The notes beneath the pieces were generated by a model that worked only from the letters and a program-made list of their open reading frames with translations, searched no databases and had not been told where the DNA came from. Position numbers and translations under genes: made by a program. Shown here piece by piece: positions 1-64,000 of a stretch of 64,000 bases of DNA (position 1 is its first letter; each line of letters begins with the position of its first letter). Origin of the DNA: Candidatus Latescibacterota bacterium. GTDB lineage: Bacteria > Latescibacterota > UBA2968. The stretch is taken from positions 27,928 through 91,927 of the forward strand of contig JAYODI010000009.1 in the NCBI GenBank assembly GCA_038279365.1. The letters run 5' to 3'.

Positions 1-183
1 CTTACAAACCCAACAGGCATTTCTGGATTCTCTCACCAAATACCACCCCTGAACCTCGTTTTATGCCACATCTTCAGTAAATCATACCCATATCCAATAT
101 AACACTTGCCGATAACCTGCTTTTTTACATATATTTTATCATATAAAACCGATATTCATATTGTTATATATTGGGAGCATCTT

Positions 184-1665
184 GTGTCGCAACATCATCG
201 TTTTGCACCTGCCCCGAAACTTGCTTATGCAAATACTGGGTTAGCGCCTTATGTGCCCTCACCAGAACAACCCTGGGATGCTTTTCATGTGGCACACCTG
301 TTGCGACGCACCCTGATTGGCCCCAAACCACAAGAGATAATTGAAGCCTTACAAAGCACCCCCGAAGCAGTCGTAGATCGTCTTATAGAAATTCCCTACC
401 TCTCTCTTTTTCCAACCCCACCGGCTACTTGGGTCAACGAAGACCCATTCGTGCGCCCCGATGCCGACCAACGCAAAATTGAACGCGAAAGAATAGATGA
501 AATCAGAACATGGTGGATGGAACTCATCGTCAACCAACAGTTTTCCCTTCGCGAACGCATGACCCTTTTTTGGCACAATCATTTTGCCACCCAGGCCAAA
601 GACGTCTTGCGCCCCCAATGGATGTTTATGCAAAACGCATTACTGCGACAACACGCTGTTGGCAATTTTAAAACCTTGGTTGAAGAAATCACACGCGACC
701 CCGCCATGATTTATTATCTCGACAGCAACACCAACAAAGTAGGTGCCCCCAATGAAAACTATGCCCGAGAGCTTATGGAATTGTTTACCATGGGCGTGGG
801 CAATTATACCGAAGACGATGTTGCCCACGCAGCACGAGCCCTCACCGGTTGGACAGTACAAGGACGCCAAGCCGTTTTTGTCAACAGCCGATACGACAAA
901 GGCACCAAACATTTTTTAGGGCGTGAAGGTGTTTTTGGCACACAAGACATTATCGATATCATCTTTGAACAAAGTGCCACAGCTGAATTCATCTGCACCA
1001 AGCTCTACCAAGAATTTGTCTATGAGTTTCCAGACCAAAACATCATTTCCCAAATGGCCCAAATTCTGCGCGACAACAATTACGAAATCAAACCCGTACT
1101 CAAAACCCTGCTCACAAGTGCGCATTTTTTTGATCCCGCCATTATTGGAGCCAAAATAAAAACACCCGTAGAACTTGTGGCCGGTACGGCACGAACCTTG
1201 GGCATGGAAGCAGGCCAAAACAAAGACATTCGTGGCGAATACCTCTATATGCTTGCCGATGTATTGGGGCAAAAATTGCTCGATCCACCCAATGTGGCAG
1301 GTTGGCCAGGGTATCGGGTATGGGTGAGCACAACCACCTTACCCGAGCGCCACAAAATGACCGATGAATTGGTAGACGGCATACCCCGCCGATTTAACCG
1401 GTTGTATTACGACCTCAAAAAACCCAACAGCGTCACCTTCATCAAAACCTTTCCTGACCCCTATGACCCCGTAAAATTAATTCGGGCAATGGGTGAATGT
1501 TTGACCGCATTTCGGGTCACTGCAGAACATGAAGAACTCTTTTTGGCCACGTTGCTTGAAGGTGCCGATGTCTACGATTGGAACCCCGATGACCCCAACG
1601 CACCCCGTCGTATCAGCAACTTTCTTAAACTAATCTTTGAACTGCCCGAATATCAACTGACATAA
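184..1665 (+). CDS. DUF1800 domain-containing protein
   Basis: Motifs ERMTLFWHNHF, DPAMIYYLD, PNENYARELMELFTMG and PPNVAGWPG; sits directly upstream of a DUF1501 gene, the usual pairing. GTG at 184 follows GGAG; the ORF track starts at 106. Confidence 0.9.
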   Translation: MSQHHRFAPAPKLAYANTGLAPYVPSPEQPWDAFHVAHLLRRTLIGPKPQEIIEALQSTPEAVVDRLIEIPYLSLFPTPPATWVNEDPFVRPDADQRKIERERIDEIRTWWMELIVNQQFSLRERMTLFWHNHFATQAKDVLRPQWMFMQNALLRQHAVGNFKTLVEEITRDPAMIYYLDSNTNKVGAPNENYARELMELFTMGVGNYTEDDVAHAARALTGWTVQGRQAVFVNSRYDKGTKHFLGREGVFGTQDIIDIIFEQSATAEFICTKLYQEFVYEFPDQNIISQMAQILRDNNYEIKPVLKTLLTSAHFFDPAIIGAKIKTPVELVAGTARTLGMEAGQNKDIRGEYLYMLADVLGQKLLDPPNVAGWPGYRVWVSTTTLPERHKMTDELVDGIPRRFNRLYYDLKKPNSVTFIKTFPDPYDPVKLIRAMGECLTAFRVTAEHEELFLATLLEGADVYDWNPDDPNAPRRISNFLKLIFELPEYQLT

Positions 1666-1670
1666 CATCA

Positions 1671-1724
1671 GTCTCAGCTCACAGGTCACAGACTTAAAAA
1701 ACTATGGAATTTTGACCTGTGACT
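1671..1724. repeat. Short 7-nt-period array with inverted counter-arm
   Basis: gtctcag ctcacag gtcacag; tcacaggtca (1679-1688) is the exact reverse complement of tgacctgtga (1713-1722). Confidence 0.55.
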
Positions 1725-1746
1725 TATTTTTTAAAAGATTAATCCT

Positions 1747-3165
1747 ATGAATCGACGCACATTCATCAAACGCGCCACGCAAAGTTCTGCTGGCTTTGCG
1801 CTCGGTGGTTTTTTGACCAGAGCCTATGGCACAGCCAACGCCGTGGGCCCGTTGGCGGCAACCGCAATGAGCCAAACAGATCGTGTCTTGGTGCTCATTC
1901 GCCTTGATGGCGGAAATGATGGATTAAACACCTTGGTCAACTTTGAAGACCGCGCCTATTATCAGGCACGCCCAACCGTCCATGTCACAAAAGAAAATGC
2001 CCTCAAACTTTCAGACACCCAAGGTTTGCACCCTCGCCTCACAGGATTGAAAGAACTTCACGACGAAGGCCGCTTGCTTGCCTTACAAGGTGTGGGATAT
2101 CCCAACCCCAACCGCTCTCACTTTCGGGCAACCGACATTTGGATGACGGCCTCAGACACCGATGAATATCTCACCAACGGTTGGTTGGGGCGTTACCTTG
2201 AAACACAAACACCTGGGTTTCCCGAAACGTTGCCCGAGCATCCGCTTGCCGTTGATATCGGCCCAGTTTTATCTTTATCACTCTTAGGGCAAAATGGAGC
2301 AATGGGCATTGCACTCAACAATCCCAAACAATTTGTCTACCTCGTTGAACAGGGCAATCAAATTATAGACGATGGCAAGATTCCTACCCCTGCAGGTTTT
2401 GAACTCGACTTTATTCGGCGTGTTAATTTTGAATCTTTGCAATATTCACAGCAAGTCAAAGAGGCGGCGGAGGCTGGTGCCAATAAAATCAGTTATCCAG
2501 ACGCCTCACTCAGCGATCAACTGGCACTGGTTGCTCGCCTCATCGCAGGGGGCTTAAAATCCAAAGTCTTTTTGGTCTCACAACGCGGTTATGACACCCA
2601 TGCCAACCAAATCAACCGGCACGATGCCCTCATGGCCGAACTCAATGATGCCGTAACCGCATTTACACAAGACCTCAACCAATTAGGTCTACAAGATCGT
2701 GTAATGGGCATGACCTTGTCAGAGTTTGGCCGCCGGGTCAAAGAAAATGGCAGCACTGGCACCGATCACGGTACAACAGCCCCCATGTTCTTTTTTGGCC
2801 CCCAACTCAACGCAGGCATATACGGAACAGCACCCAACTTTGAAAACCTTGACAGTCGCGGAGACTTCCTTCACGAATTTCATTTTCGCCAAGCCTATGC
2901 CTCTGTGCTTAATCAATGGTTTGGCATATCAGATGAAGCCCTCAAACTTGTCTTTCCCTCCAACCCAAGTACATTACCCCTCATTCGCGCAACACCTTCT
3001 TTAGACAAAGTAGATTTTACAGGCGATGGAAAATTAGACTTTGCAGACTTTATCGAATTTGCACAAGCCTATGGCAGCAACAATTCCAAATTTGACATAG
3101 ATGGGGATGGTACGGTTGGATTTACTGATTTCCTCACTTTTGCCGATGCATTCCGAAACCGATAA
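1747..3165 (+). CDS. DUF1501 domain protein with Tat-like signal and C-terminal double EF-hand/dockerin-like module
   Basis: MNRRTFIK twin-arginine motif; LDGGNDGLNT, PNRSHFRA, GYDTHANQ, SEFGRRVKENGSTGTDHG; C-terminal DFTGDGKLDFADF...FDIDGDGTVGFTDFLTFA. Confidence 0.9.
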   Translation: MNRRTFIKRATQSSAGFALGGFLTRAYGTANAVGPLAATAMSQTDRVLVLIRLDGGNDGLNTLVNFEDRAYYQARPTVHVTKENALKLSDTQGLHPRLTGLKELHDEGRLLALQGVGYPNPNRSHFRATDIWMTASDTDEYLTNGWLGRYLETQTPGFPETLPEHPLAVDIGPVLSLSLLGQNGAMGIALNNPKQFVYLVEQGNQIIDDGKIPTPAGFELDFIRRVNFESLQYSQQVKEAAEAGANKISYPDASLSDQLALVARLIAGGLKSKVFLVSQRGYDTHANQINRHDALMAELNDAVTAFTQDLNQLGLQDRVMGMTLSEFGRRVKENGSTGTDHGTTAPMFFFGPQLNAGIYGTAPNFENLDSRGDFLHEFHFRQAYASVLNQWFGISDEALKLVFPSNPSTLPLIRATPSLDKVDFTGDGKLDFADFIEFAQAYGSNNSKFDIDGDGTVGFTDFLTFADAFRNR

Positions 3166-3190
3166 TCACTTGGCTCAGTCTCACAAACAG

Positions 3191-3220
3191 AAGCCCCGAC
3201 AACAATTTGTCTGGGGTTTT
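3191..3220 (+). terminator. Probable intrinsic terminator
   Basis: Bulged hairpin aagccccgacaa/ttgtctggggtttt just after the DUF1501 stop. Confidence 0.55.
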
Positions 3221-3250
3221 GGGCACCCACCATTTTGAGCCGAGGTTCCT

Positions 3251-5446
3251 ATGAAACTACAAAAACAAGAAGTCGCCTTTTCCAACCGCTATTTGTACTA
3301 TTATGCAAGCCTCATCAAAAAAATATATGGCTTTGTGATACGCCGAGGCGAAGATCAACCCGACGAACGCTATGTAGGGCACATCGGTGAACACCCTCAG
3401 CGCAAAGATTTGCCATCTGAAGTGGTACAAAATCCCCTCAGCCCAGGGCGTGATGGTTTACCAGTGGTTGGAGAAATCATCCTCTTTCGTTTTCGCAAAC
3501 GCCTCCTATTTGGCTATTGCCGAGAATTGCTATCGCGCCAAGTATCCGAAATTTCTGTGCAAACAGAAGATGAACGCCACATCCGTTTTCACAAAACCAA
3601 CCTTATCTATCTCACGGGCATCACCATCAAGAACAGTGGCAAAGAATTGTATCAATATGCCCAAACCATTCGCACACTCAGCCAACAAATAAATCTCAAA
3701 ACCATTTGGGAACTTGCTTCCGAATCGAAAACCCCACTCACATTTGATGACATTTCCGATTTATACTGGACAGATGAAAACAGAGATCCGACGCGTTTTG
3801 TATCTCTGTATTTGCACCTCCACCAAAATTGCCCCTACTTCACACCCAACCAACACACCCATATACCCACGTCACAAGAAGAGACAGATCAACGCATTTT
3901 AGCCCAAAACAATCGCAAGCAACAAGCCGATGAGCGCGAAGAATTTATTCACTACCTTCAAGACGATCACGACACAGACACACAATCCCTTACCAAACGC
4001 CAACAAACCTGGTTTGAGTCCATTCGCCAATATGCTTTGTGGGGGCAAGAAGCCGAACGATCAAATGATGCTCGAAGCATTCTATCGGCAGTCAACCCGC
4101 AAACAAAAAACTACAAACGCTTGGCCTTTGATTGCTTGGTCACCAAAAAAATTTGGCAACCAAATGAAAATCTGGACTTACACCGTTCAGAAATTCCAAC
4201 CACATTTTCAACATCCGAATGTGAAGATGCAAAAGTGCGCTTTTCAAATTACGATCTCAAAGATCGTAAACATTTCCAACGCGGTTTGTTTGTGATCCAA
4301 GACGCAGACCTACCACACATTGCGCTGTCTTATCGCAAACCTCTTTTTACGGGCCCTGAGTTTTGCCTGCATATTCCAGACCTCAGTACCGTCATAACGC
4401 CCCATTCACCTTGTGACATCGCTGCTGCCGAACGTTTACAAACCTTATCATTACCCGATCAAACATTGGCCCTGCTGCCTCAAAGTTTATCCTTTTCAAC
4501 AAACCATGCCATTCCAACCTTAAGCCTCATTTGGCGAATGGATCGCAAAGGGCGTCTCAAATCATTCAAACTCATACCCTCTGCATCAACCGTTCAAGCA
4601 AAACTCACAGCCGATGAAATCACCCGCGCCCATCACAACCCTGCTCACCTCTATCATCGTGCCATCACATTTTTCAACCACCTTGCCCATCGTTTGCAAG
4701 AACGACGCACACCACGCGATGGCGACTTTGATCTGCCCGACCTACGCCTCATTTACAAAAATGACACCCCCACCATTTCGCCCATATCCAACGACTTGGC
4801 CCATCACATACTCAACGAACTTCGCCTCCTTGCTGGTGTTGCAACAGGGCGATGGTGTTTAGAAAACCACCTCCCCGCCATATATGAAATGCGCGACGAA
4901 GTTGAAAACATCGAGGTGCACCAGCAGATAGACCACCCGATTGTTCGCCGACATGAAATACGACGCCTGATGCCCAAAATTAAAAAAACAGAATCTCCAG
5001 CATTTCATCACGGTTTCGGCATTGCTCTATATTGCCCCATAACCGATCCCAACAACCATTACGATCATCTGCTCATGCAACGTCAAATAAACCACCACCT
5101 TCAACATGGCGCTCACCTTTACAACGAAGAGCACCTTAATATTTTGAGGTTTCAAATTCAAGAAATGCATGCCATCAGCGAAGGCATCATTTATCGCAGG
5201 CAACGCGATTTGCTCTTGCAATTTTGGGCAAATCATATCGGAACAAATTTTGAGGCCACCGTCTTGCACATCAAACGGCACGGTGTCTTGGTCGAGTTCA
5301 AAAATGCACCATTCAAAACCATTGTCTACCCCAGTCATCCCGTACAAGTTGGCGATGAAATCACATTGCGTCTTACGGGTATAAACACCGACCAAGCACA
5401 AGCCCACTTCACAGTATTACAGCCCGAAACCTTATCACACCCCTAA
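3251..5446 (+). CDS. RNB (RNase II/R family) domain protein with degenerate active-site motifs
   Basis: Recognisable RNB scaffold (HIPDLS, AAERLQTLSLPDQ, ELRLLAG, HHGFGIALYCPITDP..HYDHL) and an S1-like C-terminus; start codon uncertain. Confidence 0.75.
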   Translation: MKLQKQEVAFSNRYLYYYASLIKKIYGFVIRRGEDQPDERYVGHIGEHPQRKDLPSEVVQNPLSPGRDGLPVVGEIILFRFRKRLLFGYCRELLSRQVSEISVQTEDERHIRFHKTNLIYLTGITIKNSGKELYQYAQTIRTLSQQINLKTIWELASESKTPLTFDDISDLYWTDENRDPTRFVSLYLHLHQNCPYFTPNQHTHIPTSQEETDQRILAQNNRKQQADEREEFIHYLQDDHDTDTQSLTKRQQTWFESIRQYALWGQEAERSNDARSILSAVNPQTKNYKRLAFDCLVTKKIWQPNENLDLHRSEIPTTFSTSECEDAKVRFSNYDLKDRKHFQRGLFVIQDADLPHIALSYRKPLFTGPEFCLHIPDLSTVITPHSPCDIAAAERLQTLSLPDQTLALLPQSLSFSTNHAIPTLSLIWRMDRKGRLKSFKLIPSASTVQAKLTADEITRAHHNPAHLYHRAITFFNHLAHRLQERRTPRDGDFDLPDLRLIYKNDTPTISPISNDLAHHILNELRLLAGVATGRWCLENHLPAIYEMRDEVENIEVHQQIDHPIVRRHEIRRLMPKIKKTESPAFHHGFGIALYCPITDPNNHYDHLLMQRQINHHLQHGAHLYNEEHLNILRFQIQEMHAISEGIIYRRQRDLLLQFWANHIGTNFEATVLHIKRHGVLVEFKNAPFKTIVYPSHPVQVGDEITLRLTGINTDQAQAHFTVLQPETLSHP

Positions 5447-5467
5447 GAAAACATCATGCAAAACCAT

Positions 5468-5505
5468 AAAAAAACCGCCTTATGTTTGTGCATAAGGCGG
5501 TTTTT
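5468..5505. terminator. Bidirectional intrinsic terminator
   Basis: Perfect hairpin aaaaaccgccttatg/cataaggcggttttt between convergent genes. Confidence 0.9.
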
Positions 5506-5526
5506 GCATCTCGTTTTAGACCCATA

Positions 5527-6129
5527 TTATCGGCCTTCCCAGCGTGTAAATAAGTCTTGATCAACACCCAGCAAATCTAAAATACGCCCAGCAATAAAAT
5601 CGGCCAAATCATCAAATGTTTTGGGTTGCTGATAAAATGCAGGCATCGCTGGCACCATCGTCGCACCCGCCTCCGTTGCAGTCACCATATTGCGCAAATG
5701 AATCAAACTCATGGGTGTTTCTCGCGGTACCAAGATCAACGGACGCCTTTCCTTTAAGGCCACGTCGGCCGCACGTTCAATCAAATTCCGCGAAGAACCG
5801 TGTGCAATGCCTGACAACGTCTTCATTGAACAAGGCACCACCACCATCCCATCCGACTTGGCCGATCCACTTGCCACAGATGCCGCCAAATTACCTGCCT
5901 GATGCAACACCAATGAACCCGTATCCACCCCCCTGCCAAATTGCGCGCGCAAAAAATCACCCAATGTATTCTGCTTGCCATCAAAACCACATTCATCGCG
6001 CAACAACATCCATCCAAACTCAGACACAATCACATCTACCGTTACCCCACAAAGCAACAATGCGCGTAATGTACGAACCGCATAAATGGCCCCGCTTGCT
6101 CCTGTAATGGCTACCGTAATGCGTTTCAT
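5527..6129 (-). CDS. ubiX: UbiX-family flavin prenyltransferase
   Basis: AITGASGA, ASGS, PCSMKTL, RAADVALKERRPL, PRETP, PAMPAFY. Confidence 0.95.
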   Translation of the reverse strand: MKRITVAITGASGAIYAVRTLRALLLCGVTVDVIVSEFGWMLLRDECGFDGKQNTLGDFLRAQFGRGVDTGSLVLHQAGNLAASVASGSAKSDGMVVVPCSMKTLSGIAHGSSRNLIERAADVALKERRPLILVPRETPMSLIHLRNMVTATEAGATMVPAMPAFYQQPKTFDDLADFIAGRILDLLGVDQDLFTRWEGR

Positions 6130-6146
6130 AAAAAAACCTTTAAAAA

Positions 6147-6230
6147 GCGAATTTGCGAATTTGCGAAACTACGAATCAAAACCCATTCGTCCATTCGTCC
6201 ATTCGTCCATTCGTCCATTCGTCTATTCGT
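6147..6230. repeat. Bipartite inverted 8-nt tandem repeat element
   Basis: gcgaattt x2, gcgaaact, acgaatca, then ccattcgt x5 plus ctattcgt; CGAAT and ATTCG cores are complementary. Confidence 0.9.
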
Positions 6231-6234
6231 TCTT

Positions 6235-7089
6235 TCACACCAACAAATCACCAATCGTCCCAACAAAATACACCACACTTACCACGCCATTCATGGTCAA
6301 TGACGCCATACCTGCTTTTGACAAATCTTGGTTTCTGACCAATACATGTTCATAAATTAACAACCCACCCACTGCAAACACGCCCATAAAATAGATCACA
6401 CCCAAACCAAAAACGTGCCCCACACCAAGCATCAAAACAAATGCGACCAGGTGAAAAAAACGAGCAATCATCAATGCCTTGCCCACACCAAATCGCTGAG
6501 GAATAGAATACATCCCAAACTGCTTGTCAAACTCGGCATCTTGGCAGGAATAAATCACATCAAACCCCGCCACCCACATCAACACCGCCCCTCCCAACAA
6601 CAAAATCTCAACATCCAATTGCCCTGTCACCGCAACCCAGGCCCCAATTGGGGCCAATGACAATGCCACCCCCAAAAACAATTGCGTGGCCCATGTAAAT
6701 CGCTTGCTATAGGAATACAAAAACACAATGCCCAAAGCCACAGGTGAAAGCAATAAGCACAACGGGTTGAGCATATACGCCGCCAATATCAAAGCCACAG
6801 ACGAAAGAACAATCAGCACCTTTACCGCAAATGGCGAAATCACACCCTTGGGCAATTCGCGGTTGGCCGTGCGCGGGTTGGCAGCATCCATATCGCGGTC
6901 TATTAACCGATTAAACCCCATGGCCGCACTTCTCGCCCCCACCATAGCCACCACAATCCAAAACACCTGAATGGGCATAATACCACTTTGCACGGCCGCC
7001 AAAGCCGCACCCGAAAAGGCAAACGGCAAAGCAAAAATGCTGTGTCCAAATTTAATCATACGCCCATAGGTTATCACGCGATCAAGCAC
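6235..7089 (-). CDS. UbiA-like polyprenyltransferase (MqnP-like)
   Basis: IKFGHSIFALPFA, ARSAAMGFNRLIDRDMDAANPRTANRELP, YSYSKRFT, GFDVIYSCQD; multi-pass membrane protein; adjacent to ubiX. Confidence 0.9.
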   Translation of the reverse strand: MLDRVITYGRMIKFGHSIFALPFAFSGAALAAVQSGIMPIQVFWIVVAMVGARSAAMGFNRLIDRDMDAANPRTANRELPKGVISPFAVKVLIVLSSVALILAAYMLNPLCLLLSPVALGIVFLYSYSKRFTWATQLFLGVALSLAPIGAWVAVTGQLDVEILLLGGAVLMWVAGFDVIYSCQDAEFDKQFGMYSIPQRFGVGKALMIARFFHLVAFVLMLGVGHVFGLGVIYFMGVFAVGGLLIYEHVLVRNQDLSKAGMASLTMNGVVSVVYFVGTIGDLLV

Positions 7090-7091
7090 TG

Positions 7092-8096
7092 TTATGCCTC
7101 CATAAAATCTGCAACATTCATCAATTCACCGTGTTTTCGAGAAGACTCCCAACCCGCCAATATGGGCCCCAAAGAAAACAACCCATCGTGATAATCATTC
7201 AAAATGCCCGATCCATCACCAGTCTTGACCGCCTCAATAAACACACGGGTCTGCTCAAACCATGGGTCAAAATTTTCTCCGCTAAACACCACATCACCAT
7301 TCATCACAATGCGATCATACTCATACGTTTCTAAATAGCCACCCTCAAAATAAAAAGTGAACCACGGTCTATGGTTGCCATTTGTCGCATCGGCAGTAAT
7401 AAATGTCATTGCTGTGGTTGCCCCATTGTCCATTTCAAAATTAAACGAACAAGAACGGGCATACCCATCGGCCATATCGTAAAACGCCTGTGCACGCACG
7501 GCATTTAAGCCCGTCATAAACCGCGTATAATCCATTGCGTGCACACCCCAATCAAATGCCATGCCTCCGTGTTTTTCAAAATCTTGTTGCCACCCACCCG
7601 GCGCACTCGAACGACGCCCCCAATCTCCTGTTGCCCGATGAAAATGCGTGTGCACAATATCCTTGTCGGCCAACAAACGTTTGGCCTCTTGAAACAACGG
7701 GCGGTAACGCTCGCGAAAGCCCACAGTGTTCAGCACGCCGGCATTTTTGACTGCTTCATCAATGGCTCTAACCACCGACATTTTTGTAGATTGCGGTTTT
7801 TCACTAAACAAATGGATGCCCTTTTCAACGGCGGCAATTTCAACATCGGTTCTCACAAAAGCAGGCACCACCGAATACAACACATCCAAATCGCCTTTGT
7901 CCAACATCTCATAAGCATCTGTATATCTTTGGGCAATACCAAATGCCTGGGCTGTTTCCGTCAGTGCCTTTTCATTTACATCACATACAGCCACAACATC
8001 CACATCCACCAACTTTTGCAAGTTGGGAATATGGGTTCGATTTGCAAACTTACCCGTGCCATAAACCCCTACACGCACTTTTCCATCAACGGCCAT
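7092..8096 (-). CDS. Gfo/Idh/MocA family oxidoreductase
   Basis: N-terminal Rossmann VGVYGTG, HLFSEKP, DWGVHAMD. Confidence 0.88.
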   Translation of the reverse strand: MAVDGKVRVGVYGTGKFANRTHIPNLQKLVDVDVVAVCDVNEKALTETAQAFGIAQRYTDAYEMLDKGDLDVLYSVVPAFVRTDVEIAAVEKGIHLFSEKPQSTKMSVVRAIDEAVKNAGVLNTVGFRERYRPLFQEAKRLLADKDIVHTHFHRATGDWGRRSSAPGGWQQDFEKHGGMAFDWGVHAMDYTRFMTGLNAVRAQAFYDMADGYARSCSFNFEMDNGATTAMTFITADATNGNHRPWFTFYFEGGYLETYEYDRIVMNGDVVFSGENFDPWFEQTRVFIEAVKTGDGSGILNDYHDGLFSLGPILAGWESSRKHGELMNVADFMEA

Positions 8097-8105
8097 CAGT
8101 CCTCC

Positions 8106-9023
8106 CTATCCTGTTTCGGGCATAAACGTGGGCATGACCACGCCATTAAATGCTTGAAATTGTCCTCTAATCTGCGCAAAGTGAACCTCACAATTGCGTG
8201 CACCCCACGCATATAAACCTTGCACAGCAGGTGAATCTACGGGCACCAAAAACACAGGCGAACATCCTTTATTGGCATTCAGTTCCGACAAAATCAAAGG
8301 CAACACCTGCGCCTCAGACCGCATCACACCAGGGCCCAACATATTGCTACCTGGGTGTTTCACCGAAACAAGCACCCCATCTATTTGCCCATTCACCCCT
8401 TCATAAACCGACGTGTGCCAAATGCCCGCTTCATTTTGAATAAAGTAATCAAAGTCTTTGGTTCTGTCGATCCCGCTTACAGACATTTCCAAATCGACAA
8501 TGGCCGGCACATCCTCCAACTGCGCATCACGCACCTGTTCTTTCCCTGCCACATCAAAATCCAACCCACATTCGGGTACCGCAATCATCATATCTTGAAA
8601 CGCTTGACGTGGCACAAAACCAGCCTTGGTATAAAGTGAAAATGAATCCAAATTCATGGCACTCGATACCAAACGAACAGGCTTCTTTTTTGCATCTGCA
8701 AAATCGGTAATAAACGTTAACAACGCCCGTGCCACCCCCTTGCCAAAATAATTGGGATGCACATTCATAATGCCCAAAGAAACGTGTGTCGCCCGTGGAT
8801 GATAAAAACACGACCCCATCAACATACCCGTTGTTTCGTCTTCGGCCAAAAGACAACACCCAGGATCTAAAGCCTCATACACCTCACAAAACAACCGCAC
8901 CGAATCGGGCCCATTGGAAAAAATGGGAAAACCACGATTCACCTGATACCAATAATTTGTAGACACACAAATCAAATCGGCCACCGCAGACCAATCGGCA
9001 GAAGCCATCTGTCTGAGTTTCAT
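8106..9023 (-). CDS. GNAT family N-acetyltransferase
   Basis: Acetyl-CoA motif VHPNYFGKGVARALL and SLYTKAGF. Confidence 0.8.
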   Translation of the reverse strand: MKLRQMASADWSAVADLICVSTNYWYQVNRGFPIFSNGPDSVRLFCEVYEALDPGCCLLAEDETTGMLMGSCFYHPRATHVSLGIMNVHPNYFGKGVARALLTFITDFADAKKKPVRLVSSAMNLDSFSLYTKAGFVPRQAFQDMMIAVPECGLDFDVAGKEQVRDAQLEDVPAIVDLEMSVSGIDRTKDFDYFIQNEAGIWHTSVYEGVNGQIDGVLVSVKHPGSNMLGPGVMRSEAQVLPLILSELNANKGCSPVFLVPVDSPAVQGLYAWGARNCEVHFAQIRGQFQAFNGVVMPTFMPETG

Positions 9024-9093
9024 AGGAATCCCCTTAAGGAAAAAGGATCATAACGCACAAATGTATCAAAAACTTTCCCCTTTTACAACCCTC

Positions 9094-11592
9094 TCATCGC
9101 CATTCGTGCTTAGGATATCGACGGCGCAGTTCCTTCTTCAACTCCGGATAGGTTCGTTCCCAAAACCCTTCTAAGTCATCGGTCACCTGTGCAGGACGAA
9201 AATTGGGTGCCAAAATTTCCAGCAAAACCTTTTGCCGCCCCCCCGCCACGGTGGGTGTCTTGGGCAAATCGTAAAAATCTTGGATCTTTGCAGCCCCCAC
9301 GGGTGGGCCATCTGCTTGATACCGTATTTTCATACCAAATCCCTTTGGCAACACAATACGCGTGGGTGTCATTTGCTCCACAAATTGCTGATCGGCCCAC
9401 GAAAGTGCCTGTTTCACATAAGGCAAAACGGGGCGGTTGCGAATTTGGCTGTGCCGTGTGGCACCATCGACGATCTCATATAAAATCACACGAACATCAT
9501 CCTCATCATATGCAATCAGCCCACGCTCGGGAAACCACTGCCCCACACACCGTGTACGCACCATCCAATGATCCACCTCCTCATCCCACTTCGCCAAATC
9601 AATTTCGCCACTGACAATGCGATCTACCAAGATCTCCGCCGCCAACACGGGGTCGGCATTGGGGCGAGCTATACGCCGATAGACCAACCCTTGATAAGCA
9701 TGTGTTTCCACTTGCTCGACTGCTTTGTTATCGGCATTCCAGACGGCTTCAGAAGCCAACACAATTCGATTGGGATGCACCTCTTCAAGCCATTCGGGCA
9801 ACACATTGCTGGCCAAAGACAACACCGTACGCACCCCTTCTTTTGTGGTCACCTCACGCGTGTCCAAAGCAACAATCAGCCCAGGTTCTGCAACACTTTC
9901 CCTGTCCAATTCCACCCGTCGCAAATCGGCCATCACACAAGAACGGGAGTCTCGATCACGTCGCAAAGCCACATGATCGAAAAAACCTGCCAACAAACAC
10001 CGCACCAAATCTACCGTATCACCACGCCCCCGCTGGTGAATAGTCGCCTCTTTACACGCCGATAAAAATTGGTCACGTGCCCGATCCACATCTCGGCACG
10101 CCGAAGCCACTATTCCCTCGTTCAAACAAGCCCGTGGGTCAAAGCGCAACCTTTTGGATAGCTCAAACGCATTTTCGCGTATCACCAAATCGGAAACCAC
10201 ATCACCGTCAGGCACCAGTGTATACTGTTTGTGGATCGGGCGCGACAAAATATCGCGTTCACCAATAAGAGCCGCCCACAACGCGGCACGTTCCACACAG
10301 CCATATTGTGCAGCGGCCACCAACAAACGCCCCAAACGCGGGTGGGCCGGGATCAATGCCATCTGTTGCCCAATGGGTGTCAAATTACCTGTCGCGGTCA
10401 GCGCCTCTAAATGCACCAACAAATCCAATGCGCGATCAAACGCGTCATCTGTAGGTCGGTCCAACCAAGAAAATCGTACAACATCTTTTACACCCAACGC
10501 TTTTAAACGCAACACCGCATCTGCCAAATCCAACCGTTTCACTTCTGGATCTGTTTGTTGTGGTTTGGCATAATGTGCAGTCTCTGTCCACAACCGCCAG
10601 CACGTTCCTGGTGCCGTGCGCCCCGCACGGCCAGATCGCTGATCTGCCGACGCTTGGCTAATCCCTTCTACCAACAACACATTGATGCCACGACGTATAT
10701 CAAAACGTTGCACGCGCACCAAACCACCATCAATGACGTGCCGAATCCCATCAATCGTCAATGACGTCTCGGCCACATTGGTCGCCACAATCACCTTACG
10801 CGTATCACACGGTGCCAATACCGCATCTTGTTCACGCACAGACAGTGACCCATGAAGCGGAAAAAATGATACCGCATCTCCTTGTTTCACAACAGACCTA
10901 CACGCTGTCAGGGTGCGCTGAATTTCATAAATACCCGGCATAAAAATTAACACATCACCCGACTCATTCTGATCCAACACGGCACGCAACCGCTCTGCCG
11001 TCAAATCCCACACGTGGGCACTCGGTTCTCTATCCACATAAAAAATGTCCACGGGAAAAGCCCGCCCCCCCGCCTGTAACAGAGAACAATCCAATGCCAG
11101 TGACACACCTTTTGCATCTAACGTAGCCGACATCACCATCAATCGCAAATCAGCACGCGTCTCCTCTTGTAACCGCCTAAGCAACCCCAAAGCCACATCG
11201 GCATCCAAACTGCGCTCATGAAACTCATCCAAAATCACGGCACCCACGCCCAACAATGTGGGGTTGTTTTGCAAACGCCTCAAAAAAATTCCCTCGGTCA
11301 TAAACAACAAACGCGTCTTTTCACCCAATTGCCGGTCATGTCGCGTGTGATATCCCACCGTTTGCCCAATGCCCTCTCCCACCTCACTGGCCACCCGCAA
11401 CGCCACCATGCGCGTGGCCAAACGCCGAGGTTGCAACACCCAAATTTCACCTTGAACCACATTGTGCTTGAGCAATATCTGTGGCACTTGTGTGGTTTTA
11501 CCCGATCCTGTTGGAGCCGTGAGCACCAAGCGATTATGCGCCTTCAAATGCGAAACAATGTCTTTTTCAATTTCAAAAATGGGGAGTTTCAT
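9094..11592 (-). CDS. hrpB: ATP-dependent helicase HrpB
   Basis: APTGSGKTT, QPRRLA, DEFHERS, MSAT, ATNVAETSLTI, QRSGRAGR; HrpB C-terminus DLEGFW...RRYPKHEWR. Confidence 0.95.
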   Translation of the reverse strand: MKLPIFEIEKDIVSHLKAHNRLVLTAPTGSGKTTQVPQILLKHNVVQGEIWVLQPRRLATRMVALRVASEVGEGIGQTVGYHTRHDRQLGEKTRLLFMTEGIFLRRLQNNPTLLGVGAVILDEFHERSLDADVALGLLRRLQEETRADLRLMVMSATLDAKGVSLALDCSLLQAGGRAFPVDIFYVDREPSAHVWDLTAERLRAVLDQNESGDVLIFMPGIYEIQRTLTACRSVVKQGDAVSFFPLHGSLSVREQDAVLAPCDTRKVIVATNVAETSLTIDGIRHVIDGGLVRVQRFDIRRGINVLLVEGISQASADQRSGRAGRTAPGTCWRLWTETAHYAKPQQTDPEVKRLDLADAVLRLKALGVKDVVRFSWLDRPTDDAFDRALDLLVHLEALTATGNLTPIGQQMALIPAHPRLGRLLVAAAQYGCVERAALWAALIGERDILSRPIHKQYTLVPDGDVVSDLVIRENAFELSKRLRFDPRACLNEGIVASACRDVDRARDQFLSACKEATIHQRGRGDTVDLVRCLLAGFFDHVALRRDRDSRSCVMADLRRVELDRESVAEPGLIVALDTREVTTKEGVRTVLSLASNVLPEWLEEVHPNRIVLASEAVWNADNKAVEQVETHAYQGLVYRRIARPNADPVLAAEILVDRIVSGEIDLAKWDEEVDHWMVRTRCVGQWFPERGLIAYDEDDVRVILYEIVDGATRHSQIRNRPVLPYVKQALSWADQQFVEQMTPTRIVLPKGFGMKIRYQADGPPVGAAKIQDFYDLPKTPTVAGGRQKVLLEILAPNFRPAQVTDDLEGFWERTYPELKKELRRRYPKHEWR

Positions 11593-11607
11593 AAAAGACT
11601 TTTACCC

Positions 11608-11652
11608 AAAAAATAAAAAACGTGCCGATTGATCGTTGCTAACCAATCGGCA
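11608..11652 (-). terminator. Probable intrinsic terminator
   Basis: tgccgattg/caatcggca stem followed on the minus strand by T-runs. Confidence 0.55.
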
Positions 11653-11793
11653 AAAATGACATCATCTAAGATCTAAAAAACACGCATCGCACACACTTAC
11701 ATGTTGCACCCAGGGTCACCTATGGGTTGCACCTATTATTTGAATTTACCTAAGCTGTCGATTTGTTCACGGAAAACATTTTTTCTCATCGTC

Positions 11794-13104
11794 TTAAACC
11801 ACCGCGTCAGATATTTTGCCATTGAGCACCTGCATCATCTCTTTCACAGCCACAAAAGGCACTGCTTGGGGCAAGCAATCTTGTAAAACCGCCAATGCCG
11901 CGCACACACCTGCCGCTTGTCCCATCATTGCTGCATTGCCCGTAACACGGTAACTTGAATGCGCAATAAAATCACCACTGATACAACGCCCTGCCAACAA
12001 CAAACCATCCACGTCCTTGGCAATTAGCGCACGCAATGGAATATCATAAGGCTGTGATTTGTGTGGTTTTGCCTCAACACCTTTGTTCTTATCTGGGTTT
12101 GTAGAATGTACATCAATGCCAAACGTTACACGGCAAATGGCATCTTCGTGTTCAGCACCATCGCGCAAATCTTCTGCCGATACCTCATAATGCCCATGAA
12201 TACGTCGCCCCTCACGCACACCAAGCTGAGCCCCCGTAGCCACAATTTGCAAATCTTTCCAAATCCCACCCAAAGATTTCAAAGCACGTACCAAGCGATG
12301 TACCTCCGCACGGGCTTCAAGCGTTGCTTTTGTAATTGCTTCGGCATCATTGGCAAACACACCATATTGATGGTTCGCCATAAGTGCAAACAAATCGTCA
12401 CGCACTCGAAAAATGGTTGGCCCAGCATAAGAAGGTGGCATGCCTGCCCGTTCCATTTCAGCATACAAGCGCTGTTTCGGCTCCGACATCGTGCCCCCCA
12501 CAAAAGCTTCAATCTCATCAAATTGCACACCCGTAATCCAAGCCATCAAACTCATCGGTTGTACTGCACCTGTTTCTGGATGCCCCATCTCAAAACCACA
12601 CCCCGCCAAAGCACCCAAATCACCATCACCCGTTGCATCAACAAAAACTTTGGCAGCCCACGCCTCACGCCCTGACTTCGACTCCGTAATCACCACCGAC
12701 AGCCGATTATCCACATCACGCGCCGCTGCCACCACACGGGTGTGCAACCGCACATCCACACCTGCCTCCAGGCACATTTCTTCCAAAAGCAGTTTCATGG
12801 CCTCCACATCATAGGCATAATTCTTTCCATTGGGCACACGTGTTGCCCGAGCACCACGGCGTTCCAATTCATCCGTAATCTCTGCCATAATGCCCGGCTT
12901 ATCTGCCGAATCAATAATCCAACTCAAGGCACCTGCCGTCCACACGCCGCCCAAACACCCATGCAATTCAATCAGCCGTGTCTTGGCTCCCGTGCGTGCC
13001 GCAGCTATGGCCGCACACACACCCGCAGGCCCTGCCCCACACACCACCACATCCGTTTCCTCAACAACAGGAATTTCGCGTTCAGCTTCATAAAAAGTAG
13101 ACAT
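11794..13104 (-). CDS. FAD-dependent oxidoreductase (FAD_oxidored-type)
   Basis: DVVVCGAGPAG, DATGDGD, GVREGRRI, YDIPLRALI, AGRCIS. Confidence 0.88.
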   Translation of the reverse strand: MSTFYEAEREIPVVEETDVVVCGAGPAGVCAAIAAARTGAKTRLIELHGCLGGVWTAGALSWIIDSADKPGIMAEITDELERRGARATRVPNGKNYAYDVEAMKLLLEEMCLEAGVDVRLHTRVVAAARDVDNRLSVVITESKSGREAWAAKVFVDATGDGDLGALAGCGFEMGHPETGAVQPMSLMAWITGVQFDEIEAFVGGTMSEPKQRLYAEMERAGMPPSYAGPTIFRVRDDLFALMANHQYGVFANDAEAITKATLEARAEVHRLVRALKSLGGIWKDLQIVATGAQLGVREGRRIHGHYEVSAEDLRDGAEHEDAICRVTFGIDVHSTNPDKNKGVEAKPHKSQPYDIPLRALIAKDVDGLLLAGRCISGDFIAHSSYRVTGNAAMMGQAAGVCAALAVLQDCLPQAVPFVAVKEMMQVLNGKISDAVV

Positions 13105-13116
13105 CGGTTTCTCCTT

Positions 13117-14379
13117 TTATTGGGCCAGCGCTTTTGCCGCTTCCAAAATCACGCGTTCTTCATCTTTATAGGGTGCAGGATCACCATAATAAGGATAGGC
13201 GTTGGGCTCATAACCCCCTTCACCATATTGCCGTTCCGTACACAAATAGCCGATCTCATCATTGGCATATCCCACAGGCCACAAATCTTCCACACCCAAC
13301 AAATTACGCACATCTTTTTCAATGGCGTGCCCAATCTCTTGTACGGGTTCACCCGGAATAGATATCAAACCAATAGGGCCAATCGTCAAGCGTTGCATTT
13401 GCGTGGGCCGACTTTCCGGAATACCTGCCCCCGCCAACAAAGCCAACACACCTTTGGCCCAAGGCCCTGTCATCAAACGCCCACGGTCACTTTCATCATT
13501 GGCCCATTCTTGCAATTGTTCACGCGACATCGGTTCGCCATAAGGCATATCCACATCCACCACTTGAGATGAAATACCCGCAACATTACGCGTTTGCAAC
13601 CAATCAGACACACGGCAAACCTCACGCCCCAGCGCATCACCACAAGCATCCAACTGTTCTTTTGTGGCCGATGTAAACCCACCACCTTCGGTTAAAATAG
13701 CGGGGCGAATATTGCCAAAACAACCGGCCAAATAAAGCGCCTTACACCTGAGTTCACGCTCAATAAACGAGCGGGCAATACCCGGGTAATCATAGGAAAT
13801 AAAACCATTGGAGCCATTAAAGGTTGTCGGATGACACGAATAATGAAACAAAACGGCCAGCGTACCTTTTGCACCATCAATGCGCAACACCCGCACACGC
13901 CGATCAACCAACATACCATAATTGGCCACCATACTGTCCGTTCCTGGCAAGGGGCGACGACTGATATTAAAATCTGTAGATCCACATCCCAACCCCACGG
14001 TCACGGTTTGTAAATCTGCCACGGCCATCTGCACACAACTTGCCGAAACAGCCACCAGACGCTGCAAATACGCTGCATCTGGCACCATTCCCAAACAAGG
14101 CAACACAGGCGGGCCACAATGTGTGTGGCTACACGCCACCATCACAGATTCTGGTGGTACAAGCTCCGATACGGCCTTGCGTATCTGCTGAGTCAAATCC
14201 AATGTCACACCAATCACATCCAATGTCACAATAGCAGAGCGCACCCCATCATCTTCAAAAACAATCGCCCGCACCTCCAACGGATACATAACAGCGTGCG
14301 AAGGATTTGTGCTCCAATGTCCTTGTAAGATCATACCCGGTTTAGGGGTAATATCACCCGAAGCAACACCACACCGCAT
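13117..14379 (-). CDS. Neutral/alkaline ceramidase-like hydrolase
   Basis: DITP, SHTHCGP, YSCHPT, SYDYPG, PGEP, GYANDEIGY, GGYE. Confidence 0.8.
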   Translation of the reverse strand: MRCGVASGDITPKPGMILQGHWSTNPSHAVMYPLEVRAIVFEDDGVRSAIVTLDVIGVTLDLTQQIRKAVSELVPPESVMVACSHTHCGPPVLPCLGMVPDAAYLQRLVAVSASCVQMAVADLQTVTVGLGCGSTDFNISRRPLPGTDSMVANYGMLVDRRVRVLRIDGAKGTLAVLFHYSCHPTTFNGSNGFISYDYPGIARSFIERELRCKALYLAGCFGNIRPAILTEGGGFTSATKEQLDACGDALGREVCRVSDWLQTRNVAGISSQVVDVDMPYGEPMSREQLQEWANDESDRGRLMTGPWAKGVLALLAGAGIPESRPTQMQRLTIGPIGLISIPGEPVQEIGHAIEKDVRNLLGVEDLWPVGYANDEIGYLCTERQYGEGGYEPNAYPYYGDPAPYKDEERVILEAAKALAQ

Positions 14380-14457
14380 CCAAAACTCCTTTCAAATCGT
14401 ACTCTATTTCCAATATGTCCAAAGAGAACAACCATCACAGTTTCATAAATACATCTA

Positions 14458-15318
14458 TTATTGTCGAACAAATTTTTGCAACTGTGCATCAACCTGCACT
14501 TCAGACACATACAGATCGCCACGAGAATCCAACCAAATACCGTGTGGGCATTTTTTAAATTCACCCGGTTTATCGCTTTCTACGCCTCTGCCCCATTCGG
14601 CCAATTTATCACCCGTCTTGCTCCAAATACTCACGCGCTGTTCCAACTCAGCGATATAAACCACCCCCGCTTCATCATCAATATAAATGGTATCGGGCTG
14701 ATGCAACCCAGTCCACTCACCTTGATATTCGCCCTCTGTGTCAAAAAACTGAATGCGGTTATTCGATCTGTCCAATACCCACAATTTATCTTCTTTATCA
14801 ATCCGTACACAATGCACCAAATCAAATTGCCCAGGGCCCGTACCCGGTTCACCCCAAGATTTGATAAATTGCCCATCAGAGGTGTACTTATGCACCCGTG
14901 CATTGTCATAACCATCGGTAATATACATAAACCCTTTTGAATCAAACGCCACATCGGTGGGCAAGCGAAACGGATCACCCGGTTTGCCCATTTGGTGCGG
15001 CGTGCCCACTGTCATCAACAATTTTCCATCAGAAGTAAACTTATGCATACAATGGGTTTCACGCTCCACACAATATACATTGTCATCACCATCAATATAA
15101 ATGCCGTGTGCATCTTCCAAAACATCTTCCCCCCAAGAGGTTACAAAGTTGCCCTCTCGGTCAAACACCACCATAGGATGCTCACTACGGCTATACACAT
15201 ACACCTGGTCTTTCGAATCAACCGCAACAGCAGGAATCCATCCAAATGACCATCCATCAGGTAGTTTCCACCAATTTTCTTGCACCTTAAATGTATAATC
15301 GCCTTCACCATAAATCAT
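14458..15318 (-). CDS. NHL-repeat beta-propeller (peptidyl-alpha-hydroxyglycine amidating lyase-like)
   Basis: Repeated NHL motifs: AHGIYID, PTDVAFD, DGYDNARVHK, GPGQFDLVH, PHGIWLD. Confidence 0.85.
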   Translation of the reverse strand: MIYGEGDYTFKVQENWWKLPDGWSFGWIPAVAVDSKDQVYVYSRSEHPMVVFDREGNFVTSWGEDVLEDAHGIYIDGDDNVYCVERETHCMHKFTSDGKLLMTVGTPHQMGKPGDPFRLPTDVAFDSKGFMYITDGYDNARVHKYTSDGQFIKSWGEPGTGPGQFDLVHCVRIDKEDKLWVLDRSNNRIQFFDTEGEYQGEWTGLHQPDTIYIDDEAGVVYIAELEQRVSIWSKTGDKLAEWGRGVESDKPGEFKKCPHGIWLDSRGDLYVSEVQVDAQLQKFVRQ

Positions 15319-15477
15319 AAAATATCTCCTTTTATAGATGCCTTATTGTTTTTCAAAAGTATCAACGCACCCCAGCGTTCTTTGACCATCTTTCAATTCC
15401 CAAACACAATCTCCCTCGCTTCATTTGCCTTAATATATGCCCCCCGTCACAATACACCAAACCCATTTCACAGGCAT

Positions 15478-15507
15478 AAAAAAAACCCCGATAAAAATCG
15501 GGGTTTT
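15478..15507 (-). terminator. Intrinsic terminator
   Basis: aaaaccccgat/atcggggtttt stem; A-run on the left gives a U-tract on the minus strand. Confidence 0.85.
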
Positions 15508-15524
15508 AAAATGCATCCTCCACA

Positions 15525-16109
15525 TTAACCATAACGTTCAGACATTTGATCGGCAACCGATTTGACATCCGACGAAGTGTGTTGCGCAGGTTTTTGCACA
15601 GATACAGCTTCAAGCTCGCCATTTTTGTCCATCTCTTCCAAAGCCACCTGCACAGCCTTAATCACAGCTTCATTATTATTTTGCTCTTCCAAGTTGATCA
15701 ACTGCTTAATCACCTTCATCACACGCAAAAAATGGCTGTCTCGGTTTTCGGCCCCACCCATAGCTTGCAAAACTGCCATTTCCAAAACCTGTTCTTTTTC
15801 GCGTCGCTTGCGTGCTGCATCTTGTGCAGCAGACAGTGCCAATTGCTCCATATGTTGCTTTAAGGTAGCCAAGCGCGTTTTGAGTTGGCTCACGCGATTT
15901 TTAGCAACACCCTCCGCCTTTAAAGCTATCAAATATTTGCGCCGAGAAGACTCCAAGTTGCTTTCTATGTCTGATATTTTGTGCAAATTTCTGCGATAAG
16001 CTTGCTCTTTTGCTCTCAGTTCCAAAACCGTTAAAATTTTACTTACCAACAACACCGTAAGAAAAAGCAAAGCCACAAAACCAGAAAAAGCAGTGGAATC
16101 CCAAGACAT
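15525..16109 (-). CDS. Hypothetical membrane-anchored coiled-coil protein
   Basis: N-terminal hydrophobic helix then a charged helical region; AGGAG RBS. Confidence 0.75.
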   Translation of the reverse strand: MSWDSTAFSGFVALLFLTVLLVSKILTVLELRAKEQAYRRNLHKISDIESNLESSRRKYLIALKAEGVAKNRVSQLKTRLATLKQHMEQLALSAAQDAARKRREKEQVLEMAVLQAMGGAENRDSHFLRVMKVIKQLINLEEQNNNEAVIKAVQVALEEMDKNGELEAVSVQKPAQHTSSDVKSVADQMSERYG

Positions 16110-16192
16110 AAATGTCTGACTCCTTGAAAAACGTTATAAATGAAAAGCCCCCATAGCATAAATAACGCGTTCAAGACAAAAAGTCAAGCCAT

Positions 16193-18739
16193 CTAAGGAT
16201 TCACCAACCGACCAAAAACCCCAGCAAACAGCAAAAAGTCACTAAAATTTATACGAAAATCACCATCCAAGTCAAACCGCACATCAAACCCACTATCTGT
16301 ATCAGAAAGTCCAAAAGCTCCTGCAAACAACACAAAATCACCAAATCCAACCGAACCATTGGCATCAAAGTCAGCTTTGCTCGCCACATCTGCCGATGGC
16401 TCAAAATTAAAAGGCCGTGTGCGTACCGCAATGCCACGTGGCCCATCGGCAAGTTGAAAAGCACGCAACACCCGCAATGTTGTGGCATCAAACACCACCA
16501 AGTCATCTGAATCTTGATTGGTCACATACACACGTGTGCCATCAGGCGACACAAACAGGTCGCGCGTTTCCCGAGCATCGGTTAAAACGGGCACCGTGTT
16601 GGTCACACGCCCTTCTGCCGTATTGACCACCAACAAATTGCCATTGCTGCGGTCCGTTGCATACACCCGAGCCCCATCGGGTGATACGGCCACTCTAAAA
16701 ATACTTGTCGCCCCCGTATCAACCACCTGATCCATCGTGTTGGTTTGGGTATTCACCACACCAATATTCCCATCAAAACCAGCCACATAAAGCCACTTAC
16801 CATCAGGAGACAACATCAAAGACCTTGGAGAGGGAATCACACTGATTTGCGCCTGTGTTGCACCCGTATTGGCATTGAGCACCCGCACGCTGTTGGCGTC
16901 TATATCCGTCACAAACAAGCGCACCCCATCTTTACTAACTGCAATACCATATGGCCCTTCACCAACAGTAGACACATTTAAACGAAGCGACTCACTCAAA
17001 CTGGCCACATCAATTACAGACACACTGCGGTTTTGTGAGTTGCTCACATACACGCGCTTGCCATCGCTGCTCACTGCCAAATCCAAAGGCGACGTGCCCA
17101 CCGTTATGACCTTGGCCACTTGATGTGTGGATGTTTCAATAACCGTAATGCGATTTTCCGACACACCTTGTGAGCCCGTATTGGCCACAAACAAATACCG
17201 CTCATCAGGTGTCATCAACACACTCAAAGGAGTGTCGCCCGTTGCAATGCGAGCCACTTCTTTACCAGGCCCTGTATCAATGACAGACACCACACGGGCA
17301 TCACGCACGGCCACATAGGCCACAGGTGAACCCGACATGGCCAAGATTTCAAACCGAGCCATTGGACTTTCTGCGCTTGGAAAAGAAGTTGCATTGCCCT
17401 CATTATCCCCAGCAACAATCCGATATTCAATAACAGACCCCGGGCGTTGCCCCGATATTTCTGCCGTATAAACATCATCGACAGAAGCCCGCATAGCAAG
17501 CACCCGCAAACTGCCACTGTTGACGCGATAGTGCAAATCGACACCCGTTACGCCCTTATTATCTGTCACGCGAGAAGAAAACCGATATGGGCCATTGGGG
17601 TCTGGTGTATTGGCTGGTAAGTTGAGATCTGAAATAAATGGAGAACCCGGTATCGCCAATCCTATGGCAAAATCAATTTGAGTTTGGGTTTGCCCACCCT
17701 CCACACGAACCACTTGTGCCGCAGTTTGAATAGACACATTGTTATAAAATTCAATTTCTGGCACCTGATCATATGTGCCCCGAAAAATACCGCCAAAGTT
17801 TTCAGGTGAAATAGAACCTGCAAGCGGTTCAATGGCCACATGATAATCTCCTGGTGGCAACCCCAAAATTTCATAATCACCGTCACCACCTGCCCCTAAT
17901 GAGGTGCCAACCGAACCCGACAAAGCACTGGCCACAAACGTGCGGGTATTGGCCTTATAAGCCACCACATGCACCCCATAAGCCCCAGCTCCATCTGCAC
18001 GTAAGACACGCCCAGAAACCCCACCGGTGAGTGTACCTGTGGGGTATAAAGCGGTAATACCTGCTCGATCATCGTCTTCAAGCGTTCGTCCAGCACGCGG
18101 TTCTTCTGCCGTATTAAACGGGTTCATGGTTGGGCGTTCAGAAGGATCGCCAACCAATGGGGTATGGTCCAATCCAAAAAAATGGCCCACCTCATGGGTG
18201 AGCACATCTTGCAAATCAACTTGTCGGTTAGGCGTATTGACATCACTAATCGAAAAAGTAAAATCGCGACCATTAAAAATAATATCGGCATCCACAATAT
18301 CACCATTGTCATTCCAATTAACCCGTGTAATGGCAATGATGCCCGACCCTGCAGGTGCGCCAATAGATCGCCCAGTTGCATCATAAATGACCACATTACG
18401 ACGATCAGAATCAGATGCTGGCAACGTTGACGTACCTTGATAACTCATATTCAAATAAGAAGACGGAACCTCATTCCACGCATTAAAACTGTTTTGAACA
18501 ATGCGTACCACATCGGCTTCAGCAAACGGAAAGCTGGTCACGTTTAAAGAAAAAGGCACCCCCGAACGCGCTCGGCTTTCGGTCCACCCCACCTGCACAA
18601 TACGCCCTTGGGTATTTTGATCGGTTTGAATCACATATGCAAATGCAGACACTCCAAAAAAAAGAGTGAAGCACCCACACAGCACCAAACACACAAAATG
18701 TTTTTTTAAGAAAAACAAGCCCAAACAATTTCTCCACAA
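16193..18739 (-). CDS. Secreted matrixin (M10-like) metalloprotease with YVTN-type beta-propeller and C-terminal EF-hand/dockerin-like module
   Basis: Signal peptide ending SAFA; HEVGHFFGLDH zinc motif and PTM Met-turn; repeated SPDG..YV blades; ADFDANGSVGFGDF...FDLDGDFRINFSDFLLFA. Start uncertain. Confidence 0.85.
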   Translation of the reverse strand: MWRNCLGLFFLKKHFVCLVLCGCFTLFFGVSAFAYVIQTDQNTQGRIVQVGWTESRARSGVPFSLNVTSFPFAEADVVRIVQNSFNAWNEVPSSYLNMSYQGTSTLPASDSDRRNVVIYDATGRSIGAPAGSGIIAITRVNWNDNGDIVDADIIFNGRDFTFSISDVNTPNRQVDLQDVLTHEVGHFFGLDHTPLVGDPSERPTMNPFNTAEEPRAGRTLEDDDRAGITALYPTGTLTGGVSGRVLRADGAGAYGVHVVAYKANTRTFVASALSGSVGTSLGAGGDGDYEILGLPPGDYHVAIEPLAGSISPENFGGIFRGTYDQVPEIEFYNNVSIQTAAQVVRVEGGQTQTQIDFAIGLAIPGSPFISDLNLPANTPDPNGPYRFSSRVTDNKGVTGVDLHYRVNSGSLRVLAMRASVDDVYTAEISGQRPGSVIEYRIVAGDNEGNATSFPSAESPMARFEILAMSGSPVAYVAVRDARVVSVIDTGPGKEVARIATGDTPLSVLMTPDERYLFVANTGSQGVSENRITVIETSTHQVAKVITVGTSPLDLAVSSDGKRVYVSNSQNRSVSVIDVASLSESLRLNVSTVGEGPYGIAVSKDGVRLFVTDIDANSVRVLNANTGATQAQISVIPSPRSLMLSPDGKWLYVAGFDGNIGVVNTQTNTMDQVVDTGATSIFRVAVSPDGARVYATDRSNGNLLVVNTAEGRVTNTVPVLTDARETRDLFVSPDGTRVYVTNQDSDDLVVFDATTLRVLRAFQLADGPRGIAVRTRPFNFEPSADVASKADFDANGSVGFGDFVLFAGAFGLSDTDSGFDVRFDLDGDFRINFSDFLLFAGVFGRLVNP

Positions 18740-18770
18740 AATTTTTAAACACCAGCAATTTGGCTCCTGT

Positions 18771-19163
18771 TCAATCTTCTTGCATCAACGTCGGAATGGG
18801 GTTCCGTTGATCCACCTGCCAAACTTCATATTGTCCATTGCCATTTAAATCGGCTTCAGCAATTGCAACAAACCGATCCCCCACCACATCCACCCGATAA
18901 GAAAATTTTCCCAACCCATCATTTAACCGCAAAATATCGCCATTTGTTTTACGATCAATAGGCAAATAAGTTCCATTGTCAGACCAATACGCCATCTCCA
19001 AATCATAAATGCGATGCAACATGACTTGCGCCCGTTCACGTTCTTTCGCATCAGGAGAACGGTGCGTAAATTGATAAATCACAATAACGCACAACATCAA
19101 AAAAAGCATTGTCAACCCAATCCCTTGGCGCATCAACAAACGATTCTCAAATGAAATATTCAT
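18771..19163 (-). CDS. Small pilin-like membrane-anchored protein
   Basis: QG followed by a hydrophobic helix, then ERAQVMLHRIYDLEMAY...GTY and FVAIAEADLNGNG..EVW, resembling type IV pilin globular domains. Confidence 0.6.
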   Translation of the reverse strand: MNISFENRLLMRQGIGLTMLFLMLCVIVIYQFTHRSPDAKERERAQVMLHRIYDLEMAYWSDNGTYLPIDRKTNGDILRLNDGLGKFSYRVDVVGDRFVAIAEADLNGNGQYEVWQVDQRNPIPTLMQED

Positions 19164-20818
19164 GGCACATCCTTACTTTCTGTTGGTAAAAACCACAACG
19201 GTTGAACACCAAACCGACGCGTATCACTCTGCCAACGTGCCCGCACCTCAACTGTATCAGATGCGCTAAAAAAAACCTCAGAAGCAACAAATGGCCACAC
19301 ACTTCCCGCATCCCAAAGCCCATTGTTATTGGCATCAACAAACCCCGATACCCGATACAAACCGGGCAAAACATTCTGAATCACAAATGTTGAATCATTC
19401 AAACCCACCAGTGCTTGATAAAACAAGGGCTCACCCTCAACCGACACCGCTTCAACCACTCTTTTTTTATTCAACGAGTCCACAATACCCGCAATGCGAC
19501 CAACCGCTTGGGTATCGATCACCGCAAAATCAAATACCACAGGCGTATCAAGTACATTGCCTGCCAAATCTTTAACAAGGCCACGTTTGCTTGTCAAACG
19601 TACCTGACCAATCGGCCACGAGTCGTTGGGTGTAAAAATCAAACGATTGGGGGCCAACCATTCAAAATGTCCTTCTGGCGAAAGCGTTGTATCTGAAACC
19701 TCCCAAAAAGGTGTTGCAATATCCGATGCCATGGCATCAGAAAAAATCATTTCCAATGGAGCATTGGGAAATATCTGAGTGGCCAACAGTTTCGGCTTGA
19801 TCGCCAATACCTCCGGCACACGCTTGTCGGCCGAGGCATCTCCCCGCACAGAGGTTTGCACCAAAGACCGATTGCCATATGGATCCGTCACAGCCAAACG
19901 GACATCATAGACCTGCCCACTTTTTTGCGTTTGTGTCACAATCCCCACACGGCTTGAATCCACGTCTTGGTATACCGACAAAACCTTCAATGCAGATACC
20001 GTAGGAGCCGTTTCTATGCGAACGGGCTCTTGGAATCGCATTAAAATGTGATTTTGATCGGACGTCCTCACCGCAGACAAAACAGGCCCAGAGGTATCGC
20101 GCACCACACCTTTTAAATCGCCCAATCGCACTGTTTTTTGCGCCGAATCAACCGTCACATCTTGTGGCGGAACAGCCAATGCGTCTATCCCCGATGTATA
20201 AGTTTGATTTTGATCTGCATCCAAAAAAACAAATACCCGGTAAACACCCACCCCCAAACCCGAAAATCGAAAATGCCCACCCGCATCTGGCTGAGTCACA
20301 TAATGTGCCAAATCGTTTGCCACATCGGGTTCTGGCACCACATCCAAATCATATAACCAAGCAAAAGCTTGACCGATCTGTTCTTTAGACCACACAACCC
20401 GCCCCCAAAGTTCCCCTTGATTCACCACATCTCCCGTTGAAAACCGAAACGTATGAGAAGCCAACATCCGATTGCGCCACTCATCAGAACTGGCCTGCCC
20501 CACAGTAATCACATACGTACGATCTGGCCTTAATCCACCTAAAAGCCGAATTTCTAACTCATGACCGCGCCAACGAAATTTAGGCACTTGAGCCGATTGA
20601 GGCGAAATGAAAATGGCCTCTTCCACCGATCTGCGATCCATATTTTCGGAAAATTGAATGCGAATAGCCGTCTCTATATCGACACCCACCGAATCATTTG
20701 CAGGATATGTTTGGATCACATAAGGTGCAATCATATCAGCAGGCCCACCAGGCGGTGCCATTTGTCGAGCACAACTTACAAACAAAACAAGCGCAGCCAA
20801 AATTGCGCCACGCTTCAT
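19160..20818 (-). CDS. Ig-like (Big_5) domain lipoprotein
   Basis: Lipobox FVSC then ARQMAPPGGPADMIAP; IQFSENMD and FRFSTG. ATG 20818 preferred over ORF start 20902. Confidence 0.82.
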   Translation of the reverse strand: MKRGAILAALVLFVSCARQMAPPGGPADMIAPYVIQTYPANDSVGVDIETAIRIQFSENMDRRSVEEAIFISPQSAQVPKFRWRGHELEIRLLGGLRPDRTYVITVGQASSDEWRNRMLASHTFRFSTGDVVNQGELWGRVVWSKEQIGQAFAWLYDLDVVPEPDVANDLAHYVTQPDAGGHFRFSGLGVGVYRVFVFLDADQNQTYTSGIDALAVPPQDVTVDSAQKTVRLGDLKGVVRDTSGPVLSAVRTSDQNHILMRFQEPVRIETAPTVSALKVLSVYQDVDSSRVGIVTQTQKSGQVYDVRLAVTDPYGNRSLVQTSVRGDASADKRVPEVLAIKPKLLATQIFPNAPLEMIFSDAMASDIATPFWEVSDTTLSPEGHFEWLAPNRLIFTPNDSWPIGQVRLTSKRGLVKDLAGNVLDTPVVFDFAVIDTQAVGRIAGIVDSLNKKRVVEAVSVEGEPLFYQALVGLNDSTFVIQNVLPGLYRVSGFVDANNNGLWDAGSVWPFVASEVFFSASDTVEVRARWQSDTRRFGVQPLWFLPTESKDVP

Positions 20819-20905
20819 CCACAAGCAAAAGCTTCTGCCACTTTGCCTCTGATTTTTCTCCACCCTTCTGTCCAATTCCTCCACAACCTCTTTATGATGC
20901 ACGTT

Positions 20906-21796
20906 TTAAGCCCTCGGATGTGCCTGACGATAAGCCTTTTTCAAACGCTCAACACTTACATGCGTATAAATTTGTGTCGTAGACAAACTGGCATGCCCCA
21001 ACAATTCCTTTACCGAATTCAAATCTGCACCAGCATCCAACATGTGTGTTGCAAACGTATGTCGCAACGTATGTGGTGACAGTTTACGCCCAGTTGCTGC
21101 CTCAATATGTCGTTCCACACGCCGTTGTACGCCACTTGGGCTAAGGGCCTTACCTTTGCGGCTCAAAAAAACATATCGCGCTTCAGCTGGGCTTAAGTGA
21201 TCACCAAACAGTTCTGCTCGTCGCGCCAAATATAGTTGCAATGCCCTTTGGGCCGGTTTGCCCATAGGCACCAACCGCTCCTTATCTCCTTTGCCCACCA
21301 CCCGCACCAAACCCGCATCCAAATCTACTGCACCCACAGTAAGCCCGGCCAACTCGCGCAAACGAATGCCCGTGCTGTAAAACAATTCCAAAATGGCCCG
21401 ATCCCTCACACCCAATATGGCATCAGGGCTTGGCGCCTCCATTGTCTGCTTGGCCTCATTCACATTCAAATGTACAGGCAAAGACTTTTCCTGCTTTGGA
21501 GGGCGCACCTGCAATGCTGCATTGCGCGACAAATGCCCCGTCTGACACAAATATCCCAAAAACGTGCGCAACGACGCCAATTTACGCGCAATAGAACGTC
21601 GGCCAAACCCTTGTGCATGCAAATAACCCAAAAAAGACCGCACACCATTGCGGTCTAAAGCATCCAAAGCCTGGTGTCTGTCATTCCAAAATATCTGAAA
21701 TTGCCCCAGGTCGGTTTCATACGCCAAACACGTATGCGCAGACAACCGACGCTCCCGAGACAAATGCCGTAAAAAATTTTGAATAAAATCTTGCAT
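20906..21796 (-). CDS. xerC: Tyrosine recombinase XerC
   Basis: Intact catalytic set (TGIRLRE, GKGDKER, HTLRHTFATH, LGH, TQIY); SAHT..AY..DL N-terminal domain; downstream of topA. Confidence 0.88.
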   Translation of the reverse strand: MQDFIQNFLRHLSRERRLSAHTCLAYETDLGQFQIFWNDRHQALDALDRNGVRSFLGYLHAQGFGRRSIARKLASLRTFLGYLCQTGHLSRNAALQVRPPKQEKSLPVHLNVNEAKQTMEAPSPDAILGVRDRAILELFYSTGIRLRELAGLTVGAVDLDAGLVRVVGKGDKERLVPMGKPAQRALQLYLARRAELFGDHLSPAEARYVFLSRKGKALSPSGVQRRVERHIEAATGRKLSPHTLRHTFATHMLDAGADLNSVKELLGHASLSTTQIYTHVSVERLKKAYRQAHPRA

Positions 21797-21880
21797 AAAA
21801 AATACAAAACCTTTCACCAGCAACAACCAAATATGTGTTCGCTTTCAAGCAAAGACGGCCTTGTTTTTCGCCTTTGCCTC

Positions 21881-21915
21881 AAGCTGACAACTGATCGCTA
21901 ATTGCTGACCGCTAC
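21881..21915. repeat. Degenerate single-arm 7-nt tandem array
   Basis: aagctga caactga tcgctaa ttgctga ccgctac immediately after the topA stop. Confidence 0.5.
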
Positions 21916-21916
21916 C

Positions 21917-24337
21917 TCACTTCTTATTCGTTGCCGGATTTTCCTTCATGATCTTTTCACAGGTGGCCTTGTCCAATGCCGATGCTTCAACATCTGGCGG
22001 AATTTTATAATTTTTGCCATCGTGTTTGATATAAGGACCATACCGCCCCGCAATCACCTGAATCCCATCAAAGTCGTGAATCACATGCTGGCGTCTGCGA
22101 CCGCCCCCCCCTTCGGTCATAAACTTTTCAAGCGTTTCTCGATCCAGTGTTGCAGGATCTAATCCTTTGGGAATATTAAAATTTTGGCTTCCTTTTTTAA
22201 TGTATGGGCCATAACGACCATTGAGTACTTGAAATTCGCCAAAATCTTGAATCACGCTTTGCCGTTTGCGTTCCCGTTCGGTCTCGGCAATTTCAAGGGC
22301 GCGTGCTAAGCTCACATCAAAAGGATCTTCGCCTTCAGGAATAGAGAAAAAGTCACCATCAATTTGCACATAGGGGCCATATTTGCCCACATTGACCAGC
22401 ACATCCTCACCTTTATCTGTTTGGCCAACAGTGCGTGGCAATTCAAAAAAGGTAAGGGCATCTTCTAACGTAATTTCAAACATGCTTCTTGTGGGAGGGA
22501 TAGAAGCAAACAATGGTTTCTCTTCTTCTTCTGCCACCCCTACTTGCACATAAGAACCATATTTGCCCACCCGTACACTCACCTCACGCCCCGTGTCGGG
22601 GTCAATGCCCAATTTGCGCGAACTGCGATCTACTTCGCCCTTTTCTTCTACCAAGTTTTTAAAAGGCAGGTAGAATTCTTTGATCATATCTTTCCAGGCA
22701 TTTTTCCCTTGGGCAATCTCATCAAAATCATCTTCAATATGCGATGTAAAACCCAAATCAACAATGTTTGGAAAATGTTGAACCAAAAAGTCATTCACAA
22801 TTTCACCCATATCAGTGGGTTGCAGCCGCTTGTCTTTGTTGCCTTCTACATACCCCCGACTTTGAATGGTTGAAATCGTGGGCGCATATGTAGACGGTCT
22901 GCCAATACCTTCACTTTCTAACTTTTTAACCAAAGAAGCTTCCGTATAACGCGCAGGAGGCTTGGTAAACAACTGTTCCAAATTGAGTTTTTCCAAATTG
23001 AGTATCTGCCCCTTGTCTACCTTGGGCAAAATCACATCCTTATCACTAATCTCAGCCTCTGGGTCATCAGAGCCTTCGGTATACGCTTTTAAAAAGCCAG
23101 GGAACAAAATGCGCTGGCCTTTAGACTCAAATTGGTACTCACCTTTTTCACCTGCCAGAATCTTTAATGTGGTATAGGCAATGCGAGCCTCTGCCATTTG
23201 CGTAGCCACCGTGCGCTTCCAAATCAAATCGTAAAGCCGAAATTGTTGGTTGTCCAAATGCGCCTTCACATCGCTGGGCTTCATCGACAAATCGGCAGGC
23301 CGAATGGCTTCGTGGGCTTCTTGCGCCCCTTTTGTTCGGTTCGAAAATTGCCGCGGTTTTTCTTCCACATATTCTGCCCCAAATTCTTGTGCAATCACCT
23401 CGCGTGCTTGATGAACCGCCTGTTCAGCCAAATTGACAGAGTCTGTACGCATATACGTAATCAAACCACCTGTATATCCGGGTATTTCAAAATTGCCTTC
23501 ATAGAGTTGTTGCGCCACACGCATCGTTTGAGAAACAGAAAAACTCAATTTTCGAGAGGCTTCTTGTTGCAATGTAGAAGTCGTAAAAGGTGCAACGGGT
23601 TTACGTGTGCCCTCACGCTCGGCCACATCGTCAACCAGCCATTGTCCTTTTAATGCACTGGCCTCAATGGCCTTGGCTTCTGCTTCATTGTGTACTTGTG
23701 CTTTTTTGCCATCGATACGCGCCAATTCGGCCTGAAAAGACGGGTCAGAAAAATCAGATTTAATTTTCCAATATTCTTCGGGTTTAAATGCCCGAATCTC
23801 ACGCTCACGATCTACAATAATGCGCACTGCCACACTTTGCACCCGCCCTGCCGATAACCCGCCTTTCACCTTTTTCCACAACAACGGAGACAACTGATAC
23901 CCCACCGCACGATCCAAAATGCGTCGTGCTTGCTGCGCATCAACCAAGTTTTGATCCAATTCGCGTGGATTATCCAAAGCATGCAAAATCGCAGGTTTGG
24001 TAATTTCATGAAAAACAATGCGTTTAATAGGTTGCTTTTTTACCCCCAACGCATGAATCAGATGCCAAGAAATGGCCTCCCCCTCGCGGTCTTCATCTGT
24101 TGCCAAATAAATAGTCGTATCTTTTTTAATACTCTTTTTAAGATTTTGGATCACCTTGCGCTTATCTTGCGACACTTCGTATTTCGGATCAAAATTATCG
24201 GTATCAAACCCAAGTTCACGCGAAGGCAGATCACGCACATGTCCCATCGAAGCTTCCACCTGATAATCTTTGCCCACAAATTTAGAAATTGTGCGCGCTT
24301 TTGCAGGTGACTCAACGATGATCAAATTCTTTGCCAT
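21917..24337 (-). CDS. topA: DNA topoisomerase I with C-terminal Topo_C-type repeats
   Basis: IVESPAKA, ATDEDREGE, SAGRVQS, LITYMRTDS, GIGRPSTY; four G(K/R)YG.Y repeats and no Zn ribbons. ATG 24337 after AAGGA. Confidence 0.97.
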   Translation of the reverse strand: MAKNLIIVESPAKARTISKFVGKDYQVEASMGHVRDLPSRELGFDTDNFDPKYEVSQDKRKVIQNLKKSIKKDTTIYLATDEDREGEAISWHLIHALGVKKQPIKRIVFHEITKPAILHALDNPRELDQNLVDAQQARRILDRAVGYQLSPLLWKKVKGGLSAGRVQSVAVRIIVDREREIRAFKPEEYWKIKSDFSDPSFQAELARIDGKKAQVHNEAEAKAIEASALKGQWLVDDVAEREGTRKPVAPFTTSTLQQEASRKLSFSVSQTMRVAQQLYEGNFEIPGYTGGLITYMRTDSVNLAEQAVHQAREVIAQEFGAEYVEEKPRQFSNRTKGAQEAHEAIRPADLSMKPSDVKAHLDNQQFRLYDLIWKRTVATQMAEARIAYTTLKILAGEKGEYQFESKGQRILFPGFLKAYTEGSDDPEAEISDKDVILPKVDKGQILNLEKLNLEQLFTKPPARYTEASLVKKLESEGIGRPSTYAPTISTIQSRGYVEGNKDKRLQPTDMGEIVNDFLVQHFPNIVDLGFTSHIEDDFDEIAQGKNAWKDMIKEFYLPFKNLVEEKGEVDRSSRKLGIDPDTGREVSVRVGKYGSYVQVGVAEEEEKPLFASIPPTRSMFEITLEDALTFFELPRTVGQTDKGEDVLVNVGKYGPYVQIDGDFFSIPEGEDPFDVSLARALEIAETERERKRQSVIQDFGEFQVLNGRYGPYIKKGSQNFNIPKGLDPATLDRETLEKFMTEGGGGRRRQHVIHDFDGIQVIAGRYGPYIKHDGKNYKIPPDVEASALDKATCEKIMKENPATNKK

Positions 24338-24509
24338 CAAAACCATCCTTATGCATACAATATTGCCACAATAAAGAAGCCACGTACGCGTTTTTCCGAC
24401 GTGGCTCAAACCATTTCATGTCCATCAATCAAAACAATAAAAAAAGCAAAACCAACCGAATGAACCAACCCAATATTCAAATAGACAAACCATTTTTAAC
24501 GCTGTTTCA

Positions 24510-24538
24510 AAAATACGTGCACTCTTCTCAAAAGTCAA
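24510..24538 (-). promoter_or_regulatory. sigma70-type promoter for topA
   Basis: TTGACT-N17-TATTTT on the minus strand. Confidence 0.55.
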
Positions 24539-24583
24539 GGGCACCCAAAACAAACCACATCAACCCACTGTTTTAAAATACAC

Positions 24584-26656
24584 TTACCCACTTTCTTGGC
24601 GACTACTTCGCGTTGTTTTTGCAATCCACATTTCTAAAAACATCAAAAACAAAGCCCCTCCCAAAACCAACCGCCAAAACTCTTGCCCATGGCGCAATGG
24701 CATAACCACGTCTTTCATTTGTCGATCTGCCATCACCACAGACAATCGCGCATCTTGAAAAACAGTTTGTAGTTTGGCATCTGAAATACGGGTTAAATCG
24801 GAGGCACTTGGATCCAATTGTACCGCAAACACATCTGCCAACCGTTCTTTTGCATAAATTTCCCACAAACCTGGCCGATGAACCACCCCCACAGGCCACA
24901 CCACCTGCACACCACGCTGTTGTGGCCAAATCGTCTGGGCATCTTGTCCTGGAGGTCGCAACACACCTTCACGTGCCATAGCCGACGGATCATGCGCCCG
25001 CGATACCACAGATCCAACCACATAATCGGCTTGTCTGACAGCCCCGCTCACCAAATATCCCGTCAAATTATACACAAACGGCAAGAAAAACCCCGTCACA
25101 GGCATATCATTCCAAGACAGGGTCGAACCCCACTCAGAAACAAACAAAGCAACACGCCCCTGCCCCAATGCCCCCTCAAGCAAAACCGGCGTACCATTGG
25201 TAAAAGACAAAACAGTTTGAGTCTCAGCTTCTGGTCGCACCACATAATGCACATAAAAACGGGGGCTGCGAAATGTGCCTTCCAAGGCAATGTGAGACAA
25301 CATCGGATGATTGGGCAATTCCAAAGGAAATGCCTGATAGGCCGTGGTCACACCTGGTTGACCACGTACAGCAATTAATGTGGCAGGCAACAAAGCAGGT
25401 AAAATCCGTTCATTGTAATGCCGCATATCTGTCTGCTCACCCAACACAATTGCCAACCCTGCACCAGAAGCAATATGCTTTTTTAAACGTTCAATAACAC
25501 CAAGAGACAAATGAGATACTTGGCATAAATAAACCACATCTGTATCGGACAATACCGCATCTGTCACTTGGTCAGGTGATGCTACCTGTACTGCAAATGA
25601 AGCAGCTTGAAGAGCTTGCATTAAAAAATAGGTGTCCTGATGGGTCTCTCCAATCAATAAAACACGCAATTGTTCGGGCACGTGTACAACCGAAATACGG
25701 GTGTTGTCGGCAACCAAATCATCATCACCAATTTCCACACGCAAAGCACGTGCCCCATCCGACTCTGGCGTAAATTGTGCATAGATTTTTTCGCGCCCCC
25801 CTGCAGGGATGTGTGCAACTTGCTGAATAATACGTCGATCATCCCAAAACGCCTGTACGGGCACATCTCCGCGAGGGGCCTCACCATAGTTGGTCAGCTC
25901 AATTTCCAATGTAACGGGCTGCCCCACACGCAACAAACCACCTACCGTTTTAACCTGAGTAACACCCACATTTTGCACCACGTTGGGGCGCACCGGCACC
26001 ACAAACACAGACACCCCATTCCAAGCCAAGGTATCTGCAACACGCGCCCACCCCAAACGCGACAAATCTGAAACAATATACAGTTCGCGATTGGGCATTT
26101 TTGAGGCTTGTAAATGTGCCATAGCAGCCTGCAAACCAGGCAACATATCTGTGGCCTCAAACTGAGGTTCCCAACTGTCCATTCGCGCCAACAAATTGGC
26201 CAATGACGAACCGCCACTGGGTATCACATCGTTATCAACAAACATAACTTGTACATCGTCTTGCGCCTGAAACAACGACAAAATTTCACGAACACGCAGC
26301 TTACCGCGTTCAAACAAAGACCCTTCTGATGTGCGATATTGCATACTCAAAGATCGGTCTAATAAAATGACGGCAGAAGTTCCCGCATCTCCTGCGCCCG
26401 ATGAAGCACCCGTTAAAGTCGGACGCGCAAAAGCAAGCACCAGCAACACAATGAGCAATGTTCTCAATATCAATAGCAAAATCTGCTTGAGTTTTACCCG
26501 TCGCATACGATCATGCTGCAAGGCTTGTAACAAAGCCACATTGCTAAAAGGCAACGTAACAGATCGCCGTCGATTCAACAAATGAATCACCAACGGCAAC
26601 AGTGCTGCCCACAAACCATAGAGCATGGTCGGATTTGCGAAAGAAAGTCCAAACAT
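24584..26656 (-). CDS. BatA-domain / VWA membrane protein
   Basis: LPLVIHLLNRRR...LLILR..LAFARP; MIDAS DRSLSM, T, VSD; C-terminal TM helix ending LEMWI. Confidence 0.88.
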   Translation of the reverse strand: MFGLSFANPTMLYGLWAALLPLVIHLLNRRRSVTLPFSNVALLQALQHDRMRRVKLKQILLLILRTLLIVLLVLAFARPTLTGASSGAGDAGTSAVILLDRSLSMQYRTSEGSLFERGKLRVREILSLFQAQDDVQVMFVDNDVIPSGGSSLANLLARMDSWEPQFEATDMLPGLQAAMAHLQASKMPNRELYIVSDLSRLGWARVADTLAWNGVSVFVVPVRPNVVQNVGVTQVKTVGGLLRVGQPVTLEIELTNYGEAPRGDVPVQAFWDDRRIIQQVAHIPAGGREKIYAQFTPESDGARALRVEIGDDDLVADNTRISVVHVPEQLRVLLIGETHQDTYFLMQALQAASFAVQVASPDQVTDAVLSDTDVVYLCQVSHLSLGVIERLKKHIASGAGLAIVLGEQTDMRHYNERILPALLPATLIAVRGQPGVTTAYQAFPLELPNHPMLSHIALEGTFRSPRFYVHYVVRPEAETQTVLSFTNGTPVLLEGALGQGRVALFVSEWGSTLSWNDMPVTGFFLPFVYNLTGYLVSGAVRQADYVVGSVVSRAHDPSAMAREGVLRPPGQDAQTIWPQQRGVQVVWPVGVVHRPGLWEIYAKERLADVFAVQLDPSASDLTRISDAKLQTVFQDARLSVVMADRQMKDVVMPLRHGQEFWRLVLGGALFLMFLEMWIAKTTRSSRQESG

Positions 26657-26738
26657 AAATCAAATATTGGGAAAATAGACAGATAGATGACCAAATATCA
26701 TAGCCTATAAACGCATAAGCCATCCATTCGTTCACCAC

Positions 26739-26772
26739 AAAAAAAAACCTGCTTCATGCAATAAGCAGGTTT
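26739..26772 (-). terminator. Intrinsic terminator
   Basis: aaacctgctt/aagcaggttt stem with a long A-run on the left. Confidence 0.8.
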
Positions 26773-26796
26773 CAGAAGCCAATCCATTACACAACC

Positions 26797-27258
26797 TCAA
26801 TACTTCTTTTCTTCTTCCTCAATAATAGCAATGGCATCATCTTTGTCAACTGCCGCAATTAATTTCTGGCGAAAATCTTCACCCTTTAACAAACGAGAAA
26901 TGCGCGCCAAGGCCTTAATATGAGGCCCCGAGACATCCAATGGTGAAACCAACAAAAAAAAGATATAGGTGGGCTTACCATCCAAAGCATCAAAATCAAC
27001 CCCATCTTTTTTGATACCCAAAACCCCACCTAACTCAGTCACATACTCAGACTTACCATGTGGAATGGCAATGCCATGTCCAATGCCAGTGCTCATTATT
27101 TCTTCACGCAACAACACAGCATCAAGCACCTTGTCACGGTCAGTAATCTTATCACCAACCTCAAGTGAATTGACAAGCTCTATTAAAACATCGCGCTTGT
27201 TTTGCCCTTCCAGGCCCACAACCACCGATTTACCCGACAAAATCTCCATCAACGTCAT
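26797..27258 (-). CDS. PTS IIA component (PtsN/fructose-type)
   Basis: REEIMSTGIGHGIAIPHGK with phospho-His; FDALDGKP, HIKALARIS. Confidence 0.92.
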   Translation of the reverse strand: MTLMEILSGKSVVVGLEGQNKRDVLIELVNSLEVGDKITDRDKVLDAVLLREEIMSTGIGHGIAIPHGKSEYVTELGGVLGIKKDGVDFDALDGKPTYIFFLLVSPLDVSGPHIKALARISRLLKGEDFRQKLIAAVDKDDAIAIIEEEEKKY

Positions 27259-27329
27259 GGAAAGCCTCCAAAACCAGCACCTACTTTACACCCCAGAATA
27301 GGGTCGACATGATAAATCATTGAGGCGCA

Positions 27330-27358
27330 AAAATAAAAGTCGTATCTGTGCAAGTCAA
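27330..27358 (-). promoter_or_regulatory. sigma70-type promoter for the PTS IIA gene
   Basis: TTGACT-N17-TATTTT, the same hexamers as upstream of topA. Confidence 0.55.
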
Positions 27359-27508
27359 GCAAAAAGCAATATTACCCTGAACCGTTTCAATTGTAGGCCT
27401 GAGTGTAACAAAAGTCAAAACATTCTCACACCAAGTCATTTCAAACAGCGTAAAGATTCTTAAGTATCACCCCACCTCCAAAGCCCATCCATCGTATATC
27501 TTTTCTGA

Positions 27509-29311
27509 TCAACTCGTTTCGCGCTCCCGCAACAACAACTCCCGCTCATAACTGCGCATAAGGTCCGAACGGGTAATGACACCAACCAAATACACATCAG
27601 CTGGATCCCGAAATACAGGCAATGTATCCGCATCCGACATCGTAAAATGAACCAAGGCATCTGCAAGCGAACTGCGCGGAAACAATTGAGGCGGTGGATC
27701 ACCCAACACATCTTCGGCAATCAGCAAAGCATACATATCATTTTCAAGCATCACTTCGCGAATGTCTCGAAACCAAATCATCCCCAAAAACTGACCATTT
27801 CGATTAATCACTGGAAAATCGTGCAAACTGCCATGTTGAATTAAACTGACCATTTCGCCCAAAGGCGTATGCTCACGCACAAAATCATAATCGGTTCGCA
27901 TAATCTTTGAAATGGGGATTTGCTCCAACACCGATAAATCGCGCCCGTGGTGCAAACGCACACCTTGGCGAGCCAGTTTGAGTGAATAAATCGACTCGCG
28001 CTCAATGCTGCGTGCCACTACCACAGACAAAATGGTCGTAAACATCAATGGCAATATAATGTGATAATTGCCCGTCATCTCAAAAATGATCAGTGTTGCC
28101 GTAAGCGGGGCATGCGTGGTACCTGCCACAAAAGCCCCCATACCCACCAATGCAAATGCCCCAGGAGGACTCACAACACCAGGCAAATAATTTTGGGCAA
28201 ACAACCCAAACACCTCTCCCAAAACCGCACCAATAAATAACGAAGGTGCAAAAAAACCACCCGAACCACCCGAACCAAGCGTTAATGAAGCCGTTACAAT
28301 TTTAAGCAACAAAAAGACAAGGGCAATTTCAACCACCAATTCACCGTGCAATGCCTTACCGATGGTCTGATATCCCACACCCATCACTTCTGGAAAGGCA
28401 ATGCCAATGATACCCACAAGCCCCCCACCCAATGCCGGCTTGGCCCAAAAAGGCACAGCCATAAAACGATGCTCAAAAAAGTGGTCAACCCCATATAAAA
28501 ATCGTATAAAAGCAACCCCCACCCCACCAGCCAATGCCGCCAACACCAAATACCACCCCAATTCGGTGCCATTGACAAAAAGATATTCGGGTACAGTAAA
28601 AACGGCCTGGTCTCCCCAATAAGCATGGGCCACCACCGCCGAAATCACTGCCGAAACCACCACAGGAGCAAAAGCAGAGATCGTAAAATCACCTAAGATG
28701 ACCTCTAATGCAAACAAAACACCTGCAATGGGTGCATTAAAAATAGCCGCAATACCAGCCGATGCGCCACAGGCAATCAGCGTTTTTAAATTCGACTCTG
28801 AAAACTTAAAAATTTGCCCCACACCCGACCCAAGCGCGGCCCCAATTTGCACAATAGGGCCTTCACTTCCACCGGACCCACCCGTGCCCAATGTAATACC
28901 AGATGCCAAAGCTTTTGCCCACATCACCCGAGGCCGAATAATTCCCCGGCGAGTTACGATGGCATTAATCACCTCCGACACACCCGCACCACGCACCTCG
29001 CGGGCATAAAAAACAGCCATTAAACCAGCAAACAGGCCCCCTAAAGCAGGCAATATAGGCAATAAAAAAACCGATCCAATCCAACCTCTAACTTGACTGA
29101 CAAACACCTCTTGCGTTAATTCCAAGAACCCAAGAAACAAAATAGAACTAACACCAACCCCCACCCCAATCACCATAGCCAAAGCAATAAGAAAATGTTG
29201 TTCCGAAAGATTTAACTTCAAACAAATCTGAAGAAGCAGTAGCTTTAGCCGAGCAAAACCACTTAATGGGTTCGTTTTTGAAGGCCCAATATCAACAGAC
29301 ACCCTATCCAT
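27509..29311 (-). CDS. ClC chloride channel/transporter with CBS pair
   Basis: GAGVSE, GSEGP, FNAPIAG, GGFFAPSL, EMTGNY, SIY; C-terminal CBS domains. Confidence 0.93.
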   Translation of the reverse strand: MDRVSVDIGPSKTNPLSGFARLKLLLLQICLKLNLSEQHFLIALAMVIGVGVGVSSILFLGFLELTQEVFVSQVRGWIGSVFLLPILPALGGLFAGLMAVFYAREVRGAGVSEVINAIVTRRGIIRPRVMWAKALASGITLGTGGSGGSEGPIVQIGAALGSGVGQIFKFSESNLKTLIACGASAGIAAIFNAPIAGVLFALEVILGDFTISAFAPVVVSAVISAVVAHAYWGDQAVFTVPEYLFVNGTELGWYLVLAALAGGVGVAFIRFLYGVDHFFEHRFMAVPFWAKPALGGGLVGIIGIAFPEVMGVGYQTIGKALHGELVVEIALVFLLLKIVTASLTLGSGGSGGFFAPSLFIGAVLGEVFGLFAQNYLPGVVSPPGAFALVGMGAFVAGTTHAPLTATLIIFEMTGNYHIILPLMFTTILSVVVARSIERESIYSLKLARQGVRLHHGRDLSVLEQIPISKIMRTDYDFVREHTPLGEMVSLIQHGSLHDFPVINRNGQFLGMIWFRDIREVMLENDMYALLIAEDVLGDPPPQLFPRSSLADALVHFTMSDADTLPVFRDPADVYLVGVITRSDLMRSYERELLLRERETS

Positions 29312-29349
29312 CCTTTAAAATTATGTTCAATCTACACACTGCCAATTTT

Positions 29350-29378
29350 ATAATATCCGTTGCTTGAATACCTGTCAA
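29350..29378 (-). promoter_or_regulatory. sigma70-type promoter for the ClC gene
   Basis: TTGACA-N17-TATTAT. Confidence 0.7.
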
Positions 29379-29471
29379 GAAAGAAAGCTGAAACACCCAA
29401 CCCAATGTAGCGTTTAAACTTATAGAAAAACCTTATTTTGCCTTTGATCCTCTCATCTGGAGAATATTTGC

Positions 29472-31778
29472 ATGCCTTTCATCCTTGTTTTGATCTTACT
29501 TTTTGCCCATACAATCCAAGCCCAAAGCCCTTCATCTAACATTCAAAAACAAATATCTCAACTTAAAAAAGACCTGCCATCAGCTACAGATCCCGCAGCC
29601 ACAGAGGCACGCCTGGGCCTTTTGTATTTGCGTATAGAACAAGCAGACAGTGCCAAAGCGGCCTTTGAAAGAGCACTCAAACACAACCCAGACCTTGCCA
29701 TTGCACACACAGGGCTTGGTCGCATAGCACTCGAAATAAACAATCAACCCGAAAAAGCGCTCCCCCACTTTGAAGCCGCAACCCAAGCAGATACCATAGA
29801 TGCACGCCCTCACGACCTGCTTATTAAAACACACCTCAAACTTAACCATACAGGCAAAGAAGCACGCAATGCAGCAGATCGCGCCATGCGCTTATTTCCC
29901 AACCTGGCCTCTCCACACTTGCTCAGAGCCCGTGTCCATGAAAAAGACAACTCACAAGATGTCGCCCTATTTTATTTTAAAAATTACCTCGACCGCCAAC
30001 CCGAAGACCAAGAAATAGCCTATGACTTTGCCTTTGCCTTATACAAAGCAAAAAAATATAGCGAATTAGAAGAAATTGCTTCTCGCATGACCGATGTACG
30101 CGCCCTCCCACTTCTTGCCCAAGCACTCATACAACGCCGCGACCACGAAGGCGCGTTGGCCGCCTTTCAACGTTATATCGCGACACTTTCAGATGAAGAA
30201 CGTCCCCTCTACGAAGACATTTCCCTTGTAGGCACCAAGCGCGAAATCAGCGCCTATCGCATTTTGGCCATGTCAGACAATGCCGAACAACGCGACCGAT
30301 TTCTCGAACGTTTTTGGCTTCAAAAAGACGTCTTCAAAACATCGGGAGGCACCTTGCGACGTGCCGAACACTATCGCCGCGTCTGGCATGCCCGCACCCT
30401 TTATGGCAAAAAATGGCCCTGGGACAAACGCGGTGAGGTCTATATCCGTTGGGGCGAACCCGATTTTCGATCCAAATCTAACGAAATCAATGCCAAAGTT
30501 CCCTTAGATATTCAACTCGTTCAAGAAAGTATGGCCCATCAACTTTATGGCAATGAAGGGCTTGATGCCACTTTTGTTGGCCCAGTTTTTCCTATCAAAA
30601 CCCAAAGCCTTGGCAGTTTTGCAAACACCTCAACAGATGAATTGGGTTTTACACAATACAAACCCGTTACAACCGCAAGCAACTGGAGTTCGGTACCTTG
30701 GGAAGTATGGATATATAAAACATTGGGCGATGGCATCGAAATTACGTTTACCGACGAATTCCTATCGGGCAATTATGACTATGCCCCCATGCCATCTCTT
30801 ACCGAAGCCGATTTTAAAAAATATGAAACCGAAGACCAATCTTATATGCGCGTCATTCAACGCCTCACCGAATTCTCACCAGCCACAGTGGTTCAGCGCG
30901 TTGTTTCAACAAATCCCGACTATTATAATATTGATGCGCTCGAACCCCTAGACTTCTATTTTGATGCCATCACCTTTAGAGGTCCCAACAACCAAACTGA
31001 GTTACAAATCAATTTTGGGCTTCCCATCGACAACGTCGCCTTAAGTTCCGACCCAGACACCACCATTATTGTAGAACGACGCACCGCACTTATCTATCCG
31101 CGTGCATTAGATTATCAAAAAACCAAACACTTGCTCTCAGTTCCCGTAAATGACAGCAATCGAGACCGTGGGCTTCAAGCCATCAGCCGTGTTGATCACA
31201 TTGCCCCACCCGGCGAATATGAACTGGCCATTGAAGCCTCTCGACAAAATGCCAACAAAGTAGGTGCCTATCAAGTTCCGCAACTCAAACTTCCCAACTA
31301 TCAAGACACAACCCACGTGCTTATCAGCGATCTTCAATTGGCATCGCGTATTCTCGATGCCACACAAGCACCCGACTCTTCTTTTATCAGAGGCAATTAT
31401 TACATCCAACCCCAACCCTCCGCCACCTTTTTGCCCATGGCCAACCAGGCCATGTATCTTTATTTTGAAATCTATAACCTTACGCCCGATACATTTGGTC
31501 AAACACGCTACGACATTTCTTATCAAGTACAACAACGAAGTGAACAAAGTTTCTCACTTATACCGCTTTTGGGCAACTTAGGAGGCACCAAAAAAGCCGA
31601 ATCCGTAGGACTCAGCTTTGAACAGGTTGGCACCGATATAGACGTCAAAACCTATTTAGAATTGCCACTGATCAATCTCAAACCAGGCCGTTATAATCTG
31701 CAACTCACCATTTTAGACCGCAACACAGATCAAACAGTGAGCAAACAAGCCACATTCTTTATACCACGCACCCGATAA
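29472..31778 (+). CDS. TPR- and GWxTD-domain secreted protein
   Basis: Signal peptide, N-terminal TPR-like repeats, FW..KD....EHYRRV..A and WDKRGEVYIRWGEPD; C-terminal ISDLQLA/YFEIYNL/PGRY. Confidence 0.82.
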   Translation: MPFILVLILLFAHTIQAQSPSSNIQKQISQLKKDLPSATDPAATEARLGLLYLRIEQADSAKAAFERALKHNPDLAIAHTGLGRIALEINNQPEKALPHFEAATQADTIDARPHDLLIKTHLKLNHTGKEARNAADRAMRLFPNLASPHLLRARVHEKDNSQDVALFYFKNYLDRQPEDQEIAYDFAFALYKAKKYSELEEIASRMTDVRALPLLAQALIQRRDHEGALAAFQRYIATLSDEERPLYEDISLVGTKREISAYRILAMSDNAEQRDRFLERFWLQKDVFKTSGGTLRRAEHYRRVWHARTLYGKKWPWDKRGEVYIRWGEPDFRSKSNEINAKVPLDIQLVQESMAHQLYGNEGLDATFVGPVFPIKTQSLGSFANTSTDELGFTQYKPVTTASNWSSVPWEVWIYKTLGDGIEITFTDEFLSGNYDYAPMPSLTEADFKKYETEDQSYMRVIQRLTEFSPATVVQRVVSTNPDYYNIDALEPLDFYFDAITFRGPNNQTELQINFGLPIDNVALSSDPDTTIIVERRTALIYPRALDYQKTKHLLSVPVNDSNRDRGLQAISRVDHIAPPGEYELAIEASRQNANKVGAYQVPQLKLPNYQDTTHVLISDLQLASRILDATQAPDSSFIRGNYYIQPQPSATFLPMANQAMYLYFEIYNLTPDTFGQTRYDISYQVQQRSEQSFSLIPLLGNLGGTKKAESVGLSFEQVGTDIDVKTYLELPLINLKPGRYNLQLTILDRNTDQTVSKQATFFIPRTR

Positions 31779-31787
31779 AACAACTGC

Positions 31788-32318
31788 TTAAGATGTTTTC
31801 ATAACATAGGTGCCAGCCATCCGATCATGCCAAGCTTGACCATCGGGGTGGCGTTTTGCACCGCGCAACAAAAACAACCACAAAATAGATCCCATAAAAA
31901 TAACGGAAGAAGAAATCATAGCAGAATGTGAGTCCACTTCTACTTGCTCAATCAACTCACGCTGCCCCTCTCGATTTCGCAATTCTTCAGGCATCACAAT
32001 GGCAAGCGCAATAAACACACCAAAAATGGGCAACCATTTTAATGCTGCGCGCTTAAACGTTTGGCCATAATCCAAACCACCATCACCAGCAGGGATCACT
32101 CGAAGCCCAAATGCCATCATCCCCAACGTCTGCCCGCGCATCCCCACCATAAGCCCCGAATAGAAAATAGCAAGGGCAAAGTCTACCAACCACAAACCCG
32201 TAGGCGACAACACCATGCCACGTATCACCACAGATAACCCAAAATGCAAAATCACCAAATCCAACAGGGTTGCCACCACCCGACGCCCCACACCCGCAAT
32301 CTCACTTTGCAACAACAT
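31788..32318 (-). CDS. RDD family membrane protein
   Basis: GRRVVATLLD, GQTLGMMAFGLRV, QAWHDRMAGTYV. Confidence 0.9.
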   Translation of the reverse strand: MLLQSEIAGVGRRVVATLLDLVILHFGLSVVIRGMVLSPTGLWLVDFALAIFYSGLMVGMRGQTLGMMAFGLRVIPAGDGGLDYGQTFKRAALKWLPIFGVFIALAIVMPEELRNREGQRELIEQVEVDSHSAMISSSVIFMGSILWLFLLRGAKRHPDGQAWHDRMAGTYVMKTS

Positions 32319-32409
32319 GCCCACACTCCAGTCAGCACCTCAAACAATAAGGCGTCCCACTCCGTTTTAATCCCACACCACTTTCAAATATCTGTCCCCA
32401 TATGCGATA

Positions 32410-33099
32410 TTAATGTGGCCAAAGTTTTTGAACACTTTCATAGCGTTCGACAGTACCCACATCCATCAAAAAACCATCTATAGCGACACCTGCCATACGG
32501 CCAGATAGCTTTGGTATAATATCAAAACCAAAATCAACCGGTGAGGGTTGATCACCAATCACATCAAAAATCTCTGGCGAAACAGCATATATGCCCGCAT
32601 TGGCCAAATTGCTCGCTGGATTTTGAGGCTTTTCCACAAAATCTATAATATGCCCGTCCTTATCTAAGGTGGCAATACCACATTCTTTTGGAAAGGGAGT
32701 ATGGAACAAACCCATGGTTAAAATTGAATCTCCTTTTTGATGGCGATCCCAAATAACCGACAAATTTGTATCGGTCAAGTTGTCGGCATAACACACCAAA
32801 AAATCATCATTCCCCACAAAATTGCGATTGGCACGCACTGTGCCCGCACTGCCCATCAACTCGGGTTCATGAAACAACCGCACCCGATCTTTCCACGGAT
32901 GAACAATAAAATGAGCCTCCACCAAATCAGATAAATGGTGCATATTCACCAATACCTCATTCACACCCAAGTCATCAAACAAATCAAACCAATAATCAAT
33001 TAAAGGACGCCCGCGAACAGGTACCAAACACTTCGGTATATGATCTGTCAATGGGCGCAATCGCGTACCCAAACCACCAGCCAACAAAAAAACCTTCAT
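32410..33099 (-). CDS. Sugar-phosphate nucleotidyltransferase (HddC-like)
   Basis: LAGGLGTRLRPLT..PKCL, FVEKP, ANAGIY, DVGT. Confidence 0.88.
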   Translation of the reverse strand: MKVFLLAGGLGTRLRPLTDHIPKCLVPVRGRPLIDYWFDLFDDLGVNEVLVNMHHLSDLVEAHFIVHPWKDRVRLFHEPELMGSAGTVRANRNFVGNDDFLVCYADNLTDTNLSVIWDRHQKGDSILTMGLFHTPFPKECGIATLDKDGHIIDFVEKPQNPASNLANAGIYAVSPEIFDVIGDQPSPVDFGFDIIPKLSGRMAGVAIDGFLMDVGTVERYESVQKLWPH

Positions 33100-33154
33100 A
33101 TATACTCCCAACCCATACAAGAATATTGAAAAGATACAAAATAAAAACGCATCT

Positions 33155-34264
33155 CTACTTCTTGATTTCTCTTACCACATTTAAAGATTTCATACGCGCT
33201 TGTGCATAAGCCAACACATCATCCACATTGTCCATATCTTCTAACCAAGCTTTGTAATCTCCCACACTTTTTTCAGGTGTATGTTGAGGGGTCCACCCCA
33301 AGGCCTTCAACTTAGAAATATCCGACACAATATGCCGCGTATCACCAAATCGAAACGCACCAGTTAACTCTGGTGCCAAGTCTTTTTTATAAACTTTCGC
33401 GGCAATACGTGCAAAATCCAACACCGTATATGCAATGCCTCCTCCCACATTAAACATTTCGTAGTTGGCTTTCTCATTTTCAAGTACCAACACGTTGGCT
33501 CGCACCACATCTTCTACATTCACATAATCGCGCAGTTGCAAACCATCTTCATAAACAGGGGGGCGATGATCAAAGTGGAGCGACAGACAAAACACACGGC
33601 AAGCACCCGAATAAGCATTATATAATGATTGCCCAGGCCCTTGCACAATAGAATACCGCATGGCCACAGACGGGATACCATATCGTTTGCCCAAATTGAG
33701 CGCAATCATCTCTTGTGTATATTTTGACATCGCATATTGATTTTGTGGCCGAATAACCGCTTCATCGGTTGCCAAGCTTTCAGCTACGTGCCCATCGGGG
33801 CCTACAATTTCGAAATCACCGCGTTCCAATGCTTCTACAGATCGAATGTCGGGATAAAAAATTTCACCCGATTGACTGCGATATTTGCCTTCTCCATACG
33901 CCGCCTGAGAAGAGGCCACCACCACTTTTTGGATGGGCAAATTCTTCTCCACAATAATTTCATACAACAAAGCCGTGCCTGCTGCATTGACTGTAAAAAA
34001 CGTGCTAAAGTCTGGTAAATAATCCTGATAAGCTGCCAAATGATAAACCGCATCAATCCCATCCAATGCCCGAATCATATCCTCCTTACACGTCACATCG
34101 CCCACCATCAGCTCGGCACCTTCGGGCATATTGAAGGGCTTGCCATCTTTGTGCACCGGTGGTTTTAAACTATCCAAAACCCGTACCTGATGCCCCTTAG
34201 CCAACAATGCCCGCCCCGTATGTGACCCAATAAATCCAGCACCACCCGTAATCAATATATGCAT
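33155..34264 (-). CDS. NAD-dependent epimerase/dehydratase
   Basis: TGGAGFIGSH, HLAA, YAMSK catalytic YxxxK, RDYVNVED. Confidence 0.92.
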   Translation of the reverse strand: MHILITGGAGFIGSHTGRALLAKGHQVRVLDSLKPPVHKDGKPFNMPEGAELMVGDVTCKEDMIRALDGIDAVYHLAAYQDYLPDFSTFFTVNAAGTALLYEIIVEKNLPIQKVVVASSQAAYGEGKYRSQSGEIFYPDIRSVEALERGDFEIVGPDGHVAESLATDEAVIRPQNQYAMSKYTQEMIALNLGKRYGIPSVAMRYSIVQGPGQSLYNAYSGACRVFCLSLHFDHRPPVYEDGLQLRDYVNVEDVVRANVLVLENEKANYEMFNVGGGIAYTVLDFARIAAKVYKKDLAPELTGAFRFGDTRHIVSDISKLKALGWTPQHTPEKSVGDYKAWLEDMDNVDDVLAYAQARMKSLNVVREIKK

Positions 34265-34281
34265 TTAAAAACCTCAAAATG

Positions 34282-34458
34282 AAAATCTGTGAAACGGCAA
34301 ATGTGAAACGGCAAATGTGAAAACTTTAAAATCTGTGAAACGGCAAATGTAAAAACTTTAAAATCAATCAAACAAACCAATCACGCAATCAAATCACACG
34401 ATTGATTCGTTTGCCATTTGCCATTTGCCATTTGCCGTTTCACATCTGCCGTCTGCCC
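34282..34458. repeat. Bipartite inverted 7-nt tandem repeat element
   Basis: Left arm of tgtgaaa/cggcaaa units with an internal duplication; right arm tttgcca x3, tttgccg, tttcaca, tctgccg, tctgccc, complementary to the left. Confidence 0.9.
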
Positions 34459-34462
34459 GCAT

Positions 34463-35458
34463 TCATTCTTTCGGCCAACCATCACGCCGTACATTAAAAA
34501 TAACCTTGCTGCCATCACGCTCAAGTGCAAATGGCATCTCGCGATAATCAGACAAGGCCTCAGCAACGGCATCTTGTCGATCGGGTGGACAATACAACAG
34601 TAAAAATCCACCTCCACCAGCACCCGAAATCTTCCCTCCCAACGCCCCCGCTTCTCTGGCCCGATTATACATCATATCCAACTCAGTATCACTAATGCGC
34701 GAAGCCAATGACTTTTTGAGTTGCCAACCTCGATCCAGCAAAGCCCCCACCGCATCCACCCGCCCTTCTTCCAAAAACATTTTAGCTTCTAACGCCTGAT
34801 CGCTCATTTGACGCAACACAGCGTTTTTCTCATCAATACTTGACTGTTGTTCTTCCAAAATTTCTGACGAACGTCGGGTGCGGTTCGTAAAAAAGAGCAT
34901 CAAATTATTGCTTAGCCGACGGCGAAATGTGTCTGTCATATCCACACGTTCGGCAGTCACACACCCATCTTCACCAAATGTAAACAAACGCAAACCACCA
35001 TAAGCGGCGATATACTGATCTTGCACACCAATGGGTTTGCCCAAAATATCAATTTCAATTTCACAAGCCTCACGCGCCAAACGCTCGGCAGGCACTTGTT
35101 CGCCCTGATAGGTATACAAAGCATTGAGCAACCCTACCGTAATGCTGCTGGATGAGCCCAAGCCAGAGCCTTCAGATGGAATATCTGCCAAAGTGGTAAT
35201 TTCTACGCCATCCAAAACACCTGTTTTGCGCATGGTCTCCCGAACCAACTCGTGTTGCAAATCATCAATGTGATCTACTATTTCCTTCTGCGAATAGTTC
35301 ACATAAATCTTGTTATCAAAACGCTCTTTTATAATCACAAACAAATACTTATCAATAGCCGTGCTTAAAACACGACCTGTTTCTTGCAAATAAAAACCAG
35401 GAAAATCTGTTCCCCCACCGGCAAAACTAATGCGCAAAGGCGTTTGCGTAATAATCAT
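34463..35458 (-). CDS. GHMP kinase, heptose-7-phosphate kinase (HddA-like)
   Basis: [45 protein letters not shown]. Confidence 0.88.
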
Positions 35459-35490
35459 GAAAACCCTTTCCGAAACACCACCCGTTAAAA

Positions 35491-36267
35491 TCAAATATCA
35501 ATTTCTGCCGACACAAAATAATGATCACTTGGAAACCGACCATCCTGCGCATCATCAATGATCTCTGCCCGTGTCACCCTGACAGCACCACGCACAAAAA
35601 CCCAATCCATCTTGTCTACACGCGATTTTTCAGCAAATGCAGGCCCATCAAAAGCGTGATACGTAAAACCAGGTGCCTCTGTGCCATGCACGGTTCCATA
35701 AGTATCCACCCAACCACGGTCTTTCAAAACACCGATGGCCGCATTATGTGTATCGCAATTCAGGTCACCTGTCAAGATCTGTGGGTAGTGTTCAGGATAA
35801 GCCACCGCATCTTCACAAATGATACGCGCTTGATTTTCACGCGCCACTTGCCCACGATGATCTAAGTGTGTATTCACCACACGAAACTCTTTACCCGAAG
35901 CACGTTCTTTCAAGCGCAACCAATTTGCCAAACGCACACACGCACTGTCCCACGACTTAGACCCCGTCACATGAGGCGTTTCAGATAACCAGTAGCCTCC
36001 CGCAGACAGCAAATCAAACGCATCACGCCGATAAAAAATGGTATTCATCGGATAAAAAGTCTGCGGTTCATCAATCATCCCATACGAATCAAACTCGGGA
36101 AAAGCAGGTTTCATATCGGCAAATTGCTCAGCCCACATTTCCTGAAAACAAATAAGATCAGGTGTGCGAGATCGAATAATTTCTGCACAAAAGTCTTTAC
36201 GGTGTGACCAATGATCTTCACCATCATTGCCACCATAACACCGGATATTACATGTCATAATCAACAT
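35491..36267 (-). CDS. Endonuclease/exonuclease/phosphatase family protein
   Basis: MTCNIR, DLICFQE, WLSETP, NTHLDH, TGDLN, PSDHY. Confidence 0.92.
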
Positions 36268-36401
36268 AGGTCACACACTTTCCGTAGCTATAAAATCGTT
36301 AAAATCAATATCCTATCAGCAATCCAAATAGGCATCTGACACCCATTTCGACGCCACAAATTAATACACAATAGATGACAGAGTCAAGCACCGCATCTGT
36401 C

Positions 36402-38330
36402 TTACGGATCTTTAAAATAAATCTGTTCATGAAATACTGGACGACTCCATCCCAAAAAGGCATTATCACCAATGTTTTCACGTGGCACATTGCCCAACCG
36501 CGTGCTGGCCCCCCATATATTATACATAGACCCCAAAGCAATGATGGGCACATTTTCAGAGTGCAAATCACGAGCACGTGTCATATATCCGCGCAGTTTG
36601 CTGGTATCAACCGTTGTCATTGCCATTTTCAAATTATCGGTCACTTCCCACAACCAATCAGGCCCCTCTTCAAACGAATTTTGATGCCAATAAGGAACAT
36701 TCTTTGCCATAATCCCCCAGCCTATTGCGTAAAACAAAGGGTCATTGGGCCCTTCCAAGCCCCAATAGTGCACGTCATATTCATTATTGTACCGGCGTGG
36801 AAAAATAATGTCACGCAATGCTCCGTTCAAATGCACCTTAATGCCCACAGCCTCCCAATGTGCCGCCACCAATTCGCTCACAGCTTGATCAGAGAACAAA
36901 CCACCCGGATGAACAAAATCAATGGTCAACTCAAATCGAGAACCATCGGCCAACTCTCGAAAACCGTCGCCATCGGCATCTCGATATCCAGCCTCATCCA
37001 ATAAACGCCCTGCCAATTGAGGATCATATGTGGAATACATTCGATACATTTTTTCATCAAAGTAAGGACTTAATGGCCCAAACGAAAACCCCGCAGGATC
37101 GAGCAAACCATGAAAAACAATCTCATTGATCTCTTCCCGATTAATCGCCTGTGACATGGCCATGCGTACCTTTTTATTACGAAAAGCTTCACGCAACAGT
37201 GGCTTCTGGCAATCCCAATTAACATGATAAGCTGGCCCACGCCCAGGCCCCGTAATACGCACCACAAACTTGCCTTTGCGTTCCTCACTTTTTAATGTGG
37301 GCAGCATATCCACACGGGCATAACGCCCCATCAAATCCAGTTCCCCATTCATAAACCGCAGCAAAATCACCTGCGTATCTTGAATCACATTAAATGCCAA
37401 AGAGTCTGCATAGGGCAACTGATTACCCGCCGTATCTACTTTCCAATAATATGGATTGCGTTCATAGACAATGCGTTCTCCGCGCCGCCACGCCACAGGC
37501 ACCCAAGCCGACAAACGGGGTATGCCCGGTTTTAAAATCTGATTACCCACCGTCGTGCTGTCGCGAAAAGATTCATATGTGGCATTCGGATTGTACTTTG
37601 GATGCCATGGTGACATCACGTGCTTTGGTGCTGCAATGAGTTCTCGGCACAACTCGGGTAACAAACGCCCCAAAGGTTTAGGAGAACTGATTTTAAGCGT
37701 ATAATCATCTACTTTTTCCAAGAGAATCGGTTCATCATCTACAATCCAACCAGCCGGTGGAAATGGGTTTGCCCGAGCATCGTCGTCAAACGTCATATCG
37801 TAGTACCAAAACAAAATATCATCAACTGTAAATGGATGTCCGTCAGACCACTTCACACCCTTTCTCAAATAAAAAAGAGCCACACGTCCATCTTCCAAAA
37901 ACTCATATCGTTCTGCCAAACCCAAGACAATACTATCAGGTAAAGGCTGTGAAAACCCCATCAAGTTCTCATTCAACGTTTTGGTTGGCCCTGCCGTTTG
38001 GATAATATCACCCGTAAGTGCCCGTCGAATCATACCACCATATTCCCCTATGGTATCAACAGGCACAACCACCAATGGATTATCGGGCAACCGCTCAGAC
38101 ACAGGTGGCAAAGCCCCCAGCGCCACCTGCTGGGTCAACATGGGTGCTTCATGAAAAGCACGTGTGTTTAAAATGTCAGGATCTATTTCTTTGGGTGCTC
38201 GCGTCTCCTGTTTTCGAGCCCCTTGCCGTTCCTGTCTGTTTTCAAATCCCGCACCTTCTTGCATCGGGTCTGACGCCAAACAGCCAACAAAACAAATCGT
38301 ACACATAAAAATAAAAACGCGATTAATCAT
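36402..38330 (-). CDS. ABC transporter substrate-binding lipoprotein (family 5)
   Basis: Lipobox FVGC; LPPVSERLP.NP, GVKWSDGHPFTVDD, NPYYWKVDTAGNQLPY. Confidence 0.9.
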   Translation of the reverse strand: MINRVFIFMCTICFVGCLASDPMQEGAGFENRQERQGARKQETRAPKEIDPDILNTRAFHEAPMLTQQVALGALPPVSERLPDNPLVVVPVDTIGEYGGMIRRALTGDIIQTAGPTKTLNENLMGFSQPLPDSIVLGLAERYEFLEDGRVALFYLRKGVKWSDGHPFTVDDILFWYYDMTFDDDARANPFPPAGWIVDDEPILLEKVDDYTLKISSPKPLGRLLPELCRELIAAPKHVMSPWHPKYNPNATYESFRDSTTVGNQILKPGIPRLSAWVPVAWRRGERIVYERNPYYWKVDTAGNQLPYADSLAFNVIQDTQVILLRFMNGELDLMGRYARVDMLPTLKSEERKGKFVVRITGPGRGPAYHVNWDCQKPLLREAFRNKKVRMAMSQAINREEINEIVFHGLLDPAGFSFGPLSPYFDEKMYRMYSTYDPQLAGRLLDEAGYRDADGDGFRELADGSRFELTIDFVHPGGLFSDQAVSELVAAHWEAVGIKVHLNGALRDIIFPRRYNNEYDVHYWGLEGPNDPLFYAIGWGIMAKNVPYWHQNSFEEGPDWLWEVTDNLKMAMTTVDTSKLRGYMTRARDLHSENVPIIALGSMYNIWGASTRLGNVPRENIGDNAFLGWSRPVFHEQIYFKDP

Positions 38331-38449
38331 ATCACACACTTTAAGGTTAAATGGAAAGGATCAAAAACCGGACACCTGCAAGAAACGTCACCAACCACCA
38401 AATGATGCCAATTACCACCCATTAGGACACTTTCTAAAATCTCATAAAG

Positions 38450-39226
38450 CTAATGACGCGCAATCAACATACGCGTAATCGCCATAGACAATGCACGCGG
38501 TGCAAAACGATTGCTTTGTGCCAATATCCTGTTCAAAAGGCCATGTACGGCTACGCGCTTGCCACGCATCATCACTTTATAACCATACTTTGCCACATCG
38601 GCACCCGTGGGCAATTTGCGTGTTTCAAACAAACGTGAGCCTTTTGCACCTGCAGCATCTTGAAAACCCGTTGCCGTGGCCCCAGGGCACAGCGCCGTCA
38701 CCGTAACGCCCGTACCTTTCAACTCATTTGAAATGGCTTCCGAAAAAGACAACACATACGCCTTACTCGCAAAATAAGCCGCCATCAATGGCCCAGGTTG
38801 AAACGATGCCGTCGACGCCACATTCAAAATACGCCCCGATCCACGCGTGATAAAATCTGGCACAAATAACTTTGTCAAATGTGTGAGTGCCACAATATTG
38901 AGTTGCAACATCGCCGCTTCATCTTTCCAAACCGTATCCTTAAACTCACCAAACACACCAAAGCCCGCATTGTTCACCAAAAAATCGACGTCCAAACCCA
39001 GTTTTTTCACCGCGTCATATAATTCTTGCGCCGCACCCACCACAGACAAATCACAAACAATGACTTCCGCTTTTACCTGATATGTCTCCGACACTTCCTT
39101 CGCCAAGGCCACCAATTTATCTTCCGACCTCGCCGACAAAATCACATCTACACCATTTGCCGCACATACCCGCGCCAATTCCAACCCAATACCACTTGAT
39201 GCACCTGTAATCAATGCCGTTGCCAT
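38450..39226 (-). CDS. SDR family oxidoreductase
   Basis: TGASSGIG, NNAGFG, YFASK; ATG 39226 preferred over ORF start 39448. Confidence 0.92.
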   Translation of the reverse strand: MATALITGASSGIGLELARVCAANGVDVILSARSEDKLVALAKEVSETYQVKAEVIVCDLSVVGAAQELYDAVKKLGLDVDFLVNNAGFGVFGEFKDTVWKDEAAMLQLNIVALTHLTKLFVPDFITRGSGRILNVASTASFQPGPLMAAYFASKAYVLSFSEAISNELKGTGVTVTALCPGATATGFQDAAGAKGSRLFETRKLPTGADVAKYGYKVMMRGKRVAVHGLLNRILAQSNRFAPRALSMAITRMLIARH

Positions 39227-39351
39227 CACATAACCCTCACATAACAATTCAAAACAAAGCGCACATACCATCCGTGTATTCCACTCAGATATAAAACATC
39301 TGCCACATAATATCAATGAATAAAACCAAACACCCAATGCCATATAAGCAC

Positions 39352-39385
39352 AAAAAAGCCCCGCATTATAAAACACAGGGCTTTT
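39352..39385 (-). terminator. Possible terminator
   Basis: aaaagccc/gggctttt stem with a long loop. Confidence 0.45.
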
Positions 39386-39467
39386 GCGATAAACCATTTT
39401 TTTATAGCTACACATCCATACCTCACACTTCACCACGGGTATTTGCACCTTAATTCATTTTCCTTTT

Positions 39468-40418
39468 TTATTTGACACGATAGTCTATGACATCAAAGGC
39501 CGTGACACGCGTTTGTCCGTCGGGCAAACGTTCCATCTGTTCAAAATTCCGAGTAACTGAAGGGGTTTCATATCCCGTATAAGGGGGCAGTAGGGTTGCT
39601 TTGAAGCTCAAAGTCGTCCCCCCTTCTGGGATATTGCCCGAAGGGCGTAGCGTATCGGAATATGCAATACTGCCCATACCTTTTGTCACAGGAATCGTCG
39701 TCTTCGTAATAACTTCAGGGTCGTGTTGTCGCATTTCGATAACAATTTCACCCTGTTCAGGTTCTGCCAATGTGTAGTTTATTGTGGTCACAAAAGGAAC
39801 CTTTTCTCCAGCCTTTAATTGTGTTTGATAGGGCGGTTGGATATTCTGAAAGTCAAAAAAAAGTTCAACATAAAAAGGCGGTCTGTTTGCTGATTGATTG
39901 ACGGAACGAAGTTGGCGATTAAATTCTTTGGACTTTTCTTCCATGAGTAAAATCAGATCATGGTCTGCGATATCATAGGTATAACCTTCTTGCTGTGCAT
40001 CAAGCGTAAAATAGACGGCACAGTTATCAATATAGAAGAACATATGGAAACGACGCCCTTCCCCAAAAGAGATCGTATTATCCGACGACGATCGTTTGAC
40101 AATATCGGGGTTGAAGTGCGCCATTGCATCTCGATGTCGGATACGCGCTTCTAATGCATCACCATACTTGAGAACATAACCCGTAATATATTGATTCTGA
40201 TATTCAAAGTATTGTGTCGCCAGTGAAGGAGCATAATATTTTTCGAAAATGGTATTTTCCAGCGTTGCCGAACGCACAGTGGTGAGAGGAATCTTTTGAA
40301 AGTCTTCAGGGAGTGCCAATAATGGTACTTCCATTTGAGATTCTTCTTTTAACTCTGGTTCAATGGGAACGGGACCGCAACCTACAAACAAAAATAGAAG
40401 CAAGAATCTCTTTTTCAT
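39468..40418 (-). CDS. Hypothetical lipoprotein
   Basis: MKKR, hydrophobic stretch, FVGC lipobox; no family recognised. Confidence 0.75.
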   Translation of the reverse strand: MKKRFLLLFLFVGCGPVPIEPELKEESQMEVPLLALPEDFQKIPLTTVRSATLENTIFEKYYAPSLATQYFEYQNQYITGYVLKYGDALEARIRHRDAMAHFNPDIVKRSSSDNTISFGEGRRFHMFFYIDNCAVYFTLDAQQEGYTYDIADHDLILLMEEKSKEFNRQLRSVNQSANRPPFYVELFFDFQNIQPPYQTQLKAGEKVPFVTTINYTLAEPEQGEIVIEMRQHDPEVITKTTIPVTKGMGSIAYSDTLRPSGNIPEGGTTLSFKATLLPPYTGYETPSVTRNFEQMERLPDGQTRVTAFDVIDYRVK

Positions 40419-40645
40419 CGATGCCCTCTAAAGATGAATGATTTGTTCAATCCCCAAAAATACCTAAGGCATAATTAGCAGACTTCTTTTCTAACTAAAA
40501 GTTTCAATAATTTAACACCTGAATAACCGTAAAAACAACACAAATTCGATAACCTATTGTTGGTTATAAAAATATACGCCTTTGAAGGTTTAAAGCATTC
40601 ATTTATGATTACATAAATAATGTTTTATTAAAGTGTAATTCTCTC

Positions 40646-40674
40646 TTTACACATATCCCAAATATCGCTATCCT
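40646..40674 (+). promoter_or_regulatory. sigma70-type promoter for the FAH-family gene
   Basis: TTTACA-N17-TATCCT. Confidence 0.5.
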
Positions 40675-40739
40675 AAAACAGTTCGAATCCAACATCACAT
40701 TTTTAATACCTTATCCAATCTCAATTTAAAGGACCATTC

Positions 40740-41768
40740 ATGAAACTCTTACAATTTATACATCCCCAAAGTGGCTCACGACTCGGCCTAATCGAAGGAG
40801 ATATCGTACACGACCTCACAGCCTGTACACCACATCCTCAATCATTGCACGACATTTATTACAACCACGGTGGCAGCAAAAACGGTTTGGAAGCCGTTGT
40901 CAACAGCATCGACATCAGCGATGCACCAAAGCTATCACTCCAAGCATTGCTCGCCAATACCACCGACGCATCCAAACCGCATCTCATCAGTCCAGTGACG
41001 GCCCCTAAAAACGCGCCTCAACAACTCAAAATTTGGCTGGCAGGTGTCACCCACGAAGACAGTGCCAAATTGCGTGAAATTGAAGCCAAACAAGCCACGG
41101 GTGGTGCCGTGAATGTTTACGAGCAAAAATATCGCGAATGTGCCAATGGTGGTATTCCAGAGCTCTTTTCCAAATCGGACACCGAAAACCTCGTGGGCCA
41201 CGGCGGTGGCATTTCATATCCCAACGATACCCGACGCCTCGTACCCGAAACCGAGTTGGTCAGTGTCTACGGCCTTAACAACAGTGGCCAAATCGAACGC
41301 CTCGGTTATACAGGTGGCAATGACTACACAGACAACGGCATCGAGGCCGAAAACCCACTCAACTTGCCCCAAGCCAAAAATTGGGCCTATGGGTGTGCCA
41401 GTCTCGGCCCCCTTCTTGTTACCGAATCTGAGTTTGACGACAAAAGCGTTAAAGTTTCCTGTGAAATTGTACGCAATGGCCAACGCGTTGGTTATAAAGA
41501 AGGCCACACAGGGCAAGACCATCTCAACATGCCCGACAATTTGTATCACCTCGAAAAATCACTCTTTTCACGTATACCACTCGAACCCAATACGCTTTTG
41601 GTGTTTTATTGGGGCACACCCATCGTTTTTGCCGATAAAGACCTTGAAAGTGGCTTGATTGTGGGCGATACAGTCAAAATGACATTTGAAGGTATTGGGC
41701 CCATCGAAAATCCAATTGTTGCCTTTCCCAAAACCAACCAACTCGAATGGCTCAATACACACAGATAG
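40740..41768 (+). CDS. Fumarylacetoacetate hydrolase family protein (2-keto-3-deoxy-pentonate dehydratase-like)
   Basis: AGVTHEDS, PELFSK, VPETEL, GND, IEAENPLNLPQAK. Confidence 0.8.
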   Translation: MKLLQFIHPQSGSRLGLIEGDIVHDLTACTPHPQSLHDIYYNHGGSKNGLEAVVNSIDISDAPKLSLQALLANTTDASKPHLISPVTAPKNAPQQLKIWLAGVTHEDSAKLREIEAKQATGGAVNVYEQKYRECANGGIPELFSKSDTENLVGHGGGISYPNDTRRLVPETELVSVYGLNNSGQIERLGYTGGNDYTDNGIEAENPLNLPQAKNWAYGCASLGPLLVTESEFDDKSVKVSCEIVRNGQRVGYKEGHTGQDHLNMPDNLYHLEKSLFSRIPLEPNTLLVFYWGTPIVFADKDLESGLIVGDTVKMTFEGIGPIENPIVAFPKTNQLEWLNTHR

Positions 41769-41828
41769 CACCCTTCTGAATCTGCTATTAAACCATTTAT
41801 AAACCCATAAAAAAGGAAAGGATGCCTC

Positions 41829-42218
41829 ATGAAACACTTCTCCATCATTGCCAGTGCAATAAGCATTGGCATCATTGTTGTAACGGCGGCATTTGCACAA
41901 GTGCCAGACACATACACCAATCTCAAACTGCTTCCCAAAGACATCCAAAGACAAGACCTCATGCAAACAATGAGAGGATTTAACAAAGCCTTAGGTGTAA
42001 AGTGTAACTTTTGTCATAAAGGTGAGGAAGGGCAACCCTTGTCTACATATGACTTTGCATCCGACGCAAACAAACACAAAGTGATCGCACGCAGCATGAT
42101 GACCATGACAAATGAAATCAATACCACGCACCTCAAAGGACTTGGTAGCAAAGAAGAACCCGCACGCATCTCTTGTAACACTTGTCACCAAGGTACAAAA
42201 CACCCCAAATCAGAATGA
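41829..42218 (+). CDS. Secreted diheme c-type cytochrome (reaction-centre cytochrome c subunit-like family)
   Basis: Signal peptide; NLKLLP, ALGVKCNFCH, ISCNTCHQG. Confidence 0.88.
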   Translation: MKHFSIIASAISIGIIVVTAAFAQVPDTYTNLKLLPKDIQRQDLMQTMRGFNKALGVKCNFCHKGEEGQPLSTYDFASDANKHKVIARSMMTMTNEINTTHLKGLGSKEEPARISCNTCHQGTKHPKSE

Positions 42219-42227
42219 TCTCGTCAT

Positions 42228-42277
42228 CTAACGGCGAAGATGGTCTTGAAAAATATCAATGGCATCTTCGCCGTTAG
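42228..42277. repeat. Perfect 15-bp inverted repeat
   Basis: ctaacggcgaagatg (42228-42242) / catcttcgccgttag (42263-42277). Confidence 0.8.
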
Positions 42278-42285
42278 CAGTATAA

Positions 42286-42313
42286 ATGAGCAATATTTCA
42301 TATTATGTTAAAT
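42286..42313 (+). other. dif-like XerCD site
   Basis: ATGAGCAATAT-TTCATA-TTATGTTAAAT; right arm identical to the E. coli dif XerD arm, left arm only partly XerC-like. Confidence 0.5.
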
Positions 42314-42443
42314 ATATAAGAAAGTTTTTTACATACTTTACCAAATGGTCAACTATTGAAACAATTTATTGATAATAAAAAATTTAAACAAAAAATAATA
42401 CCACTCCACCACCTCAATCACACCTTTGTATTTGGGCACAGAG

Positions 42444-42472
42444 TTGACAATCGTGCTTTGGGAAAGTAAATT
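42444..42472 (+). promoter_or_regulatory. sigma70-type promoter for aceE-aceF-lpdA
   Basis: TTGACA-N17-TAAATT. Confidence 0.65.
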
Positions 42473-42602
42473 ATGATTTTCCAAGATTGATAAATGCAAC
42501 TCATATCTTTAGTCGTGTGACAACAGAATCATCAAACGGCGTCTAACACAAACGAACGCCCCCGATCAAGCCGACTCCCGGCCATCACATAAGGATCTCC
42601 AT

Positions 42603-45305
42603 ATGTCCGATCAGGTCGTCTCAACCAACACCCCCGATGCAGATCCAACAGAAACACAAGAATGGATCGAATCACTGGCCTACATTTTACAAGAACACGG
42701 GCCAGAGCGGGTGCGCTACATGCTCCAAAAGCTTGAAAAAGAAGCCGTAAACAACATGGGGGTAGATATTCCGTTTACCTCCAACACCCCCTACATCAAC
42801 ACCATCTCCCGAGACAAACAACCCCCTTATCCTGGTGATCGAGAAATAGAGCGCCGCATCAAAAGCCTCGTGCGTTGGAATGCAATGGCCATGGTCACCC
42901 GCGCAAACAAAGAAGCCGACGGCATCGGGGGACATATTTCCACCTTTGCATCTGCCGCCACACTCTACGAAGTTGCACAAAATCACTTTTTCAAAGCCGC
43001 CAATGGTGACGCTTCTGGCGACCAAGTCTTTTTTCAAGGCCACGCATCACCAGGCATGTATTCTCGCGCCTTCCTCGAAGGCCGCCTCACCACAGAACAC
43101 CTACAAAATTTCCGTCGAGAATTGCGCAAACCCGGTGGGCTTTCATCATATCCTCACCCTTGGCTGATGCCAGACTTTTGGCAATTCCCCACCGTGTCTA
43201 TGGGCTTAGGTCCAATTATGGCCATCTATCAGGCACGCTTCAATCGCTATCTCGAAGACCGTGGTCTTAAAACCACTCACCAATCTAAAGTGTGGGCCTT
43301 TTTGGGTGATGGAGAAACCGACGAACCCGAAACATTGGGTGCCATCAATCTCGCATCCCGTGAAAAACTCGACAACCTCATATTTGTCATCAATTGTAAC
43401 CTGCAACGTCTCGATGGTCCGGTTCGCGGCAATGGCAAAATCATTCAAGAACTCGAAAAAGGCTTTCGTGGTGCTGGTTGGAACGTCATTAAGGTCATTT
43501 GGGGCGATGATTGGGACCCCCTATTAGACAAAGACCACAACGACATACTCAAAACCCGTATGAATGAAGTCATCGATGGTCAATATCAAAAATATACCGT
43601 TGAATCTGGAGAATACATTCGCAAAAACTTCTTTGGCAAACATCCCGAATTGCTCAAATTGGTCGAACACCTCTCCGACGAGCAACTCCAAAAGATGAGG
43701 CGTGGTGGACATGATCCAGCCAAAGTCTACGCCGCCTATAAAGCCGCCATCGAGCACAAAGGCGCACCCACAGTAATCTTGGCCAAAACCATCAAAGGAT
43801 ATGGCCTTGGTGAAGCAGGTGAAGGCCGTAACATGACACATGGTCAAAAGAAGCTCGAAGAAGACGAAATGCGCGATTTCAAACGACGCTTCGACATTCC
43901 TATTTCAGACGAAGAAGTCGGTAAAGCTCCTTTTTATCATCCAGGAGAAAACAGCCCAGAAATTCAATATCTCAAAAAACGACGTGCAGAATTAGGTGGG
44001 TATTTGCCCAGCAGAAAAGTGACGGCCAAACCCTTAACAGCACCCGCACTTGAAACCTTTGACGAAGCCCTCAAAGGAACAGGTGATCGAGAAGCATCAA
44101 CCACAATGGCTTTTGCGCGCATGTTTTCCAAACTGTGCCGCGACAAAGAAATTGGCGATCTCTTAGTGCCCATCATTCCTGACGAAGCACGAACATTTGG
44201 GATGGATTCTCTCTTTAGACAAGTGGGTATCTACTCCCACGTAGGACAAAATTACGAACCCGTCGATGCCGGTAACATCAGCTATTATCGCGAGGCCAAA
44301 GATGGCCAACTCTTAGAAGAAGGCATCAACGAAGCCGGTGCCATGTCATCTTTCATCTGTGCAGGCACAGCTTATGCCACACACGGTGTCAATACCATTC
44401 CATTTTATATCTATTACTCCATGTTTGGTTTTCAGCGTGTGGGAGATCTCATGTGGTTGGCCGGAGACATTCGAGCCAAAGGTTTTTTATTGGGTGGCAC
44501 TGCTGGGCGCACCACCCTCAATGGTGAAGGCCTGCAACACGAAGATGGACACAGCCACTTATTGGCATCAACCATTCCCAACTGCATTACATACGATCCA
44601 GCTTATGCCTACGAAATTGCCGTGATCATCCAAGATGGCATTCGACGTATGTATCAAGATCAAGAAGACGTCTTTTATTATCTTACATTGGGCAATGAAA
44701 ACTATCAACATCCCGAAATGCCAGAAGGTGTTGAAGAAGGCATTCTCAAAGGCATTTATCCGCTCAAGCCACACAAGGCACAAAAAGGCCAACACAAACT
44801 TCAGTTGTTTGGCAGTGCCTCTATTTTGCGAGAAACCTTGCGCGCCCAAGAGATATTGGCCGAACAATTCAACGTTTCTGCCGATGTGTGGAGTGTCACC
44901 AGTTACAAAGAATTGAGACGTGATGCACTTGAGGTAGAACGCTGGAACATGTTGCACCCTACCAAACGGCAGAAAAAACCATATATTACCAAAGTGCTCG
45001 AAAAAGCCGATGGGCCCATTGTTGCCGCCAGTGATTATATGAAAACCCTGCCCGACATGATTCGCCCCTGGATACCCGAAGATATGGTGACACTCGGCAC
45101 CGATGGTTTTGGCCGCAGTGACACACGCGAATCTTTGCGCAGACACTTCGAAGTAGATGCCGAATGCATTGCTGTTGGTGCACTTTATGCACTGGCCAAA
45201 CAAGGCAAAATCAAACGTGAACAAGTTGCCCAAGCAATTGAAACGCTGGGCATAGATCCCGAAAAAGTCGATCCGGTTTCTGCCGGCCCAATCACAACAT
45301 ATTAA
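42603..45305 (+). CDS. aceE: Pyruvate dehydrogenase E1, homodimeric type
   Basis: GGHIST, QGHASPG, FPTVSMGLG, GDGETDE, CNLQRLDGPVRGN, EGLQH, GTDGFGRSDTR. Confidence 0.97.
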   Translation: MSDQVVSTNTPDADPTETQEWIESLAYILQEHGPERVRYMLQKLEKEAVNNMGVDIPFTSNTPYINTISRDKQPPYPGDREIERRIKSLVRWNAMAMVTRANKEADGIGGHISTFASAATLYEVAQNHFFKAANGDASGDQVFFQGHASPGMYSRAFLEGRLTTEHLQNFRRELRKPGGLSSYPHPWLMPDFWQFPTVSMGLGPIMAIYQARFNRYLEDRGLKTTHQSKVWAFLGDGETDEPETLGAINLASREKLDNLIFVINCNLQRLDGPVRGNGKIIQELEKGFRGAGWNVIKVIWGDDWDPLLDKDHNDILKTRMNEVIDGQYQKYTVESGEYIRKNFFGKHPELLKLVEHLSDEQLQKMRRGGHDPAKVYAAYKAAIEHKGAPTVILAKTIKGYGLGEAGEGRNMTHGQKKLEEDEMRDFKRRFDIPISDEEVGKAPFYHPGENSPEIQYLKKRRAELGGYLPSRKVTAKPLTAPALETFDEALKGTGDREASTTMAFARMFSKLCRDKEIGDLLVPIIPDEARTFGMDSLFRQVGIYSHVGQNYEPVDAGNISYYREAKDGQLLEEGINEAGAMSSFICAGTAYATHGVNTIPFYIYYSMFGFQRVGDLMWLAGDIRAKGFLLGGTAGRTTLNGEGLQHEDGHSHLLASTIPNCITYDPAYAYEIAVIIQDGIRRMYQDQEDVFYYLTLGNENYQHPEMPEGVEEGILKGIYPLKPHKAQKGQHKLQLFGSASILRETLRAQEILAEQFNVSADVWSVTSYKELRRDALEVERWNMLHPTKRQKKPYITKVLEKADGPIVAASDYMKTLPDMIRPWIPEDMVTLGTDGFGRSDTRESLRRHFEVDAECIAVGALYALAKQGKIKREQVAQAIETLGIDPEKVDPVSAGPITTY

Positions 45306-45316
45306 AATGGCAAATC

Positions 45317-45448
45317 CCGAATGGGCGAATAAGTGAATAGACGAATAGACGAATAAACGAGAAGGCGAATGGATTGTGATTCGTTGATTCGTTGATTCGT
45401 TGATTCGAAAATTCGTTAATTCGTTGATTCGTTAATTCGTTGATTCTT
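45317..45448. repeat. Bipartite inverted 8-nt tandem repeat element
   Basis: Seven NCGAATRR-like units (45317-45372), a 4-nt spacer, then nine TGATTCGT-like units (45377-45448) ending at the aceF RBS. Confidence 0.9.
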
Positions 45449-45459
45449 GAGGAGGAAAC

Positions 45460-46749
45460 GTGGCAACCGAATTCAAACTCCCCGACCTGGGTGAAGGCGT
45501 TGAAGCCGGAGATGTTGTGAGTGTGCTAGTCTCCGAAGGTGATACAGTAGAAAAAGAACAAGGTGTTGTTGAGCTTGAAACCGATAAGGCCCTTATTGAA
45601 GTACCTTGTGAAATTTCGGGTACCATTACCAAAATTCACGTCAGTGCAGGCGACCGTGTGCCAGTTGGCGCGACACTTATTACTGTTGAAGAAGCAGGAG
45701 ACAGTGTTGAAAGCACGCCCGCAGAAGCCGAAACAGAAGAACCGGTAAAAACACCCGAGGAAACACCTGCCGTCCAACCATCCGAACCAGAAAAAAAAGC
45801 AGAACCAAAAGCAGAAACGCCTGCACCTGCAGCACCGCCACCCGTAGCAGGTGATCCCATTCCGGCAGCTCCAGCAACACGTCGTCTTGCCCGCGAATTG
45901 GGCGTAGACCTCACACAAATTTCAGGGTCTGGACCTGGCGGACGTATTTCACAAGACGATGTCAAAACCCATGTGCGAAGTGGCCAATCTGCCGCACCGG
46001 CAGTGAGTGCGCCCACAGCACCTGCATTGCCAGATTTCTCTAAATGGGGAAGCGTAGAACGACAACCATTGAGCAAAATCAGACAAGTCATTGCCAAAAA
46101 CATGAGCGTGGCTTGGAGCCAAATTCCACACGTAACCCAATTTGACAAAGCCGATGTTACGGCCTTAGAAGCTTTTCGACAACGCAACAAATCGGCAGCA
46201 GAATCACACGGTGGGCGTTTAACACCAACCGTGCTCATTCTCAAGGCCGTCATTACCGCACTCAAAGCTTTTCCCCAAGTAAATGCCAGCCTCGATACGA
46301 CCACCAATGAACTGATCATCAAAAACTATTACAACCTCGGCATTGCCGTCGATACCGAGCGTGGTTTGCTGGTTCCCGTTATCAAAGATGTAGACAGCAA
46401 AGATCTTTTTCAATTGGCAGCAGAGCTCACCGATATTGGGGAGCGCGCGCGCACCAACAAAATTGGCCTCGACGAACTACAAGGTGGCACATTTACCGTG
46501 ACCAACTTGGGCAGCATAGGCGTGGGAGCATTTACCCCCATTGTCAATTATCCCGAAGTGGCCATCTTAGGTCTCGGGCGCAGTGTAGAAGAAGCCGTTG
46601 TGAAAGATGGCCGTATTGAGCCGCGCCTCATGATGCCCATCGCCCTTTCATATGACCACCGTGTTATTGATGGCGCAGATGGTGCGCGTTTTGTTCGCAA
46701 GATTGTCGACTCTCTCGAAAACCCAGAACTCATGTTACTTGGTGGATAA
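45460..46749 (+). CDS. aceF: Dihydrolipoamide acetyltransferase E2 (single lipoyl domain)
   Basis: ETDKA lipoyl lysine; P..RRLARELGVDL..GSGPGGRI; SYDHRVIDGA. Confidence 0.95.
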   Translation: MATEFKLPDLGEGVEAGDVVSVLVSEGDTVEKEQGVVELETDKALIEVPCEISGTITKIHVSAGDRVPVGATLITVEEAGDSVESTPAEAETEEPVKTPEETPAVQPSEPEKKAEPKAETPAPAAPPPVAGDPIPAAPATRRLARELGVDLTQISGSGPGGRISQDDVKTHVRSGQSAAPAVSAPTAPALPDFSKWGSVERQPLSKIRQVIAKNMSVAWSQIPHVTQFDKADVTALEAFRQRNKSAAESHGGRLTPTVLILKAVITALKAFPQVNASLDTTTNELIIKNYYNLGIAVDTERGLLVPVIKDVDSKDLFQLAAELTDIGERARTNKIGLDELQGGTFTVTNLGSIGVGAFTPIVNYPEVAILGLGRSVEEAVVKDGRIEPRLMMPIALSYDHRVIDGADGARFVRKIVDSLENPELMLLGG

Positions 46750-46756
46750 ATAAACT

Positions 46757-48169
46757 ATGCCCGAAACTCACAAAACTGATTTACTCGTTATTGGCGGTGG
46801 CCCAGGTGGTTATGCAGCAGCTTTTCGCGCAGCCGACTTGGGGCTCACGGTCACACTCATCGAAGCAGATAACCGCCTAGGGGGTACCTGTTTGTTGCGT
46901 GGGTGCATCCCATCAAAAGCATTGCTTCACGTGGCAGCCCTTATTGCCGAAACCCAAGAAGCACAACACTGGGGCGTTACATTTGCAAAACCCAAAATCG
47001 ACCTCCCAGCACTGCGAGAATGGAAAAATGGCATCATCAGCCGCCTTTCCAATGGGTTATCTGGTTTGGTGCGCCAACGCAAAGTTCGTCATATTCAAGG
47101 CTTTGCCGAGTTTGAATCTTCTACACGTGTGGTTGTCAAAAACAATGACGACGTTTCACATGTCGAATTCAACCACGCCATTATTGCCACTGGCTCACGC
47201 CCAGTGAGCATCCCCCTGTTTGCCATAGACAGCCCGCGCGTGATGGACTCATCGGCGGCATTGGAATTGGATGAAGTACCAAAAAGTCTGCTTGTTGTCG
47301 GTGGTGGCATCATTGGCCTCGAATTAAGCACCGTTTATGCCGCCTTGGGCTGTGATGTCACCGTGGTCGAAATGACAGACACACTCGTACCTGGTGCCGA
47401 TGCCGATTTAATCAAACCGCTATCTGCACGGCTTAATCGCGACCTAAAAGCCATCCACACACGCACACGCGTCACGCATCTGGTAGAAGTTAACAATGGC
47501 ATTGAAGTTCACTATGAAAACAACACCCAACAATTTGTCGAAACCTTCGACCGTGTGTTGCTGGCCATAGGTCGGCGCCCCAACACCGACAAAATCGCCA
47601 TCGAAAACACCAAAGTTGAACGAAATGAGCGTGGGTTTATCACCGTTGATACACAAATGCGAACCACCGATGCCCACATCTTTGCCATTGGTGATGCCGT
47701 GCCAGGCCCAGGATTGGCACACAAAGCCGCCCATGAAGGTCACATCGCCGCAGAAGTTTTAACAGGCCACGATTCTTCCTTTGACAGAGTGGTCCCCTCG
47801 GTGGTCTATACCGACCCCGAAGTAGCTTGGGTGGGGCTCACCGAAACCGAGGCCAAACAACACAACCGCAAAGTAGAAGTTGCCCGCTTTCCTTGGGCTG
47901 CATCTGGCAAGGCAACATCAATTGGGCGCACTGAAGGACTTACCAAAATCATTTCAGACCCTTATACCCATCGTGTATTGGGCATGGGCATTGTAGGGCC
48001 ACACGCAGGTGATCTAATTGCTGAAGGCGTTTTGGCCATCGAAATGGCGGCGGTTGTCGAAGACATTGCCCACAGCATTCACCCACATCCGTCTTTATCA
48101 GAGTCTGTTGGTGTTGCCGCCGAAATTCAACTTGGTTCAGCCACAGATGTTTATATGCCCAAGAAGTAA
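46757..48169 (+). CDS. lpdA: Dihydrolipoyl dehydrogenase E3
   Basis: GGGPGGY, GGTCLLRGCIPSK, HPHPSLSE. Confidence 0.96.
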   Translation: MPETHKTDLLVIGGGPGGYAAAFRAADLGLTVTLIEADNRLGGTCLLRGCIPSKALLHVAALIAETQEAQHWGVTFAKPKIDLPALREWKNGIISRLSNGLSGLVRQRKVRHIQGFAEFESSTRVVVKNNDDVSHVEFNHAIIATGSRPVSIPLFAIDSPRVMDSSAALELDEVPKSLLVVGGGIIGLELSTVYAALGCDVTVVEMTDTLVPGADADLIKPLSARLNRDLKAIHTRTRVTHLVEVNNGIEVHYENNTQQFVETFDRVLLAIGRRPNTDKIAIENTKVERNERGFITVDTQMRTTDAHIFAIGDAVPGPGLAHKAAHEGHIAAEVLTGHDSSFDRVVPSVVYTDPEVAWVGLTETEAKQHNRKVEVARFPWAASGKATSIGRTEGLTKIISDPYTHRVLGMGIVGPHAGDLIAEGVLAIEMAAVVEDIAHSIHPHPSLSESVGVAAEIQLGSATDVYMPKK

Positions 48170-48184
48170 AATCCGATAAAAAAC

Positions 48185-48223
48185 AAAAAACGGCGTCTGA
48201 ATCACATCAGGCGCCGTTTTTTT
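48185..48223 (+). terminator. Intrinsic terminator
   Basis: aaaaaacggcgtctga/tcaggcgccgtttttt. Confidence 0.9.
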
Positions 48224-48379
48224 ATTGTTTCATAAGAATAATACGCTTGTATCGCGTTCATATAAATTGCACATTTAGATCGAGAAAACATATCTGCTCA
48301 AAACCCCAATATTGACCCCACAAGCATCCAGACTTATGTTTTAAAACGCCAAATACAGACCCCATACAAGGGACATCCT

Positions 48380-50368
48380 ATGGATATACTCATCGGCAAA
48401 GAAATTTGCCGAGATCTCGACCGAGCCATTCACCGAGAATGGCTCGAAACCAACGGCATTGGTGGTTTTGCTAGCTCGACCATTATTGGGCTCAATACCC
48501 GCCGATACCACGGATTGCTTGTACCGGCCCTCAACCCACCCTTAGGACGTGTTGTCGCCCTTTCTAAATTTGAAGAAACGCTCGTTTTGTCTAATGGCAA
48601 TACATTTGATTTAAGTGCCAACAACTATTACGGTGCCATTCACCCACATGGTTATCGTTATCTCGAACATATGCGATTTGACCCATATCCGATTTTTACA
48701 TACCGCCTCGATGATACCATTGTTGAAAAACAAGTATTCATGATTCATGGCCAAAATGCCACAGCTATCACCTATGGGCCCTTAAAAGAATCTGCCAAAC
48801 TCATATTAAAACCGCTTGTTGCATTTCGAGATTATCACCATATCACTCGGCAAAACCCCTACATCAACCCACACGTAGAAATCGAAACCAACCACATACT
48901 TTATCAACCCTATGAGCAGTTGCCACCCCTACATATCTCTCACAATGGACAATTCGAAACCCAAGGCGATTGGTATTACAACTTCACATATCCCATAGAA
49001 GCCTATCGCGGTTTGGATTGTGAAGAAGACTTATATTGCCCAGGTACATTTACCTTTGACTTACAACCCGGCCAATCGGCTCATATAATCGCATCATTAG
49101 AACCCATTCCGATTGATCAATTACCTCAGTTGCAAAAAAATGAGCGTACCAGACGCACAAACTTGATTCAAAATACACCATCAAACGATGTGGGAACCCG
49201 CCTGCTCACCCAAGCCGCAGATGCCTTTATCGTCAAACGAAAAGACAACCTCTCCACCATCATTGCCGGCTACCCTTGGTTTACCGATTGGGGACGTGAC
49301 ACCATGATTGCCTTGCCAGGTCTCACATTGGTCACCAAACGTTTTGATGAGGCACGCAATATCTTAGAAGCCTTTGCCCAAGTATGTGACCAAGGCATGA
49401 TTCCCAATCGATTCCCCGATCATGGCGAAACCCCAGATTACAACAGTGTAGATGCCACACTTTGGTATGTTCATGCCATAGACCGTTACTTGGCCTATAC
49501 AGGTGATATACAATTTGTGCGTGAAACACTTTGGCCAACCATCAAACAAATTATTGCATGGTTTTGCAAAGGAACACGCTACAACATTCATGTCGATACA
49601 GATGGCCTACTCTATGCAGGCGAACCCGGTGCACAACTGACGTGGATGGACGCCAAAGTAGATGATTGGGTGGTAACTCCAAGAGAAGGCAAGCCAGTGG
49701 AAATCAACGCACTTTGGTACAATGCGCTTTGTGTGGCTCAAAACTTAGCCGAACAATTTGGAGACCTCGAACAAGCCTCGGAATACAGCACATTGGCCCA
49801 AAAGGTCGCCCTACAATTTCCCAACGCTTTTTGGAATCCTCAAACAGGCTGTCTTTTCGATTGTATTGGCCCCAATGGCGCCGACCCAGCCATTCGTCCC
49901 AATCAAGTTTTTGCACTCAGTTTGCCAAACAGGATGCTTTCTGAAGACCAGGAAAAAAGTATTCTATCAGTCATCCAACGAGACTTACTCACACCTTATG
50001 GGTTGCGCAGTCTCTCGCCATCCGACCCTTCATATGTGGGGCACTATGGTGGCAACCCGCATGCCCGCGATGGGGCCTATCACCAAGGAACGGTGTGGGG
50101 TTGGTTAATTGGCGCATTTGTCACGGCTTGGGTTCGCATCAATCAAAACGACCCCACAGCCCATCACACCGCTCAGCGCTTTCTCGACCCACTGCGCCAA
50201 CATTTACAAGAATATGGTTTGGGGCAGATATCAGAAATCTTCGATGGTGATTCGCCACACACACCTCGGGGTTGTTATGCACAAGCTTGGAGTGTTGCAG
50301 AAACCTTACGTGCATATATCGAAGATGTGTTAAATCAAAAACCAAACGCTACTCAAACACGTTCTTAA
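48380..50368 (+). CDS. Glycogen debranching enzyme (amylo-alpha-1,6-glucosidase family)
   Basis: EWLETNGIGG, NTRRYHGLL, AGYPWFTDWGRDT, TWMDAK, GKPVEINALW, YHQGTVW, QAWSVAE. Confidence 0.93.
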   Translation: MDILIGKEICRDLDRAIHREWLETNGIGGFASSTIIGLNTRRYHGLLVPALNPPLGRVVALSKFEETLVLSNGNTFDLSANNYYGAIHPHGYRYLEHMRFDPYPIFTYRLDDTIVEKQVFMIHGQNATAITYGPLKESAKLILKPLVAFRDYHHITRQNPYINPHVEIETNHILYQPYEQLPPLHISHNGQFETQGDWYYNFTYPIEAYRGLDCEEDLYCPGTFTFDLQPGQSAHIIASLEPIPIDQLPQLQKNERTRRTNLIQNTPSNDVGTRLLTQAADAFIVKRKDNLSTIIAGYPWFTDWGRDTMIALPGLTLVTKRFDEARNILEAFAQVCDQGMIPNRFPDHGETPDYNSVDATLWYVHAIDRYLAYTGDIQFVRETLWPTIKQIIAWFCKGTRYNIHVDTDGLLYAGEPGAQLTWMDAKVDDWVVTPREGKPVEINALWYNALCVAQNLAEQFGDLEQASEYSTLAQKVALQFPNAFWNPQTGCLFDCIGPNGADPAIRPNQVFALSLPNRMLSEDQEKSILSVIQRDLLTPYGLRSLSPSDPSYVGHYGGNPHARDGAYHQGTVWGWLIGAFVTAWVRINQNDPTAHHTAQRFLDPLRQHLQEYGLGQISEIFDGDSPHTPRGCYAQAWSVAETLRAYIEDVLNQKPNATQTRS

Positions 50369-50387
50369 GTAAAATAGACACAAACAG

Positions 50388-50428
50388 AGAAGCCCCTCGG
50401 TTTAAAAACCAAGGGGCTTCTTTATTTT
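50388..50428. terminator. Terminator between convergent genes
   Basis: agaagcccctcggttt/aaaccaaggggcttct. Confidence 0.85.
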
Positions 50429-50495
50429 CTCTGAATCATAACCCAACACCAAACAGCTTTACGCCATCTGCAACATCGTCATACCATTCACCCAA

Positions 50496-51617
50496 TTAAA
50501 AATCAGCAATGGTCTTTTTCTGAGAACATTTCTGCATAAAAAGAATGCCCTGAATCATTTCATCTTGTGTTACATCATCACAGGCAACAATATGTCCGAT
50601 AGACTCAGGCAAAACAAAACGAATCACCCCATCACGCACTTTTTTATCATGTGACATCTTTTTTAAAATTTCTGCAACAGACAAATCCTCAGCACCACCA
50701 CAAATACCCAGTCGCGCCAACAATGCATTTTGTCGCCTAAACTCATCGGCCGACCACATCCCTTTATCTAACGCAATTTTACCAGCTGCCAACATACCCA
50801 AAACAACTGCTTCGCCATGTTTATAATATGTATAATCCGTCACCACTTCTAATGCATGCCCAATGGTGTGACCATAATTTAAGATCTCGCGCACACCTTT
50901 TTCCGTTTCATCTTCAGACACCACACCTGCTTTAATACGGCATTGTTGGCCCACCAACCAGTTGAGTTGCTCTACATCCAAGGTTAATGCAGCAGCCGCT
51001 TCAATGTGTTCCTCCAAAAATTCTACCAATTGCAAGTCACGTATCAAACCATGTTTCACCACCTCCGCCAATCCTGCACGCACCTCACGTTCGGGCAATG
51101 TTTTTAAAGTGGCCGTATCCATCAAGACCATACGTGGTTGATGAAATGCGCCAATCATATTTTTACCCAAAGCATGATCTACCGCAGTCTTGCCCCCCAC
51201 ACTGGCATCCACTTGTGCTTCTAATGTAGTCGGCACTTGAACAAAATCAATACCCCGCAAATACGTTGCAGCAACAAAACCCGCCATATCGCCCACCACA
51301 CCACCACCCAACGTCACAACACATCCCTTGCGATCAAGCCCAGCAGCTATCAACTCGCCATAAATTTTCCCTGCCGTCTCAATGGTTTTATAAGCTTCCC
51401 CATCGGGCACAGTCACCACCACCACAGAAACACCAGCCGTTTCCAAACTGTGCTTCACCACATCCAAATACAAAGCAGCAACAGTAGGATTGGTCACAAT
51501 AGCAACCGACTTACCCAAACCGCGCTCCGTATACAAAGCGCCCAAATCTTTTAAACACCCATGACCAATGACAATATCATAACTGCGTTCGTCCAATTCA
51601 ACCCGAACGATTTCCAT
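50496..51617 (-). CDS. aroB: 3-dehydroquinate synthase
   Basis: GGGVVGD, PTTL.AQVDASVGGKT, NYGHTIGHALE, HGEAV. Confidence 0.96.
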   Translation of the reverse strand: MEIVRVELDERSYDIVIGHGCLKDLGALYTERGLGKSVAIVTNPTVAALYLDVVKHSLETAGVSVVVVTVPDGEAYKTIETAGKIYGELIAAGLDRKGCVVTLGGGVVGDMAGFVAATYLRGIDFVQVPTTLEAQVDASVGGKTAVDHALGKNMIGAFHQPRMVLMDTATLKTLPEREVRAGLAEVVKHGLIRDLQLVEFLEEHIEAAAALTLDVEQLNWLVGQQCRIKAGVVSEDETEKGVREILNYGHTIGHALEVVTDYTYYKHGEAVVLGMLAAGKIALDKGMWSADEFRRQNALLARLGICGGAEDLSVAEILKKMSHDKKVRDGVIRFVLPESIGHIVACDDVTQDEMIQGILFMQKCSQKKTIADF

Positions 51618-51657
51618 GATCATCCTTTCAACAAAAAAGCGGGTCATTTAACCCGCT

Positions 51658-52200
51658 CTAATGACAAACCTTTTCAAGTGCAACCAATGCCCGCTCGGCG
51701 GTTTCTTCTGGCGAACACGTCTCCGTAGAATTGACAAATGCATCGGCCTGTTTATAAAACACATCACGCTCTTGCAACATGGTCTTAATTTTATTGCGCA
51801 ACCCATCATCATCCAACCCCATCAAAAGTGGGCGCTCATGGCGTTTGCGACTGACCCGCTCAAAAATGGTCTCAACTGATGCCGTAAAACACAAACACAC
51901 ACCCGTTTTCTGAATCACATCCCAATTTCGAGCCTGTGTAATAGCGCCCCCCCCCAACGAAACAATCACATCTGCCATTTGTGATGCTTGCAAAATGGCT
52001 TTGTGTTCCAATTCGCGAAAAACAGACTCGCCATCTTGCTCAAAAATTTCGGGAATCGACTTGCCGGTCATTTCGACAATCATCTCGTCGGTATCCACAA
52101 ACACACGCCCCAACAAAGTAGCCAACACACGCCCAACTTTGCTCTTGCCTGTGGCCATAAAGCCCGTTAAAAAAATGGGTTTATCATACAAAAAACGCAT
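51658..52200 (-). CDS. aroK: Shikimate kinase
   Basis: GFMATGKS, DTD, GESVFRELE, SLGGG, RPLL. Confidence 0.95.
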   Translation of the reverse strand: MRFLYDKPIFLTGFMATGKSKVGRVLATLLGRVFVDTDEMIVEMTGKSIPEIFEQDGESVFRELEHKAILQASQMADVIVSLGGGAITQARNWDVIQKTGVCLCFTASVETIFERVSRKRHERPLLMGLDDDGLRNKIKTMLQERDVFYKQADAFVNSTETCSPEETAERALVALEKVCH

Positions 52201-52217
52201 TACAATCTCCAGTTATC

Positions 52218-53924
52218 TTACATGCGCTCAGGTGCTTTCATACCCAATAAGGTCAACCCCGAAGCCAACACCGTCTTAATGGCATAGACCAAAGCCACAC
52301 GAGACCTTGTAACCGCTTCATCATCCGAAATCACCTGATGGGCATTATAAAAACGATTGGCCACGGTGCACAATTCTATCAAATAGTTGGCAACGGTTGA
52401 GGGTTCGTGTTCATCTGCTGCTTTTTGAATTTGTTTGGGATACCGCTCCAAACACTTAACCACCTCCAAGGTCTCTACCTCGCTCAATTTTTCAAAATCA
52501 ACTTCTTCAGGAGGCAACGCCCCTTCATATTTGCGCAATACGCTACAATAACGCGCATGGGTATATTGCACATACGGTCCCGTTTCACCATTAAAATTGA
52601 GCACCTCATCCCAATCAAATACAATATCACGTGCACGCCGAGAATCCAAATCGGCAAAAATAACGGCACCAATACCCACATCTTGTGCAATTTGTTCGCC
52701 ATCTAATAAGTCTGGGTTTTTCTCGGCAATAATCTCACGAGCCAATTCGATGGCGCGGTTCAACACATCTTCCAAAAACACAACATTGCCTTTGCGTGTA
52801 GAGGCCCCACCACCACCCTTAAAGTTTAAACGCCCAAACACCACATGCGCACACTTTTCAACCCACTTATAATCCATCAACTCCAAAACTTTGAACAATT
52901 GCTTAAAATGGAGAGATTGCGCCACATCTACCACATACAGCAATTTTTCAAATTGATATGTTTCCCAACGATATTCTGCAGCGGCCAAATCACGTGTACC
53001 GTATAATGTTGCATCGTCACTGCGCAGCGCTATCAAAGGTGGCATATCCCATTTTTCCAAATCCACAATGGTTGCCCCTTCGCTCTTCTTCAACAAATTC
53101 TTTTCTCTTAACCGTTCAATCGTAGCCGACATCTTATCTTGATAAAAGCTCTCACCCGCTATTGATTCAAACCCAATGCCCAACATTTGATACACCCGAT
53201 CAAATTCTTTAAAGCTCACATCCACACAAATTTGCCACATCCGCACCGCTTCTTCATCACCGGCTTCCAAACGTCTAAACCATTCTCGTGCCTCTTCTTC
53301 AAGCTGCGGATTGTCTTCGATTTCTTCGTGAATGCGTATATACAGTTCCAACAATTTTTTAATGGTAATATCTGTGGTCAACTCCCCTTCGCCCCAGTAA
53401 TTCCAAGCCAAAATCAACTTGGCAAACTGAGAACCCCAATCACCCAAATGATTCACACCCACCACCTGATAACCCAAGGCACGGTGAATGTTGCGCAGCG
53501 AATTGCCAATAACAGTAGAACGCAAATGATGAATCCCAAATGGTTTGGCAATATTGGGGTGTGAAAAATCAATCACCACCGTTTTGCCCTGGCCAACATT
53601 GCTGTAGCCAAAGGAATCGCCTTCTTGTAAAATTTGGGACAGTGTTTCGCCAACAAAACTGCTCTTGCGCACAAAAAAGTTCAAATATGGTCCGATCGGT
53701 TTTGCCTGAGCAATACGATCTCCTACTTGAATTTTTTCAGCCAACTCTTGGGCAATCACATTAGGTGCTTTGCGAAATGTTTTGGCCAATGTAAAACATG
53801 GAAATGCATAATCGCCCATCTCTGGCTTGGGCGGTGTTTCCATCATTACAACCACATCATCTGCCCCCAAACCCGTTGCTTGTGCAACTTGGTGAGCAAT
53901 TTCATCTACAAAAGGATTCGACAC
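52218..53924 (-). CDS. argS: Arginine--tRNA ligase
   Basis: GDYAFPCF, PNIAKP...HLRST, HLGDWG, GETGPYVQYTHAR, PERM. Confidence 0.96.
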   Translation of the reverse strand: MSNPFVDEIAHQVAQATGLGADDVVVMMETPPKPEMGDYAFPCFTLAKTFRKAPNVIAQELAEKIQVGDRIAQAKPIGPYLNFFVRKSSFVGETLSQILQEGDSFGYSNVGQGKTVVIDFSHPNIAKPFGIHHLRSTVIGNSLRNIHRALGYQVVGVNHLGDWGSQFAKLILAWNYWGEGELTTDITIKKLLELYIRIHEEIEDNPQLEEEAREWFRRLEAGDEEAVRMWQICVDVSFKEFDRVYQMLGIGFESIAGESFYQDKMSATIERLREKNLLKKSEGATIVDLEKWDMPPLIALRSDDATLYGTRDLAAAEYRWETYQFEKLLYVVDVAQSLHFKQLFKVLELMDYKWVEKCAHVVFGRLNFKGGGGASTRKGNVVFLEDVLNRAIELAREIIAEKNPDLLDGEQIAQDVGIGAVIFADLDSRRARDIVFDWDEVLNFNGETGPYVQYTHARYCSVLRKYEGALPPEEVDFEKLSEVETLEVVKCLERYPKQIQKAADEHEPSTVANYLIELCTVANRFYNAHQVISDDEAVTRSRVALVYAIKTVLASGLTLLGMKAPERM

Positions 53925-53945
53925 AATAAAACTCCCTTAAAAACC

Positions 53946-54026
53946 CGTGAGATGACAAATAGGCCCAAGCATAAACCCACGTGATTGGATTGTTTTTTGC
54001 CATCTCACATTTGCCATTTTCTTGCC
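53946..54026. repeat. Short bipartite inverted 7-nt element
   Basis: cgtgaga tgacaaa ... tttgcca tctcaca tttgcca; shares a 16-nt core with the 34282 element in the opposite orientation. Confidence 0.75.
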
Positions 54027-54029
54027 TTA

Positions 54030-54500
54030 TCATTTCAAAATATTCAACTCCAAAATTTCTTGCACATCTGACTTGACCTGCTGAGGAATACGAAAACGAT
54101 GTTTTCGATGTTTTGTGATGAGCACCACATCGCGCTCATCTAACCACTCATATCCCGAAATGTGTTGCCAAGACAAAAAACGCATCCCCATCAACACCCC
54201 GCGCGTACTCAGGGTCACACGGATATTGACATAGGCCAAATAAAAAAACTCTAAAGACAACAAAAAACCAAATATTTGAGGCACCAGGCCCACACCATAA
54301 GAACTTGCGGCACCGCGAAACAAAACCACGCCTCCCATGACAACCAACAATGCATTCCAACGTTTTTGCAAAAAGACAACAATGGGTGCGGGGCTGTCCT
54401 GCACCAACCTTCGAAGTTTCCAATAAGCAACGATGGAGGCCCCCAACATCAACGGAGCCAAAACCAACACGGCTTGCATCATCCACAAAGGCATGGGCAT
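54030..54500 (-). CDS. Hypothetical membrane protein (possibly DUF5673/PH-like)
   Basis: Three hydrophobic segments followed by GV......W..I.GYEW. Confidence 0.7.
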   Translation of the reverse strand: MPMPLWMMQAVLVLAPLMLGASIVAYWKLRRLVQDSPAPIVVFLQKRWNALLVVMGGVVLFRGAASSYGVGLVPQIFGFLLSLEFFYLAYVNIRVTLSTRGVLMGMRFLSWQHISGYEWLDERDVVLITKHRKHRFRIPQQVKSDVQEILELNILK

Positions 54501-54516
54501 CCAATCCGTTTAAAAC

Positions 54517-55239
54517 CTAATGCTTATGTGCAAGATAAATGGTTGCAATCCCAAACGTCAAACGAAATGCCTGAACCTGAGAAAAGCCTGCCTCTTCCAA
54601 ACGCCTACAAAACTCTGGACCTTCCGGAAAACGCATCACCGACTCATACAAATAATGATACGCACTTGCATCACGCGAAATTATTTTCCCAATACGTGGC
54701 AAAACCCACTTAAAATAAAAATTATAAATCCCACGAAAAAGTGGCGCACTGGGGCGTGAAAATTCCAAAATTGCAGCCCGTCCACCGGGTTTAATGACCC
54801 GAAACATTTCTTGTAATGCTGGTTCCAAATTGGCCACATTGCGAATGCCAAAACCAATGGTTAAACCATCAAATAAGGCACTTGGAAAAGGCAAATGCTC
54901 CCCATCGCCGCACAAAAAAGTAAGCGCATCTGATCGAGCAGGGTTTTTGCCCACACCTTTGCGCAACATCGGCACCGACAAATCAACGCCAATCACCTCA
55001 ATGTCTGCACTGCGCTTAGCCGACTCAAAACCCAAATCACCAGTACCAGTTGCCAAATCCAAAATACGCCAATGTGAACCGGGCTGCAGTTTATCAACCG
55101 TTTTTTTACGCCAAACAATATCAATACCCAAACTCAATACATGATTGAGCAAATCATACGTACCCGCAATCCCATCAAACATACGCCGCACAAACACGCG
55201 CTTGGCTTCGGGTTTTATCAACACATCGCGATCAACCAC
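54517..55239 (-). CDS. ubiE: Demethylmenaquinone methyltransferase UbiE/MenG
   Basis: MFDGIAGTYDLLNHVLSLG, LDLATGTGD, FGIRNV, LEFS, YHYLYES. Confidence 0.93.
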   Translation of the reverse strand: MVDRDVLIKPEAKRVFVRRMFDGIAGTYDLLNHVLSLGIDIVWRKKTVDKLQPGSHWRILDLATGTGDLGFESAKRSADIEVIGVDLSVPMLRKGVGKNPARSDALTFLCGDGEHLPFPSALFDGLTIGFGIRNVANLEPALQEMFRVIKPGGRAAILEFSRPSAPLFRGIYNFYFKWVLPRIGKIISRDASAYHYLYESVMRFPEGPEFCRRLEEAGFSQVQAFRLTFGIATIYLAHKH

Positions 55240-55295
55240 AAAAAATCCTTCCCTGACACAAATCGAATCGTTTCGCCCAGTCCACATATTCCGTT

Positions 55296-56162
55296 TTAAG
55301 CTTCAAAGCGCTTAACCACCACTTTTTTCATCACATCCACAGGGGGCATTGTGCCTGTCCATATTTCAAACGAACGTGCACCTTGGTAAACCAACATATC
55401 CAACCCACCAAATGCCGCCGCACCCACAGACTTAAAGGCACGCATCAACGCTGTTTCCAATGGATTAAACACCGTATCATACAAAACCATATCCGGATGC
55501 ACCGCCTTTATGTCAGCCAAGGGAGACGCATCTACGTTGGGGTACATGCCCAAAGACGTTGTGTTGACCACCAAACCCGCATCTGCAAATGTGCGGGTTT
55601 GCGCATCAGCATCCATCCCCCCCACCAAGATTGTCTTTCCCGTGATCTTTTCCATATCCACAGCCAAAGCCTCAGCGCGTTTCGTCGTTCGGTTTAACAA
55701 CGTCACACGCTTCACCTGAGCTTGATTGCCCAAAGCATAGGTCACCGCTCTTGCAGCCCCACCTGCGCCCAGAACCACACAATGTTCAGGAAAAGTTGTC
55801 ACGCCTGCTATTTCATGCAACGCAGTCAGCACACCATACACATCGGTATTATATCCAACCAATTCACCATCTTCATGTGAAATGGTATTTACCGCTCCCA
55901 CAGCCAACGCTTCTTCAGAAATGCGATCCATATGTTCCATCACGGCCAACTTATGGGGAATGGTCACATTCAAACCGCGAATATTTAAACCACGCAAACC
56001 GCGCATCGCATCCCCAACACGATCAGGCAAAACATGAAAGGCTGTATAACAATAATCCAACCCCAAAGCCGAAATGGCAGCATTGTGCATGTCGGGAGAA
56101 AACGAATGCGCCACCGGGTGCCCGATGACGCCTAAAACTTGGCTCGTTGCACGAATGTTCAA
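55296..56162 (-). CDS. aroE: Shikimate dehydrogenase
   Basis: HSFSP.MHN, NVTIPHK, AVNT, NTD, GAGGAARA, MLVYQG; TTG start after AAAGGAG. Confidence 0.95.
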   Translation of the reverse strand: MNIRATSQVLGVIGHPVAHSFSPDMHNAAISALGLDYCYTAFHVLPDRVGDAMRGLRGLNIRGLNVTIPHKLAVMEHMDRISEEALAVGAVNTISHEDGELVGYNTDVYGVLTALHEIAGVTTFPEHCVVLGAGGAARAVTYALGNQAQVKRVTLLNRTTKRAEALAVDMEKITGKTILVGGMDADAQTRTFADAGLVVNTTSLGMYPNVDASPLADIKAVHPDMVLYDTVFNPLETALMRAFKSVGAAAFGGLDMLVYQGARSFEIWTGTMPPVDVMKKVVVKRFEA

Positions 56163-56192
56163 ACGTCGCTCCTTTAATCACTAAAAAACAAA

Positions 56193-56264
56193 CGGCAAAT
56201 GGCAGACGCAACCGTGAAATTTAAAAACATACTTTTGCCATTTCACGGTTGCCGTTTGCCTGCC
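56193..56264. repeat. Bipartite inverted 7-nt element
   Basis: cggcaaa tggcaga ... cgtgaaa / tttgcca tttcacg gttgccg tttgcc; perfect 13-bp stem 56208-56220/56240-56252. Confidence 0.8.
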
Positions 56265-56266
56265 TT

Positions 56267-56407
56267 TTATCCCAACAAATCATTGACAAATTCATCGGCT
56301 ATATCAAAGCTCTCTTTCCAAGAGCAATCATAGGTATACCGAATAAATAACACCCCACCCAAAATCACGACCAATATCCACACGGCCAACTTAAACAATA
56401 CTTTCAT
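56267..56407 (-). CDS. Small single-TM protein (46 aa)
   Basis: MKVLFKLAVWILVVILGGVLFIRYTY...; AGAGGTG RBS overlapping the aroA-like stop. Confidence 0.7.
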   Translation of the reverse strand: MKVLFKLAVWILVVILGGVLFIRYTYDCSWKESFDIADEFVNDLLG

Positions 56408-56411
56408 AGTG

Positions 56412-57710
56412 TCACCTCTTTGCGTTAACAACGGTTTCCAAACACGAAAACAGCTCCGCAAAATCTTCTGTCATGGATCCCACATTGGCAATTTGCGTTT
56501 CACCCTCAGCCACCAAACCTGCCAAAGCCAAAGCCATTCCCACTCGCGTATCCCCGCCCGCATCCAATTCAGCCCCCTGCAATGAAACAGGCCCTTGCAC
56601 GACCAAACCATCTGGCATTTCGCCCACTTTGGCACCCAACCGACGCAAATTATCAGCCATAAGTGCCAAACTATCGGTAGAACCTTCGCGCAATTTTTGC
56701 GCATCGCGAATAACCGTTTCACCAGCAGCTTGCGAACCCAGCACAGCTAAAAAAGGAACTTCATTCAAAAACAACGCGGTTTGCTCACCTCCAATACGCG
56801 TTCTGCGCAACTCAGAGGGTTTGGCAGTAACGGTGCGTATCGCAAATTTTGATTCGGAGCGTGCCACCTGAATATCGAGCTGGGCATTAAAACGCCGCAA
56901 CAATTCCAATGCCCGACGCGTTTTCCAATCGTGCCCCACATAATGCAACACCAATTCAGAACGTGGTAACATCGCAGCAACACCCAACAAATAAAGTGCC
57001 GCATCTGGGTCACCTGGCAAATCGTGCAACACACCTTGTGGTGCACGATCACCCGTCATGACCAAATGATAGCCTTCTTTGCCCACTTCTTTTTCTTTTT
57101 CAAAACCAATACCCGCAGTTTTCAACAGCACTTCAAAATCATCATCACCAGCAGCATTTTGTGCCAAATGCACATCACCCGAAGCATCTAAGCCTGCCAA
57201 AAAAAATGCAGCCTTCACAACAGAATCGGGTTCCTCAATCGCATGCTTTGCACCCATCAAGGGTTTTCCACCTACACCAATAAGACATGCCCCATCCGTA
57301 GATTTTTCAATCTGAGCACCCAATGCTTCAAGTGCGGCAATCACACCCTGAGTCTCAACTTGGCCTTCAAACTTCGTCTGGAAATCGGCACCCGCAGTCA
57401 GGCCTGCCAAACACCCCAACAACCATTCAGACTGGCCTACTTGAACAGATTCATTCAGCGCCTGAAGTGTGTTCCCGCCCACCACCACACCCGCATCACT
57501 TTGTGTAATCGCAACGCCCATTTGTGTCAATGCAGTAATCAAAGGCGTTACTTCTGGGCGTCGCGAACAATGGCGAATCACCGACTCCCCAGCACTTTTG
57601 GCCGCCAATGCCAAAGCCATAAGTGACACATTGGGGTTACCTGGTGTGTCACATTCGCCCACCAACCCTCGTGCTTTATGGCTCACATATCCCATCACAT
57701 CTTGCACCAT
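56412..57710 (-). CDS. EPSP synthase (AroA)-fold protein with degenerate active site
   Basis: Collinear with class II AroA (VKAAFFLAGL, LPGD, GETVIRDA..LR, LRRLGA..EMPDGL, D.R.GMALA); follows tyrA; catalytic motifs replaced. Confidence 0.85.
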   Translation of the reverse strand: MVQDVMGYVSHKARGLVGECDTPGNPNVSLMALALAAKSAGESVIRHCSRRPEVTPLITALTQMGVAITQSDAGVVVGGNTLQALNESVQVGQSEWLLGCLAGLTAGADFQTKFEGQVETQGVIAALEALGAQIEKSTDGACLIGVGGKPLMGAKHAIEEPDSVVKAAFFLAGLDASGDVHLAQNAAGDDDFEVLLKTAGIGFEKEKEVGKEGYHLVMTGDRAPQGVLHDLPGDPDAALYLLGVAAMLPRSELVLHYVGHDWKTRRALELLRRFNAQLDIQVARSESKFAIRTVTAKPSELRRTRIGGEQTALFLNEVPFLAVLGSQAAGETVIRDAQKLREGSTDSLALMADNLRRLGAKVGEMPDGLVVQGPVSLQGAELDAGGDTRVGMALALAGLVAEGETQIANVGSMTEDFAELFSCLETVVNAKR

Positions 57711-57723
57711 ACCCCATCACTCC

Positions 57724-58833
57724 CTATCGCAATCGAACTTGATAACCTGCGGCACTCAAAATAGACACCGCTTGTTCTGCATCTGCCTGTTTGCCAAACC
57801 CCATACGAATGGTACCACCCTCCCCTTCACGCACTTTCAGCACTTCAATATCTTCAATATTAACACCCGCATTGGCCAAGCGAGAAGATGAATCTGCAAT
57901 CACTCCAGGTTTGTCTTCTGCCACCATTAAAACTTCATGGAGTGGGTGCAAAAAACCCTTAGAGTCTTTTGGTATGCCATTTCGAATTTCATTGGCAAAG
58001 GCAAAGTTCTCCGCCAATGCCTCATGATCAACTTTATCGCGAAGAGCGACCAATTCATCAATATAAGCATCCAACATGGTTTGAATTGGCCCTGTATTGG
58101 TCTGGCAAATATCTCGCCACATTGAAAATGGGCTCGATGCAATACGCGTCAAGTCTCTAAACCCCCCCGCCGCCATTTGCAGTGGCAACCCATCTGCCTG
58201 ATTAAGTCGCCCAACCAAATTCACCAATGATGTCGCAATCATTTGTGGCAAATGGCTAACAGCAGCGGCCACACGATCATGCGTTTCAGCATCCATGTGC
58301 ATGGGGCGCGCGCCCAAACAACGTATCAATTTTACCATCGCATCAACCGAAGCATCGGGCACATCTTTGGCCGGTGTTAAAACATACAAAGCATTCTCAA
58401 ACAAAAAAGGATCTGCGGCACCCACACCACTTTTTTCAGACCCAGCCATCGGGTGCCCACCCACAAAATAAACATCTTTGCGTTTACAAGCTTCGGCTTT
58501 TTGCACCAACGCACGCTTCGTACTGCCCACATCACTCACCACACATCCGACAGGCACGGCATCCATCACTTGGGGCAATTGTTCCAATATACGAGAGATA
58601 GGCGCACACAAAAAAACCAAATCGGCGTCTTTTACCCCATCACCAAGCGCGTCATAATCAAATCCTGTATCAATCACACCCAACGCTTGTGCTTCTTTTA
58701 AGGTTTCAGCTCGGCTGACTCCTATAATTTTTCGCCCAATGCCCAAACGCTTAAGCGCCAACCCAAGCGACCCACCGATAAGGCCAATACCAATGAGCAC
58801 AATGGTCGCATTTTTAAATGGAGGATCTGTCAT
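57724..58833 (-). CDS. tyrA: Prephenate dehydrogenase with C-terminal ACT domain
   Basis: GIGLIGGS, DVGSTK, GGHPMAGSE, HD...A.VSHLP, GGFRDLTRIASS; EDKPGVI ACT motif. Confidence 0.93.
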   Translation of the reverse strand: MTDPPFKNATIVLIGIGLIGGSLGLALKRLGIGRKIIGVSRAETLKEAQALGVIDTGFDYDALGDGVKDADLVFLCAPISRILEQLPQVMDAVPVGCVVSDVGSTKRALVQKAEACKRKDVYFVGGHPMAGSEKSGVGAADPFLFENALYVLTPAKDVPDASVDAMVKLIRCLGARPMHMDAETHDRVAAAVSHLPQMIATSLVNLVGRLNQADGLPLQMAAGGFRDLTRIASSPFSMWRDICQTNTGPIQTMLDAYIDELVALRDKVDHEALAENFAFANEIRNGIPKDSKGFLHPLHEVLMVAEDKPGVIADSSSRLANAGVNIEDIEVLKVREGEGGTIRMGFGKQADAEQAVSILSAAGYQVRLR

Positions 58834-58966
58834 AAGAGATTCAAAAACCTAAATGTAAAATTGAAAAACCAAACCCTTTTTGCATTTTTTACATGCACAC
58901 AGGCAAAGCCCACAATAAACGGAGTGAACCCACCCTATAATATAAGTAACTCTACATTTTCATCGC

Positions 58967-59992
58967 CTAAACCGCGTCGGCCAATTCTTTCACAAACACT
59001 TCCGAATCTTCCCACCCCAAGCATGGGTCTGTAATGGACTTTCCAAATACACCCCCTTCAGGTTTTTGATTCCCTTCTACCAAATAACTTTCAACCATCA
59101 AACCACGCACAGTCTTTTGAACCAACTCAGAATGACGACGACTGCGCATCACTTCCAAACCAATGCGGGGTTGCTCTTGAAAATTCTTATTGGAATTGTT
59201 GTGATTGGTATCCACCACAATGGTCGGGTTGACCAACTTGCGATCCATATATTGCTCAGAAATATACATCAAATCTTCATAATGATAATTGGCAATGCTA
59301 CGCCCACCAAACAACAACCCACGCAACACCGCATGTGCAAGCGGATTGCCCGAAGTGGCAACTTCCCATCCGTTATAAACAAATACATGAGGCACTTGTG
59401 CGGCATAAATGGCATTGAACATCACATCCAAATCGCCACCTGTTGGGTTTTTCATACCCACGGGTGATTCAACACCACTGACCGTTAAACGATGGTTTTG
59501 GTTTTCAACAGAGCGGGCACCCACAGCAATATAGCTCAACAAATCTTCTACATATGGCAAGTTAGACGGATACAACATTTCATCTGCGCCCGTTAAATCT
59601 GATTCTTTCATCGCACGAATATGCATTTGACGAATCGATTTGATGCCCGCAACAATATTGGGTTCTTTCTCTGGGTCGGGTTGGTGTGCCATCCCCTTAT
59701 ACCCTTCACCTGTGGTACGGGGTTTGTTGGTATAAATACGAGGCACCAAAACCAATTTATCGGCCACCTCTTCTTGCAACTTAGCCAAGCGGCTTACATA
59801 CTCACAAACGGCATCTTCATTGTGTGCCGAGCAAGGGCCAATAATCAATAAAAATTTATCGCTCTTGCGTTCAAAAATAGCACGAACTTCCGCATCGCGT
59901 TTTGCCTTTAACACCTTCAAATCTTCAGGCATCGGAATTTCTGCTTGTATTTCTTCAGCACTGGGAATGGGCTGAATGCGTTTGAAACTCAT
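58967..59992 (-). CDS. aroF: DAHP synthase class I-alpha
   Basis: IGPCS, KPRTTGEGYKG, VGARS, GMKNPT, MVESYL, SITDPCLGW. Confidence 0.93.
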   Translation of the reverse strand: MSFKRIQPIPSAEEIQAEIPMPEDLKVLKAKRDAEVRAIFERKSDKFLLIIGPCSAHNEDAVCEYVSRLAKLQEEVADKLVLVPRIYTNKPRTTGEGYKGMAHQPDPEKEPNIVAGIKSIRQMHIRAMKESDLTGADEMLYPSNLPYVEDLLSYIAVGARSVENQNHRLTVSGVESPVGMKNPTGGDLDVMFNAIYAAQVPHVFVYNGWEVATSGNPLAHAVLRGLLFGGRSIANYHYEDLMYISEQYMDRKLVNPTIVVDTNHNNSNKNFQEQPRIGLEVMRSRRHSELVQKTVRGLMVESYLVEGNQKPEGGVFGKSITDPCLGWEDSEVFVKELADAV

Positions 59993-60018
59993 ACGTCTTA
60001 CCCCTTATAAAAATGACA

Positions 60019-60303
60019 TTAGGATGCTTCATTTGCGTGGTCTTCTTCCAAACGCAACGACTCATCTATTATCTGCTTAAAAATGCGTTGTACGGCCTCA
60101 TGGCTTAATGGCCCCGCATTGAGCGATTTGATTTGCTCAAGTACTGCCATTTCTCGATCTGGTGCGTAAAGCGGCAAACCTGCCGCACGTTTGATTTCGC
60201 CCACAGCCAACGCACATTCTGCACGTTGGTTCACCAAATCCAGAATCTGTTCATTCAAAGCGTCAATTTTTTTACGCCAAATATCCAGATCCTTAGCCGC
60301 CAT
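60019..60303 (-). CDS. Chorismate mutase (AroQ/CM_2)
   Basis: RKKIDALN.....L.NQR......GEIK......YAPDRE. Confidence 0.92.
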   Translation of the reverse strand: MAAKDLDIWRKKIDALNEQILDLVNQRAECALAVGEIKRAAGLPLYAPDREMAVLEQIKSLNAGPLSHEAVQRIFKQIIDESLRLEEDHANEAS

Positions 60304-61105
60304 GCGCCCCCTCCTTCAGAGGCTCCGTTAAAGCCCCTACAAATGATCCAACCTTTGAAACCAAATCGGCGTCCGTTCCATACTCACCAATACGGCGCAC
60401 AATGGCACTGCCCACCACCGCCGCATCTGCAAGGGCGGCCACTTCGGCAACCTGATCGGGTTGTGCAATGCCAAAGCCCACAGCAATCGGTTTATCTGTT
60501 ACAGCACGAATGCGGTCTATTTGTTCTTGTAAAGCATCAGCCACATGTTCGCGTTCACCCGTTACGCCTGTTCGCGACACATAATATAAAAATCCGGTCG
60601 TGAGCTCTGCCAACAACGCAATGCGTTTGTCACGTGTAGTAGGTGTCACCAAAAATATGGTATCCAAACCATTTGCATCCATCGTTTGTTTATATTCACC
60701 CCCCTCTTCAGGTGGCAAATCCAACATCAGCACACCATCTACACCCACCTCTTTGGCTCGATTTACAAAACGCGCAATGCCCATCCGATGTATCGGGTTA
60801 AAATAAGTAAACAATACAATGGGTATTTCTGTTTCTTTGCGCAAATCAGCCACCAGATTTAATACGCCATCCAAAGTTGCCCCCGCTTTTAATGCGCGTT
60901 GAGAGGCTTCTTGAATAACTGGCCCATCTGCCAAAGGATCTGAAAATGGCACACCCAATTCCAACACGTCTACGCCTCGACGATCCAACTCCAACACCAA
61001 TTCATGCGTTTTTTCTAAGCTGGGATCACCCGCCGTTATATAGGCCACAAACCCCTTACGGCCTTGTTTTTTCAAATCTTCAAATTTTTGTCCAATTCGC
61101 GTCAT
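60293..61105 (-). CDS. trpA: Tryptophan synthase alpha subunit
   Basis: AGDP, ELGVPFSDPLADGPVIQ, DLPPEE, SRTGVTG, VGFGI, VVGSA. Confidence 0.97.
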   Translation of the reverse strand: MTRIGQKFEDLKKQGRKGFVAYITAGDPSLEKTHELVLELDRRGVDVLELGVPFSDPLADGPVIQEASQRALKAGATLDGVLNLVADLRKETEIPIVLFTYFNPIHRMGIARFVNRAKEVGVDGVLMLDLPPEEGGEYKQTMDANGLDTIFLVTPTTRDKRIALLAELTTGFLYYVSRTGVTGEREHVADALQEQIDRIRAVTDKPIAVGFGIAQPDQVAEVAALADAAVVGSAIVRRIGEYGTDADLVSKVGSFVGALTEPLKEGAHGG

Positions 61106-61218
61106 CACCGCTCACTTTCAAATCTCAAACCAAAAGGTAAATACCTACCACTTAATTATAATCAATCCCACATCTTTCATGAGACCTCAATATCCGATTC
61201 TCGTTTCAAAAGCAGTCT

Positions 61219-62433
61219 TTATTTTATATCTGTAATAAAGTTTGTAGCCTGTTGTACATCTTTGTCACCACGCCCAGACAAATTGACAATAATAATTTGA
61301 TCCTTATCCATCTCGGGTGCCAACTTGCATACATGTGCCACGGCATGAGCACTTTCAAGAGCCGGAATAATTCCTTCCGTACGACTCAAACGCTGAAAAG
61401 CTTCCAAGGCTTCATCATCTGTGGCATACGTATATTCTGTACGCGCCATATCACGCAAAAAACAATGTTCTGGCCCAACACCCGAATAGTCCAAACCTGC
61501 AGAAACAGAATGTGTCAATGCAATTTGTCCATCATCATCTTGCAACAAATAAATGCGAGACCCATGCAAAACACCCAATACGCCCCCATTAAAACGAGCG
61601 GCATGTTCACCAGAAGCAATGCCATGTCCACCGGCTTCTACCCCAATCATTCGCACATCGGCATCTTGTAAAAAAGCGTGGAATAAACCAATGGAATTGC
61701 TCCCACCGCCCACACAGGCCACCAATGCATCGGGCAAGCGTCCTTCTTTTTCTAAAATTTGTGCACGCGCTTCCAAACCAATTACACGCTGAAAATCGCG
61801 CACGATCATCGGATAGGGATGTGGGCCAAGCACCGAACCAAAGATGTAAAACGTATCATCTACATTGCTCACCCAATCGCGAATCGCTTCATTAATGGCA
61901 TCTTTGAGCGTTTTGCTGCCCGACGTTACCCCCGTCACTTTGGCACCCAACAACCGCATGCGAAACACATTGAGCGCTTGGCGTTCCATATCTTCTTCGC
62001 CCATATAAATCTCACACTTAAGCCCAAACATAGCCGCCACCGTTGCCGTGGCCACACCGTGCTGTCCAGCACCCGTTTCGGCAATGATGCGCGTTTTGCC
62101 CATGCGCTTGGCCAACAAAATTTGCCCCATCGCATGGTTAATCTTATGAGCCCCTGTGTGCGCCAAATCTTCACGCTTCAAATAAATTTTGGCACCACCC
62201 AACTGCTCGGTCAAGCGCTGTGCAAAATATAACGAGGTTGGGCGTCCGACAAATTCGCGCAAATACTGAGCCAACTCGGCTTGATAAGCTGGATCTGCTT
62301 TGGCTTCTTTATAAGCAGCCTCCAAATCTTCGAGCAAAGCCATTAACGTTTCTGGCACATACTGACCGCCATAAGGACCAAAGTGTCCGTGCTCGTCTGG
62401 CACGACAGGAATATCTATTGTGTTTGTTGCCAC
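61219..62433 (-). CDS. trpB: Tryptophan synthase beta subunit
   Basis: [45 protein letters not shown]. Confidence 0.98.
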
Positions 62434-62452
62434 AAGTCAAATCCTTCCGATA

Positions 62453-63430
62453 TTAAATATCGCCCACAATTTTATCATAAAAGGAAACATACTTATCTTT
62501 ATCTGGCCCATCAATCAACGCCATCGCATCACGTGGGTGTTGGTTGTGCTGACCCGTAATGTTATAAGGCACCAAAGGACCCCAATCTAATTTTTCACGC
62601 AATGGCACAATATAATCTTGCAAAAATTCATAAACGGGGCGAATCTTAAATTTGGGATTGCGCAAAAAACCAAGCAACAATTCCATTGGACAATTTCCAG
62701 CACCACGCCCCAAGCCCGCCATGGTGGCATCAATGCGATTGGCACCTAAAATAATCGCCTCAATCGTATTGGCAAATGCCAACTGTTGATTGTTGTGCGC
62801 ATGAATACCCACTTCTTTGCCTTTACCCTCAACGGCTTCCAAATAATTGCGCACCAAGATATCTACCTGCTCCCGATAAAGCGCACCAAAACTATCCACC
62901 ACACAAATCGTACCCACAGGCGTGGTGGCAAGCACTTCTAATGCTTGGGCAATCTCTGCATCTTGAACAGTTGAAATGGCCATAATGTTGCAGCTTGTTT
63001 CATATCCCTTTTCATGGGCATCATGTACCATTTCGACAGCTTCGGGAATTTGATCTACATAACAGGCCACACGAACCATGTCCACCACACTCTCACTGCT
63101 GGGCAAAATGTCTTTGGCCCAATTGCTCTTGCCCGCATCGGCCATAATGGCAATTTTTAAACCCGTTGCTTCTGCATCATGATCGCCCGTAATCTTGCGA
63201 ATATCTTCTTCATCGCTATGGCGAAAGGCACCAAAATCTTTTTTGGGAAACATATCTTTGGAATTGCGATAACCAATTTCCATATAATCAATGCCAGCTT
63301 CAATACATGTATCATAAACGGCTTTGACAAAATCTGTTTTAAAATGATGGTCATTCATCAAACCACCATCACGAACCGTACAATCCAAAACCTTCAATTC
63401 TGGGCGATATGTAATCCAAGGTGCCTTCAT
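62453..63430 (-). CDS. DRE-TIM (HMGL-like) aldolase, 4-hydroxy-2-oxovalerate aldolase-like
   Basis: LDCTVRDGG, VDSFG, GIHAHNN, GLGRGAGN. Confidence 0.85.
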   Translation of the reverse strand: MKAPWITYRPELKVLDCTVRDGGLMNDHHFKTDFVKAVYDTCIEAGIDYMEIGYRNSKDMFPKKDFGAFRHSDEEDIRKITGDHDAEATGLKIAIMADAGKSNWAKDILPSSESVVDMVRVACYVDQIPEAVEMVHDAHEKGYETSCNIMAISTVQDAEIAQALEVLATTPVGTICVVDSFGALYREQVDILVRNYLEAVEGKGKEVGIHAHNNQQLAFANTIEAIILGANRIDATMAGLGRGAGNCPMELLLGFLRNPKFKIRPVYEFLQDYIVPLREKLDWGPLVPYNITGQHNQHPRDAMALIDGPDKDKYVSFYDKIVGDI

Positions 63431-63448
63431 GGAAAGTGACCTTCCTTT

Positions 63449-64000
63449 CTAATGGGTTCCTACTGATGGTTGAAGACTTTCTCCTGAAACCAAATGCAAA
63501 ATCAATCCACAGCTTTCGGGCAATGGATCAAACTGAACAAAAACCGTATATCCCGCATAGGCCAACAACTGTTTTTCGATGAGCTGAATCAGGTTGTTTG
63601 AAAAGATACCCAACCCATCTTGCCAATCAGCAGGTAGCAAAATAACCAAGTGTGCCTCTCGACAAGGTTTGGGATGTTCAAAAACCATGCGGGGTCCAAC
63701 ACCTTGATCAAAAATGCGAAAATGTGCTTGGCCTTGGTACAAATGAAAATGTACTTGTCGCACTTCTTGATAAGCCCCGCCATTTACCCCAAATGAAAAC
63801 CCAGCCCACCCCCAAGTTTTTGCCAATGCTTGGGCAGTATTGAACAACTCAAATAAATACCGCTGATTTTCGGGTAAAAGCAAATCTGTAAACGTGGCGA
63901 TAGCACGTTTGGGAATCACCAACACATGATTTTCATACGACGGCTTCGGGTGTGGAAATGCAATCACCCATTTATTGACTACAATAGGCTTTACTGGAAT
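63449..64000 (-). CDS. HIT-domain protein, 5'-truncated by the window edge
   Basis: HPKP...HVLVIPK and NGGAYQEVRQVHFHL; the frame is open to position 64000. Confidence 0.75.
   Translation of the reverse strand: MPVKPIVVNKWVIAFPHPKPSYENHVLVIPKRAIATFTDLLLPENQRYLFELFNTAQALAKTWGWAGFSFGVNGGAYQEVRQVHFHLYQGQAHFRIFDQGVGPRMVFEHPKPCREAHLVILLPADWQDGLGIFSNNLIQLIEKQLLAYAGYTVFVQFDPLPESCGLILHLVSGESLQPSVGTH

Follow-up and report, generated by a model that had tools for sequence, protein, structure and literature searches.

Results

An AroA-like gene within an aromatic amino-acid operon

The window analysed here is the whole 64,000-nucleotide stretch of contig JAYODI010000009.1 from a Candidatus Latescibacterota bacterium, and all coordinates are given relative to its first nucleotide. 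On the minus strand, positions 56412..57710 hold an ORF with an ATG start, a length of 432 aa and no internal stops, which its reading frame, matches to PF00275 and TIGR01356, an AF2 model and residue alignment together indicate to be the gene of an AroA-like pseudoenzyme (P0001). A first-pass annotation made from the letters alone had described an intact ORF of this length and position, which we confirm, adding the strand. Codons about 25-233 (57012..57638, minus strand) correspond to EPSPS domain 2, which we take to be the lobe responsible for most of the S3P binding in working enzymes; it evolves faster than the rest of the gene and is exactly the part that the one-lobe genes of genus g5, described below, lack. 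Domain 1, delimited by conservation, dN/dS and the short forms, comprises codons 234-432 together with an N-terminal strand encoded by codons 1-24 (56415..57011 and 57639-57710, minus strand).

The ORF sits in a co-directional row of genes that runs HIT, HMGL-like aldolase, trpB, trpA, chorismate mutase, DAHP synthase, tyrA (with an ACT domain), the AroA-like ORF, aroE, ubiE, DUF5673, argS, aroK and aroB. Five of the pathway assignments (aroB, aroE, DAHP synthase, trpA and trpB) each exceed their own NCBIfam equivalog cut-off, and those of aroK and tyrA pass Pfam cut-offs only. Directly upstream, tyrA (57724..58833, minus strand) encodes a prephenate dehydrogenase with a C-terminal ACT domain (Pfam PDH_N, PDH_C and ACT), and its stop is separated from the AroA-like start by a 13-nt spacer (57711..57723, minus strand) in which GGAG can be read directly from the DNA. 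The next enzyme gene downstream is aroE, encoding shikimate dehydrogenase (55296..56162, minus strand; TIGR00507, 266 bits vs a cut-off of 200, and synteny).

Starting 4 nt past the AroA-like stop is a small ORF of 46 aa (56267..56407, minus strand) that we recognised by tblastn conservation, with a hydrophobic N-terminus and a conserved acidic tail. It is present at 22/22 loci from the order and at 21/23 further loci from the phylum, including loci with an intact aroA and the one species that has lost the AroA-like gene, and a Pfam scan of it returned no significant family; it is a member of the operon, independent of the state of AroA. Scans of the window for consensus promoters (23 sites vs 22.0 +/- 4.9 in shuffles) and for terminators (24 vs 16.1 +/- 4.4) were uninformative.

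Two metatranscriptome studies, of which one used DNase treatment, supply contigs that match positions 56353-56975 at 99% identity or more, a weak sign of expression given that such libraries can carry DNA. Most of the stretch is uncovered by such contigs. Seven DNA runs that contain at least half of the stretch's sampled words are labelled as estuary or marine metagenomes, and the source sample may be among them.

Family membership, fold and active-site residues

The first-pass annotation had proposed alignment to PF00275 and TIGR01356 as a check on its reading. The protein matches PF00275 with 158.9 bits over residues 16-420, establishing family membership, and reaches 153.5 bits against the TIGR01356 aroA equivalog, below the cut-off of 287.25. 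Homologues from the same order all fall in the range of 84-177 bits against TIGR01356, and no other NCBIfam model claims the protein. An AF2 model built from 35 relatives has a mean pLDDT of 93 and a pTM of 0.91, and Foldseek ranks class II EPSPS structures highest (TM about 0.8, E about 1e-37, 26-28% identity), in agreement with the earlier suggestion that the fold is retained.

Residue alignment to the Coxiella EPSPS 3tr1, together with a motif table, bears out every motif replacement listed in the first-pass annotation: PGDKSISHR has become PGNPNVSLM, GNSGT has become GQSEW, SAQVKS has become DSVVKA, RDHTE has become DDDFE, NPTR has become DWKT, IDE has become LNE, VKE.DR has become EGSTDS and DHR has become DTR, and the RPM loop is deleted. 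To anchor these differences we defined 19 universal positions on which E. coli K-12 AroA, 70 class II enzymes and the genome's own true AroA agree. The AroA-like protein retains 3/19 (D242, D384 and R386) and is changed at the remaining 16/19, in E. coli numbering K22, S23, R27, D49, N94, G96, T97, R100, R124, S169, Q171, D313, K340, E341, R344 and H385; all of these except D49 and T97, along with the retained R386, we take to be S3P/PEP-binding or catalytic. The annotation had claimed loss at the equivalents of K22, R27, Q171, D313, E341, R344 and H385 and had named retention of the catalytic residues as the outcome that would speak against it; the E. coli-anchored alignment shows the contrary outcome, with each of the named positions replaced.

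A broader set of columns gives a similar picture. Of 33 columns with polar or charged residues and at least 95% conservation across 70 class II AroAs, the AroA-like protein keeps 8, compared with 33/33 in the intact operon copies from other classes of the phylum. Judged from these alignments, the extent of residue loss is far beyond chance drift in a working enzyme. Domain 2 also differs in median net charge, at +3 among class II enzymes and -11 across the AroA-like clade, and this change from basic to strongly acidic is consistent with a lost anion-binding site. By sequence, then, the protein is a pseudoenzyme, with clear homology to the enzyme and with its catalytic residues lost. It has the two-lobe fold, the position after tyrA and the descent of class II EPSPS (AroA/AroF, EC 2.5.1.19; 3tr1/3slh and the Bacillus halodurans 3rmt), and differs from them in that binding and catalytic positions are replaced, TIGR01356 is missed and domain 2 is dispensable.

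A canonical aroA elsewhere in the genome

The first-pass annotation had reasoned that EPSP synthesis must be encoded elsewhere and had called for a search for a second intact aroA, aroC and aroQ, all of which we found in the window's own genome. Four PF00275 genes are present: a canonical aroA on contig C141 (TIGR01356, 429 bits vs a cut-off of 287), two murA genes and the AroA-like ORF. MurA (UDP-GlcNAc enolpyruvyl transferase) shares the superfamily fold as the other branch of PF00275, but the AroA-like protein scores only 69.1 bits against its equivalog TIGR01072 (cut-off 392.7), and the two real murA genes lie elsewhere in the genome. Chorismate synthase (aroC) and a type II dehydroquinase (aroQ) are present; a type I dehydroquinase was not found in this genome.

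The same arrangement recurs throughout the order, where 40/41 genomes carry a TIGR01356-positive gene at another locus and the remaining genome is a 95%-complete draft. Although the window's own assembly has a contamination rating of 7.4%, contamination does not account for the second aroA, because single-contig relatives hold both genes on one chromosome. The genome's own true AroA is also 84-85% identical to the true AroAs of two genomes of the same genus. A search for the C141-type aroA gave 0 matches in families f5, f6, f7, f9, f11 and f12, to which the genomes with an intact operon aroA belong, and among family f4 genomes that lack this type, 5/5 tested carry another TIGR01356-positive aroA. 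Going by these sequence assignments, EPSP synthesis is covered by the canonical aroA on C141 and not by the operon copy.

Synteny and phylogenetic placement of the operon copy

The gene order tyrA-X-aroE-...-argS-aroK-aroB is conserved through the order and beyond, with tyrA directly upstream of X at 12/12 loci of the order and at 17/20 additional loci of the phylum that include the flank. Elsewhere in the phylum, other classes have a fully intact class II aroA as X (at L035, L036 and L053 with tyrA, and at L054 with aroE), and a further intact aroA copy, at L052, has neighbours that were not recognised. Within the window's class, two deep lineages have a degenerate X, namely the window's order (families f1 and f2) and family f4. 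Copies from f1/f2 carry the motifs D-W-K-T-R-R and L-R-E-G, and the f4 copies have different residues, a G at the K340 position being common to both. As the two groups are only about 30% identical and have few derived residues in common, a single common function is not guaranteed.

A homology search delimits a distinct family, extending from 99% down to 38% identity (E <= 1e-81) and followed by a gap, past which ordinary AroAs appear at about 32% identity (E about 1e-50). We also built a quick maximum-likelihood tree from 46 selected rows, comprising 10 order copies, 9 f4 copies, 4 intact operon copies, 12 class II references, 8 true AroAs and 3 MurA sequences as outgroup. The two dead groups form one cluster (SH-aLRT 94, unstarred) that lies next to class II enzymes (95, starred) and apart from the working AroAs of the same genomes (98, starred). 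The dead clade is not nested within the phylum's intact operon copies, which we attribute to long stem branches, and the orthology of the dead copies to the operon aroA therefore rests mainly on synteny. On that synteny, the dead copy is a vertical descendant of the operon's own class II aroA.

Retention and selection

A family profile finds the AroA-like gene in 52/53 genomes of the order (f1, 30/30 plus the window's genome; f2, 21/22). Across 25 within-genus pairs its dN/dS is 0.11-0.33 (Nei-Gojobori), compared with 0.08-0.21 for tyrA and 0.05-0.23 for aroE in the same pairs by the same method, and the f4 lineage gives 0.18-0.32 over 6 pairs. In genus g7, the protein is evolving about twice as fast as tyrA and aroE. 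The first-pass annotation had argued against simple decay and had suggested dN/dS and synteny across relatives as the means of assessing it; the measured ratios are far from 1 and synteny is kept across order and class, so that argument stands. The AroA-like gene occupies a conserved slot, is under purifying selection, has long been retained and is not decaying.

Selection is unevenly distributed between the two lobes. In the window's genus (g1), dN/dS is 0.18-0.25 in domain 2 and 0.053-0.062 in domain 1, the latter as low as in aroE, these values being approximate since dS is about 1 or more. Genus g7 shows 0.26-0.48 in domain 2 and 0.16-0.25 in domain 1, and one g2 pair has equal ratios in both lobes. 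Residues invariant in domain 1 and specific to the clade are W262, T264, R265, R266, R273, S287, R292, G343, Q378, N409 and G411. Domain 1 appears to be the main target of selection, with domain 2 mainly tolerated rather than needed.

One-lobe forms, a fragment and a complete loss

In genus g5, all 21/21 genomes carry a one-lobe version of the gene, encoding proteins of about 216-222 aa; gene callers predict the one-lobe proteins at 214-224 aa, on megabase-size contigs. DNA reading places its start 10-16 nt past the tyrA stop, behind GGAG or AGGA. At the junction, the full-length protein's N-terminal strand runs straight into the P-G-D motif that opens domain 1, indicating an in-frame excision of domain 2 between two crossover points. 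The corresponding sites of the window's own gene have an 11-nt microhomology in common, with one mismatch. The g5 short protein is predicted with a pLDDT of 91.5 and a pTM of 0.89 as a single lobe that aligns to half of EPSPS (TM about 0.8). Short forms retain W262, T264, R265, R266, R272, R273, R284, S287, R292 and R302, and their dN/dS is 0.12-0.29 over 6 pairs. A search of the ESM Atlas with residues 228-432 matched only clusters of EPSPS fragments.

Similar reductions occur outside g5. Family f3 (G077 and G078) has a one-lobe form with a junction unlike that of g5, and one genome, G026, holds a fragment of 160 aa while the congener retains the full-length form. In another, G028 (95% complete), the AroA-like gene is cleanly deleted, leaving 385 nt between tyrA and aroE and the rest of the row kept, so that the role must be dispensable in that species. 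Taken together, these cases imply at least three losses of domain 2 and one of the entire gene.

Discussion

A probable non-catalytic module in aromatic amino-acid synthesis

We consider it very probable that the AroA-like protein is dead as an EPSP synthase and yet functional. Our best explanation, to which we assign a probability of roughly 0.6, is that a dead descendant of the operon EPSPS has been kept as a non-catalytic binding or regulatory module that is based on domain 1, with TyrA as the first candidate partner. Under this explanation, an ancestor of the class would have come to hold a second aroA of unrelated lineage, which now makes EPSP, and the operon copy would then have lost its S3P/PEP site but stayed. 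The former cleft face of domain 1 would carry a new invariant set (D-W-K-T-R-R, L-R-E-G, G-D-x-R and N-x-G), and the protein would contribute to aromatic amino-acid synthesis as a binding module, either a regulatory or an adaptor subunit. About half of the domain 1 invariants fall in cleft-face segments, at helix N-termini around residues 232-238, 260-266, 313-319, 338-347, 385-391 and 409-416, a placement made from the secondary structure of the model rather than from its coordinates, and we read them as a putative rebuilt binding face.

The likeliest partner would be TyrA, whose gene is co-transcribed with the AroA-like gene and probably translationally coupled to it. At the loci we read, the AroA-like gene comes next after tyrA, across a spacer of 10-18 nt with a Shine-Dalgarno-like motif, and natural TyrA-EPSPS fusions exist (model NF011381); the position, the short spacer with its ribosome-binding motif and the fusions make TyrA the first candidate, although we hold the naming of TyrA specifically as tentative, at somewhat under even odds. 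A complex prediction for TyrA (18-row alignment) with the AroA-like protein (35-row alignment) returned 'no answer' with a score of 0.00 and counts neither way on binding. At E <= 1e-40, no fused or longer relative turned up in a search covering 757-2160 aa, which by the tool's own note is weak evidence. The first-pass annotation had listed a partner of a second AroA among possible roles; that idea lacks support here, and domain 1 and TyrA are better indicated.

Several other accounts of the gene deserve weighing against these data. It could be a slowly decaying relic without protein function, its ORF persisting because downstream expression depends on it (through coupling, polarity or an internal signal) or because loss is slow. 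The complete loss in G028, the 160-aa fragment in G026, the repeated truncations, a rate above that of the neighbouring genes and a long stem branch after catalysis was lost would all be expected of such a relic. We nevertheless regard it as unlikely: some 50 invariant residues would not be conserved in a spacer ORF, constraint at the amino-acid level is strong (domain 1 has a dN/dS of 0.05-0.06 in the window's genus, equal to aroE), and the gene persists in nearly all of the order's genomes and also in another deep lineage, with deletions that are in frame, lie at the domain boundary and leave a foldable lobe. Retention of a function could also mean a new enzyme, in which the remodelled inter-domain cleft of the full-length protein serves another reaction or a new substrate. 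Polar residues invariant in the clade do occur in both lobes (K166, which is shared with real enzymes, Q184, D191, K205, H229, D261, W262, R265 and R266), and domain 2, where present, is under purifying selection (dN/dS 0.10-0.48). Yet domain 2, half of any cleft, has been removed independently at least three times with domain 1 still under selection, the f4 lineage has other residues at the same positions, all PEP/S3P-binding positions are gone and domain 2 is strongly acidic, so we judge a neofunctionalised enzyme decidedly improbable.

The arginines of domain 1 raise the further idea of a nucleic-acid-binding regulator of the operon, comparable to PyrR, in which an enzyme fold has turned RNA binder. 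R265, R266, R272, R292, R302, R335, R341 and R356 are invariant, and most are kept in the short forms; against this, the protein is acidic (net -17, pI 5.0), the median net charge of domain 1 across the clade is -4, the short forms range patternlessly from pI 4.75 to 9.8, and no Rfam family reaches its gathering score anywhere in the window. We set RNA binding aside on charge and give nucleic-acid binding in general very little credence. Finally, the protein might still be an EPSP synthase with an unconventional active site, as its complete fold, its retained D242, D384 and R386 and the name given to it in some databases (3-phosphoshikimate 1-carboxyvinyltransferase) would allow. The changes at 16/19 universal positions (the equivalents of K22, R27, R124, Q171, D313, K340, E341, R344 and H385 included), the co-occurrence of a canonical aroA in 40/41 relatives and the existence of one-lobe forms unable to close a cleft bring this reading, on sequence grounds, close to refuted.

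Comparison with known systems

Literature searches on dead or inactive EPSP synthase gave, among the papers listed, none on this AroA-like family. HisZ is a regulatory dead paralogue of an enzyme, with a demonstrated partner and effect. The trypanosome AdoMetDC prozyme is reported to be another such paralogue whose partner and effect have been shown (PMC5201418). Like both, the AroA-like protein has lost catalysis while selection has kept the enzyme fold beside the parent pathway, and they serve as our working model; they differ in that partner and effect are established there, and the role of the AroA-like protein is suggested by analogy. EPSP synthase, to our knowledge, is not known to act as an oligomer.

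The nearest precedent in print, and a partial one, comes from passages of a paper on Pseudomonas syringae, in which the EPSPS domain of a TyrA-AroF fusion is described as having lost about 200 N-terminal residues after a foreign stand-alone aroF arrived, and its possible reuse as a regulatory domain is suggested (Song, Bonner, Wolinsky, Jensen 2005, BMC Biol 3:13; PMC1173090). As in our genomes, a tyrA-linked EPSPS copy gave up catalysis beside a stand-alone aroA of foreign lineage, and the deletion of about 200 residues is like that of our one-lobe relatives (g5 and f3), the window copy being full length. The P. syringae remnant as those passages present it is recent, confined to one species and fused to TyrA, and a figure legend calls it a pseudogene. 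By comparison of these passages, rather than of sequences, the Latescibacterota copy differs in being a separate ORF, mostly full length, under purifying selection at the level of the class and with invariants of its own.

A more general and more speculative proposal, less likely than not, is that EPSPS domain 1 can act as a free-standing allosteric or adaptor module resembling HisZ, which would use its rebuilt former cleft face to bind TyrA or another enzyme of the operon and tune the flux through prephenate and tyrosine. By analogy, such a module may have arisen more than once where a tyrA-linked aroA became redundant, as in Latescibacterota and P. syringae.

Implications

Members of the family carry the name 3-phosphoshikimate 1-carboxyvinyltransferase in public sources and are thus mis-named. 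EPSPS sequences have been classified to predict sensitivity to glyphosate, as described in parts of a preprint (10.1101/2020.05.27.118265). In these genomes, pathway reconstructions and EPSPS-based predictions of glyphosate sensitivity would read the wrong gene. For evolutionary questions, the loci offer a natural series of what follows when a foreign copy displaces an enzyme, running from intact gene through full-length dead protein, one-lobe form and fragment to loss, with all stages in one conserved operon slot and selection measurable at each. The AroA-like gene is a real, conserved and mis-named pseudoenzyme gene derived from the operon's own EPSP synthase, and a binding or regulatory role of domain 1 tied to TyrA is the best-supported account of why it has been kept. 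For biochemistry, a stable EPSPS lobe under selection is a small and tractable object with which to ask why dead enzyme domains persist, and the one-lobe EPSPS could show whether TyrA-linked EPSPS has a second role, one used also by TyrA-EPSPS fusions.

A conserved small ORF and the gene row around the AroA-like gene

Starting 4 nt past the stop codon of the catalytically dead AroA-like gene lies an apparently unannotated ORF of 46 amino acids (56267-56407, minus strand), whose predicted product combines a hydrophobic N-terminal helix with a strongly conserved acidic tail (C-S-W-K-E-S-F..I-A-D..F-V..D-L-L-G). By tblastn, the ORF was matched in all 22 loci compared from the order and in 21 of 23 additional loci from the phylum, including those of genomes with an intact aroA and of the one species in which the AroA-like gene has been lost; a Pfam scan returned no family for it. 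The product may be a small membrane protein integrated in the shikimate operon. Between this ORF and the aroE ribosome-binding site, a strong hairpin with a U-rich tract after it is predicted on the minus strand (about 56181-56264; RNAfold -34 kcal/mol across 71 nt), which is terminator- or attenuator-like, though the region otherwise resembles a single operon.

The wider trp/aro gene row has further members, all on the minus strand. The interval between aroE and aroK-aroB (52218-55287) contains argS, a DUF5673 gene and ubiE, which encodes a menaquinone/ubiquinone methyltransferase; this arrangement is kept throughout the order, and class-wide the argS/DUF5673 arrangement is kept at the same place but without ubiE. 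Immediately upstream of trpB, an HMGL-like aldolase gene (62453-63430) has 4-hydroxy-2-oxovalerate aldolase as its top NCBIfam match, with a score under the model cut-off, and is found in unchanged position, at 80-83% identity, in the loci of five relatives (L021, L023-L026). Such an aldolase is an odd component for a trp/aro operon.

Working aroA genes in the genome and across the class

On contig C141 of the window's genome, the working aroA lies between a response-regulator gene and a gene for a hybrid histidine kinase/response regulator (453-1154 and 2820-3962 of the compared locus, L001), and aromatic-pathway genes are absent beside it. The same genome holds two full-length murA genes, on contigs C129 and C193 (L002, L003), both exceeding the cut-off of the murA equivalog model TIGR01072. 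In one relative, G080, a single in-frame TGA is reported in the match to the AroA-like gene and likewise in that to the true aroA (G080:C1:506272-507567 and G080:C1:3547452-3548744).

Across the class, the type of working aroA varies between lineages. The C141 type, at 53-57% identity to the gene of the window's genome, barring a few weaker or partial matches, occurs in genus g25 and in a handful of others. A more distant aroA, positive for the aroA equivalog model TIGR01356 (343-362 bits), was found in the five genomes tested for it (L058-L060, L062 and L063; genera g17, g20, g21, g23 and g24) from family f4, a second deep lineage of the class with a dead operon copy. Because the working types differ between lineages of the class, the replacement aroA may itself have been exchanged more than once.
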